This document shows, piece after piece, positions 1 to 29,364 of a DNA stretch of 29,364 bases. The stretch comes from an uncultured Desulfobulbaceae bacterium (GTDB lineage Bacteria > Desulfobacterota > Desulfobulbia > Desulfobulbales > Desulfobulbaceae): positions 1-29,364 of the forward strand of contig CAMYOP010000001.1 of the NCBI GenBank assembly GCA_947260045.1, written 5' to 3'. Under the pieces are notes generated by a model that worked only from the letters and a program-made list of their open reading frames with translations, was not told the DNA's origin and searched no databases. The translations under genes and the position numbers were made by a program. Numbering within the stretch: the stretch's first letter is position 1; the number at the start of each line of letters is the position of its first letter.

Positions 1-507
1 TACACGGCCGCCGGGACGAGCGGCGAAGACCGGGTAGGCGGCATTGGCCAAAACCGTGCCAGCGGTAACACAGCCAACTTTGTCGCCGGCAATGACGGGA
101 GTATGCGTTTTGACAATGGCAACATTCTCAGCACGGCGATTCCCACCGATGTATTTCTACGCTCGATGAGGTTGGATGCCGGAGCTGTTTCACAGTGGTA
201 CAACGGAGCGGTGGATTACTTGAATGACTCGACACCCAGTGGTGGCAGTATTCCGAATCCCACCTCGACGGACGATTTCTACATTGGGGATCTCCGTAGT
301 GTTACGCAGGACAGTAATACTCATCTAGTGGAGACGCTCGTCTACAACGCCGCGCTGAGCGATCTTCAAATCAACGGCGTCAACGAGTTTTTGCTAGCCA
401 ATGCACAAACGCAGCCATCTGCCGTTCCTGAGCCTTCCGGTTTCCTGCTAAGCACGCTGGGGGCCCTGGCCCTGGCATTGTTCTTATCCGGACGACGAGG
501 CTCGTAA
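1..507 (+). CDS. PEP-CTERM sorting-domain protein, 3' part only (frame open from base 1); probable LamG/concanavalin-like domain before the sorting signal
   Basis: Frame +1 has no stop from 1 to TAA at 505-507 (YTAAGTSGEDRVGGIGQNRASG...). It ends VPEPS + hydrophobic helix (GFLLSTLGALALALFLSG) + RR. The stretch FYIG...LVETLVYNAALSDLQINGVNEFL resembles the end of LamG-like domains. Hand-counted GC is about 56%. Confidence 0.85.
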   Translation, partial: YTAAGTSGEDRVGGIGQNRASGNTANFVAGNDGSMRFDNGNILSTAIPTDVFLRSMRLDAGAVSQWYNGAVDYLNDSTPSGGSIPNPTSTDDFYIGDLRSVTQDSNTHLVETLVYNAALSDLQINGVNEFLLANAQTQPSAVPEPSGFLLSTLGALALALFLSGRRGS

Positions 508-512
508 CTCTC

Positions 513-2267
513 TCTTTACTTTCCGTTCTTGATCTCACCGCCACCCCCATGGGTGCTCGATTACTCAAAAAACGTCTCCTTTTTCCCCTGCGTGATAAAA
601 ACCAAATCCAGGCACGCTTAAACTCTGTGGAATCCTTCCTGGCATTTCCTGGACAACGCAAAGATCTTCAGGATGCACTTGATCGAGTTTACGACCTGGA
701 AAGGCTTTGCAGTCGTGTAGTTTTAGGACTTGGCAATGCCAGAGACATGGCGGCCATGAAAGTTTCCCTGGGTCAACTACCTGCAATTAAAGATTTAATT
801 ACAGCATTCTCAACTCCTGATCTTTTGCAGGATATCAACGACAAGCTCGATACCCTTGACGATCTTTACCAGCTCATAAACGAGGCAATCCGTGATGATG
901 CTCCTGTTACCCTTCGCGAAGGAAATTTGATCTGTGAGGGATATAATAAGAAATTAGACGAGCTGACCACACTTGAACGAGATGGCAAACAATTGATCTT
1001 AGCACTTGAAGAAAAAGAAAAAGCAACAAGCAATATTGCAAAGCTCAAAGTCGGTTACAATAAAATTTTTGGTTATTATTTTGAAATCAGTCGGGCACAA
1101 GCCGCCTCTGTGCCCGACTATTTTATCAGAAAGCAGACCCTGGTAAATGCAGAGCGTTTCATCACTCCAGAACTTAAAGAACTTGAAACCAAAATATCTT
1201 CTGCCTGGGATGAGCGATTAAGCCTTGAATACGATTTGTTCATCGACATAAGAAACCGTATCAGTGCTCAGAGTACTCGTATACTTGACACAGCGCATCA
1301 AATAGCCCGTTTAGATTTTTTAGTGAGTCTGGCCGAAGCTGCCTCCAAGTATCATTACCTAAAACCAAAAATCACCCAGGATAATATCATAACAATCATT
1401 GAGGGAAGACATCCTGTCATTGAACAATCCCTTGAACCTGGTCGATTTGTGCCAAACGATGTTCACCTGAACCAGCAGGACCATGAACTACTCATTATCA
1501 CAGGTCCCAACATGGCTGGAAAATCAACTGTTCTTCGGCAAACAGCGCTTATAGTTCTCATGGCCCATATTGGTAGTTTCGTCCCTGTTGAATCAGCTGA
1601 TATATGCCTGGTGGATAGAATCTTCACCCGTGTCGGTGCCATGGATGATTTGCGCAGAGGACAATCCACATTCATGGTTGAAATGAATGAAACAGCCAAT
1701 ATACTCAATAATGCAACTGAAAATAGCCTGGTAATCTTAGATGAAATTGGCCGCGGAACTTCAACCTATGATGGGCTTTCTATTGCCTGGGCAGTTGCTG
1801 AAAACCTGGTTGAAAAAAATGACAAAGGAGTCAAAACTCTTTTTGCAACGCATTACCATGAGCTGACTGATCTTGCCTTAACCCATAACAGAATTAAAAA
1901 TTATTCCATTGCCGTTCGTGAATGGAACGACAGTATCATTTTTCTTCATAAGCTTATTAAAGGTGCGACCAACCGAAGCTATGGAATTCAAGTAGCAGGA
2001 CTGGCTGGAGTTCCTGACATAGTAATACAAAGGGCCCATGAAATTCTTCGCAATATCGAAAACAAAGAATATAATCAAGACGGGCGACCAAATCTCGCTG
2101 TTTCCAAAAAGAATACTGAAAAAACAAATACCCCCCATCAAATACCTCTATTTCCACCAAAGGAAGACCCACTCAGAAAGCTCTTGGAAACCTACAAACC
2201 TGAAGAAACAACTCCTCTTGATGCCCTCCAAATTTTATATAAGGCTCATGAGCTTTTGAAACAGTGA
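513..2267 (+). CDS. mutS: DNA mismatch repair protein MutS, 5'-truncated (about 584 aa of core, clamp and ATPase domains; mismatch-binding and connector domains missing)
   Basis: MutS-like sequence starts upstream of the ORF-track Met at 549: SLLSVLDLTATPMGARLLKKRLLFPL from 513. It carries Walker A TGPNMAGKST, RIFTRVGAMDDLRRGQSTFMVEM, LDEIGRGTSTYDG and FATHYHEL. Upstream in this frame the residues are non-MutS, with TGA at 429-431. Confidence 0.93.
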   Translation, partial: SLLSVLDLTATPMGARLLKKRLLFPLRDKNQIQARLNSVESFLAFPGQRKDLQDALDRVYDLERLCSRVVLGLGNARDMAAMKVSLGQLPAIKDLITAFSTPDLLQDINDKLDTLDDLYQLINEAIRDDAPVTLREGNLICEGYNKKLDELTTLERDGKQLILALEEKEKATSNIAKLKVGYNKIFGYYFEISRAQAASVPDYFIRKQTLVNAERFITPELKELETKISSAWDERLSLEYDLFIDIRNRISAQSTRILDTAHQIARLDFLVSLAEAASKYHYLKPKITQDNIITIIEGRHPVIEQSLEPGRFVPNDVHLNQQDHELLIITGPNMAGKSTVLRQTALIVLMAHIGSFVPVESADICLVDRIFTRVGAMDDLRRGQSTFMVEMNETANILNNATENSLVILDEIGRGTSTYDGLSIAWAVAENLVEKNDKGVKTLFATHYHELTDLALTHNRIKNYSIAVREWNDSIIFLHKLIKGATNRSYGIQVAGLAGVPDIVIQRAHEILRNIENKEYNQDGRPNLAVSKKNTEKTNTPHQIPLFPPKEDPLRKLLETYKPEETTPLDALQILYKAHELLKQ

Positions 2268-2440
2268 AAACATCGAATCATTCTCCTAAACATATGATGA
2301 AATACTTTTACGAATAGCCTAAGATGCAGTATATTTTCATAAGATTACTTATTACTCTGATTTTAAAATAACTGATAATCGTTACTCTTTTCAGCATTAT
2401 GCTGTCTAATTCATTCTAAGGGTAAGCGGATCCAACATAC

Positions 2441-4375
2441 ATGCTACTTTTCTTCAAATATTTTAAATGCTTGCCCGCACGCCTGCATATGCTGAGTAGA
2501 TACCTGCTGTTTTTTCTCTTTCTCCTGGCACCATTTAGCTCCCATGGCGCAGATCAGTCAACTAACAAAGAAAATAGTGATTCTTCTGTTTATGCTGACC
2601 AGTATAAAGTTGCAAAAAATTATTATTATAAACTTGAACGGGAACCAGAACTGGGTGGTGATCGTAAAAAGTGGTTAAACGGAGTTCGAAACTTTCGGAA
2701 AATCTATCTCCTTGACCCCAAAAGCGAGATTGCCCCCTCCTGTCTTTTCATGATGGGTAAGCTTCACCAGAGAATGAAAGAGCGCTTTCAGCAAGTGATA
2801 GATGGCGAGGAGGCTATTAACTATTACAAAGATGTGGCACGGTTATTCCCTAAAAGTAACCTGGCTGATGATGCGCTGTTGAAAACAGCTGAAATGTACC
2901 TTTACACAGAAAAGAATCACAAAAAGGCTGCAACTACCCTTGAGAAAATCATCAATCTCTACCCTGAGGGAGACAAGCATACCGAGGCGGTTAATCGACT
3001 TAACGACCTACTACAGAAACACGAAGATATAACTACTGGCAAGAACTCTGCAAACAAAGCTGTTCCACGCAATCTCGTGAACGTTCTTCCTGTAAAATAC
3101 TGGTCATCTGACGAGTATACACGCATCGTCATTCGTGCATCCCAACCCGTAGGTTATACGCCTCATCTTCTCGAAAAAAATTCCGATCTCCCCAGAAGAC
3201 TCTATATTGATTTTGATCAGAGCTATATTCCCCCTAAATTCAGATCTCCCATTCCAATACAGGATGGCCTCTTAAAACAGGTTCGAACTGGCCAGTTTAA
3301 CCCCACCACGGTAAGAGTGGTGCTCGATATTGAAACCATTTCTGATTATAAAGTTTTCAACCTCAATGATCCCTTTCGGGTTGTTGTAGATGTTCATGGT
3401 CAAAACAAAAATTCAGCGCACAAAACTGTCAAAAAACAGGTAGCAGCACAACCCAAAAAAAGACCAATAAGCAAAACAGGTAAAGTTCAAAAAGCTCTCC
3501 AGCCTGCTCCTGAGAAGACTGTTGCGTCTACGGCCACACCTCCTAAGCCGACACAGGCAGAACTTAAACCAGTTGAAAAGAAAGATATTATTGTAAATCT
3601 TAAGGATATAAAAAAAATAAAACCTGAGGCTCAGTTAAATACTGATCAACAGGACAATATGAACTTATCCCTTGCTCAGCAACTCGGGCTTGGTGTCAAA
3701 AAAATAGTGATTGATCCTGGACATGGAGGCAAAGACCCAGGTGCAATGGCCTTTGGTCTGAAGGAAAAAAATATTGTGTTGTCGGTTGCCCAAAACGCTG
3801 CAGAGACCCTGCGAAATCAATACGGGTATGAAGTAGTTCTGACCAGAACCCGTGACACCTACCTGCCTCTTGAGGAACGTACTGCTATTGCCAATACAGA
3901 AAAGGCTGACCTCTTTGTCTCAATACATGTCAATGCCCATCCTTCCAAGTCAGTTAAAGGGATTGAAACATTCTATCTCAATTTAGCCACCAACGCTGAA
4001 GCCATGCGTGTAGCCGCCCTTGAAAATGCGACATCAACCCATAATATCAGTGATTTGCAAGATATTTTATCAGACCTGATGCAAAACTCTAAAATTGAGG
4101 AATCTTCCAGGCTTGCAGAGTATGTGCATGGAAGTATTGTCAGTGGTCTTGAAGGGACGTATAAGGTGAAAAATCTTGGTGTAAAGCAGGCTCCTTTTTA
4201 TGTATTGATAGGTGCCCAGATGCCTGCCGTGCTTGCTGAAATATCTTTTATAACAAATCCTAGAGAATCAGAACTGCTCCGTAAACCTGAATACCTCAAT
4301 AAAGTCGGTGAACAGATTGCCGATGGTATCAGGGGATATGTCGAGCACCATACTACTGCTGCAATCAAGCGCTAA
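2441..4375 (+). CDS. N-acetylmuramoyl-L-alanine amidase (Amidase_3) with N-terminal TPR-like repeats and an AMIN domain; secreted
   Basis: Signal-like N-terminus (LLFFLFLLAPFSSHGA). TPR-like helices (EAINYYKDVARLFPKSNLADDALLKTAEMY). AMIN-like segment (TRIVIRAS...RRLYIDF...VRTGQFNPTTVRVVLD...PFRVVVDV). Lys/Pro-rich linker. Zn-amidase motifs IDPGHGGKDPGA, E(KNIVL), SIHVNA, AVLAE. The true start may be the second Met (MLSRY). Confidence 0.9.
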   Translation: MLLFFKYFKCLPARLHMLSRYLLFFLFLLAPFSSHGADQSTNKENSDSSVYADQYKVAKNYYYKLEREPELGGDRKKWLNGVRNFRKIYLLDPKSEIAPSCLFMMGKLHQRMKERFQQVIDGEEAINYYKDVARLFPKSNLADDALLKTAEMYLYTEKNHKKAATTLEKIINLYPEGDKHTEAVNRLNDLLQKHEDITTGKNSANKAVPRNLVNVLPVKYWSSDEYTRIVIRASQPVGYTPHLLEKNSDLPRRLYIDFDQSYIPPKFRSPIPIQDGLLKQVRTGQFNPTTVRVVLDIETISDYKVFNLNDPFRVVVDVHGQNKNSAHKTVKKQVAAQPKKRPISKTGKVQKALQPAPEKTVASTATPPKPTQAELKPVEKKDIIVNLKDIKKIKPEAQLNTDQQDNMNLSLAQQLGLGVKKIVIDPGHGGKDPGAMAFGLKEKNIVLSVAQNAAETLRNQYGYEVVLTRTRDTYLPLEERTAIANTEKADLFVSIHVNAHPSKSVKGIETFYLNLATNAEAMRVAALENATSTHNISDLQDILSDLMQNSKIEESSRLAEYVHGSIVSGLEGTYKVKNLGVKQAPFYVLIGAQMPAVLAEISFITNPRESELLRKPEYLNKVGEQIADGIRGYVEHHTTAAIKR

Positions 4376-4419
4376 AAAAAAGGTCCCGAAACATTCTTCA
4401 TGTTACGAGACCTTTTCTT
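4374..4419. terminator. Probable bidirectional intrinsic terminator between the convergent amidase and flavoprotein genes
   Basis: A-tract, then AAAAGGTC...GACCTTTT outer stem with AACAT/ATGTT inner stem, then T-rich tail; lies directly after the amidase stop. Confidence 0.65.
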
Positions 4420-4438
4420 ATTTACTGATTAATTCTTT

Positions 4439-5857
4439 CTACCAATCAACCATATAGCATGGATACTGCCTTTCTTCCTTAATATCAAGACCTTGCAGGT
4501 AGCGATCAATGGACTCTGCTGCCACTTTTCCCTGATAAACAGCTTTTGCAACGGTCTGAGGCCCAAGGACATTATCACCACCAGCAAATATCCATTCAAC
4601 ACTGGTTTGCAGGGTTATTGGATCAACATCATATGTACCCCAGCTGGTCTTTTCAAACTCAACACCCTTATCAACGGTGTGATTGACCTGCTGACTGATA
4701 GCTGGAATTATGGCGTCTGCCTCTATAATGAAATTGGAACCATTTTTCGGCACAGGTCGCCTTCTACCTGATTCATCAGGAGGCCCAAGCTCCATTTTAA
4801 TGCACTCAACGCCAGTGAGTTTGCCATTTTCAGAGTGTACTTTAACAGGTGCAGCTAACATTTCAATTTTAACACCCTCTTCTTCCAAATGATGAATTTC
4901 AATTTTAGAGGCAGGCATTTCATCTTTTGTCCTTCTGTAGAGAATAAAGACTTGATCTGAGCCTTTTCGCAATGCCGTCCTGGCAACATCTATGGCGACG
5001 TTTCCGCCCCCAACCACAACAACTTTTCTGCCGATGTTAATATCCTCACCTGTTAAAACTTTCCGGAGATAGTCAACACCATGGAGAACACCTTCTGTCT
5101 CCATTTCGCCATCTATGCCAAGTTTTCTACTATCATGGGCGCCAACACCAACAAAAACAGCACCATAGCCATCTTCACGTAATTGTTCCAAGGATTTCTC
5201 CTTGCCAATCTCTGTACCGAAAATAATTTCAACGCCACAATTTTTTAAGGCATAAAGTTCAGCACCAATTATATCTCTAGGCAGGCGATAGTGAGGAATA
5301 CCTACTGATAACATGCCGCCAAAAACGGGTAATTTTTCAAAGATGGTACATTTATACCCCCTTCGAGAGAGATAAAAGGCAACTGAAATACCTGCAGGCC
5401 CTGAACCAACGATGGCAACTTTTTTTCCATTTGGAAGAGCACAATCAAGGGCCATACTTTTCTTGTTCGCTACCATCCAATCGGTAAGAAAACGTTCTAA
5501 CATGCCAATGGAAACAGGGTCTCCTTTTTTGCCACGAACGCAAGATCCTTCACATTGGAATTCATGGGGACACACTCTTCCGCATACAGCTGGCATTGTA
5601 TTGGTTTCCCGATCTTTCCAATACGCTTCTTCAAATTTACCTTCACGGATCAGGCGTATAAATTCAGGTATATCATTTTTTATAGGACATCCTGTACGAC
5701 AAGGTTCTTTTTTACACTGCAGGCATCTATTAGCCTCACGAATGGCGGTTTCCTCATCAAATCCAAAAGTTACTTCCTTGAAATTTGTAATACGTTCTGC
5801 TGGAGCTAACTCTTTGGGTTCCTGCCGAGGAATGGCAAGTCTTTCTTTAGGTTTCAT
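4439..5857 (-). CDS. NADPH-dependent Fe-S flavoprotein, glutamate synthase small subunit / SudA / NfnB family (472 aa)
   Basis: N-terminal Cys clusters RCLQCKKEPCRTGCP and CGRVCPHEFQCEGSC. FAD motif IVGSGPAG. NADP-type motif VGGGNVAIDVA...YRR. C-terminal FAGGD. Start moved to ATG 5857, which follows a GAGGAGGA RBS. Confidence 0.88.
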   Translation of the reverse strand: MKPKERLAIPRQEPKELAPAERITNFKEVTFGFDEETAIREANRCLQCKKEPCRTGCPIKNDIPEFIRLIREGKFEEAYWKDRETNTMPAVCGRVCPHEFQCEGSCVRGKKGDPVSIGMLERFLTDWMVANKKSMALDCALPNGKKVAIVGSGPAGISVAFYLSRRGYKCTIFEKLPVFGGMLSVGIPHYRLPRDIIGAELYALKNCGVEIIFGTEIGKEKSLEQLREDGYGAVFVGVGAHDSRKLGIDGEMETEGVLHGVDYLRKVLTGEDINIGRKVVVVGGGNVAIDVARTALRKGSDQVFILYRRTKDEMPASKIEIHHLEEEGVKIEMLAAPVKVHSENGKLTGVECIKMELGPPDESGRRRPVPKNGSNFIIEADAIIPAISQQVNHTVDKGVEFEKTSWGTYDVDPITLQTSVEWIFAGGDNVLGPQTVAKAVYQGKVAAESIDRYLQGLDIKEERQYPCYMVDW

Positions 5858-5901
5858 GATTCCTCCTCTCACATATTCTCAACCTTGGACACAACCGGAC
5901 A

Positions 5902-5930
5902 AGATTAGCAAAAATTGCCCAATATGACAA
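5902..5930 (-). promoter_or_regulatory. Candidate sigma70 promoter for the flavoprotein gene
   Basis: TTGTCA-17 bp-TAATCT on the minus strand, between the atp terminator and the RBS. Motif match only. Confidence 0.35.
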
Positions 5931-5954
5931 GTTTGCACATTAAAAAGAATGATC

Positions 5955-5983
5955 AAAAAAAAAGGCCGCCCAAATGGGCGGCC
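5955..5983 (-). terminator. Rho-independent terminator of the atp operon
   Basis: Perfect 8-bp GC stem GGCCGCCC-ATTT-GGGCGGCC followed by a run of 9 T on the minus strand, about 25 nt after the atpC stop. Confidence 0.9.
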
Positions 5984-6007
5984 TAATTAAACAAATTTTG
6001 CTAAATA

Positions 6008-6424
6008 TTAGCTACGAGATCTTTCTGCAGCCTGTAGTCGTGCTAAAGCACGTTGAAGAGCAGCTTCAGCGCGAGTGAGGTTCATTTTCTCTGCTTTTTG
6101 CATGGCTTGAGCCAATCTTTTTTCAGCTCTTTCCTTTGCCTGCATTGCACGATCGACATCGATATCGTGTCCATATTCAGCACTTTCAACTAAAAAAGTG
6201 ATTTTATTATTGGATACTTCAGAAAAACCACCGCTTATCATAAGGTATTTGGTCTGTTTATCTTTTTTGAAGCTCAGGGTGCCGGTTTTTATTGTGCTTA
6301 AAAAAGGCGCATGGTTTGCAAGTACGCCAAATTCACCACCATGACCTGGAGCAGTAACAATGTCAACTTCATCACTGATAACTGGCCCTGTAGGAGTTAC
6401 AACTTCGAGATGAATCTGTGCCAT
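6008..6424 (-). CDS. atpC: F1 ATP synthase subunit epsilon
   Basis: HLEVVTPTG...[12 protein letters not shown]...ISGGFSEV with a C-terminal helical hairpin; last gene of the atp operon. Confidence 0.96.
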
Positions 6425-6456
6425 GAGTAAAACCTCGGTTATTCTTTTGGGCTTTA

Positions 6457-7893
<1,437 letters not shown>

Positions 7894-7922
7894 CTATCAG
7901 ATGAAGTACACACTGTACCAAA

Positions 7923-8804
7923 TTATCCTTTTAACGCTTCTGCACCACCGACAATGTCCATCAAATCACCAGTAATTGCTGCCTGCCGTGCTTTGTTATA
8001 AAGCAGAGTCAGTTCACTGATCATATCCTTACAGGCGTTCGTTGCGTTATCCATGGCTGTCATTCGTGCTGCATGCTCACTAGCACCAACCTCAAGCATT
8101 GCATGATAAACCTGAACATTCAGGTACAATGGAAGTAACACTTCCATGATCTCGCCTGGTTCTGGTTCATAAATATATGCTCCGGTAATTTCATCACTAC
8201 TACTAGCGTCAGATCCATCGCTTTCGATAGGTTTAATAGGAAGTAATTCTTCTATTGCCGGTTTTTGAACAGCAACTGAGTGAAACTTACCATATACCAA
8301 ATCTACTTGATCACTTTCTCCAGCAGTGAAATTTGCTGAAACATTATGTGATATTTCCCGAGCATTAAACATCTGGAAAGTACCCATGATATCTATGTAG
8401 GCTGCTCTGACTTTACCGGTTTTCCTAAAGATTTGATTACATTTCTTACCAACACATACAAAGCTTACTTTTTTCCCTTCAGCTTCATATTTGCGCATAA
8501 GTTTTTCTGCAGCAGTAATAATATTTGTATTAAAACTACCGCAAAGTCCACGATCAGATGTAACAACCACTATTTCAACCGTAGAGACATCACGGATTTC
8601 CATGAGTGGGAGATTACCACCTTCTGTTCCGCCTGAGAGATTTCCCATTGCCGCAGTAAATTTCTCAGTATAGGGCCTGAAAGCTTCCATCTTCTCTTGG
8701 GCGCCTCGCAGCTTAGCAGAAGCAACCATATTCATGGCTTGGGTGATCTGTGAAGTTTTAGATACACCCTCTATTTTTGTTTTGACATCCTTTAATCCAG
8801 GCAT
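7923..8804 (-). CDS. atpG: F1 ATP synthase subunit gamma
   Basis: QITQAMNMVASAKL, TSDRGLCGSFN, SEHAARMTAMDNAT, NKARQAAIT. Confidence 0.97.
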   Translation of the reverse strand: MPGLKDVKTKIEGVSKTSQITQAMNMVASAKLRGAQEKMEAFRPYTEKFTAAMGNLSGGTEGGNLPLMEIRDVSTVEIVVVTSDRGLCGSFNTNIITAAEKLMRKYEAEGKKVSFVCVGKKCNQIFRKTGKVRAAYIDIMGTFQMFNAREISHNVSANFTAGESDQVDLVYGKFHSVAVQKPAIEELLPIKPIESDGSDASSSDEITGAYIYEPEPGEIMEVLLPLYLNVQVYHAMLEVGASEHAARMTAMDNATNACKDMISELTLLYNKARQAAITGDLMDIVGGAEALKG

Positions 8805-8822
8805 GGGAAAATATCCTTTTGC

Positions 8823-10346
8823 TTAGTTAAGGCCTTTTGTCGCCTTGAAGCTCTCACCAAAGGCTGTCAATGTCCTTTTCATTTTATCTTCAATGGAGGA
8901 AGTAATTTCTTCCTGTTCTTTCAGTTCACTAAATATAGATGGCTCATTAGTTTCTACATAGGTATACATTTCCTGCTCGTATTCGGCCAAGGTGTCAACT
9001 GGTAGTTCGTCGAGATAGCCTTGAGCACCAGCAAAAAGAATTGTTACCTGTTTTTCCATCGGCAGCGGTTGATACTGCGGCTGCTTGAGAATTTCAACAA
9101 GTCGCTCACCACGGGTAAGCTGAGCCTGGGTAGCTGCATCGAGATCAGAGCCAAAACCGGCAAATGCGGCGAGCTCACGATATTGGGCGAGATCAAGACG
9201 TAGTGTACCTGCAACCTGTTTCATTGCCTTCACCTGAGCAGCACCACCAACACGGGAAACCGATAGTCCAACATTAATGGCTGGTCGAACGCCAGCAAAG
9301 AATAAACTTGGCTCAAGATATACCTGACCATCAGTAATCGAAATAACATTTGTTGGAATATATGCTGAAACGTCACCAGCCTGTGTTTCAATGATTGGTA
9401 GCGCGGTCAAAGAACCTGCTCCTAATTCGTCACTGACTTTTGAGGCACGCTCAAGCAGGCGGGAATGGTTAAAGAAAATATCACCAGGATATGCTTCACG
9501 TCCTGGAGGACGACGAAGCAGAAGTGACAATTCACGATAAGAGACAGCCTGTTTGGAAAGATCATCATAGATAATCAAAGCATGCTGACCGTTATCACGG
9601 AAGTATTCACCCATGGCACAACCGGCAAAAGCAGAGACATACTGCATTGGTGCTGGATCAGATGCACAAGCTGCTACAACAGTGGTGTAATCCATGGCGC
9701 CATGTTTCCGCAAGGCTTCAACAACCAGGGCAACAGTCGATTTTTTCTGGCCAATTGCAACATAGATACAATGAACGTCTGTCTCTTTCTGCGCGATAAT
9801 GGCATCAACACAAACAGCAGTTTTGCCAATCTGGCGATCACCAATAACAAGCTCACGCTGACCTTTTCCAACAGGAGTCATGGAGTCAATGGCTTTTGCG
9901 CCTGTGTAACATGGCTCATGGACACCCTTTCTAGCAATAACGCCAGGAGCAAGGACTTCAATTTTACTTGAATTCTTTGCGTTGATGGGTCCTTTTCCAT
10001 CGATTGGCTGACCAATACCATCAACAACACGTCCTTCCATCTCAGGCCCAACAGGAACCTCGGCAATTTTTCCTGTCCGTTTTACGATGTCACCCTCTTT
10101 AATGTTTCTAACATCACCCAGAACAGCACAACCAACGTTGTCTTCTTCAAGGTTGAGGGCAAGGCCGAAAATATTTCCAGGAAACTCAAGCAGCTCCATG
10201 GCCTGACAATTTTCAACACCATAAACACGAGCGATACCATCACCAACCGATAGTACAGTTCCAGTTTCCTTCAGGTCAACATCACTTTCGTAGCCAGCGA
10301 TTTGATCCTTAATAATCTGACTTATTTCTTCAGCTTTGATCTGCAT
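8823..10346 (-). CDS. atpA: F1 ATP synthase subunit alpha
   Basis: [44 protein letters not shown]. Confidence 0.98.
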
Positions 10347-10353
10347 TTGACTA

Positions 10354-10896
10354 TTATCTCCCCTTGATAGATTCTTTTAATCCATTAAGTTGCGTCCTGA
10401 TACTTCCATCCAACACAAGATCACCGACCTTGGCGATAATACCACCAATTATGTTTGGATCGACCTGAGTTTCCAGGATAACGTTTTTGCCTGTTATTTT
10501 TTCCAATGCTGCCTGAATCTTCTCCATTAAAGCATCATCAAGCTCGATAGCGGAAACAACAGAACCATGACTAATATTCTGTTCCTGATCTACCATTACT
10601 TGCATTTCATCTGCTATATCCGGCAAAATTCCTGCGCGTTTTTTTTCAACCACCAGATTTAAAAAACTGGTTAGGATTGTATCGGCTTTGACGATTTCGG
10701 CAATTTTTGCCATAACCTTCTGCCTTGCCTCAAGAGGATACAGTGGGTTAGTCAGCGAATCCCCTATTTCAGGAGTATCTACATACAACTTGCCAATCGC
10801 TGAAAGCGTTTCACTGTAGCTCTCAAATTTCTCTTGCTCTTTGCCCAAGGCAAAAAGTGCTTTCGCATACCGTCGTGCTAATATTGTTTGTCTCAC
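10354..10896 (-). CDS. atpH: F1 ATP synthase subunit delta
   Basis: [10 protein letters not shown]-terminus and [23 protein letters not shown]-terminus. The GTG start overlaps the atpF stop (GTGA). Confidence 0.95.
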
Positions 10897-11612
10897 TGTA
10901 CCGCACCCACCCTGTTAAGATACTGTTCGGTAATTTTAACCTGATCATCAGCCGTCAAATTTTTCACAATCAACTCTTCTGCCATAGCGGCAGCTTGATC
11001 TGCCACCTCATTCTGAAGGGTTTTTCTAGCCTCAACAAGTTCGGCCTGTACGGCGGCTTCAGCCTGGCGCTTAATATCATCAGCAGCTTTCTCAGCCTCA
11101 TCAAGGATTCTCACCTTTTCCACCTGAGCCTGTGCGACTGCTTTTTCCACGACGACTTCCATTTCTTTTTCCATGCCTGCAAGACGTGACTCAAATTCTT
11201 TGTATGAGCGTTCAGCTTCATCACGCTTTGCCTGCAGGTCTTCCAACTCTTCTTTTACTCGCTGCTGCCTTCCGGCCAGACCATTTGCGATGGGTTTGGC
11301 TAAAAATTTAATAAGGAGAATGAGCAGAGCAATGAAGTTGACCGTTCGCCAGAACAGGTCCTTTAATTTTGTTGGGCTCAGAGATCCACCATGCACTTCA
11401 CCATGACCAGCAGCTGCGTCGCCATGCCCTTCAACCACAGCATGTGAATCGCTTGTGCTTTGGGGTGAGGCATGTTGGTCTACCGCTTCGCCATGTGTGG
11501 CAGCTTGAGCCGGAGCGTGACTCGCATCCGAACTCGCGAAAGCACTTGGTGCCATGCTTATGGCAAGTGCAAAAAACGCCAGGATAAAAACTCTAACTAT
11601 TTTCTTGCTCAT
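10893..11612 (-). CDS. atpF: Fo ATP synthase subunit b with a signal-peptide-like, His-rich N-terminal extension
   Basis: Transmembrane segment WRTVNFIALLILLIKF followed by a long coiled coil; lies between b' and delta; ATGA overlap with the b' stop. Confidence 0.92.
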   Translation of the reverse strand: MSKKIVRVFILAFFALAISMAPSAFASSDASHAPAQAATHGEAVDQHASPQSTSDSHAVVEGHGDAAAGHGEVHGGSLSPTKLKDLFWRTVNFIALLILLIKFLAKPIANGLAGRQQRVKEELEDLQAKRDEAERSYKEFESRLAGMEKEMEVVVEKAVAQAQVEKVRILDEAEKAADDIKRQAEAAVQAELVEARKTLQNEVADQAAAMAEELIVKNLTADDQVKITEQYLNRVGAVQ

Positions 11613-12040
11613 GCTTCCAGACTCCTTCCAAGTATCTTGCCTGCCATATCTTTGGCAAACCCTTCAGTATTAGCCTGAAGTTCTTTTCTGGCTGCGTCAA
11701 TTTGAGAGCGAATATCGCCAAGTTGCTTATCTTTTTCACCCTCTGCCTCTGCACGAATGGCTGCTATCTTTTCAGAACCGGCAACCTGCGCTTCACTTCG
11801 AGCTCCATCTAAAGCTTTTTTTGCTTTCGCTCCAGCCTCACGCATTTTCCTGTCAACTTCCTCCTGACGCTGCCGTGCATTTCTTTCAAACTGCTCGACA
11901 TCGTTATTTAAAGATCCGAGTTTGCCTTCCCGTTTCTTTAAAATCTCCTGAATAGGCTTATAGAGGATAGTGTTTAAGACGATCATCATGAGGATCATGT
12001 TGATGATGTGGATAATCAGCGTTTCATCTATTGTGATCAT
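11609..12040 (-). CDS. Fo ATP synthase subunit b' (second peripheral-stalk subunit)
   Basis: N-terminal transmembrane segment (IIHIINMILMMIVLNTILYKPI) plus coiled coil; AGGAG RBS; first gene of a b'-b-delta-alpha-gamma-beta-epsilon operon. Confidence 0.9.
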   Translation of the reverse strand: MITIDETLIIHIINMILMMIVLNTILYKPIQEILKKREGKLGSLNNDVEQFERNARQRQEEVDRKMREAGAKAKKALDGARSEAQVAGSEKIAAIRAEAEGEKDKQLGDIRSQIDAARKELQANTEGFAKDMAGKILGRSLEA

Positions 12041-12117
12041 GCTAACCGCTCCTGATTACTTAGAAAACGTTAAAAAGATGCCAAAAAAGTGAATGGCTAT
12101 TCATCGTTACGAGGAGA

Positions 12118-12146
12118 TAAGTACTGAATAATCTTAATGCTGTCAA
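12118..12146 (-). promoter_or_regulatory. Candidate sigma70 promoter of the atp operon
   Basis: Perfect TTGACA (12146-12141), then 17 bp, then a weak -10 TACTTA, about 80 nt upstream of the b' start. Confidence 0.35.
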
Positions 12147-12429
12147 ATATTTTTTCTCCAAATGACATATCACTTTTCCTGATGCATCTTATCAGCGCCG
12201 ATTTTTATCACACTTTGAACAACATTCATTTTTACATTAAAAATGTGTTTAATTACAAAACATTACAAATGAACAAGCCGCCGAATACAGGTTTCTTTTG
12301 CATGCTTATCGAGAGCTTGGACATAGCTCTAGCCAATGTTGAAAAAAGGGGATTTTCCACTGCGCCGGAAGAGTTTCCAGAGAGATGCGACCTGTAAGAG
12401 AAAGAAAAAAAATAATTTCTTATGCTTGC

Positions 12430-13437
12430 TTATAAACCATTATTTTTTTTGGTCCTCAGGCATTCGATGAGTTGGTCGAGGCCATCCGATGTAGATACTT
12501 CAGGATGATAGTTGAGAATATTTTTCGCTTTTTCAATACTAAAAAAGTGAGATTTAGCTAATTGTTCAGCGACAAACCGAGTCATTTTTGGTTCATTATT
12601 TATTTGAAAAAGGCTATAAATTATTTCTAAAAAGGATCCGACCAAAAAGGCTGCTCGAAATGAAATTTTCCTTTGAACTTGCGGAATATCTAAGGCTATA
12701 AACAGCGAGTTTATCCATGCCCACAGAGAGACAGGTTCCCCCTGGGAGATAAAAAAAGCTTCACCAGCTGCTGAGCCAGTGCTCTCCAGATTACGGGCAG
12801 CAAGTATATGGGCACTAACCACATTATCAATATAAGAAATATCAACCAGATTTTTACCATCACCTACAATGCGCAAACTCCTCTCACGGCCCCGTGCGAG
12901 TAACCTGGGAATGAGATTTGTATCACCCGGCCCCCAGACCAGATGAGGCCGAAGCGCTGTTGTTTTAAGTGCATCTGAATTGGCTTCAAGGACCAATTTT
13001 TCAGCCATTATTTTCGTTTTCGCATAATGACAGAGCACTTTATCTGCATACGGTAATGTTTCATCCGAGCCAGAAATATCACCTCTATTAAAAACAACGC
13101 TTGGTGTACTGGTATAGACCAGTGACCTGATGCCATTTTTCTTGCATGCACTTACAACATTTTTAGTTCCAATATAATTAACGCGATAATAGGAGTTATA
13201 ACTTCCCCAAACACCTGCTTTAGCCGCAACGTGAAAAACCAGGTCATGTCCGGCAAAAGCATCAAGTAAAAACTCTCTATCACAAAGGTCGCCAACAAGA
13301 GAATTTGCTCCAATTTCAATTGCTGCCGGATATTTATTTCTGCCAACAACGGTGGTCTTAATCCCTTGACGAATAAGCTCTTTTGTAAGAGCGAGACCGA
13401 TAAAACCTCCTCCTCCCGTCACAAGTGCCTTTTTCAT
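12430..13437 (-). CDS. oleD: OleD-like 2-alkyl-3-oxoalkanoate reductase (extended SDR, 3-beta-HSD/epimerase family), 335 aa
   Basis: Rossmann motif ALVTGGGGFIG, FHVAAKAGVWG, YTSTPSVV, catalytic YAKTK, LRPHLVWGPGD. Start moved to ATG 13437 behind a GGAGAGG RBS. Directly follows oleABC. Confidence 0.85.
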   Translation of the reverse strand: MKKALVTGGGGFIGLALTKELIRQGIKTTVVGRNKYPAAIEIGANSLVGDLCDREFLLDAFAGHDLVFHVAAKAGVWGSYNSYYRVNYIGTKNVVSACKKNGIRSLVYTSTPSVVFNRGDISGSDETLPYADKVLCHYAKTKIMAEKLVLEANSDALKTTALRPHLVWGPGDTNLIPRLLARGRERSLRIVGDGKNLVDISYIDNVVSAHILAARNLESTGSAAGEAFFISQGEPVSLWAWINSLFIALDIPQVQRKISFRAAFLVGSFLEIIYSLFQINNEPKMTRFVAEQLAKSHFFSIEKAKNILNYHPEVSTSDGLDQLIECLRTKKNNGL

Positions 13438-13474
13438 GTGCAGTAATACCTCTCCCAGAGTATCTCTTTTATCC

Positions 13475-15097
13475 TTATCCGTTGAGTTTTTCTTCCGCCC
13501 AAACAGCGATTTTTTCTCTGAATATTTTGGCGTTATGCCTGATATCAACTGGAAACGAGGGATGAATCAAAAATGTTTCAATCATACAAGTGAGTTCGCT
13601 CGACTGCGCAATACTTAGTAATTGCGCAAATAATTTCTCCTGATTTTTCACCTCTTGTTTTAACTCAACCACAAGAACTGGTTTCTTCTCGGGACCTTTG
13701 CCAACACCAACCATGGCAGAGCGAAACACATCAGGATGATTATTAAAAAGAGCCTCACAGGGGATTGTATACATCACCCCATTGTGAGTAAAAACTCGGT
13801 GTGCTTTACGCCCACAAAACCATAATTTTCCAGCATCGTCGAAATACCCCATATCACCCATCCTGTGCCAAAACTCTTTCCCTGCTGTAATTTTCGCAAG
13901 GCTTGTTTCGTCAGGATTATTATCATATGCTTTGGTTACCACAGGTCCCTTGACGACAATTTCTCCAATCTCACCAGGGCTACATTCACAAGCATCCTGC
14001 CATTTTTCAATTTCAGCTTCGACAGGTTGAATGACACGAATATCTATCCCAGGCAAGGGACTACCCACACATGTCCCTCCACCTTTACAGGTTATGGCCC
14101 AGGTGTTATTAACAATTTCAGTGCCGGAAATAGAAGAGATAGGCAAACTTTCAGTCGCGCCATAAGGTGTGAAGATCTCTCCATCGGGTGACATACACTT
14201 TTTTACCCGTTCAATAAGTTCACCTGACACAGGTGCTCCTGCCATCAAAATTTTACGCAGAGGCAAAACAATATTATGCTCCAAACAATAATTGGAGACA
14301 ACGTTCCAGATTGCAGGAGAGCCGAAAGAATAGGTTACAGCCTGATCTTGCAGAGTCCTTATAAATTTGGGAGGGTCAACCTGTGCTGGCCTGGTTGGAT
14401 CCATATCCGGTATAACAGCCTTGACACCTAAGGCTGTTGAAAACAGAGCAAAAAGAGGAAAACAAGGTTGATCAACGTCTCCTGCCCCTATGTTGTAATG
14501 ATCGCGAATAAGCTGAAGTTGGGCATGAAAAACACCATGGGTGTATTGCACACCTTTGGGAGGACCAGTGGATCCTGTTGTAAAAATTACAGCAGCAAGG
14601 TCATCAGCATTGGCAAAGCGTGGCTGAATTTTATTGAGAGAAACATCAAAGGTAGCCGCATACAGTACTTTTCCTAAAATTCCAAAGCCAAATCCAACAC
14701 AAAATCGTTTTTTCACAGTTAGAAAAGATTTGGAAAAAATCCATGAAAAAAGAAGTGCCTTGGAGATGCCTATAAGGACATCAGGTTTAACGGAACCAAT
14801 ACACCGTAGCAGATTTTTATACCCCATACCCGGATCAATTAGAATAACTGTCGCCCCAAGGTGAAAGAGAGCAAAGGTCAGGCTGACAAATTCCAGAGAG
14901 GGACGGACCATCAGCATAACCCGCATTCCAGGCCGCACTCCTCCCTGACCAAGGGTGATGGCATAACCACCACTACTATCTCGAAGTTCTCGAAACGTCA
15001 TGGTTTTATAGCCCTTACCTTTGGTTACAACAAGTGCTGCCTGCTCAGGAAAACGAGCAGAAACTTCATCTAAGGCATTAGCGATATTACAATTCAT
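13475..15097 (-). CDS. oleC: OleC-like beta-lactone synthetase (ANL adenylate-forming family)
   Basis: LIDPGMG, IFTTGSTGPPKGV, TPYGATE, WHRMGDMG, CGRKAHRV and the OleC-type C-terminus PVDIRHNAKIFREK. Confidence 0.87.
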   Translation of the reverse strand: MNCNIANALDEVSARFPEQAALVVTKGKGYKTMTFRELRDSSGGYAITLGQGGVRPGMRVMLMVRPSLEFVSLTFALFHLGATVILIDPGMGYKNLLRCIGSVKPDVLIGISKALLFSWIFSKSFLTVKKRFCVGFGFGILGKVLYAATFDVSLNKIQPRFANADDLAAVIFTTGSTGPPKGVQYTHGVFHAQLQLIRDHYNIGAGDVDQPCFPLFALFSTALGVKAVIPDMDPTRPAQVDPPKFIRTLQDQAVTYSFGSPAIWNVVSNYCLEHNIVLPLRKILMAGAPVSGELIERVKKCMSPDGEIFTPYGATESLPISSISGTEIVNNTWAITCKGGGTCVGSPLPGIDIRVIQPVEAEIEKWQDACECSPGEIGEIVVKGPVVTKAYDNNPDETSLAKITAGKEFWHRMGDMGYFDDAGKLWFCGRKAHRVFTHNGVMYTIPCEALFNNHPDVFRSAMVGVGKGPEKKPVLVVELKQEVKNQEKLFAQLLSIAQSSELTCMIETFLIHPSFPVDIRHNAKIFREKIAVWAEEKLNG

Positions 15098-15121
15098 ACT
15101 CGAACCTTAGGTCAAAGGAAA

Positions 15122-15997
15122 TCAGGTTGATATTTCTTTTTCTAAAAAAGCAGAAACAAGCTGGAGAACCTCTCCCCTTGAGTCTTCCAGGATATAATGG
15201 CCGGAATCGGGAAAATAATGGCAATGAGCGTGTGGAAAGCGCTGCTGCCACTCTTCATAAAAATGATCGTTAAAACAAAAATCCCGTCCTCCCCAGCAGA
15301 TCAGCATGGGTTTTTCCTTTAAAGCTCCAAGCTCCGTTTCAACTCGAAGCAATTCCTGCCAGGATGGATGATTCTCACTCAGTGGAATGTCCTGAACAAA
15401 GCGAAAGACAGCGACCCTGTTATGCCAATTGTCATAGGGGAAAAGAAATCCCTTTTTCACAGCTGAGGTCATTTTTTTATGAACAGCCATAGAGGTAGCA
15501 GCACCAGCAAAACCGTTAAGACCACGCACGAGAAATTCTCCCAAAAATGGCCATCGACAGATACCAATTCGAAAAGGTATACGCTGGGACCTGAACGCTG
15601 CCGTATTGAGAACCACTACACCTGCAACTTTATCAGGATTTCTGCCCGCCCATCCCATACCAATTGCCCCGCCCCAGTCATGGACCATAAGGACGCAACA
15701 TTTGATCTCAAGCCTTGTAAGCAAAGCATCCAGGTTTTTGATATGGTTTTGTAAGGTATACACATAGGATTGCGGTTTTTCAGACAGGCCGCAGCCGATA
15801 TGATCCGGGGCAATTACTCTATACCCAGCGCGCAACGATGTGATTGCATGACGATACATATAAGACCAGGTCGGATTGCCATGTACCATGACAATGGGCA
15901 AACCAGCCCCTTCATCAACATAGGACAATCGATGTCCATCAATTTCTATCTCTTTGGGTTTAAATGGATATTCTGCGAGCTGCAATGAATTGCTCAT
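15122..15997 (-). CDS. oleB: OleB-like beta-lactone decarboxylase (haloalkane-dehalogenase-like alpha/beta hydrolase)
   Basis: HGNPTWS oxyanion motif, nucleophile elbow HDWGG, catalytic His in HYILED. The ATG at 15997 overlaps the oleA stop (TAATG). Confidence 0.85.
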   Translation of the reverse strand: MSNSLQLAEYPFKPKEIEIDGHRLSYVDEGAGLPIVMVHGNPTWSYMYRHAITSLRAGYRVIAPDHIGCGLSEKPQSYVYTLQNHIKNLDALLTRLEIKCCVLMVHDWGGAIGMGWAGRNPDKVAGVVVLNTAAFRSQRIPFRIGICRWPFLGEFLVRGLNGFAGAATSMAVHKKMTSAVKKGFLFPYDNWHNRVAVFRFVQDIPLSENHPSWQELLRVETELGALKEKPMLICWGGRDFCFNDHFYEEWQQRFPHAHCHYFPDSGHYILEDSRGEVLQLVSAFLEKEIST

Positions 15998-17031
15998 TAC
16001 CATTCAACGCCAAGCATCAGGGAATTAATACCGCTACCTATGCCAAGCAGCGCTGCCCTTTGCCCCTGAACAAGCTGCCCCTGTTCTATGCCAAGAGCCA
16101 TTGTTATAGGTGCTGACACCGAACCAATATTCCCAAGGATTGGCAAGGTTTCAAAATTGCGTTCAGGATCAAGTCCCAGAGTGTTGAAAAGATGCTGTGC
16201 ATGAACACGCCCTACCTGATGGCAAAAAAATCGATCAATTGATTCTTTCTGCCAGCCAAGAGTGCTTAAAAAATCAGTCCAGCAGTCACTGGCGGTTTCA
16301 ATACCTTTTTCAAGCAGCAACTCTGAATCCGTGGACATAAGTGTACCCTGTTCCGCATTCAGTCCACCCTGACAAAGTTCATTATGATCAGTGTTAGCCC
16401 GACAAGTTCCACCGACAAGATAATGACCAGTATCATTTTGACGACGACTTTCAAGCACCAAACCAACAGCTCCAGACCCGATAGTCAATGAGGCAAAAGC
16501 CGGCTTTATATTTTTTCTTGTCAAGCTCTGGTTTGATAAGAGATGGTTCAGGGTTGACTCAACGAGGCCTTCTGCAGTTTCGCCAGCAACCAATAATCCT
16601 TTTTTTACCTGCCCAAGCTCAATCATGCTGGCAAGCAGAATCATACCGTTTAAAAAACCCAAACAGGCATTAGACAGATCAAAAAGATGACAGCTTTTGG
16701 ATAAGCCTAAGGAGCGGTGGACAAAGGCTGCAGTTGCCGGTTCCATCATATCCCGTGAGACTGAAGTAAACATGAGGCATTCTATATCGTCAGGTGCAGC
16801 ATTGGCAGCTTCAAGCGCTTTTGCTCCTGCTTTTGCAGCAACTGTACTTGGCCGTGTTCCTTTATCCCAGAACCGGCGTTCACGAATGCCGCTCATCAAT
16901 TCAAGCCTGCCCTCAGGCAGTTTCAATTTTTGGTACACTGGTGCAAGCCTCTTTTCCAAATCATCGGAAGAGACAATATGTGGCGGGAGTTCATAGCCGA
17001 ACGGATGAAGGCATACCTGAGAAAATCGCAT
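15997..17031 (-). CDS. oleA: OleA-like acyl-CoA:acyl-CoA alkyltransferase (thiolase fold, head-to-head Claisen condensation)
   Basis: Has the OleA general-base Glu motif (MEPATA) together with NACLGFLNG (Cys), HQVG (His) and GNIG (Asn); followed by oleB, oleC and oleD in canonical order. Confidence 0.88.
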   Translation of the reverse strand: MRFSQVCLHPFGYELPPHIVSSDDLEKRLAPVYQKLKLPEGRLELMSGIRERRFWDKGTRPSTVAAKAGAKALEAANAAPDDIECLMFTSVSRDMMEPATAAFVHRSLGLSKSCHLFDLSNACLGFLNGMILLASMIELGQVKKGLLVAGETAEGLVESTLNHLLSNQSLTRKNIKPAFASLTIGSGAVGLVLESRRQNDTGHYLVGGTCRANTDHNELCQGGLNAEQGTLMSTDSELLLEKGIETASDCWTDFLSTLGWQKESIDRFFCHQVGRVHAQHLFNTLGLDPERNFETLPILGNIGSVSAPITMALGIEQGQLVQGQRAALLGIGSGINSLMLGVEW

Positions 17032-17072
17032 GGAATAATTTATACTTAGAAAAAATTAATGGAATCGTTCCT

Positions 17073-17873
17073 TCAGGAAACTGCTTTACGAACGATATCT
17101 GTGTCAAAATAATTTATAGCCATACCACCATCAACAACAATGCATTGGCTGTTTATTCCTGAGGATCGTGGTGAAAGTAAAAACGCTGCGGTATTGGCAG
17201 CTTCACTGGTTTGTAATGCTTTTTTTCGTAAAATGACTTTTTCGGCAAAAAGATAACTATCAACGTATCCAGGAATACCTGCCGAAGCTGATGTTTTCAA
17301 AAGACCAGGACAAACAGCATTGAAACGCACCTGAGAAAAAGACGAAAAACTCTTGGCAAGAAAACAAAGTGACGATTCAAGAGCTGCTTTCACCGGTGCC
17401 ATATATCCATAATTTTCTGCAGCCATTTTTGTCGTTGAGATGGAGATGGTGACAACCGATGCGTCCTCTTCCAACAACTCTCTAAAATGGTTACTGATTG
17501 CCAGAAGTGAATAGCACGATATATCGATTGCCTGGAGAAAATCCTTTTTCAAGGTTTGATGGAATGGTTTCATTCCTTCTGAATAATTGGCAAAGGCAAT
17601 GGAATGAACCAAACCATGGATCTTGTCTTTTGAATGTTCAGCTATCTCATCTCGAACCCGAATAATATTTTCTTCTTCTTCAACATCACAGATGAAAACA
17701 GCAGAGCCTGGAAATAATTTTCGGGCGGTTTTTGCTCTTTCCTCAGTGCGAACAACATGAATGATTTCCGCTCCATTTTCGGCAAGAGTTCGGCCAATGG
17801 CACTAGCGACCGATTTTCTATTGGCCAGGCCAAAAATAACAATTTTTTTATTCTCAAGATTTAAAAAGCTCAC
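17073..17873 (-). CDS. fabI: Enoyl-ACP reductase, FabI-like (divergent)
   Basis: [23 protein letters not shown], catalytic Y-x2-M-x3-K ([13 protein letters not shown]), [14 protein letters not shown]; GTG start. Confidence 0.82.
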
Positions 17874-17939
17874 ACTTCTTCCTTTTTTTCAACTCCCAAT
17901 GCTTGGCGAACATGAAATATTTCTATAATATTCAATTAA

Positions 17940-18395
17940 TCAATCTATCTTACTAAGCATACAGGCAAAGTCCACCTGGATTACCACCTTTTTAGCCAAA
18001 TGGACAGATCCCTTTAAAAACCAGGCACTTCCAAGACGTTCTTTTAACTTTGCTGTCACAAGAATCGTATCGCCTGGATGCACCTGGCGTTTGAATTTTG
18101 CATTCTGGATTCTGGTGAGCACTGGCACAGATTGGGCCATCTCATCCCTGCCAGTTTCCTGCCGAAATTTTTCAGCGATTAAAAGTGCACCTGCCTGGAA
18201 AACGGCTTCACATAAGAGCACCCCAGGCATAAGAGGGTGTCCAGGGTAATGCCCTGTAAACAGCTCAAGATTTTTGGAGATATATTTTTCTGCTTGAATG
18301 GAATCTGCTGTTAAGTCAAGGACCTTGTCAATCCAGAGAAAAGGAGAGCGATGTGGAATACGCTTTTCAACAAAAGATTCGCTCTGGAGATCCAT
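17940..18395 (-). CDS. fabZ: 3-hydroxyacyl-ACP dehydratase, FabZ-like
   Basis: IPHRSPFLWID and FTGHYPGHPLMPGVLLCEAVFQ carry the His/Glu dyad; the ATG overlaps the fabG stop (TAATG). Confidence 0.88.
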   Translation of the reverse strand: MDLQSESFVEKRIPHRSPFLWIDKVLDLTADSIQAEKYISKNLELFTGHYPGHPLMPGVLLCEAVFQAGALLIAEKFRQETGRDEMAQSVPVLTRIQNAKFKRQVHPGDTILVTAKLKERLGSAWFLKGSVHLAKKVVIQVDFACMLSKID

Positions 18396-19135
18396 TACAA
18401 ACCACCAGTTATTTCCAGCACTGAACCAGTAATATAGGCACTACGTGAACCTGCCAGAAAAAGCACTGCATCTGCTACTTCTTCCGGAGCACCAAAGCGT
18501 TTGGCTGGAACGAGCTTCTTATACTCTTTCATCTGACTTTCCGTTAAGTCTGCAATAAAATCAGTTGCAATAAAACCTGGGGAAACGCAATTAACCGTAA
18601 TCTTTCGCTTTGCTGTTTCTTTAGCCAGAGACTTCATCATTCCGACCTGACCGGCCTTTGATGCCGCATAGTTTGCTTGTCCGGCAAAGCCAAGATGCCC
18701 CATGGGAGACGTGACAAAAATGATACGCCCGTATCGCTTTTTCAACATAAGATTTACGCCAAACTTTGCCATGGTGTAACTTCCTGTCAGATTTACATCG
18801 ATAACACGGCGCCAATCCTCTTCCTTGAGCATGGCAAGAACACCATCTCTGCGTATACCCGCATTACTGACCAGAATATCTATGACATCAAACTCTTCTT
18901 CTATAAGTTGAAAGAGTGCTGAAACCTCAGAATAATTTGAAACATCACATTTATGAAGTTGCAGACGTTGGCCCGCTTCTGTACAGTCTTGCTGCAATGC
19001 TGCCGCAGCGGCAACGTTTCCTGCATAAATGCCGATTACAGTTGCCCCCTTTTCAAGAAATGCCTCAGTGACCGCTCGTCCAATACCTCTTGTTGCGCCG
19101 GTAACGACAACAACCTGACCTGTAAAATCTTCCAT
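18395..19135 (-). CDS. fabG: 3-oxoacyl-ACP reductase, FabG-like
   Basis: VTGATRGIG, NAGIRRD, catalytic YAASK, VNCVSPGFIAT; ATG 19135 preferred over TTG 19141. Confidence 0.9.
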   Translation of the reverse strand: MEDFTGQVVVVTGATRGIGRAVTEAFLEKGATVIGIYAGNVAAAAALQQDCTEAGQRLQLHKCDVSNYSEVSALFQLIEEEFDVIDILVSNAGIRRDGVLAMLKEEDWRRVIDVNLTGSYTMAKFGVNLMLKKRYGRIIFVTSPMGHLGFAGQANYAASKAGQVGMMKSLAKETAKRKITVNCVSPGFIATDFIADLTESQMKEYKKLVPAKRFGAPEEVADAVLFLAGSRSAYITGSVLEITGGL

Positions 19136-19150
19136 TAACAATTCAATCTC

Positions 19151-20557
19151 TCAGCTTCTTAAATAACCATCAACATCATTTGCCACAATAACACCATAGT
19201 TAATGGCACCTAGCCAACCACTCATGATAATCCCCACCGATCCAACATGAAAAAGACCGGGCAGCTCTTTATAGATGGACCTGGAAATTTCAAGACCCTC
19301 AAACTTCGTACCAAAGGAAGTACCTTTAGTATGCAGGGTATAACGGTTAAAGGTCCGCGGAGTCGCTGCCTCAACCCAATCAACTTTTTCCCTGATGCCT
19401 GGAATATAGCGCTCAAGATCATTATAGGAGCGTTCAATCATATCGACTTTAGCCTTTTCATACTCTGTATCATCAAGCCTCATCCAGTCATCATAATTAC
19501 CATTCATAGAAGCAACGACAGTATAATCAGGTTTCTCTGGCCGCGTTTTCGGATAATAAATAGAAAAAGTTCGACTCTTGGTCTGCATATCAAGCATTTC
19601 TTCTGAAGAGAACTGTTTTGCCGTGGAGGTAAAAAGCAAATCTCCAACATCATCAAAACGCTCACCTTGTTTGACCCCAAAATACACCTGGCAGCTTGAA
19701 TTATTTACTTTTACAGCATCAAAACGTTCGAGGTAATCAGGGCTGAAGTGTTCACGGCCAGCAAGATTTGTTACCGTATTTGTTATACCACTGTTAGAAA
19801 CCACAGACTTGGCATGAATTTTTTTATTGCCGACGATTACCCCGGTAATTCTATCTTTTTCGATGATAAGCCTATTCACTCTGGCTTTAGTGCAAATAGT
19901 GACCCCATTGGCGACAAGCTCGTCTTGCATCATGTGGATGAGTTTATCAGTGCCACCTTCGAAAGTATAAACGCCACGATTCATAAAATTCGAAAAAACT
20001 ATACCATAGGTAATAGCCGGCTCATCAAGGGTTGAACCATTAGCGTATGTTATTGGTTCAAGCAAGAGACGATGAACATCACTGCGCCCAGGGAAAAATT
20101 TTTCAAAAAGCTCCCTTGTGGTCATGGATTGATCATCATAAAAATTCATTTTGTTGACAGTTGCAAAAAATTCGTCAACAACACTCATCTCTATTTGAAA
20201 TTTCTGGTTAAGAATTTTGACAAAGTCTTCCTTATCAAAAGAGGTTTTCAAGGAAAACTGGGGATTATCAAAGACAATATTATCCAATTGGACAATGGAA
20301 TCTTTAATGGCCTTATTCCAATATTTTTTGCAGGTTTTAACCATTCCATAGGGAAAACCATGTAAGGAAACATCAAAAACATGTCCTTTGCGTTTAAACC
20401 AGGTGGCCAGGCCACCGAGTTTTGTATGGTGCTCAAGTAACAAAATACTGTGCCCGGCTCTTGCCAAGCGGTTGGCGCAGGTGAGACCACCGAGACCTGA
20501 ACCGATCACAATGGTATCATATGAACTTTTTAGATTTTTTAACGGTGTAAAGGACAT
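19151..20557 (-). CDS. Phytoene dehydrogenase-like (CrtI/COG1233 family) FAD-dependent oxidoreductase, copy 2; function unknown
   Basis: N-terminal dinucleotide fold YDTIVIGSGLGGL...LLEHHTKLGG...FDVSLHG. C-terminal ATPRTFNRYT...GTSFG and LFHVGSVGIIMSGWLGAINYG. Confidence 0.85.
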   Translation of the reverse strand: MSFTPLKNLKSSYDTIVIGSGLGGLTCANRLARAGHSILLLEHHTKLGGLATWFKRKGHVFDVSLHGFPYGMVKTCKKYWNKAIKDSIVQLDNIVFDNPQFSLKTSFDKEDFVKILNQKFQIEMSVVDEFFATVNKMNFYDDQSMTTRELFEKFFPGRSDVHRLLLEPITYANGSTLDEPAITYGIVFSNFMNRGVYTFEGGTDKLIHMMQDELVANGVTICTKARVNRLIIEKDRITGVIVGNKKIHAKSVVSNSGITNTVTNLAGREHFSPDYLERFDAVKVNNSSCQVYFGVKQGERFDDVGDLLFTSTAKQFSSEEMLDMQTKSRTFSIYYPKTRPEKPDYTVVASMNGNYDDWMRLDDTEYEKAKVDMIERSYNDLERYIPGIREKVDWVEAATPRTFNRYTLHTKGTSFGTKFEGLEISRSIYKELPGLFHVGSVGIIMSGWLGAINYGVIVANDVDGYLRS

Positions 20558-20699
20558 AGTGTAATGGTCCAATAATAAGAATACGTTCTTTCATGGACTC
20601 TGGAGTGTGCCAAGCAAAGAACTTTTGGGAAAAGTTAATAGTTATCTAATAGCAGAAAAATTATATATTTCTACCAAGTTAATCTGACTTCTGCAAGAC

Positions 20700-22091
20700 T
20701 CATTGCAGTAACTGTTGATTGACGATGGTAACACCGCTCAGCATTGAACCAATGATACCGAGATAGCCTTGGTCAGTTCCTGCAATAAACAAATTTTGCC
20801 AGGGTGTGCATCCATCTTTAATCTTGAGTGGACTGCCATAGACTGCTCCTTTAGCCTTGGCAGTATAGCGCTCTATGGTAGTCGGGGTGAAACTGTCCTG
20901 AAAAACAGCACCTTTCCAGTAATTTCCAATTATTTTCCCCACAGTCTGCTGTGATTTTGTGTACGATTCTGTTTTCAACTGCTCATACTGTGTGGAACCA
21001 GCCTGACGCCATATTTCATAATTGGCGGGATTGGTGACCCTTACCTGAAAAACATCTCCTTCTTCCAAAGCTTGAAAGTTTTCAGGAAAACAAATGACTC
21101 CCCAGGAATCATCAATAGCGGTGTCTGGGCAGCTATAGTGAAACTCGTCTTTGTTATTATAAAAAATGATTGTTGAATCGGATCGGACCGATTGTCTTTG
21201 GGACGAGGGCAAAATTGAAATTGACTCCATAAAACTCATTTTTCCGCTATATGCTTCAAGCTCAAGGGGCCAATCACTTAAATGGGCAGTACCAGGAATA
21301 CCTACCGTGGACAAAACAGCCCGGCAGGATATTTCCTCTCCGCTCTCCAACAAGACTCCCTGTATACGATCTTTATGGGTGACAATTTTTGCTACTTTGG
21401 TCTGAAAACGTATTTCCCCGTCATATTTTTTATACTGCTCTACAAGCATATCGAGAAAATCTCGAATAGTACCCTCTGGTCGAAAAAATCCTTCCAGAAA
21501 AATTGAGCGGAACATTATAACAAACTGACCAAAATCCATATCATGCTCTTCGCTATTGCCATACACCATGAGTGGCAGCAATAACATATCCTCAAGAACT
21601 TTATTACGAAGAGTAATAGATAATATTTCGCGGGTTGACTGCCACTTACTCAAGGCAAAGGGGTCATGCTCCTGAACTTTCATGGCTAAATTACGGAAAT
21701 GATCCAGGGAACCAGGAAACTCTCTTTCTATTTCGCTTTCAAGGAAAGAAAAGTCATTGTTAAACCTGAGTCCATGTGTTTGAAATTTGATTTCAGAACC
21801 GATCTGTTCGTGGGTCTGAAATTTTTTTCGGGAAAGTTTAAGCTGCCTGAAAAGTCTGTTGAGAGGTGCATGCCGATTTGAGGGCTCAGCAAAATTGGTC
21901 ATGGCATGCAGGCCGGTCTCAAGTATATGCCCCTGGCGATAATAAAATGAATTGAGTCCGCCTGGAAAATGGTGCTGCTCAAGTATGAGAACTTTTTGAC
22001 CAAAGCGGGCCGTTCGTATACCTGCAGCAAGTCCGGAGAGGCCTCCGCCAATTATTATAAGCTGATAATCTTCCAGACTTTTCACCTCCAA
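20700..22091 (-). CDS. Phytoene dehydrogenase-like (CrtI/COG1233 family) FAD-dependent oxidoreductase, copy 1; function unknown
   Basis: IIIGGGLSGLAAG...LILEQHHFPGG...LETGLHA. C-terminal FTPTTIERYT...GAVYG and LFIAGTDQGYLGIIGSMLSG. Start codon uncertain (TTG 22091 or GTG 22085). Confidence 0.85.
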   Translation of the reverse strand: MEVKSLEDYQLIIIGGGLSGLAAGIRTARFGQKVLILEQHHFPGGLNSFYYRQGHILETGLHAMTNFAEPSNRHAPLNRLFRQLKLSRKKFQTHEQIGSEIKFQTHGLRFNNDFSFLESEIEREFPGSLDHFRNLAMKVQEHDPFALSKWQSTREILSITLRNKVLEDMLLLPLMVYGNSEEHDMDFGQFVIMFRSIFLEGFFRPEGTIRDFLDMLVEQYKKYDGEIRFQTKVAKIVTHKDRIQGVLLESGEEISCRAVLSTVGIPGTAHLSDWPLELEAYSGKMSFMESISILPSSQRQSVRSDSTIIFYNNKDEFHYSCPDTAIDDSWGVICFPENFQALEEGDVFQVRVTNPANYEIWRQAGSTQYEQLKTESYTKSQQTVGKIIGNYWKGAVFQDSFTPTTIERYTAKAKGAVYGSPLKIKDGCTPWQNLFIAGTDQGYLGIIGSMLSGVTIVNQQLLQ

Positions 22092-22122
22092 TATTGGCTA
22101 GGAAATTGTGATTGTATCAGGT

Positions 22123-22150
22123 GATCATGCCTCAATTTTGGAGGCAGATC
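22123..22150 (-). other. Intergenic stem-loop just downstream of acp (possible mRNA-stabilising or attenuating hairpin)
   Basis: GATC-(A bulge)-TGCCTC / 7-nt loop / GAGGCA-GATC inverted repeat with no U-tract. Confidence 0.4.
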
Positions 22151-22167
22151 CAGGCTAGGCTTGAAAA

Positions 22168-22428
22168 TCAGCTAACAGCAACGCTCTGAAGTTTAGGTTC
22201 AAGATAATTTACACAACTATTTAAGGTAGCAAGCTCTGGATATTCTTCTTCAGGAATTGTAATCTGGTAGCGCTTACGCAGCTCCATCACTATATCAAGA
22301 AAATCCATGGAATCCAGATCAAGCTGATCACGCAAAGGCGCATCGGCATCCAGACCATCGAACTCCGCTTCTTCATCAATATCTTGAATGATTTCTATAA
22401 TAATATCCCTGATTTCGTCCCGGGTCAT
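22168..22428 (-). CDS. Acyl carrier protein dedicated to the cluster
   Basis: 86 aa, strongly acidic, phosphopantetheine site LDLDSMDFLDIVM; AGAGGA RBS. Confidence 0.92.
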   Translation of the reverse strand: MTRDEIRDIIIEIIQDIDEEAEFDGLDADAPLRDQLDLDSMDFLDIVMELRKRYQITIPEEEYPELATLNSCVNYLEPKLQSVAVS

Positions 22429-22514
22429 TTCAATCCTCTATATAAATTAATGGTAATCTCTTCGAATTCTCGACAATTTTAGCGTGTTTACGCCAACAAT
22501 CATAGAGAAAAAAA

Positions 22515-23765
22515 TTAGTAGGCATCAAACCTTTTCACAATTACGACTGAATTAATTCCAACCATGCCGAAGGAGTTATTCAAAATTGTGTCGACCTTGT
22601 CAAGTTGTTTCGGTTCATTTGCGACAATTCCGGGTAATTCACAGGCAGGATCCAAGCTATCCAGATTAATAGTTGGATGAACAATATTATCCTCAAATGA
22701 CGACAGATTGCCGGCCAGTTCCAGGACTCCGGCCGCTCCCATGGCATGTCCAATCGTTGATTTGGTATTATTTACATACACGTTGGACGCATCCTGAAAA
22801 ACTTCACGAATCGCTTTACATTCCTCTATGTCACCCTGGCGTGTCCCTGTGGCATGAGTATTTATAATTGTTATATCATTGGCTGTCATTCCAGCTCTAG
22901 CAAGGGCAATTTTCATACATTCTGCCTGGCGTGGACCATATGGTAAAACAAAATCACGGGCATCAGAATTCATGGCATAGCCTGCTATTTCACCATAAAT
23001 TTTAGCCCCCCGTGCCAGTGCTTTATCCAGGCGTTCAAGAGTGAAGACGCAACCACCCTCAGAAATTACAATACCATTTCTATCCAGGTCAAAAGGTCGG
23101 CTGGCCTTGGTTGGATCTTTGTGTTCAGCTAACGCTCCCTGGGCCCTAAAACTTGCAAAAATACCAAAAGAATCAACACACTCTGAAATACCGCCGCATA
23201 GGGCCAGATCCACCTCTTCCAAAAGGAGCATCTGAACACCCTGAATTAAAGCAGCATTTCCAGCGGCACAGGCTGCCCCAATTGAATAATGGGGGCCGGT
23301 AATCCCAAGATTCATGGTAATTTCGCCCGCTGGATTATTCAAGACAGTTCGCGGGTTATGGTGATGAGTCCAGTAATCTACATTATAATCAAAACAGCTG
23401 ATATTATAGACTTCATTTTCCGTTTCAACGGTTCCATGCTCTGTCAGGCCTATATACACACCCGTAGAAGACTTATCATATTGACTGAAATCTATACCAC
23501 TGTCGGCTAATGCTTCATTGGCACAATAGACGCTGATGCAGCCGGCCCGGGTTCCCCGTTTATTTTCTTTCTTTTTTCGATATTTTGTTTCGGCAAATGA
23601 ACAGATTCCGGCAGGGGCTGTATCCATATAACGGAGGTCAATTGTTGAAATACCACTTGTTCCTGCAAGTAATTTTTGTCTGAATTCAGTTAAATTACTT
23701 GCATTAGGGGACGCCAGCCCGACCCCGGTAATGACGATTCTTTTGTTTTCCGCCTTTGTCTGCAT
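22515..23765 (-). CDS. fabF: Beta-ketoacyl-ACP synthase II (FabF/FabB family), divergent
   Basis: IVITGVG, Cys-His-His triad (GAACAAG, NTHATGT, KSTIGHAMGAAG), EGGCVFTLE, C-terminal NNSFGMVG; ATG 23765 preferred over TTG 23771. Confidence 0.88.
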   Translation of the reverse strand: MQTKAENKRIVITGVGLASPNASNLTEFRQKLLAGTSGISTIDLRYMDTAPAGICSFAETKYRKKKENKRGTRAGCISVYCANEALADSGIDFSQYDKSSTGVYIGLTEHGTVETENEVYNISCFDYNVDYWTHHHNPRTVLNNPAGEITMNLGITGPHYSIGAACAAGNAALIQGVQMLLLEEVDLALCGGISECVDSFGIFASFRAQGALAEHKDPTKASRPFDLDRNGIVISEGGCVFTLERLDKALARGAKIYGEIAGYAMNSDARDFVLPYGPRQAECMKIALARAGMTANDITIINTHATGTRQGDIEECKAIREVFQDASNVYVNNTKSTIGHAMGAAGVLELAGNLSSFEDNIVHPTINLDSLDPACELPGIVANEPKQLDKVDTILNNSFGMVGINSVVIVKRFDAY

Positions 23766-23780
23766 GCTCAATTTTTCTCT

Positions 23781-23789
23781 ATAATAACA
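23781..23789 (-). promoter_or_regulatory. Possible extended -10 promoter element for the fab-ole cluster
   Basis: TG-T-TATTAT in the 42-nt alaS-fabF gap; no recognisable -35. Confidence 0.22.
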
Positions 23790-23807
23790 GTATGCGTGAG
23801 GATTTCT

Positions 23808-26397
<2,590 letters not shown>

Positions 26398-26493
26398 TCA
26401 AGTGTTTGTTTTTAATGAGTACGCCCGACTCAATTCGTTTAGTAATTTTTTATTTTAGCGGCGTATGTAAAGTGCAATAAGCCCTGCCGAAGC

Positions 26494-27057
26494 TTATTTG
26501 AGAAAAGGGAGCATGGCTTTAAATTCCTTAGTCCCTGCCTCTTGCAATAATTCATAAATTATCATTTCAGCAGGTTTCATGATTGCACCCAGGCCAGCCA
26601 TCCTTTCCTGTCCCATTCTATGGTTTGCAGGAGTTCGCGATGAAATTGCATCAGCAACGACAGTGACACGATACCCTTTTTGCAAGGCACCAATCGCTGT
26701 CTGGTAAATACAGATATGACTCTCCACTCCGCACAGAAGAAGGGTATCCACCGCCTTGGGAAGTTTTTCAAGGAATCCACAAACTTCCTTATTTGCCAAA
26801 CCATTGAAAGTCATTTTATCTGGACAGGGAACCTCCTCCAGCAGACTGGCAAGCTCAGGAACCAGCGGACCTATTCCCTTCTTGTACTGGGTATTTGCCA
26901 GTAAAGGAATATCAAGAATCCTGGCAAGGTTGATCATCAGGCGAGTATTATGCACCACCCGGTCAGCTTCATGGATATGTGCCATTAACTTTTCCTGGGG
27001 ATCAACAACATACAGGCAACACTGTTCAGGTTGCAGAAATGAAGGTTCAATGCTCAT
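26494..27057 (-). CDS. Isochorismatase-family (cysteine) hydrolase
   Basis: LYVVDPQEKL (Asp), DKMTF (Lys), LLCGVESHICIYQTA (Cys), VVADAISSR. Confidence 0.88.
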   Translation of the reverse strand: MSIEPSFLQPEQCCLYVVDPQEKLMAHIHEADRVVHNTRLMINLARILDIPLLANTQYKKGIGPLVPELASLLEEVPCPDKMTFNGLANKEVCGFLEKLPKAVDTLLLCGVESHICIYQTAIGALQKGYRVTVVADAISSRTPANHRMGQERMAGLGAIMKPAEMIIYELLQEAGTKEFKAMLPFLK

Positions 27058-27505
27058 ATATATCTCCTGGTTAAATCAGAAAAAATCAGAATCTTTCCTG
27101 AAAGCACCAATAGAAAGGAACTTTTTTAATTTCCTGAAATAATTAATAACTGAAAATGACTAAAAGATTTACGTCTCACAGAGCGATTTTCATAAGATAT
27201 GCTATACATTAATACATGTTTTAGCAGACAACAAGCCAAGCACTCTACTACAAAATGAACAGTAAGTTATAAATTTTTAGTGAGACTACGGGAATTTTGC
27301 AACAGAAAAAAATCAAATACAATGCTCACCATCTTATATTTTCACAATAAACGGCTCTTCTCCAGAGTATTCTCTGGTTCAACTCATTTTTAATTTCGCT
27401 CTTAGCGCTTTGTTTTCAATATGCTATATTTAATGATCATGGCAATATATACTCAAACCTTCGACTCCCTGTATTTGTCTACTTATTAAATCAAGAGGTC
27501 TTCAC

Positions 27506-29364
27506 ATGGCTCTGGCTGACACAGCAAACAAGCAACATGTTCAATATGATTCCATTGACAAATATCTTGAGAATACCCTGCCCTTCAGCAATCTAAACGA
27601 AGCCATTCGCCAAAGTCTTGCCAAACACTGTACAATGGAATTTTTCCCACGAGGAACAACACTGCTGAAAGCTGATGAAACTGAGCTCTCGCATCTGTAT
27701 CTTATCCAACAGGGAGGAGTTAAATCCTATATAGTAGATGACGAGGGCGATGTTACCCTGAAGGATTTCAGAGGCCCAGGCGCATCGATTGGTGCCCTTG
27801 GTATCATTCATGGCAGGGTGGCAAATCTGAATATCGAGACGGTGGAAGATACTTTTTGCTACCTGCTTCCCCGTCAAGACTTCTTACGATTAATTGAGAA
27901 AAATCAAAGTGTCGCCCAATATTACCTCGAAGACTTTACCAAAAAGCTTACAGATTCCTTTTACCGTGAGTTACGCTGCCACAAACTTTCACGTCCCAGT
28001 GACGGTGATCTCTCTTTTTTCACCACAAATGCCGGACAAGTTATAAAAAAACTCCATACGGTTTCCTCCACCACCACAATCCAGATGGCAGCTTCCCATA
28101 TGGCCCAAAACCAGATCGGCTGCCTCCTGGTTCACGATGCTGACAACCCAGACGATATAACAGGAATCCTTACAAACCAGGACCTGCGGATCAGAGTGGT
28201 GGCTGCCGGCCAGAACTACCAGGACAAAGTTACATGTGTAATGACAGATAATGTCTACTCTGTTCCCGCAGACACTGCCTGCTTTGATGTCCTTATGAAG
28301 ATGATTGCAACGGGAATTCATCACATGGCCGTTGAAAAAGAAGGAAAAATCGTTGGAATTCTTACCTCTCACGATATCATGCACCTCCAGGGAAATTCCC
28401 CCTACCACCTGTTTAAAGAAATAGCTGCCCAACAGGAAATCAGCGGATTGTACAAACTGGCAAAGAAAAACCCAGAGACCATTTACAGCCTGATCAGAGA
28501 AGGGGCAAAGGCCGGCAACATTACCAGAATGATCGCTATAATTAATGACCATATCCTGGAAAGGCTCCTGAATCTTCTCGAAGAGGAAATGGGGCCACCT
28601 CCTGTCAGTTATTGCTGGCTGCTCATGGGAAGCGAAGGTCGCAGGGAGCAAACTTTTCAAACCGATCAGGATAATGCGATAATTTATGAGGATCCAAAAG
28701 ACGAGGCACAAAAAAAAAATGCCATAGCATATTTTTCTGAATTTGCCCGAAAAGCCATTGATCACCTTGTCCAGTGCGGATACCCTCTCTGCCCTGGTGA
28801 AATTATGGCTGTAAATCCAAAATGGTGCCAACCCTACTCCACCTGGCAGAACTATTTCCACCGATGGATGGCAGCTCCAGAGCCCCAGGAAATTCTTAAT
28901 TCAACCATATTTTTTGATTTTCGCGCAGGCTTTGGCGACCTAACACTGGCCAATAATCTGAGGACATATCTCCAGAAAAACAGCCAAAAAGAGTCCACCT
29001 TTCTCTTTCACATGGCTCAGGAATGTGTGGCGGGCAGAGCACCGCTCTCATTTTTCAGAAATTTCATCGTCAACCCTGATGGCGAGCATCGAGACATGCT
29101 TGATATAAAAAAACAGGGCCTGGTACACATTGTCAACTTTGCCAGATTAATGGCACTAAAAAACGGCTTCAAGGAAACAAATACCCTGGCCCGTCTCAAA
29201 GTGCTTTACGATGAAGGCCACATGACCAGGGATTTATGGTCATCTGCCAGCGAAGCATATGAGTTCCAAATGCAACTACGCCTGATTCACCAGTTGAATC
29301 AAATTGAAGATGGTATTGAACCAGACAACTTTATCGATCCCGCCCGCCTGACAGAACTGGAAAA
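27506..29364 (+). CDS. cNMP-binding + tandem CBS + DUF294 putative nucleotidyltransferase (GlnD/GlnE-like fold); 3'-partial, not in the ORF track
   Basis: Hand translation from ATG 27506 (AAGAGG RBS) stays open to the window end. MALADTANKQ...LPFSNL...EFFPRGTTLL...HLYLIQQGGV (cNMP). IGCLLV...TGILTNQDLR and IHHMAVEKEGKIVGILTSHDI (CBS pair). WLLMGSEGRREQTFQTDQDNAIIY (nucleotidyltransferase GSxGR...DxD). CPGEIMAVNPKW, IFFDFR and LDIKKQGL (DUF294_C). Confidence 0.9.
   Translation, partial: MALADTANKQHVQYDSIDKYLENTLPFSNLNEAIRQSLAKHCTMEFFPRGTTLLKADETELSHLYLIQQGGVKSYIVDDEGDVTLKDFRGPGASIGALGIIHGRVANLNIETVEDTFCYLLPRQDFLRLIEKNQSVAQYYLEDFTKKLTDSFYRELRCHKLSRPSDGDLSFFTTNAGQVIKKLHTVSSTTTIQMAASHMAQNQIGCLLVHDADNPDDITGILTNQDLRIRVVAAGQNYQDKVTCVMTDNVYSVPADTACFDVLMKMIATGIHHMAVEKEGKIVGILTSHDIMHLQGNSPYHLFKEIAAQQEISGLYKLAKKNPETIYSLIREGAKAGNITRMIAIINDHILERLLNLLEEEMGPPPVSYCWLLMGSEGRREQTFQTDQDNAIIYEDPKDEAQKKNAIAYFSEFARKAIDHLVQCGYPLCPGEIMAVNPKWCQPYSTWQNYFHRWMAAPEPQEILNSTIFFDFRAGFGDLTLANNLRTYLQKNSQKESTFLFHMAQECVAGRAPLSFFRNFIVNPDGEHRDMLDIKKQGLVHIVNFARLMALKNGFKETNTLARLKVLYDEGHMTRDLWSSASEAYEFQMQLRLIHQLNQIEDGIEPDNFIDPARLTELE

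Follow-up and report, generated by a model that had tools for sequence, protein, structure and literature searches.

The window, i.e. the whole stretch of 29,364 nucleotides analysed here, is an entire contig (C1) in the MAG of an uncultured Desulfobulbaceae bacterium, and the tip that bears the join described below therefore lies at the extreme 5' contig end. There, the last part of a gene for a PEP-CTERM-type secreted protein runs straight into a mutS gene that lacks its beginning, followed by a further gene of the mutS neighbourhood (Table 1).

Table 1. Features at the 5' end of the contig and comparable tips on other contigs of the same MAG
Feature	Position	Strand	Basis or description
PEP-CTERM-type secreted protein gene, 3' part	1..507	+	Last 168 codons and TAA stop
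PEP-CTERM-like sorting signal	421..498	+	VPEP, hydrophobic helix, then GRRGS
Interval containing the join	499..512	.	Foreign homology to at least 498; MutS homology from 510-513
Native mutS, 3' two-thirds (domains III, IV, V and C-terminal region)	510..2267	+	Pfam, TIGR01070, relatives
572-aa ORF beginning at the first ATG in frame	549..2267	+	Truncated 'MutS' of the public protein collection
Native downstream neighbour, 644-aa ORF	2441..4375	+	Conserved mutS neighbourhood; tblastn
C23 tip			In-frame fusion of a native Tat/4Fe-4S protein with Transgly (profile position 34 onwards, of 178)
C40 tip			MFS_1 cut: positions 2-173 of 347 covered
C300 tip			Creatinase_N cut: positions 1-86 of 128 covered
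C334 tip			DAO cut: positions 1-85 of 353 covered

The truncated mutS gene

The reading frame and an alignment with the MutS proteins of nine relatives both agree with the first-pass annotation that MutS sequence begins in mid-protein by 513: the frame reads SLLSVLDLTATPMGARLL from 513 and is closed upstream by a TGA at 429-431, while identity to the relatives sets in with the codons at 510-512 (L, 7/9) and 513 (S, 9/9), there being no convincing identity upstream of 510 in that alignment. On this ORF Pfam recovers MutS_III from profile position 19, MutS_IV and MutS_V, and finds no match to either MutS_I (PF01624) or MutS_II (PF05188), the gene being cut inside domain III. TIGR01070 passes its equivalog cut-off (686.3 bits vs 641.7) over model positions 272-838 of 840. 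By this model and by homolog lengths (a translation of 584 aa here vs ~890 aa in full-length homologs) about 270-306 N-terminal residues are missing, which brackets the initial estimate of roughly 290-300. The mutS part shares 60-72% identity with full-length mutS genes from 19 relatives, in all of which, save for copies split or cut by contig ends, the frame spans ~880-970 aa; its named homologs are from Desulfobulbaceae, with identity up to 73%. The 572-aa protein itself is a singleton protein cluster, with NCBI as its source and a single contig of 29,364 bases behind it. Exact-protein look-ups of it and of the downstream ORF, made in search of independent assemblies, found nothing on record, and a scan of metagenome contigs with the MutS part returned a best match of 64% aa identity and no same-species contig with the native 5' half. 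There are no internal stops in the truncated gene, and thus no sign of decay.

One might read the 572-aa ORF, which is uninterrupted from ATG 549, as a naturally N-terminally truncated MutS-family ATPase of domains III-V, preceded by a native PEP-CTERM gene; MutS-family proteins devoid of domain I do exist, and two such types, MutS2 and KamC-type ATPases, appear here as weaker NCBIfam matches. We consider this reading very unlikely, however, in view of several observations: the sequence behaves as an ortholog of full-length MutS1 from the first codon past the join and satisfies the equivalog model; the homology sets in midway through domain III, 5' of ATG 549; the ATG is preceded neither by a promoter-like site nor by any purine-rich Shine-Dalgarno-like stretch visible on inspection of the sequence; the gene before it is foreign in composition and missing from the relatives; and the MAG carries a separate MutS2-like gene on C90.

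The PEP-CTERM gene at the contig end

Starting at base 1, frame 1 runs uninterrupted as far as the TAA at 505-507, exactly where the stop had first been placed, and its 168-aa translation has the C-terminal end AVPEPSGFLLSTLGALALALFLSGRRGS. The homologs are ~300-aa proteins with a best identity of 55%, to which alignments extend up to residue 166/168; ~130 codons of the 5' part of the gene run off the contig end. The sorting-signal motif reads VPEP...LALALFLSGRRGS. PF07589 scores 17-19.6 bits, short of the Pfam cut-off of 20.7, and we make the PEP-CTERM call because the motif is present and the homologs are named PEP-CTERM by NCBI, some of them passing the PF07589 cut-off. Of the 'LamG-like + PEP-CTERM' style originally suggested for this protein, the LamG-like half is not borne out by the fragment itself: Laminin_G_3 (PF13385) has no Pfam match on it at E <= 0.1, the PF13385 match of the homolog P0001 (340-515) falls outside the stretch that best matches the tip (136-266), and the Atlas link to Laminin_G_3 or concanavalin A-like lectins is a lead-level similarity only (0.88).

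The closest named homologs are PEP-CTERM proteins that NCBI labels '[Planctomycetota bacterium]', a scan of the genome collection with the fragment returned only two distant matches, both from Planctomycetota (Planctomicrobium and Pirellulaceae MAGs, 35-36% identity), and the nearest Atlas clusters are from Verrucomicrobiota and Planctomycetota; all three bear out an early guess at a Planctomycetota/Verrucomicrobiota-like donor. The tip protein has no match in 20 family- or order-level relatives, the tip sequence is unique with no second copy in the MAG, no relatives of the PEP-CTERM fragment came up in a scan of metagenome contigs, and the donor sequence itself was not found in any collection searched. 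Separate searches of the two sides of the join, as the first-pass annotation had recommended, thus lead to unrelated phyla: Planctomycetota-type on the left and Desulfobulbaceae on the right. The donor of bases 1-507 is most likely a Planctomycetota-type member of the community.

The composition changes along with the homology. The hand-counted fall in GC from about 56% to about 39% is reproduced (0.558 at 1-507 vs 0.393 at 961-1260), GC3 is 0.619 in the tip and 0.363 beyond the join, and GC shifts at a changepoint near 500-560. The step greatly exceeds what chance would produce: a 3rd-order Markov model of the genome gives bases 1-400 a score of -1.437, where the mean is -1.346 (sd 0.0166; z ~ -5.5), which places them among the handful of most atypical out of 30,157 windows. 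A search for an exosortase in the genome, which had also been proposed, did recover an exosortase fragment, and the MAG has PEP-CTERM proteins of its own, so that a PEP-CTERM protein is not per se out of place in this organism. The seven native PEP-CTERM tails score 28-36 bits with PF07589, have a GC of 0.41-0.47 and share the consensus VPEPxTxLLFGxGLAGL...RKKK, which the sorting-signal style of the tip does not resemble.

The join

The absence of a ribosome-binding site and of any repeat at the join, noted at the outset, is upheld by a negative search for direct and inverted repeats and by the lack of a start signal before ATG 549. No adapter sequence was found at the join either, and any sequence visibly shared there could extend to ~14 bases at most. 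Between the end of the foreign gene and the join there are only 2-5 bases; a 3' flank is lacking, and nothing terminator-like follows the stop at 507. As for a mobile-element signature, no repeat is present at the join and the PEP-CTERM gene is the sole foreign gene visible on a foreign side of only 507 bases, the far end of which is out of view.

Synteny with relatives and the missing 5' half

The genes that precede mutS in five relatives have their counterparts on another contig of the MAG, C236, and those that follow it have theirs on the present contig. The 644-aa ORF is 49-60% identical to the gene directly 3' of mutS in 4/5 relatives (tblastn), and genes further downstream are likewise syntenic. 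C236 breaks off at its 3' end within the gene immediately upstream of mutS, at around residue 80 out of 170, and the implied gap between that end and base 510 of our contig is ~1.6 kb, i.e. smaller than the shortest contig retained. The fragmented, scaffolded MAG is made up of 376 contigs (cut-off 2 kb, minimum 2007 bases, median 6.7 kb) with 42 N-runs of variable length, and has an estimated completeness of 78.3% and contamination of 3.9%. The suggestion that the 5' half of mutS might be found on another contig was not realised: neither PF01624 nor tblastn with the N-terminal regions of the relatives' MutS turned up anything further in the MAG, where only the upstream neighbours are present, on C236. 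In a MAG that is 78% complete, and with a gap below the contig cut-off, this absence means little.

The same data bear on whether the whole contig, or its mutS side, is merely a contaminant placed in the wrong bin with no chimeric join at all. The contamination estimate gives such a reading some room; however, bases 508-29364 are at genome GC (0.431 vs 0.423), the mutS flanks on both sides are syntenic with family-level relatives, and the atypical composition is confined to the 507-base tip, the remaining 98% of the contig being native. Moreover, the fault lies inside one contig and hence cannot be created by binning. We regard this as the least probable of all the readings considered, with a negligible chance of being correct. 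When the join was first interpreted as chimeric, misassembly and binning were named together: the evidence favours an assembly- or read-level chimera within a single contig, and not a binning artefact.

Similar tips at other contig ends

High-GC tips of ~340-1050 bases, which cut genes in mid-domain, also occur at other contig ends of the MAG (Table 1). Windows with GC >= 0.54 make up 10/752 of those at contig termini vs 27/29,029 in the interior (odds ratio 14.5, p = 2e-8), a second odds ratio for the recurrence at contig ends is 6.6, and 9/10 of the most atypical segments under the Markov model touch a contig end. There are no Rfam matches to rRNA or tRNA among the high-GC ends. The most informative case is C23, where the native gene ends at C23:638 (...KNFY) and, by ortholog comparison, its continuation is found from base 2 of C294, ~14 codons further on, at 90% identity. 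The Transgly domain on the tip of C23 is 43-50% identical to those of relatives and 45% identical to the copy that the MAG itself has on C192. For the tips of C23 and C40 the Atlas offers weak taxonomic leads only, to Pseudomonadota. For three further tips the comparison with relatives said nothing either way about a native continuation: the msrBA of C75 has no true ortholog in the relatives, the DsrE neighbourhood of one relative (G005) that corresponds to C300 matches nothing further in the MAG, and none of 20 relatives has an ortholog of the native C39 ORF. The MAG shows about ten such tips, of which at least that of C23 creates a chimeric ORF fused in frame. A different kind of damage is seen in the alaS gene on the mutS-bearing contig, in which profile positions 119-158 are absent and the frame changes; as alaS is essential, this defect is a local, assembly-type error.

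Strain-variable islands, when real, also tend towards contig ends, a tendency that counts against reading such segments as artefacts.

Origin of the join

Taken together, the composition step, the unrelated taxa on either side, the mid-domain cut, the position at a contig end and the recurrence of the pattern lead us to infer that the join is an artefact: bases 1-507 are, with high probability, a chimeric tip, produced by inter-genome misassembly onto a Desulfobulbaceae contig that begins inside mutS. In CAMI metagenome benchmarks, inter-genome translocations are reported to be the most prevalent type of misassembly (PMC9661791). The foreign DNA would have been attached to the 5' end of the native contig during library construction or assembly; the assembler may have followed a chimeric read or fragment, or at low coverage a chance short shared k-mer, into the other genome, where its path would have ended after ~0.5 kb. 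The mutS of the organism would then be intact, its 5' 0.9 kb presumably residing on a piece below the 2-kb cut-off or never having been assembled.

The principal rival is the first-pass proposal that a real insertion has knocked out mismatch repair, i.e. a genuine insertion or illegitimate recombination event in which Planctomycetota-derived DNA split mutS and gave rise to a mismatch-repair-deficient (mutator) lineage, with the contig stopping 0.5 kb into the insert. The junction is, after all, present in the deposited sequence, contig breaks are often caused by foreign islands, the MAG yields neither an N-terminal part of mutS nor MutS_I, and the PEP-CTERM/exosortase system of the organism might in principle accept a protein of this kind. 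Against this, the join is free of repeats and shows neither a target duplication nor the features of a mobile element; the foreign gene stops within a few bases of it, lacking 3' flank and terminator; the tip is wholly unameliorated in composition and non-native in its sorting signal; and the mutS remnant shows no decay. The missing 5' half, as noted above, weighs little at the given completeness and gap size, and the upstream flank of mutS is intact on C236. Furthermore, the pattern recurs at several contig ends, where other genes are cut and the donors are apparently other taxa; C23 has its native continuation on C294, about 14 codons further on; and so many mid-gene foreign joins within ~1 kb of contig ends are hardly to be expected in one genome. 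A genuine insertion is therefore improbable, and slightly more improbable still is its fuller version, in which a Planctomycetota PEP-CTERM surface-protein gene was inserted in mutS by illegitimate recombination in a natural mutator population of Desulfobulbaceae. Were the join true, it would represent a natural mutator genotype in an uncultured relative of sulfate reducers, which would be of moderate interest.

The tip is thus most likely a data-quality artefact to be trimmed, as opposed to a broken repair gene or a case of gene transfer. With its 572-aa 'MutS' and its partial PEP-CTERM protein, the public record of the contig is open to being misread as evidence for loss of mismatch repair, for cross-phylum gene transfer, or for Planctomycetota-type surface proteins in Desulfobulbaceae. 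Given the recurrent tips, the fusion ORF of C23 and the damaged alaS, the terminal ~1 kb of contigs of this MAG should be dropped from inferences of gene presence, pseudogenes and horizontal gene transfer.

Comparison with known systems

The proposed chimeric tip resembles the inter-genome translocations of the metaMIC type (PMC9661791) in that two genomes are combined in one contig with an abrupt switch of composition and taxonomy, genes are cut, and the phenomenon recurs in the assembly. It differs from them in that the foreign part is just a 507-base tip at a contig end, and in that it was judged on the assembled sequence, where such tools use read-based criteria (coverage, pair consistency and clipped reads). 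With the full-length MutS1 of Desulfobulbaceae and Thermodesulfobacteriota (~890 aa; TIGR01070, PF01624+PF05188+PF05192+PF05190+PF00488) bases 510-2267 share orthology, domains III-V and the downstream gene order; unlike these proteins, the product has neither domain I (mismatch binding) nor domain II (connector), its domain III is short of the first 18 profile positions, and the gene lacks a start codon context. The tip, in turn, is comparable to Planctomycetota PEP-CTERM proteins, both those of ~300 aa (the P0005/P0058 cluster) and the 550-aa P0001 (Laminin_G_3 + PEP-CTERM), with 43-55% identity up to the PEP motif, a hydrophobic helix and an Arg cluster, but it retains the C-terminal half only, scores below the PEP-CTERM threshold and has no Laminin_G_3 match.

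Natural mutators that arose from a disrupted or deleted mutS are known among enterobacterial and Pseudomonas isolates. A MutS without the mismatch-binding domain would likewise abolish mismatch repair; in contrast to those isolates, however, the evidence from this contig points to an artefact of assembly and not to a disruption in a cell.

Architecture of the join on C1

The frames at the 5' end of C1 (the contig studied here, taken in full at 29,364 bases; other C numbers denote contigs of the same MAG) are as the first-pass annotation had described them: the PEP-CTERM-type frame stops at a TAA, MutS sequence is present mid-protein by base 513, and a TGA closes the MutS frame upstream (Table). 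The drop in GC that it had put at about 56% to about 39% is also borne out, with 0.558 measured at 1-507 vs 0.393 at 961-1260, and GC3 falls as well, from 0.619 for the left ORF to 0.363 for mutS. Homologs of the left protein align to residue 166 of 168, i.e. base 498; on the other side, a frame-3 translation aligned with full-length MutS from nine relatives shows identity beginning at codon 510-512 (a Leu shared with seven of the nine) and solid from 513 onwards, the similarity upstream of this codon being not above chance in the alignment. Thus, the join lies inside 499-512, and any overlap there in the visible sequence amounts to at most ~14 bases. As had been claimed, the join shows no direct or inverted repeat; likewise, there is no promoter-like site before the first in-frame ATG (549) and no terminator-like site after the stop at 507. 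The lack of an element signature at the join, together with the end of the foreign gene just 2-5 bases from the join, argues against a real insertion of foreign DNA into mutS.

Table. Features at contig ends and related loci of the MAG
Feature	Location	Strand	Description
Left ORF	C1:1-507	+	Frame 1, open from base 1, TAA 505-507, 168 residues, C-terminal end AVPEPSGFLLSTLGALALALFLSGRRGS
MutS frame	C1, from 513	+	Frame 3, reads SLLSVLDLTATPMGARLL from 513; TGA 429-431 closes frame upstream
alaS, split	C1:25979-26388	-	121-aa piece (tRNA-synt_2c profile 1-118) and 723-aa piece (profile 159-549, tRNA_SAD, DHHA1)
Exosortase / PEP-CTERM system	C166:2-268, C167, C47, C80, C142, C271, C48		Tails of native GC
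Chimeric ORF (L018)	C23:2-1102		367 aa in frame: native Tat-signal/4Fe-4S residues 1-155, then foreign transglycosylase fragment
Tip (L013)	C300 3'		Creatinase_N, profile 1-86/128; adjoins native DsrE gene; cut at step
Tip (L017)	C334 5'		DAO, ends at profile position 85/353; cut at step
Tip (L020)	C40 5'		MFS_1, ends at profile position 173/347; cut at step
Further high-GC tips (L012, L014, L015, L016)	C39 3', C243 3', C75 5', C155 5'		

Affiliation of the two halves

None of the 20 relatives at family or order level has a match to the left fragment, and in a scan of genomes from 185,579 species the hits are limited to two MAGs, one of Planctomicrobium and one of Pirellulaceae, both at 35-36% identity. 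An exhaustive profile search recovers 56 relatives (best 55% identity), many of them ~300 aa long with the same C-terminal signal, the named ones being 'PEP-CTERM sorting domain-containing protein [Planctomycetota bacterium]'; the nearest Atlas clusters, a lead only, are from Verrucomicrobiota and Planctomycetota. These matches agree with the initial guess of a Planctomycetota/Verrucomicrobiota-like donor; the 'LamG-like' style is the one element of the first-pass observation that the fragment itself did not bear out. Neither a donor sequence nor an independent assembly of the species was found in the collections searched.

The MAG genuinely possesses a PEP-CTERM system, as is evident from a native EpsH-type exosortase fragment at a contig end and from at least seven native tails (GC 0.41-0.47, 28-36 bits) with the uniform motif VPEPxTxLLFGxGLAGL...RKKK. 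The C1 tail (56% GC, 19.6 bits) is unlike these in motif style.

The MutS ORF matches the Pfam domains MutS_III (from profile position 19), MutS_IV and MutS_V, with no match to MutS_I or MutS_II, and its above-cut-off match to NCBIfam TIGR01070 (mutS1) covers positions 272-838 of 840, confirming that the N-terminal part is missing. It shows 60-72% identity to mutS in 19 of the 20 relatives, where the open frames are ~880-970 aa except in copies split or cut by contig ends; the closest named homologs are Desulfobulbaceae/Thermodesulfobacteriota MutS of ~890 aa. The two halves therefore hit unrelated phyla, Planctomycetota-type on the left and Desulfobulbaceae MutS on the right. A natural truncated MutS paralog is ruled out by this orthology and by a homology onset that is mid-domain and upstream of the ATG. 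Further, the mutS remnant is undecayed and the foreign DNA compositionally unameliorated, both of which weigh against an insertion.

Synteny and the missing mutS 5' half

In four of five relatives whose mutS neighborhoods were compared with the MAG, the downstream neighbors are those on C1 in the same order. The upstream neighbors map to C236 (4457 bases) or, at a greater distance from mutS, to the end of C10. Directly upstream of mutS lies a gene, a 170-aa open frame in the relative G012, that has its match at C236:4227-4457, where the contig's 3' end interrupts it at ~residue 80. Hence, the native order is C10, C236, a gap, and C1 from ~base 510, the gap of ~1.6 kb comprising the rest of the upstream gene, the intergenic region and ~0.9 kb of mutS. 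The MAG (3.15 Mb in 376 contigs, median 6.7 kb, with 42 N-runs of variable length, 78.3% completeness and 3.9% contamination) has a minimum contig of 2007 bases, so a piece of this size would be dropped. The mutS 5' half that the first-pass annotation had proposed to look for on another contig was not found in the MAG, either as MutS_I or as the N-terminal part, an absence which such a discarded piece explains with no biology needed. A binning error is ruled out, as the remaining 98% of C1 is native in composition and synteny.

Recurrence of atypical contig tips

Atypical tips recur across the MAG: among 500-base windows, a GC of at least 0.54 is reached by 10 of 752 in terminal positions vs 27 of 29,029 in the interior (odds ratio 14.5, p = 2e-8), and a third-order Markov model of the genome places 13 of its 91 most atypical 400-base windows at contig termini (odds ratio 6.6). 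Of the ten most extreme segments, nine reach contig ends (C1, C23, C32, C39, C75, C121, C155, C300, C334), and these ends hold no rRNA, no tRNA and no member of another Rfam family; the sole interior one is C18:14501-15200 (Markov score -1.426, GC about 0.5). Each composition change is abrupt and falls ~340-1050 bases in from the contig end, and mid-domain gene cuts coincide exactly with these steps on C300, C334, C40 and C23. The high-GC tips of C300, C334, C40, C39, C243, C75 and C155 (GC 0.55-0.63, ~340-1050 bases) include three with foreign genes cut mid-domain (Creatinase_N, DAO and MFS_1). Low-GC steps (0.30-0.35 vs 0.43-0.49) are seen near C177 5', C40 3', C98 5' and C227 3'; they may be native AT-rich stretches or chimeric tips contributed by low-GC organisms. 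The C23 and C40 tips lean to Pseudomonadota in the Atlas, as leads only, and the tips seem to derive from several community members rather than one donor.

In one case the native continuation was recovered. The native half of the C23 fusion shows 71-75% identity to 305-321-aa orthologs in two relatives, and its homology ends at C23:638, coinciding with the GC changepoint: the native text runs to ...PEDKNFY and then turns foreign, while the ortholog continuation leads to the start of C294, where the missing C-terminal half, with 90% identity over ortholog residues 169-305, is encoded from base 2 onward (C294:2-412). As the two native ends are only ~14 codons apart, the 637-base high-GC C23 tip is not the genomic continuation. 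Its transglycosylase, which begins at profile position 34 of 178, shares only 43-50% identity with those of relatives and 45% with the copy that the MAG itself carries on C192. Separately, the ortholog of the Tat-signal/4Fe-4S protein in the relative G005 (C57:6632-7054, L123) is reported with one in-frame TGA inside the match, explicable as an error of sequencing, a gene split in two or a recoded codon.

C1 has a second defect, in alaS, which lacks tRNA-synt_2c positions 119-158 (~40 positions) and whose reading frame shifts in the ~45 bases between 26026 and 25979. Since the gene is essential, the break is probably a local assembly deletion, another sign of local assembly error on C1.

A probable chimeric contig end

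Several tips analogous to that of C1, confined to contig ends and cutting unrelated genes, one with a proven native continuation, also count against a real insertion into mutS, which we regard as quite improbable. Among the initial alternatives, the chimeric join is the best supported, as a contig misassembly; the binning artefact does not stand, and the insertion is unlikely in view of the missing element signature at the join and the recurrent tips. The most economical reading of the sequence is that the C1 5' end is an inter-genome chimeric contig end rather than a biological feature. The 572-aa 'MutS' is accordingly best handled as a gene left partial by the contig end, with C1 bases 1 to ~509 trimmed, and the high-GC tips of the MAG should be trimmed before gene-content analysis. 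The true contig would start inside mutS at ~base 510, with 507 bases of a Planctomycetota-type genome appended to that start. The misjoin may have arisen from a chimeric library fragment or read, or else from a short k-mer that the two genomes happened to share and that a multi-k assembler or a scaffolder followed at low coverage. Inter-genome translocations are reported to outnumber every other type of misassembly in the CAMI benchmarks (PMC9661791).

Follow-up and report, generated by a model that had tools for sequence, protein, structure and literature searches.

A type II fatty-acid gene set with two CrtI-fold flavoenzymes adjoins oleABCD in an uncultured Desulfobulbaceae bacterium and may stand in for a Pfa synthase

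The window analysed here is a stretch of 29,364 nucleotides from a 78% complete MAG of a Desulfobulbaceae bacterium related to sulfate reducers. According to the open reading frame list and the Pfam/NCBIfam matches, its reverse strand carries, between 12430 and 23771, eleven genes read in the same direction, in the order fabF-acp-FAD1-FAD2-fabG-fabZ-fabI-oleA-oleB-oleC-oleD (Table 1). Counted in gene order from the likely starts, the gaps are 86, 82, 142, 15, -1, 66, 41, -1, 24 and 37 nt, the two overlaps being TAATG stop/start sequences (fabG/fabZ, 18393-18397; oleA/oleB, 15995-15999); the original prediction of eleven co-oriented genes with gaps of at most 142 nt and two such overlaps is thereby borne out. 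A consensus scan of the coding strand found no terminator-like site between the cluster genes, but promoter and terminator counts were no higher than in shuffled sequences, so that transcription as one operon is no more than plausible. Chance can be excluded for the gene order, because the identical 11-gene order is conserved in at least six other genomes, among them that of Desulfobulbus rhabdoformis DSM 8777 and those of a number of MAGs, and it recurs in many Desulfobulbaceae. Domain annotation of the eleven genes revealed no FabA-like domain, CLF, acyltransferase or PPTase, and there are no carotenoid genes near the cluster.

Table 1 Genes of the cluster, in gene order, with their principal profile matches
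Gene product	Position	Strand	Basis
FabF, ketosynthase	22515..23771	-	PF00109/PF02801; TIGR03150 308.5 bits (cut-off 493.75)
ACP, dedicated acyl carrier protein	22168..22428	-	PF00550 38.7 bits; TIGR00517 38.4 (cut-off 70.45)
FAD1, CrtI-fold flavoprotein (P0001)	20700..22091, probable GTG start 22085	-	PF01593/PF13450 (Amino_oxidase/NAD_binding_8)
FAD2, second CrtI-fold flavoprotein (P0121)	19151..20572, probable ATG start 20557	-	PF01593/PF13450 (Amino_oxidase/NAD_binding_8)
FabG, 3-oxoacyl-ACP reductase paralogue	18395..19141	-	FabG-like SDR; TIGR01830 279.6 bits (cut-off 297.75)
FabZ, dehydratase paralogue	17940..18395	-	PF07977; NF000582 114.7 (cut-off 113); TIGR01750 112 (cut-off 155)
FabI, enoyl-ACP reductase	17073..17873	-	FabI-like SDR; best FabI equivalog 169 bits (cut-off 362)
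OleA, head-to-head Claisen-condensing thiolase	15997..17031	-	NF006720 440.8 bits (cut-off 285)
OleB, alpha/beta-hydrolase (beta-lactone decarboxylase type)	15122..16003	-	PF00561; haloalkane-dehalogenase-like NF002938 169.5 bits, under cut-off
OleC, AMP-dependent beta-lactone synthetase	13475..15097	-	NF006754 658.7 bits (cut-off 478)
OleD, NADPH-dependent 2-alkyl-3-oxoalkanoate reductase	12430..13548, probable ATG start 13437	-	NF042423 383.7, NF042422 364.9 bits (cut-off 580)

The four downstream genes encode a complete OleABCD set. OleA aligns with Xanthomonas OleA (3ROW) at 228 bits and keeps the NAC cysteine, the EP glutamate and the HQV and GNIG motifs, while the place of OleB between oleA and oleC is conserved in synteny. 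OleC reaches 507-523 bits against the olefin beta-lactone synthetase models, under their equivalog cut-offs of 850-900, and both OleC and OleD match the curated Ole models over their full length.

The upstream fab genes, which together with acp and the two flavoprotein genes form what we call the module, generally score below the NCBIfam equivalog cut-offs, FabZ on NF000582 being the exception in Table 1. The Cys-His-His triad of FabF is intact in an alignment to PDB 4B7V, while its gating loop reads NSFG-M-V-G-I-N in place of the canonical NSFG-F-G-G-T-N; the altered loop is kept in orthologues from three phyla, whereas the housekeeping FabF on contig C29 has the canonical one. The phosphopantetheine serine of the ACP is Ser40, within a DSM motif, the translated FabZ has both the catalytic His (GHYP) and Glu (CEAV), and FabG is 46% identical to the housekeeping FabG on C163, which itself reaches 339 bits with TIGR01830. 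The housekeeping copies lie on other contigs (plsX-fabH-...-fabG on C163, the C-terminus of a canonical fabF on C29, fabD on C64 and fabZ on C144), and, judged by sequence, the fab genes of the cluster form an additional and divergent set, FabI excepted. A private synthase with its own ACP had been proposed, along with a search for a separate housekeeping locus; that locus was found, but the proposal does not extend to FabI, which is the sole copy found in the MAG and is also single-copy in five complete genomes of the family. The cluster FabI is probably common to the module and to bulk fatty-acid synthesis, so that some of what we count as the module may be plain housekeeping.

FAD1 and FAD2 are 23% identical to each other. 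The best NCBIfam matches of FAD1 are CrtISO (64.9 bits) and CrtD (63.8 bits), both far under cut-off, and FAD2 reaches 109.9 bits with CrtD, 105.9 with CrtISO and 88.4 with crtI_fam, whose cut-off is 238. Their AF2 models (pLDDT 95.9 and 89.8) have the same top fold match, CrtD 4REP, at TM 0.73 and 16% identity for FAD1 and TM 0.75 for FAD2. FAD1 is the flavoenzyme that constantly accompanies the cluster-type FabF and ACP in synteny. A predicted complex of FAD1 with the ACP scored 0.49 against 0.01 for the best control, graded by the tool as weak support (58 of 80 solved complexes and 2 of 110 mismatched pairs reach this mark, and only 7 of those 80 have scores of 0.60 or less); the model places the contacts around Ser40, on helix II of the ACP. 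Moreover, a type I PKS of the same MAG ends in a CrtI-like domain 25% identical to FAD2, on its sequence another instance in which a flavoenzyme of this class is joined to ACP-based chain building. Anammox homologues of the CrtI-like enzymes failed to complement crtI and showed no activity as phytoene desaturases, and no function has been assigned to them (PMC4790861). For FAD1 and FAD2, the isomerase, dehydrogenase or reductase roles considered here are putative, and flavin chemistry at unactivated methylene groups would be implausible.

Both enzymes having the CrtI/CrtD fold, they could act after condensation: OleABCD would then give mostly a saturated or monoene C27-C33 olefin, FAD1 and FAD2 would desaturate or isomerise the free hydrocarbon, and FabF and ACP would only channel or elongate. 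Known CrtI, CrtD and CrtISO enzymes do act on long hydrophobic hydrocarbons (C30/C40 chains), and FAD1 immediately precedes oleA in a Bacteriovoracaceae unit. We nevertheless find this unlikely, since FAD1 remains beside FabF and ACP in genomes that have ole elsewhere (in Opitutales, and in genera where FAD1, FabI and OleA lie far apart in complete genomes), one genus with no detectable OleA possesses a FAD1-FAD2-fabG-fabZ-fabI block, and the weakly supported FAD1-ACP interface is predicted on the canonical ACP recognition helix. CrtI-type chemistry also lengthens conjugation, whereas the C31:9 hydrocarbon of Desulfotalea psychrophila has been equated with the polyene known from psychrophiles and planctomycetes, which is methylene-interrupted.

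Among 52 high-quality genomes of the family, FAD1 is present in all 52, OleA in 51 and a PfaA-like gene in 11, and 41 retain the module and OleA without any PfaA-like gene. In a phylum sample of 301 genomes, 28 were positive for OleA, 17 for FAD2 and 31 for a PfaA-like gene. The module occurs in 13 of the 28 OleA-positive genomes; the other 15 all have a PfaA-like gene, one genome has both and none lacks both. OleA was thus found in 13 of 17 module genomes against 15 of the remaining 284, in counts that come from related, not independent, genomes (by family, 6 with module and Ole against 12 with PfaA-like and Ole). Because every OleA-positive genome has either the module or a PfaA-like synthase, the module most probably takes the place of Pfa in supplying acyl chains to OleA. 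It can also serve another fate, as OleA was not detected in 4 of the 17 module genomes, three of them from one genus and one 84% complete.

The synteny survey upheld the link between module and ole across phyla. Elsewhere in the phylum, other families have ole next to the module in altered order (oleC-oleD-FAD2-fabG-fabZ-fabI) or on the same contig. Opitutales, Nitrospinae and Bacteriovoracaceae have shorter forms consisting of fabF-acp-FAD1, some with oleABCD and some without it; in a MAG of the last group, a self-contained fabF-acp-FAD1-oleABCD unit is flanked by unrelated genes. The five distant genomes in which FAD1 was found (Nitrospinae, three Opitutales and Bacteriovoracaceae) all have OleA over cut-off, and none has a PfaA-like match at E<=1e-60.

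Nor was FabA found at its cut-off in the five complete genomes of the family or in the 301 of the phylum (9 of which match at E<=1e-30), and a search of the MAG returned no O2-dependent FA_desaturase. A module that is universal in the family, contains its only FabI and persists in one genus without OleA could accordingly be how the lineage makes ordinary unsaturated fatty acids for its membranes anaerobically, with Ole adjoining it and using any available acyl chains. This appears quite unlikely: FabA is missing across the phylum, yet only 17 of the 301 genomes have the module, so the remainder make unsaturated lipids without it, and neither the strict module-or-Pfa-like pattern of OleA-positive genomes nor the recurrent ole linkage in unrelated phyla would be expected of a general membrane pathway.

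The independence from Pfa that had been proposed holds at the level of the family, but it is clean at that level only, as a search of this MAG returned PfaA-like type I PKS fragments: PilZ-KS on C141, KS-AT-ACP-KR-DH on C202, ACP-KR-DH-...-amine oxidase on C110 and KR-DH on C47. In this genome alone, such a PKS might supply the polyunsaturated chain to OleA, the product of the module being unrelated, and similar large genes occur in the 11 relatives mentioned above. We hold this to be very improbable, given that no fragment reaches the PfaA cut-off or is linked to ole, that no PfaD family match was found in the 78% complete genome, and that most relatives combine module and OleA without such a gene.

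Gene content, a separate housekeeping synthase, conservation and ole linkage across several phyla, and a distribution complementary to that of PfaA-like genes were established in this analysis. It is reasonably likely, in our judgement, that the seven upstream genes are a type II acyl-chain synthase feeding OleABCD in a Pfa-like role, with the flavoenzymes deciding the cis bonds. This dissociated, specialised synthase would pass its acyl product to OleABCD for head-to-head condensation into a long-chain olefin, in place of the Pfa megasynthase that adjoins ole in Geobacter and works in trans in Shewanella. FabF, ACP, FabG, FabZ and FabI would correspond one-to-one to the KS, ACP, KR, DH and ER domains of Pfa, and FAD1 and FAD2 would substitute for its FabA-like isomerising dehydratase domains, choosing the enoyl intermediates that retain a cis double bond. 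They could do so by redox-neutral isomerisation of trans-2 to cis-3 or cis-2, which we slightly prefer, or by dehydrogenation with a non-oxygen acceptor, and would presumably act on ACP-bound intermediates without O2. By analogy with D. psychrophila, the chains may be polyunsaturated and 16:4-like, giving C31:8/C31:9.

The idea is not new. D. psychrophila makes C31:8 and C31:9 hydrocarbons and reportedly has no pfa genes. It has FASII clusters that include phytoene-dehydrogenase-like genes, and in 2009 Rattray et al. proposed that these clusters and those of Kuenenia stuttgartiensis encode a novel anaerobic PUFA route (PMC2649909). The suggested connection to D. psychrophila and anammox is therefore real, the route cannot count as newly noticed, and the original prediction is, overall, partly supported. 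Rattray et al. assumed decarboxylation of a C32 acid, did not tie the clusters to oleABCD and placed FabI elsewhere (PMC2649909). By their published description, those loci (DP2405/DP2406, kuste3336/3607) resemble the present cluster in combining FabF, ACP, FabG and FabZ paralogues with CrtI-like flavoproteins in an anaerobe, but they carry radical SAM and methylase genes, neither of which is in the window.

The functional parallel is Pfa-OleABCD, in trans in Shewanella and in tandem as pfaDABC-oleABCD-pfaE in Geobacter bemidjiensis, which makes C31:9 (PMC4882568); the linkage between Pfa and Ole in vivo is mediated by OleA (PMC6463001). There a dedicated chain builder with KS, ACP, KR, DH and ER supplies OleA, as the module probably does here, but Pfa is a type I megasynthase whose many domains include FabA-like DH domains, a CLF and tandem ACPs, whereas the proteins of the cluster are discrete and nothing in Pfa corresponds to its two flavoenzymes. 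The order oleA-B-C-D is that of Xanthomonas campestris, Shewanella oneidensis and Micrococcus luteus, whose ole clusters stand alone and draw on housekeeping or Pfa-derived acyl chains, while the present one has its own module and an OleC and OleD under the species-level equivalog cut-offs of known Ole. FAD1 and FAD2 have in common with CrtI, CrtD, CrtISO and RetSat the N-terminal dinucleotide-binding motif and the fold (also matched in CrtI 4DGK and PDS 5MOG), but identity to the carotenoid enzymes is about 15-17% and every curated carotenoid model is far under cut-off. Anaerobic synthesis of unsaturated fatty acids by a flavin enzyme has a precedent in Helicobacter FabX, a dehydrogenase/isomerase that sets a cis double bond on acyl-ACP without O2; FabX has an FMN/NMO fold, unlike the CrtI fold, and introduces a single double bond for membrane lipids.

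The cluster consists of eleven consecutive open reading frames (ORFs), of which the seven upstream ones, fabF to fabI, are referred to here as the module, and the last four are oleABCD. With the likeliest start codons the intergenic gaps are 86, 82, 142, 15, -1, 66, 41, -1, 24 and 37 nt, and the TAATG overlaps were located at fabG/fabZ and oleA/oleB, so that the ORF map bears out the original prediction of eleven co-oriented genes with small gaps and two such overlaps. A single operon is plausible on sequence grounds. The alaS gene lies just 36-42 nt upstream, and an F-type ATP synthase operon follows downstream beyond a gap of 389 nt. On the coding strand a consensus scan detected no terminator between the genes, but its promoter and terminator counts did not exceed those of shuffled sequences, making the scan uninformative.

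Both flanks show some peculiarities. The alaS gene is split into two ORFs, the main one beginning at model position 153, with about 30 residues missing and a frame shift around 26020; because this is an essential gene in a metagenome-assembled genome (MAG), the split is probably an assembly error and not a pseudogene. On the other side, the first two genes of the ATP synthase operon encode b-type subunits, b' and a b of 239 residues.

Coordinates of the features discussed, in the window and on other contigs (C) of the same MAG
Feature	Sequence	Positions	Strand	Content
Cluster	window	12430-23771	minus	fabF, acp, FAD1, FAD2, fabG, fabZ, fabI, oleA, oleB, oleC, oleD; Pfam and NCBIfam assign a ketosynthase (FabF-like), a PP-binding carrier protein, two Amino_oxidase/NAD_binding_8 flavoproteins, a FabG-like SDR, FabZ and a FabI-like SDR
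FabF C-terminus, gating-loop region	window	22521-22600		altered loop
FAD1	window	20700-22091	minus	flavoprotein
FAD2	window	19151-20572	minus	flavoprotein
alaS, both parts	window	23808-26388	minus	split gene
alaS, N-terminal ORF	window	26023-26388	minus	121 aa, stops
alaS, main ORF	window	23808-25979	minus	723 aa
oleD/ATP synthase gap	window	12041-12429		389 nt
ORF in this gap	window	12137-12397	plus	86 aa, no family match
Housekeeping fab locus (L015)	C163	511-6522		plsX-fabH-(acyl-CoA dehydrogenase-etfB-etfA)-fabG
PfaA-like fragment (L012)	C141	3-1607	minus	PilZ domain ahead of ketosynthase
Type I PKS fragment (L009)	C110	1774-8442	minus	2223-aa frame, runs off contig

OleA scores 440.8 bits on NF006720 (cut-off 285), and alignment with Xanthomonas OleA (3ROW) shows that its catalytic residues are kept, namely the NAC cysteine, the EP glutamate, the HQV histidine and the GNIG asparagine. 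OleC reaches 658.7 bits on NF006754 (cut-off 478), and OleD matches two 2-alkyl-3-oxoalkanoate reductase models over their full length at 365-384 bits, under the equivalog cut-off of 580. The gene between oleA and oleC, whose placement is conserved, gave general alpha/beta-hydrolase and haloalkane-dehalogenase-like matches only (169.5 bits, cut-off 241), and the profile search returned no match between it and an OleB-specific model. The oleA-B-C-D order is kept in relatives, and judged by OleA, OleC, OleD and gene order, the locus is predicted to encode OleABCD with a long-chain cis-olefin product.

By the curated equivalog cut-offs the fab copies of the cluster stand outside the housekeeping type II FAS, as FabF (308.5 bits, cut-off 493.75), ACP (38.4, cut-off 70.45), FabG (279.6, cut-off 297.75) and FabI (169, cut-off 362) all fall short; FabZ reaches 112 bits against a cut-off of 155, and passes on NF000582 alone (114.7, cut-off 113). 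The MAG, 78% complete and spread over 376 contigs, also holds a housekeeping set. The FabG encoded on C163 scores 339 bits on TIGR01830, and a canonical FabF, of which C29 opens with the C-terminal half, reaches 374 bits over that half, both at true-equivalog level; C64 carries a FabD-like gene and C144 another FabZ. FabF of the cluster keeps the Cys-His-His triad, and its gating loop reads NSFG-M-V-G-I-N, against NSFGFGGTN in the housekeeping FabF of the same genome. The GFGG gating loop is canonical for elongating ketosynthases. The replacement of GFGG by GM[V/L]G and of T by I is found in every module FabF examined (the window and orthologous loci L018-L036), and is conserved across three phyla, in Desulfobulbaceae, Opitutales and Bacteriovoracaceae orthologues.

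The enoyl reductase departs from this picture of a private FAS, which otherwise mostly stands. The MAG has no FabI-type gene besides the cluster copy, and the same holds for five complete genomes from its family, so that this enzyme may also serve bulk fatty-acid synthesis. Beyond it a single enoyl-reductase candidate came up, an NMO/FabK-like gene on C36 in an unrelated context between hisS and pcnB, with 183 bits against a FabK cut-off of 453; a FabV search gave no match in the MAG, but with its controls silent too it is uninformative. The acyl-CoA dehydrogenase/Etf trio in the C163 operon occupies the usual place of fabD, and since the only FabI sits in the ole-linked cluster, this trio may be an alternative enoyl-reducing system. 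An aryl-polyene/flexirubin-type cluster was considered for the locus (FabG scores 242 bits on FlxB, cut-off 340) and rejected, as it has no CLF and no aryl-loading enzyme, contains an enoyl reductase and is linked to ole.

The two flavoproteins, FAD1 and FAD2, are 23% identical to each other. Their AlphaFold (AF2) models are confident (pLDDT 95.9 and 89.8, respectively), and the best fold matches are CrtD (4REP, TM 0.73 for FAD1 and 0.75 for FAD2), an archaeal oxidoreductase (3KA7), CrtI (4DGK) and plant PDS (5MOG); identities are 13-18%, TM values to 4REP, 4DGK and 5MOG span 0.56-0.75, and at about 15% identity such matches do not separate desaturase, isomerase and saturase. The modelled fold is thus the three-domain flavoprotein fold of CrtI. 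By their profile scores, however, neither protein belongs to the phytoene desaturase (CrtI) family: on TIGR02734 FAD1 scores 50.1 and FAD2 88.4 bits against a cut-off of 238.1, and the best curated HMMs, CrtISO and CrtD, are matched far under their cut-offs. The label "CrtI-like" is therefore right for the fold and wrong for the family. Sequence search against the PDB matched solved structures at the N-terminal dinucleotide-binding motif only, which gives no functional clue. The predicted complex of FAD1 with the cluster ACP, whose interface takes in helix II of the ACP near its phosphopantetheine serine, scored 0.49 against 0.01 for the best control, graded "weak support" by the tool: 58 of the 80 solved complexes, and 2 of the 110 mismatched pairs, reach the score mark, and true complexes rarely score so low. 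Furthermore, the PKS fragment on C110 comprises ACP-KR-DH, about 600 residues without Pfam match and, at the C-terminus, an Amino_oxidase (CrtI-like) domain that shares 25% identity with FAD2; its predicted domain order again places this flavoenzyme class on an ACP-based assembly line.

Close homologues of FAD1 (62-69% identity) and FAD2 (75-81%) are found in Desulfobulbaceae, cable bacteria, Desulfolithobacter and Desulfurivibrionaceae, which assigns the window to an organism of the Desulfobulbales type. Synteny comparison showed that the cluster order recurs in relatives, with reduced forms in other phyla: several MAGs and Desulfobulbus rhabdoformis DSM 8777 show the identical eleven-gene order, insertions interrupt the same gene set in Ca. 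Electronema, a Nitrospinae MAG carries fabF-acp-FAD1-FAD2-fabG-fabZ-fabI, three Opitutales MAGs carry fabF-acp-FAD1 only, and a Bacteriovoracaceae MAG contains a compact seven-gene unit, fabF-acp-FAD1-oleABCD, with unrelated genes on either side. These reduced arrangements in distant genomes identify FabF-ACP-FAD1 as the conserved core, and the minimal clusters with FAD1 alone show that a second flavoenzyme is dispensable in some cases. All five distant genomes have OleA above cut-off, and none of the five has a PfaA-like gene at E ≤ 1e-60. In genome G166, ole lies upstream of the module (oleC-oleD-FAD2-fabG-fabZ-fabI, locus L058); this genome also carries a FabA-like gene (168 bits).

Across 301 genomes sampled evenly from the phylum, with the module scored by FAD2, FAD2 was found in 17, OleA in 28 and PfaA-like genes in 31. 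Thirteen OleA-positive genomes have the module, and only one of these (G322) also has a PfaA-like gene at the threshold used; the other 15 lack the module and have a PfaA-like gene in every case, which often shares its contig with oleA. No OleA-positive genome (0/28) has neither. OleA thus occurs in 13 of 17 module genomes against 15 of 284 others, these being related and not independent genomes. Counted by family, six combine the module with Ole and twelve a Pfa-like gene with Ole, and the complementarity is therefore not a single-clade effect. It is unlikely that the module is a general anaerobic route to unsaturated fatty acids, as this either-or pattern would not be expected, and FabA is above cut-off in none of the 301 genomes, yet the module is present in only 17.

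OleA was undetected in four of the 17 module genomes, three of one genus and one 84% complete. All four retain the FAD1-FAD2-fabG-fabZ-fabI block, and the module is therefore not strictly tied to Ole. The genus belongs to another family of the phylum (loci L057 and L059-L062); of the three FAD2 paralogues in one genome, G177, two (L061, L062) have no module genes beside them. That FAD1 and FAD2 act on the finished olefin in the manner of CrtI is rather unlikely, given that the module occurs without Ole and that the FabF-ACP-FAD1 linkage is constant even where ole is remote.

The window encodes discrete proteins only, with no multidomain Pfa synthase. PfaA-like pieces occur elsewhere in the MAG, all under the PfaA cut-off, and their presence qualifies the original prediction of a supply independent of Pfa. 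On C141 the PilZ (c-di-GMP-binding) domain and the ketosynthase share one frame, which probably continues into the KS-AT-ACP-KR-DH frame of C202 (L010). That these fragments supply the chains for OleA in this genome is unlikely but conceivable, since PfaD (TIGR02814) was not found in the 78%-complete MAG, and 41 of 52 relatives retain the module and OleA without PfaA-like genes. These are the high-quality members of a family sample of 81 genomes, with FAD1 in 52/52, OleA in 51/52 and PfaA-like genes (E ≤ 1e-100) in 11/52.

The module is probably a dissociated counterpart of Pfa, with KS, ACP, KR, DH and ER as separate proteins and two flavoenzymes where Pfa has FabA-like isomerising domains, and its ACP-bound product would pass to OleA. 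In PUFA synthases, methylene-interrupted polyenes require cis bonds at even and odd positions, which arise by trans-2 to cis-2 and trans-2 to cis-3 conversions. Two isomerase-type flavoenzymes would suit this logic and need neither O2 nor an electron acceptor, while the alternative would be a dehydrogenation to quinone or Etf. A more far-reaching reading, possible but well short of probable, takes the module for a dissociated type II PUFA synthase and FAD1 and FAD2 for CrtISO-like enoyl-ACP isomerases that work without net redox change. From a trans-2 intermediate one of them would yield the cis-3 and the other the cis-2 product, in place of the FabA-like isomerising domains of Pfa; together with ACP, FabF and its altered loop would produce chains of the 16:4 type, to be handed straight from ACP to OleA. 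If so, this would be a third route to methylene-interrupted polyenes, independent of O2 and of megasynthases, common to Desulfobulbales, Opitutales, Planctomycetota and possibly the anammox ladderane clusters. It would bring new enzymology of cis double-bond placement and small portable parts for anoxic engineering of polyunsaturated lipids and hydrocarbons, and would change the reading of OleA-bearing genomes in sediment lipid biomarker work.

Altogether, the observation behind the original prediction is confirmed and its interpretation partly supported. The locus is a well-defined, testable candidate for furnishing OleABCD with special and probably polyunsaturated chains independently of Pfa; the strongest new arguments are the distribution complementary to Pfa-like genes and the seven-gene minimal unit. 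This unit and the full eleven-gene one, the latter also present in the cultured D. rhabdoformis, offer an experimental handle on two questions standing since 2009-2010: how strict anaerobes lacking Pfa, such as Desulfotalea psychrophila, make C31:9-type polyunsaturated hydrocarbons, and what CrtI-like flavoproteins do in FAS clusters, including the anammox ladderane candidate loci.

Geobacter bemidjiensis, which makes C31:9, carries pfaDABC-oleABCD-pfaE in tandem (PMC4882568, PMC3098273), and the Pfa-Ole link in vivo is mediated by OleA (PMC6463001). Rattray et al. 2009 described C31:8 and C31:9 hydrocarbons in D. psychrophila, reported that it lacks a polyketide-type PUFA pathway and that its FASII clusters with phytoene-dehydrogenase-like genes are syntenic with anammox ladderane candidate loci, and proposed a novel anaerobic PUFA route (PMC2649909). 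The Desulfotalea arrangement to which the original prediction points is therefore real, and the core hypothesis of that prediction is not new but 17 years old. Javidpour et al. 2016 found no complementation of crtI by the anammox CrtI-like proteins, to which they gave no assignment (PMC4790861); the literature searched contains no later biochemical assignment. The loci of Rattray et al. contain radical SAM genes, which are absent from the window. The locus reported here resembles those loci in having FabF, ACP, FabG and FabZ paralogues and CrtI-like genes in an anaerobe without canonical pfa, and it is a further member of this published cluster type, with a predicted function.

Follow-up and report, generated by a model that had tools for sequence, protein, structure and literature searches.

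Desulfotalea psychrophila, a member of the Desulfobulbales, makes the hydrocarbons C31:8 and C31:9, has no pfa genes and carries the tandem genes DP2405 and DP2406 in a type II fatty acid synthesis (FAS II) cluster (PMC2649909). Rattray et al. 2009 proposed an anaerobic pathway for polyunsaturated fatty acids (PUFA) leading to these hydrocarbons and named DP2405/DP2406 in it (PMC2649909). Thus, the anaerobic-PUFA hypothesis for such tandem pairs is not new (Rattray 2009, PMC2649909), and the source of C31:8 and C31:9 in strict anaerobes that do not have a Pfa synthase has been a standing question since 2009. Enzymes of the same type are also part of the unsolved ladderane question. DP2405/DP2406, which are in tandem, and kuste3336 and kuste3607 of Kuenenia are amine-oxidase/CrtI-like FAD proteins encoded together with fabF, acp, fabG and fabZ (Rattray 2009, PMC2649909; Javidpour 2016, PMC4790861). 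The two Kuenenia genes could not replace crtI in E. coli, and no lycopene was made (PMC4790861). In Geobacter bemidjiensis, which produces C31:9, pfaDABC and oleABCD are arranged in tandem (PMC4882568).

Here, we analyzed a stretch of 29,364 nucleotides (the window) from an uncultured Desulfobulbaceae bacterium, a member of the Desulfobulbales related to sulfate reducers, in which two tandem amine-oxidase-family genes lie in a fabF-acp-fabG-fabZ cluster. The pair resembles the DP and kuste genes as these are described in the published work, and differs from them in that the module in which it is embedded is followed, head to tail, by a full set of oleABCD genes. Together, these genes make up a co-directional unit of 11 genes, KS-ACP-PD1-PD2-FabG-FabZ-FabI-OleABCD, as follows:

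22515..23771, minus strand: KS, elongating ketosynthase of the FabF-like type, part of the dedicated FAS II module (N and C ketoacyl-synt domains, Pfam)
22168..22428, minus strand: dedicated acyl carrier protein (ACP; Pfam PP-binding; DSM serine motif, residue 39)
20700..22085, minus strand: PD1, 461 aa, upstream and faster-evolving member of the pair, FAD protein of the CrtISO/RetSat/CrtI fold
19151..20557, minus strand: PD2, 468 aa, downstream and strongly conserved member of the pair, FAD protein of the CrtISO/RetSat/CrtI fold
18395..19141, minus strand: FabG-type 3-oxoacyl-ACP reductase (Pfam adh_short_C2; TIGR01830, 280 bits)
17940..18395, minus strand: FabZ-type 3-hydroxyacyl-ACP dehydratase (Pfam FabA; NF000582 FabZ, 114.7 bits; cut-off, 113)
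17073..17873, minus strand: FabI-like enoyl-ACP reductase (Tyr155-x6-Lys162)
15997..17031, minus strand: OleA, head-to-head condensing thiolase (NF006720, 441 bits; cut-off, 285)
15122..16003, minus strand: OleB, alpha/beta hydrolase of the beta-lactone decarboxylase type (Pfam Abhydrolase_1, haloalkane-dehalogenase-like matches)
13475..15097, minus strand: OleC, AMP ligase of the olefin beta-lactone synthetase type (NF006754, 659 bits; cut-off, 478)
12430..13548, minus strand: OleD, 3beta-HSD-type reductase (Pfam 3Beta_HSD, E 2.8e-55)

The initial annotation of this DNA had described a divergent tandem pair of ~465-aa FAD proteins between acp and fabG. The open reading frames, Pfam matches, pairwise alignment and motifs all confirm this, and the two are full-length paralogues. 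On the minus strand, the open frames as called span 20700-22091 (PD1) and 19151-20572 (PD2); homologues indicate that the true starts are probably at 22085 and 20557, respectively. Both proteins match Pfam Amino_oxidase and NAD_binding_8, and the top-scoring NCBIfam models for the pair are CrtD, CrtISO and crtI_fam. PD1 and PD2 align end to end with 23% identity (E 7e-20), their profile-profile comparison gives a probability of 100%, and they have in common the motifs GxGxxG...E in the N-terminus and TPxTxxRYT...G in the C-terminus. In PDB sequence searches, matches to either protein span the N-terminal FAD motif only. The AF2 models (pLDDT 92 for PD1 and 91 for PD2) show the three-domain CrtI-like fold together with the FAD-binding Rossmann motif. 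The closest PDB structure to both is 4REP, with 4DGK and 3KA7 as further best matches (Foldseek E-values for 4REP and 4DGK, 1e-20 to 1e-27). CrtI/CrtD (4DGK, 4REP) thus represent the same fold and the best solved matches, but at 15-18% identity and TM-scores of 0.56-0.75. Among reviewed proteins with predicted structures, the nearest Swiss-Prot entries are CrtISO and RetSat for PD1 and RetSat and CrtISO for PD2 (up to 24% identity to PD2), with TM-scores of 0.80-0.85 that are slightly above those of CrtI/CrtN desaturases, so that the lean toward CrtISO/RetSat over CrtI depends on small TM-score differences. CrtISO and RetSat are FAD enzymes that isomerize or saturate the double bonds of polyene chains and do not introduce new ones. 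Their substrates are isoprenoids, whereas PD1 and PD2 are ~120-150 residues shorter and have a fatty acid context. A prediction of a PD1/PD2 complex from custom alignments scored 0.00 and speaks neither for nor against binding.

Because homologues carry database names such as “phytoene dehydrogenase” and “15-cis-phytoene desaturase”, and because the Pfam and NCBIfam matches are to the same families, PD1 and PD2 could be taken for genuine carotenoid desaturases or isomerases. This possibility is effectively refuted by several lines of evidence. Scores against the NCBIfam carotenoid equivalogs are 4- to 10-fold under the cut-offs throughout: for TIGR02734 (crtI_fam), PD2 reaches 88.4 bits and PD1 50.1 against a cut-off of 238.1, and for TIGR02730 (CrtISO), 105.9 and 64.9 bits against an equivalog cut-off of 586.9. 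No crtB, crtE or cyclase gene is present within the window, and SQS_PSY (PF00494; phytoene/squalene synthase) was found in 0/31 genomes of the family, i.e. the 78%-complete source genome and 30 relatives, with positive controls detected in 8/14 cases; PD2 is present in 32/32 genomes of the family. In the phylogenetic tree, the PD1 and PD2 clades are separate from CrtI-like outgroups, the nearest of which are themselves under the crtI_fam cut-off, and the lack of crtI complementation by the Kuenenia homologues (PMC4790861) points the same way. PD1 and PD2 are not carotenoid enzymes, and scores and tree alike bear out the view that they fall outside the true carotenoid desaturases.

The neighbors of the pair are those of a dedicated FAS II. 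The KS matches TIGR03150 with 308 bits, under the cut-off of this model, has the Cys168-His306-His342 triad, and is 64-83% identical to syntenic counterparts in other phyla. With the ACP as query, this protein was the sole ACP match in the genome, and its synteny is kept across phyla. FabZ has the His/Glu motif and is the most constant neighbor of PD2, and FabI is the sole FabI homologue detected in the 78%-complete genome. Housekeeping FabH, FabG, FabF and FabZ are encoded on other contigs (the second FabG, on contig C163, is 46% identical to that of the module) and, therefore, the module represents a second fab set. Downstream, the four ole genes are in the order oleABCD, with OleA and OleC matching their family models; the olefin beta-lactone synthetase models (Xanthomonas and Shewanella equivalogs) score OleC at 507-523 bits, under their cut-offs. 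Promoter and terminator scans within the cluster performed no better than on shuffled sequence.

The order KS-ACP-PD1-PD2-FabG-FabZ-FabI is kept in Desulfobulbales, Dehalococcoidia, Nitrospinota, Nitrospirota and some Planctomycetota. PD1 immediately precedes PD2 at 25 of the 27 Thermodesulfobacteriota loci with room for PD1, and at all loci in Chloroflexota (6/6), Nitrospinota (7/7) and Nitrospirota (1/1). Across five phyla, PD2 sequences share 57-79% identity. In the tree, PD1 and PD2 fall into a clade each (support for the PD1 clade, 100%), the branching within one clade matches that within the other, and the pair is co-inherited. Names of the sources of homologues include Desulfobulbaceae, Electrothrix and Desulfocapsa. 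Searches with PD1 and PD2 gave no match labelled as anammox, and a further search that started from a deep PD2 relative yielded names from Planctomycetota, Lentisphaerota, Kiritimatiellota and Nitrospinota, likewise with no anammox label. Frames of 852-1048 aa for PD2 in GC-rich Planctomycetota were rejected as fusions and represent open reading through GC-rich DNA. In one metagenomic protein (P0242), a single observation, PD2 is fused to a FabA/FabZ domain. This fusion, like the constancy of FabZ as a neighbor of PD2, supports that PD2 acts on ACP-bound intermediates and, in this respect, agrees with the earlier suggestion that the pair acts on acyl-ACP; the results are compatible with a desaturase, an isomerase or a reductase.

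The oleABCD genes are directly downstream of the module here and in Desulfobulbaceae. Among 201 Desulfobulbales genomes, 134 have PD2 together with OleC, nine PD2 alone, nine OleC alone and 49 neither, i.e. OleC is present in 134/143 PD2-positive genomes; in Planctomycetota, OleC is found in 20/23 PD2-positive vs 22/98 PD2-negative genomes. Because these counts are drawn from related genomes, they overstate independence. Complete genomes of Planctomicrobium encode all three of PD1, PD2 and OleC, at sites that are megabases apart. PD2 occurs without OleC in three genomes (G208, G266, G316) and in the nine, mostly incomplete, Desulfobulbales MAGs, and 22 Planctomycetota genomes have OleC without PD2. 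In one Desulfobulbales family (f6), PD2 and OleC are each found in 0/32 genomes. Thus, the expectation that homologues would co-occur with fab and ole genes is upheld by cross-phylum synteny as well as genome counts.

The co-occurrence with ole would also be seen if the pair desaturated the finished C31 olefin released by OleABCD, a long hydrocarbon resembling phytoene. Free hydrocarbons are the substrates of CrtI-family enzymes, and C31:9 has 1 + 8 double bonds, for which two four-step desaturases would suffice. We nevertheless regard this as very improbable. The genes for the pair are flanked by those for ACP and FabG-FabZ rather than by ole genes, and their association with KS/ACP/FabZ persists where ole is not linked to them. 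In P0242, PD2 is joined to a FabA domain. Moreover, a conjugated nonaene would be pigmented, whereas the C31:9 described is all-cis and skipped. Conversely, the module might have nothing to do with the Ole substrates and make another lipid, e.g. an unusual 16:1 isomer or anaerobic monounsaturated fatty acids in general, with the Ole precursors coming from ordinary FAS or PfaA-like PKS genes. Pieces of a PfaA-like type I PKS (KS-AT-ACP-KR-DH) are indeed present in the source genome (contigs C141, C202, C47 and C110) and could supply unsaturated chains instead; moreover, one 16:1 isomer of D. psychrophila is isotopically like the polyenes (PMC2649909), and many Planctomycetota have Ole but not PD2. 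Against this stand the tandem arrangement of the module with oleABCD, the joint absence of PD2 and OleC from whole Desulfobulbales families such as the one above, in which unsaturated membrane lipids are still needed, and the near-absence of PfaD from the Desulfobulbales, and we consider a role separate from Ole improbable. The best PfaA-like (TIGR02813) match in the source genome reaches 247 bits vs a cut-off of 1010, and PfaD (TIGR02814) was detected in 1/201 Desulfobulbales genomes and not in the source genome; canonical Pfa was, therefore, rejected as the precursor source for this order.

Based on these data, we suggest a model in which PD1 and PD2 are in-line, acyl-ACP-modifying flavoenzymes of a PUFA-making type II synthase that feeds OleABCD. 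On balance, we favor this model as a whole, and the proposed pathway role of the pair, taken by itself, appears reasonably likely. In this model, PD1 and PD2 would be ancient FAD-dependent paralogues with the CrtI/CrtISO/RetSat fold that departed from carotenoid metabolism and became fixed parts of the dedicated synthase KS-ACP-PD1-PD2-FabG-FabZ-FabI, in which they would modify ACP-bound intermediates during chain building. Their substrate may be the enoyl- or dienoyl-ACP delivered by FabZ. The product of the module would be a polyunsaturated C16 acyl chain (16:4/16:3-like), two of which would be condensed head to head by the adjoining OleABCD to give the C31:8/C31:9 polyenes. As a consequence of supplying polyunsaturated chains, the module would stand where the Pfa synthase stands in Shewanella and Geobacter. 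As proposed here for the module, Pfa in Shewanella and G. bemidjiensis provides an O2-independent polyunsaturated supply from genes in tandem upstream of ole, and the end product, C31:9, is presumed to be identical. By contrast, the module consists of discrete type II enzymes and two flavoenzymes, whereas Pfa is a multidomain type I synthase whose DH domains are FabA-like.

For the chemistry, the preferred version would have two redox-neutral or reductive steps, which a methylene-interrupted polyene would need every three cycles. Candidates are a trans-2 to cis-3 shift together with a trans-2 to cis-2 flip or, alternatively, one of these two together with selective 2,4-dienoyl reduction. Flavoenzymes that move or create acyl double bonds independently of O2 have precedents. 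Helicobacter FabX, which has a different fold and uses FMN, carries out flavin-dependent O2-free unsaturation of acyl-ACP, and the FAD-dependent linoleate isomerase of Propionibacterium acnes acts on free fatty acids; the latter is absent from the top 50 structural matches to PD1 and PD2. CrtI can use quinones as electron acceptors. Along these lines, PD1 and PD2 might instead be true dehydrogenating desaturases that further desaturate an unsaturated acyl-ACP, with menaquinone or a different anaerobic acceptor taking up the electrons, as in the proposal of Rattray 2009. The CrtI-like fold, the carotenoid desaturase 4REP as best PDB match and CrtD as top NCBIfam match are consistent with such desaturases, and the PD2/OleC counts and the synteny fit them as well as they fit our model. 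However, desaturation of the CrtI type extends conjugation, while bacterial C31:9 is methylene-interrupted (PMC4882568). Also, tailoring after synthesis would make a private KS/ACP/KR/DH/ER set unnecessary, the conserved module has no gene for an acceptor or for electron transfer, and the nearest reviewed structures are the non-desaturases CrtISO and RetSat. For these reasons, we consider dehydrogenating desaturases unlikely. Our preference for isomerase/saturase chemistry over CrtI-type dehydrogenation is, in turn, a tentative one.

Equally tentatively, we speculate that the seven-gene module represents a third route to PUFA, present in at least five phyla, namely a type II synthase in which two CrtISO/RetSat-like flavoenzymes take the place of the FabA-like domains of Pfa and which operates free of O2 and with no net electron acceptor. 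Here, one enzyme would catalyze the trans-2 to cis-3 isomerization and the other either the trans-2 to cis-2 isomerization or the selective reduction of 2,4-dienoyl-ACP. To the earlier hypothesis for such pairs, the survey adds a seven-gene core over five phyla, the paired inheritance of PD1 and PD2, and a presence that tracks ole even where the genes are unlinked. The 11-gene unit from KS to OleABCD is compact and could be expressed as it stands. If its function is proven, it would bring new enzymology for oxygen-independent polyunsaturation, would have practical relevance for the production of hydrocarbons and PUFA, and would aid in interpreting C31:9 as a sediment biomarker. Finally, one of the PKS pieces in the source genome, on contig C110, is fused to an amine-oxidase domain. 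This domain groups with generic CrtI-like outgroups and not with PD1 or PD2, and the fusion lends loose support to ACP-linked chemistry.

Based on the gene content of the window and comparison with homologous loci, the best-supported reading is that a seven-gene module, encoding KS-ACP-PD1-PD2-FabG-FabZ-FabI, is a private type II synthase of polyunsaturated C16 chains for OleABCD. PD1 and PD2 are tandem phytoene-dehydrogenase-like FAD proteins. The genes from KS to OleD form a compact row, all in the same direction, flanked upstream by alaS and downstream by the operon for the F1Fo ATP synthase.

Genes of the module and of oleABCD in the window
22515-23771, minus strand, FabF-like KS, Cys-His-His triad present
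22168-22428, minus strand, ACP, DSM serine motif
20700-22085, minus strand, PD1, 461 aa, Pfam Amino_oxidase and NAD_binding_8
19151-20557, minus strand, PD2, 468 aa, Pfam Amino_oxidase and NAD_binding_8
18395-19141, minus strand, FabG
17940-18395, minus strand, FabZ, His/Glu motif present
17073-17873, minus strand, FabI-like reductase, Tyr-x6-Lys present
15997-17031, minus strand, OleA
15122-16003, minus strand, OleB
13475-15097, minus strand, OleC
12430-13548, minus strand, OleD

Housekeeping-type FabH, FabG, FabF and FabZ are encoded on other contigs of the same assembly (3.15 Mb, 376 contigs, 78% complete). Thus, the fab genes in the window represent a second, dedicated set. By tblastn, the gene at 17073-17873 is the sole FabI homologue in this 78%-complete genome, and its product may therefore also serve housekeeping fatty-acid synthesis. 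Loci of the Desulfocapsaceae type carry the module without the FabI-like gene.

The initial annotation described a flavoprotein pair between acp and fabG. This pair is real, because both proteins match Amino_oxidase and NAD_binding_8 and align over their whole length (23% identity, E 7e-20; profile-profile probability 100%); the sole correction is that, judged from homologues, translation of each truly begins a few codons after the start of its longest ORF. AlphaFold predicts both structures with confidence (pLDDT 92 for PD1 and 91 for PD2). The closest solved structures are CrtD-like 4REP, archaeal 3KA7 and CrtI 4DGK, with just 15-18% identity. Among reviewed proteins, the nearest by predicted structure are RetSat and CrtISO (TM 0.80-0.85; identity to PD2 up to 24%), which rank narrowly above the CrtI/CrtN desaturases, weakly suggesting that PD1 and PD2 may be closer to the isomerase/saturase branch.

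A carotenoid role, as the best NCBIfam matches of the pair (CrtD, CrtISO and crtI_fam) might imply, is less likely, and we rejected it. These matches score 50-110 bits against cut-offs of 238-587, and the nearest relatives outside the PD2 family (~30% identity) are likewise under the crtI_fam cut-off. Moreover, phytoene/squalene synthase (PF00494) was detected neither in the window's genome nor in 30 other genomes of its family, while control genomes were positive; PD2 is present in all sampled genomes of that family. Finally, Kuenenia homologues were unable to replace crtI (Javidpour et al., PMC4790861). In agreement with the initial annotation, PD1 and PD2 are not carotenoid enzymes.

Canonical Pfa, the type I polyunsaturated fatty acid synthase, was also rejected as an explanation: the PfaA-like match in the window's genome is under the cut-off, PfaD was not found there and it occurs in just 1 of 201 Desulfobulbales genomes. 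The assembly, which lacks PfaD, contains PfaA-like type I PKS pieces on contigs C141 (L015:3-1607; KS), C202 (L013:3-5402; KS-AT-ACP-KR-DH) and C47 (L014:175-3447; KR-DH), all under the PfaA cut-off, and these might supply unsaturated chains instead. A further contig, C110 (L012:1774-8442, minus strand), has a 2223-aa open frame that is truncated at the contig edge and encodes a type I PKS module whose C-terminus is a CrtI-like FAD domain (ACP-KR-DH-(~600-aa unassigned stretch)-Amino_oxidase). This domain is 25-28% identical to PD2 and in the tree groups with generic CrtI-like outgroups, outside PD1 and PD2.

Named homologues of PD1 and PD2 belong to Desulfobulbaceae, Candidatus Electrothrix, Desulfocapsa and related taxa. 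In an exhaustive search, the PD2 family comprised only 175 clusters at E<1e-30, with full-length members at least 36% identical, below which identity falls to ~30%; a genome scan gave at least 591 loci. Identity to PD2 is 67-79% in Desulfobulbales and 57-62% in Dehalococcoidia, Nitrospinota, Nitrospirota and Planctomycetota; a further search also gave names from Lentisphaerota and Kiritimatiellota. The seven-gene order is recurrent among 80 fetched loci, and PD1 lies immediately upstream of PD2 in Thermodesulfobacteriota (25/27 loci with room for PD1), Chloroflexota (6/6), Nitrospinota (7/7) and Nitrospirota (1/1); in Planctomycetota, where the genes are scattered, this holds in only 3/21. In a maximum-likelihood tree, PD1 (100% support) and PD2 (99%) form separate clades with matching internal branching, and thus the duplication is older than the spread and PD1 and PD2 are passed on as a pair. 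PD2 evolves at about half the rate of PD1.

Some loci depart from this arrangement. PD2 stands alone, with no other module gene within 10 kb, in Candidatus Electronema sp. TJ (L021) and in Planctomycetaceae loci L070, L072, L078, L082, L088, L093 and L097. In Dehalococcoidia/Chloroflexota loci L058, L059, L062, L066, L068 and L073, an OleA/FabH-like gene, 43-52% identical to OleA of the window, precedes the module, in some together with a second KS-ACP pair. A search for OleC in a single Chloroflexota genome, which is small and probably incomplete, gave no match.

The steadiest neighbour of PD2 is FabZ. In one single-copy metagenomic protein (P0242, 625 aa; JGI metagenome contig, L017:2209-4086), a PD2-clade domain is fused to a FabA/FabZ hot-dog domain, with a FabI-like and a radical SAM gene downstream. 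A deep PD2 relative (P0252, 36-38% identical) lies in a PD2-FabG-FabZ-FabI locus with oleDCBA ~6 kb away.

As in the window, oleABCD directly follows FabI in Desulfobulbaceae. PD2 and OleC are each present in 143 of 201 sampled Desulfobulbales genomes; by a hand count from two tables, 134 have both, 9 PD2 only, 9 OleC only and 49 neither (odds ratio 81), and five families lack both. In Planctomycetota (n=121), OleC is present in 20/23 PD2-positive versus 22/98 PD2-negative genomes (odds ratio 23). The p-values overstate these associations because related genomes are not independent; the pattern repeats in two phyla. Two complete Planctomicrobium chromosomes carry PD1, PD2 and OleC at sites separated by megabases, and PD2 and OleC are also unlinked in some complete Desulfobulbales genomes. 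An unrelated lipid role of the module is less likely. The syntenic module and these counts bear out the proposed co-occurrence with fab and ole genes, and the overall reading of the pair in the initial annotation was largely right.

The module is one more example of a candidate system that was described in 2009. Desulfotalea psychrophila, of the same order as the window's organism, produces C31:8 and C31:9 hydrocarbons without pfa, and its FAS II clusters, syntenic with Kuenenia clusters, hold the amine-oxidase/phytoene-dehydrogenase-like DP1860, DP2405 and DP2406; a novel anaerobic PUFA pathway was proposed (Rattray et al. 2009, PMC2649909). C31:9 is thought to arise when OleABCD links two chains of 16:4(n-3), and in Geobacter bemidjiensis pfaDABC lies in tandem upstream of oleABCD (PMC4882568; PMC3098273). 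The desaturase step was still called a proposal in a 2026 review (PMC13459092), and our literature search found no published tests of these enzymes on acyl-ACP. New here are the observations that the module is physically joined to oleABCD, that its seven-gene core is conserved across phyla and that the PD1/PD2 paralogues are co-inherited; the analysis also adds counts of co-occurrence and the PD2::FabA-domain fusion, and it excludes the carotenoid and canonical Pfa explanations.

We infer a scheme in which a skipped, all-cis 16:4 chain built two carbons at a time would follow a three-cycle rhythm: full reduction of the 2-enoyl (or 2,4-dienoyl) intermediate, migration of a trans-2 double bond to cis-3, and isomerisation of a trans-2 double bond to cis-2. 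This rhythm would therefore need an enoyl reductase, for which the FabI-like protein would serve, and two further activities on FabZ products, which two always-paired flavoenzymes beside FabZ would fit. It also fits that the superfamily includes isomerising (CrtISO) and saturating (RetSat) members that catalyze no net oxidation. The complete private KS/ACP/KR/DH/ER set and a conserved core without an electron-acceptor gene are likewise easier to reconcile with in-line action than with post-synthetic desaturation. True desaturation by the pair, as Rattray proposed, is a live rival. It is less likely that the pair desaturates the finished olefin.

Upstream of the module, the alaS ORF (23808-25979) aligns to the catalytic-domain profile of class II AlaRS from profile position 159 onwards and is closely preceded by a separate 121-aa ORF (26023-26388) on the same strand; the region 23808-26388 resembles an alaS gene that is split or carries a frameshift.
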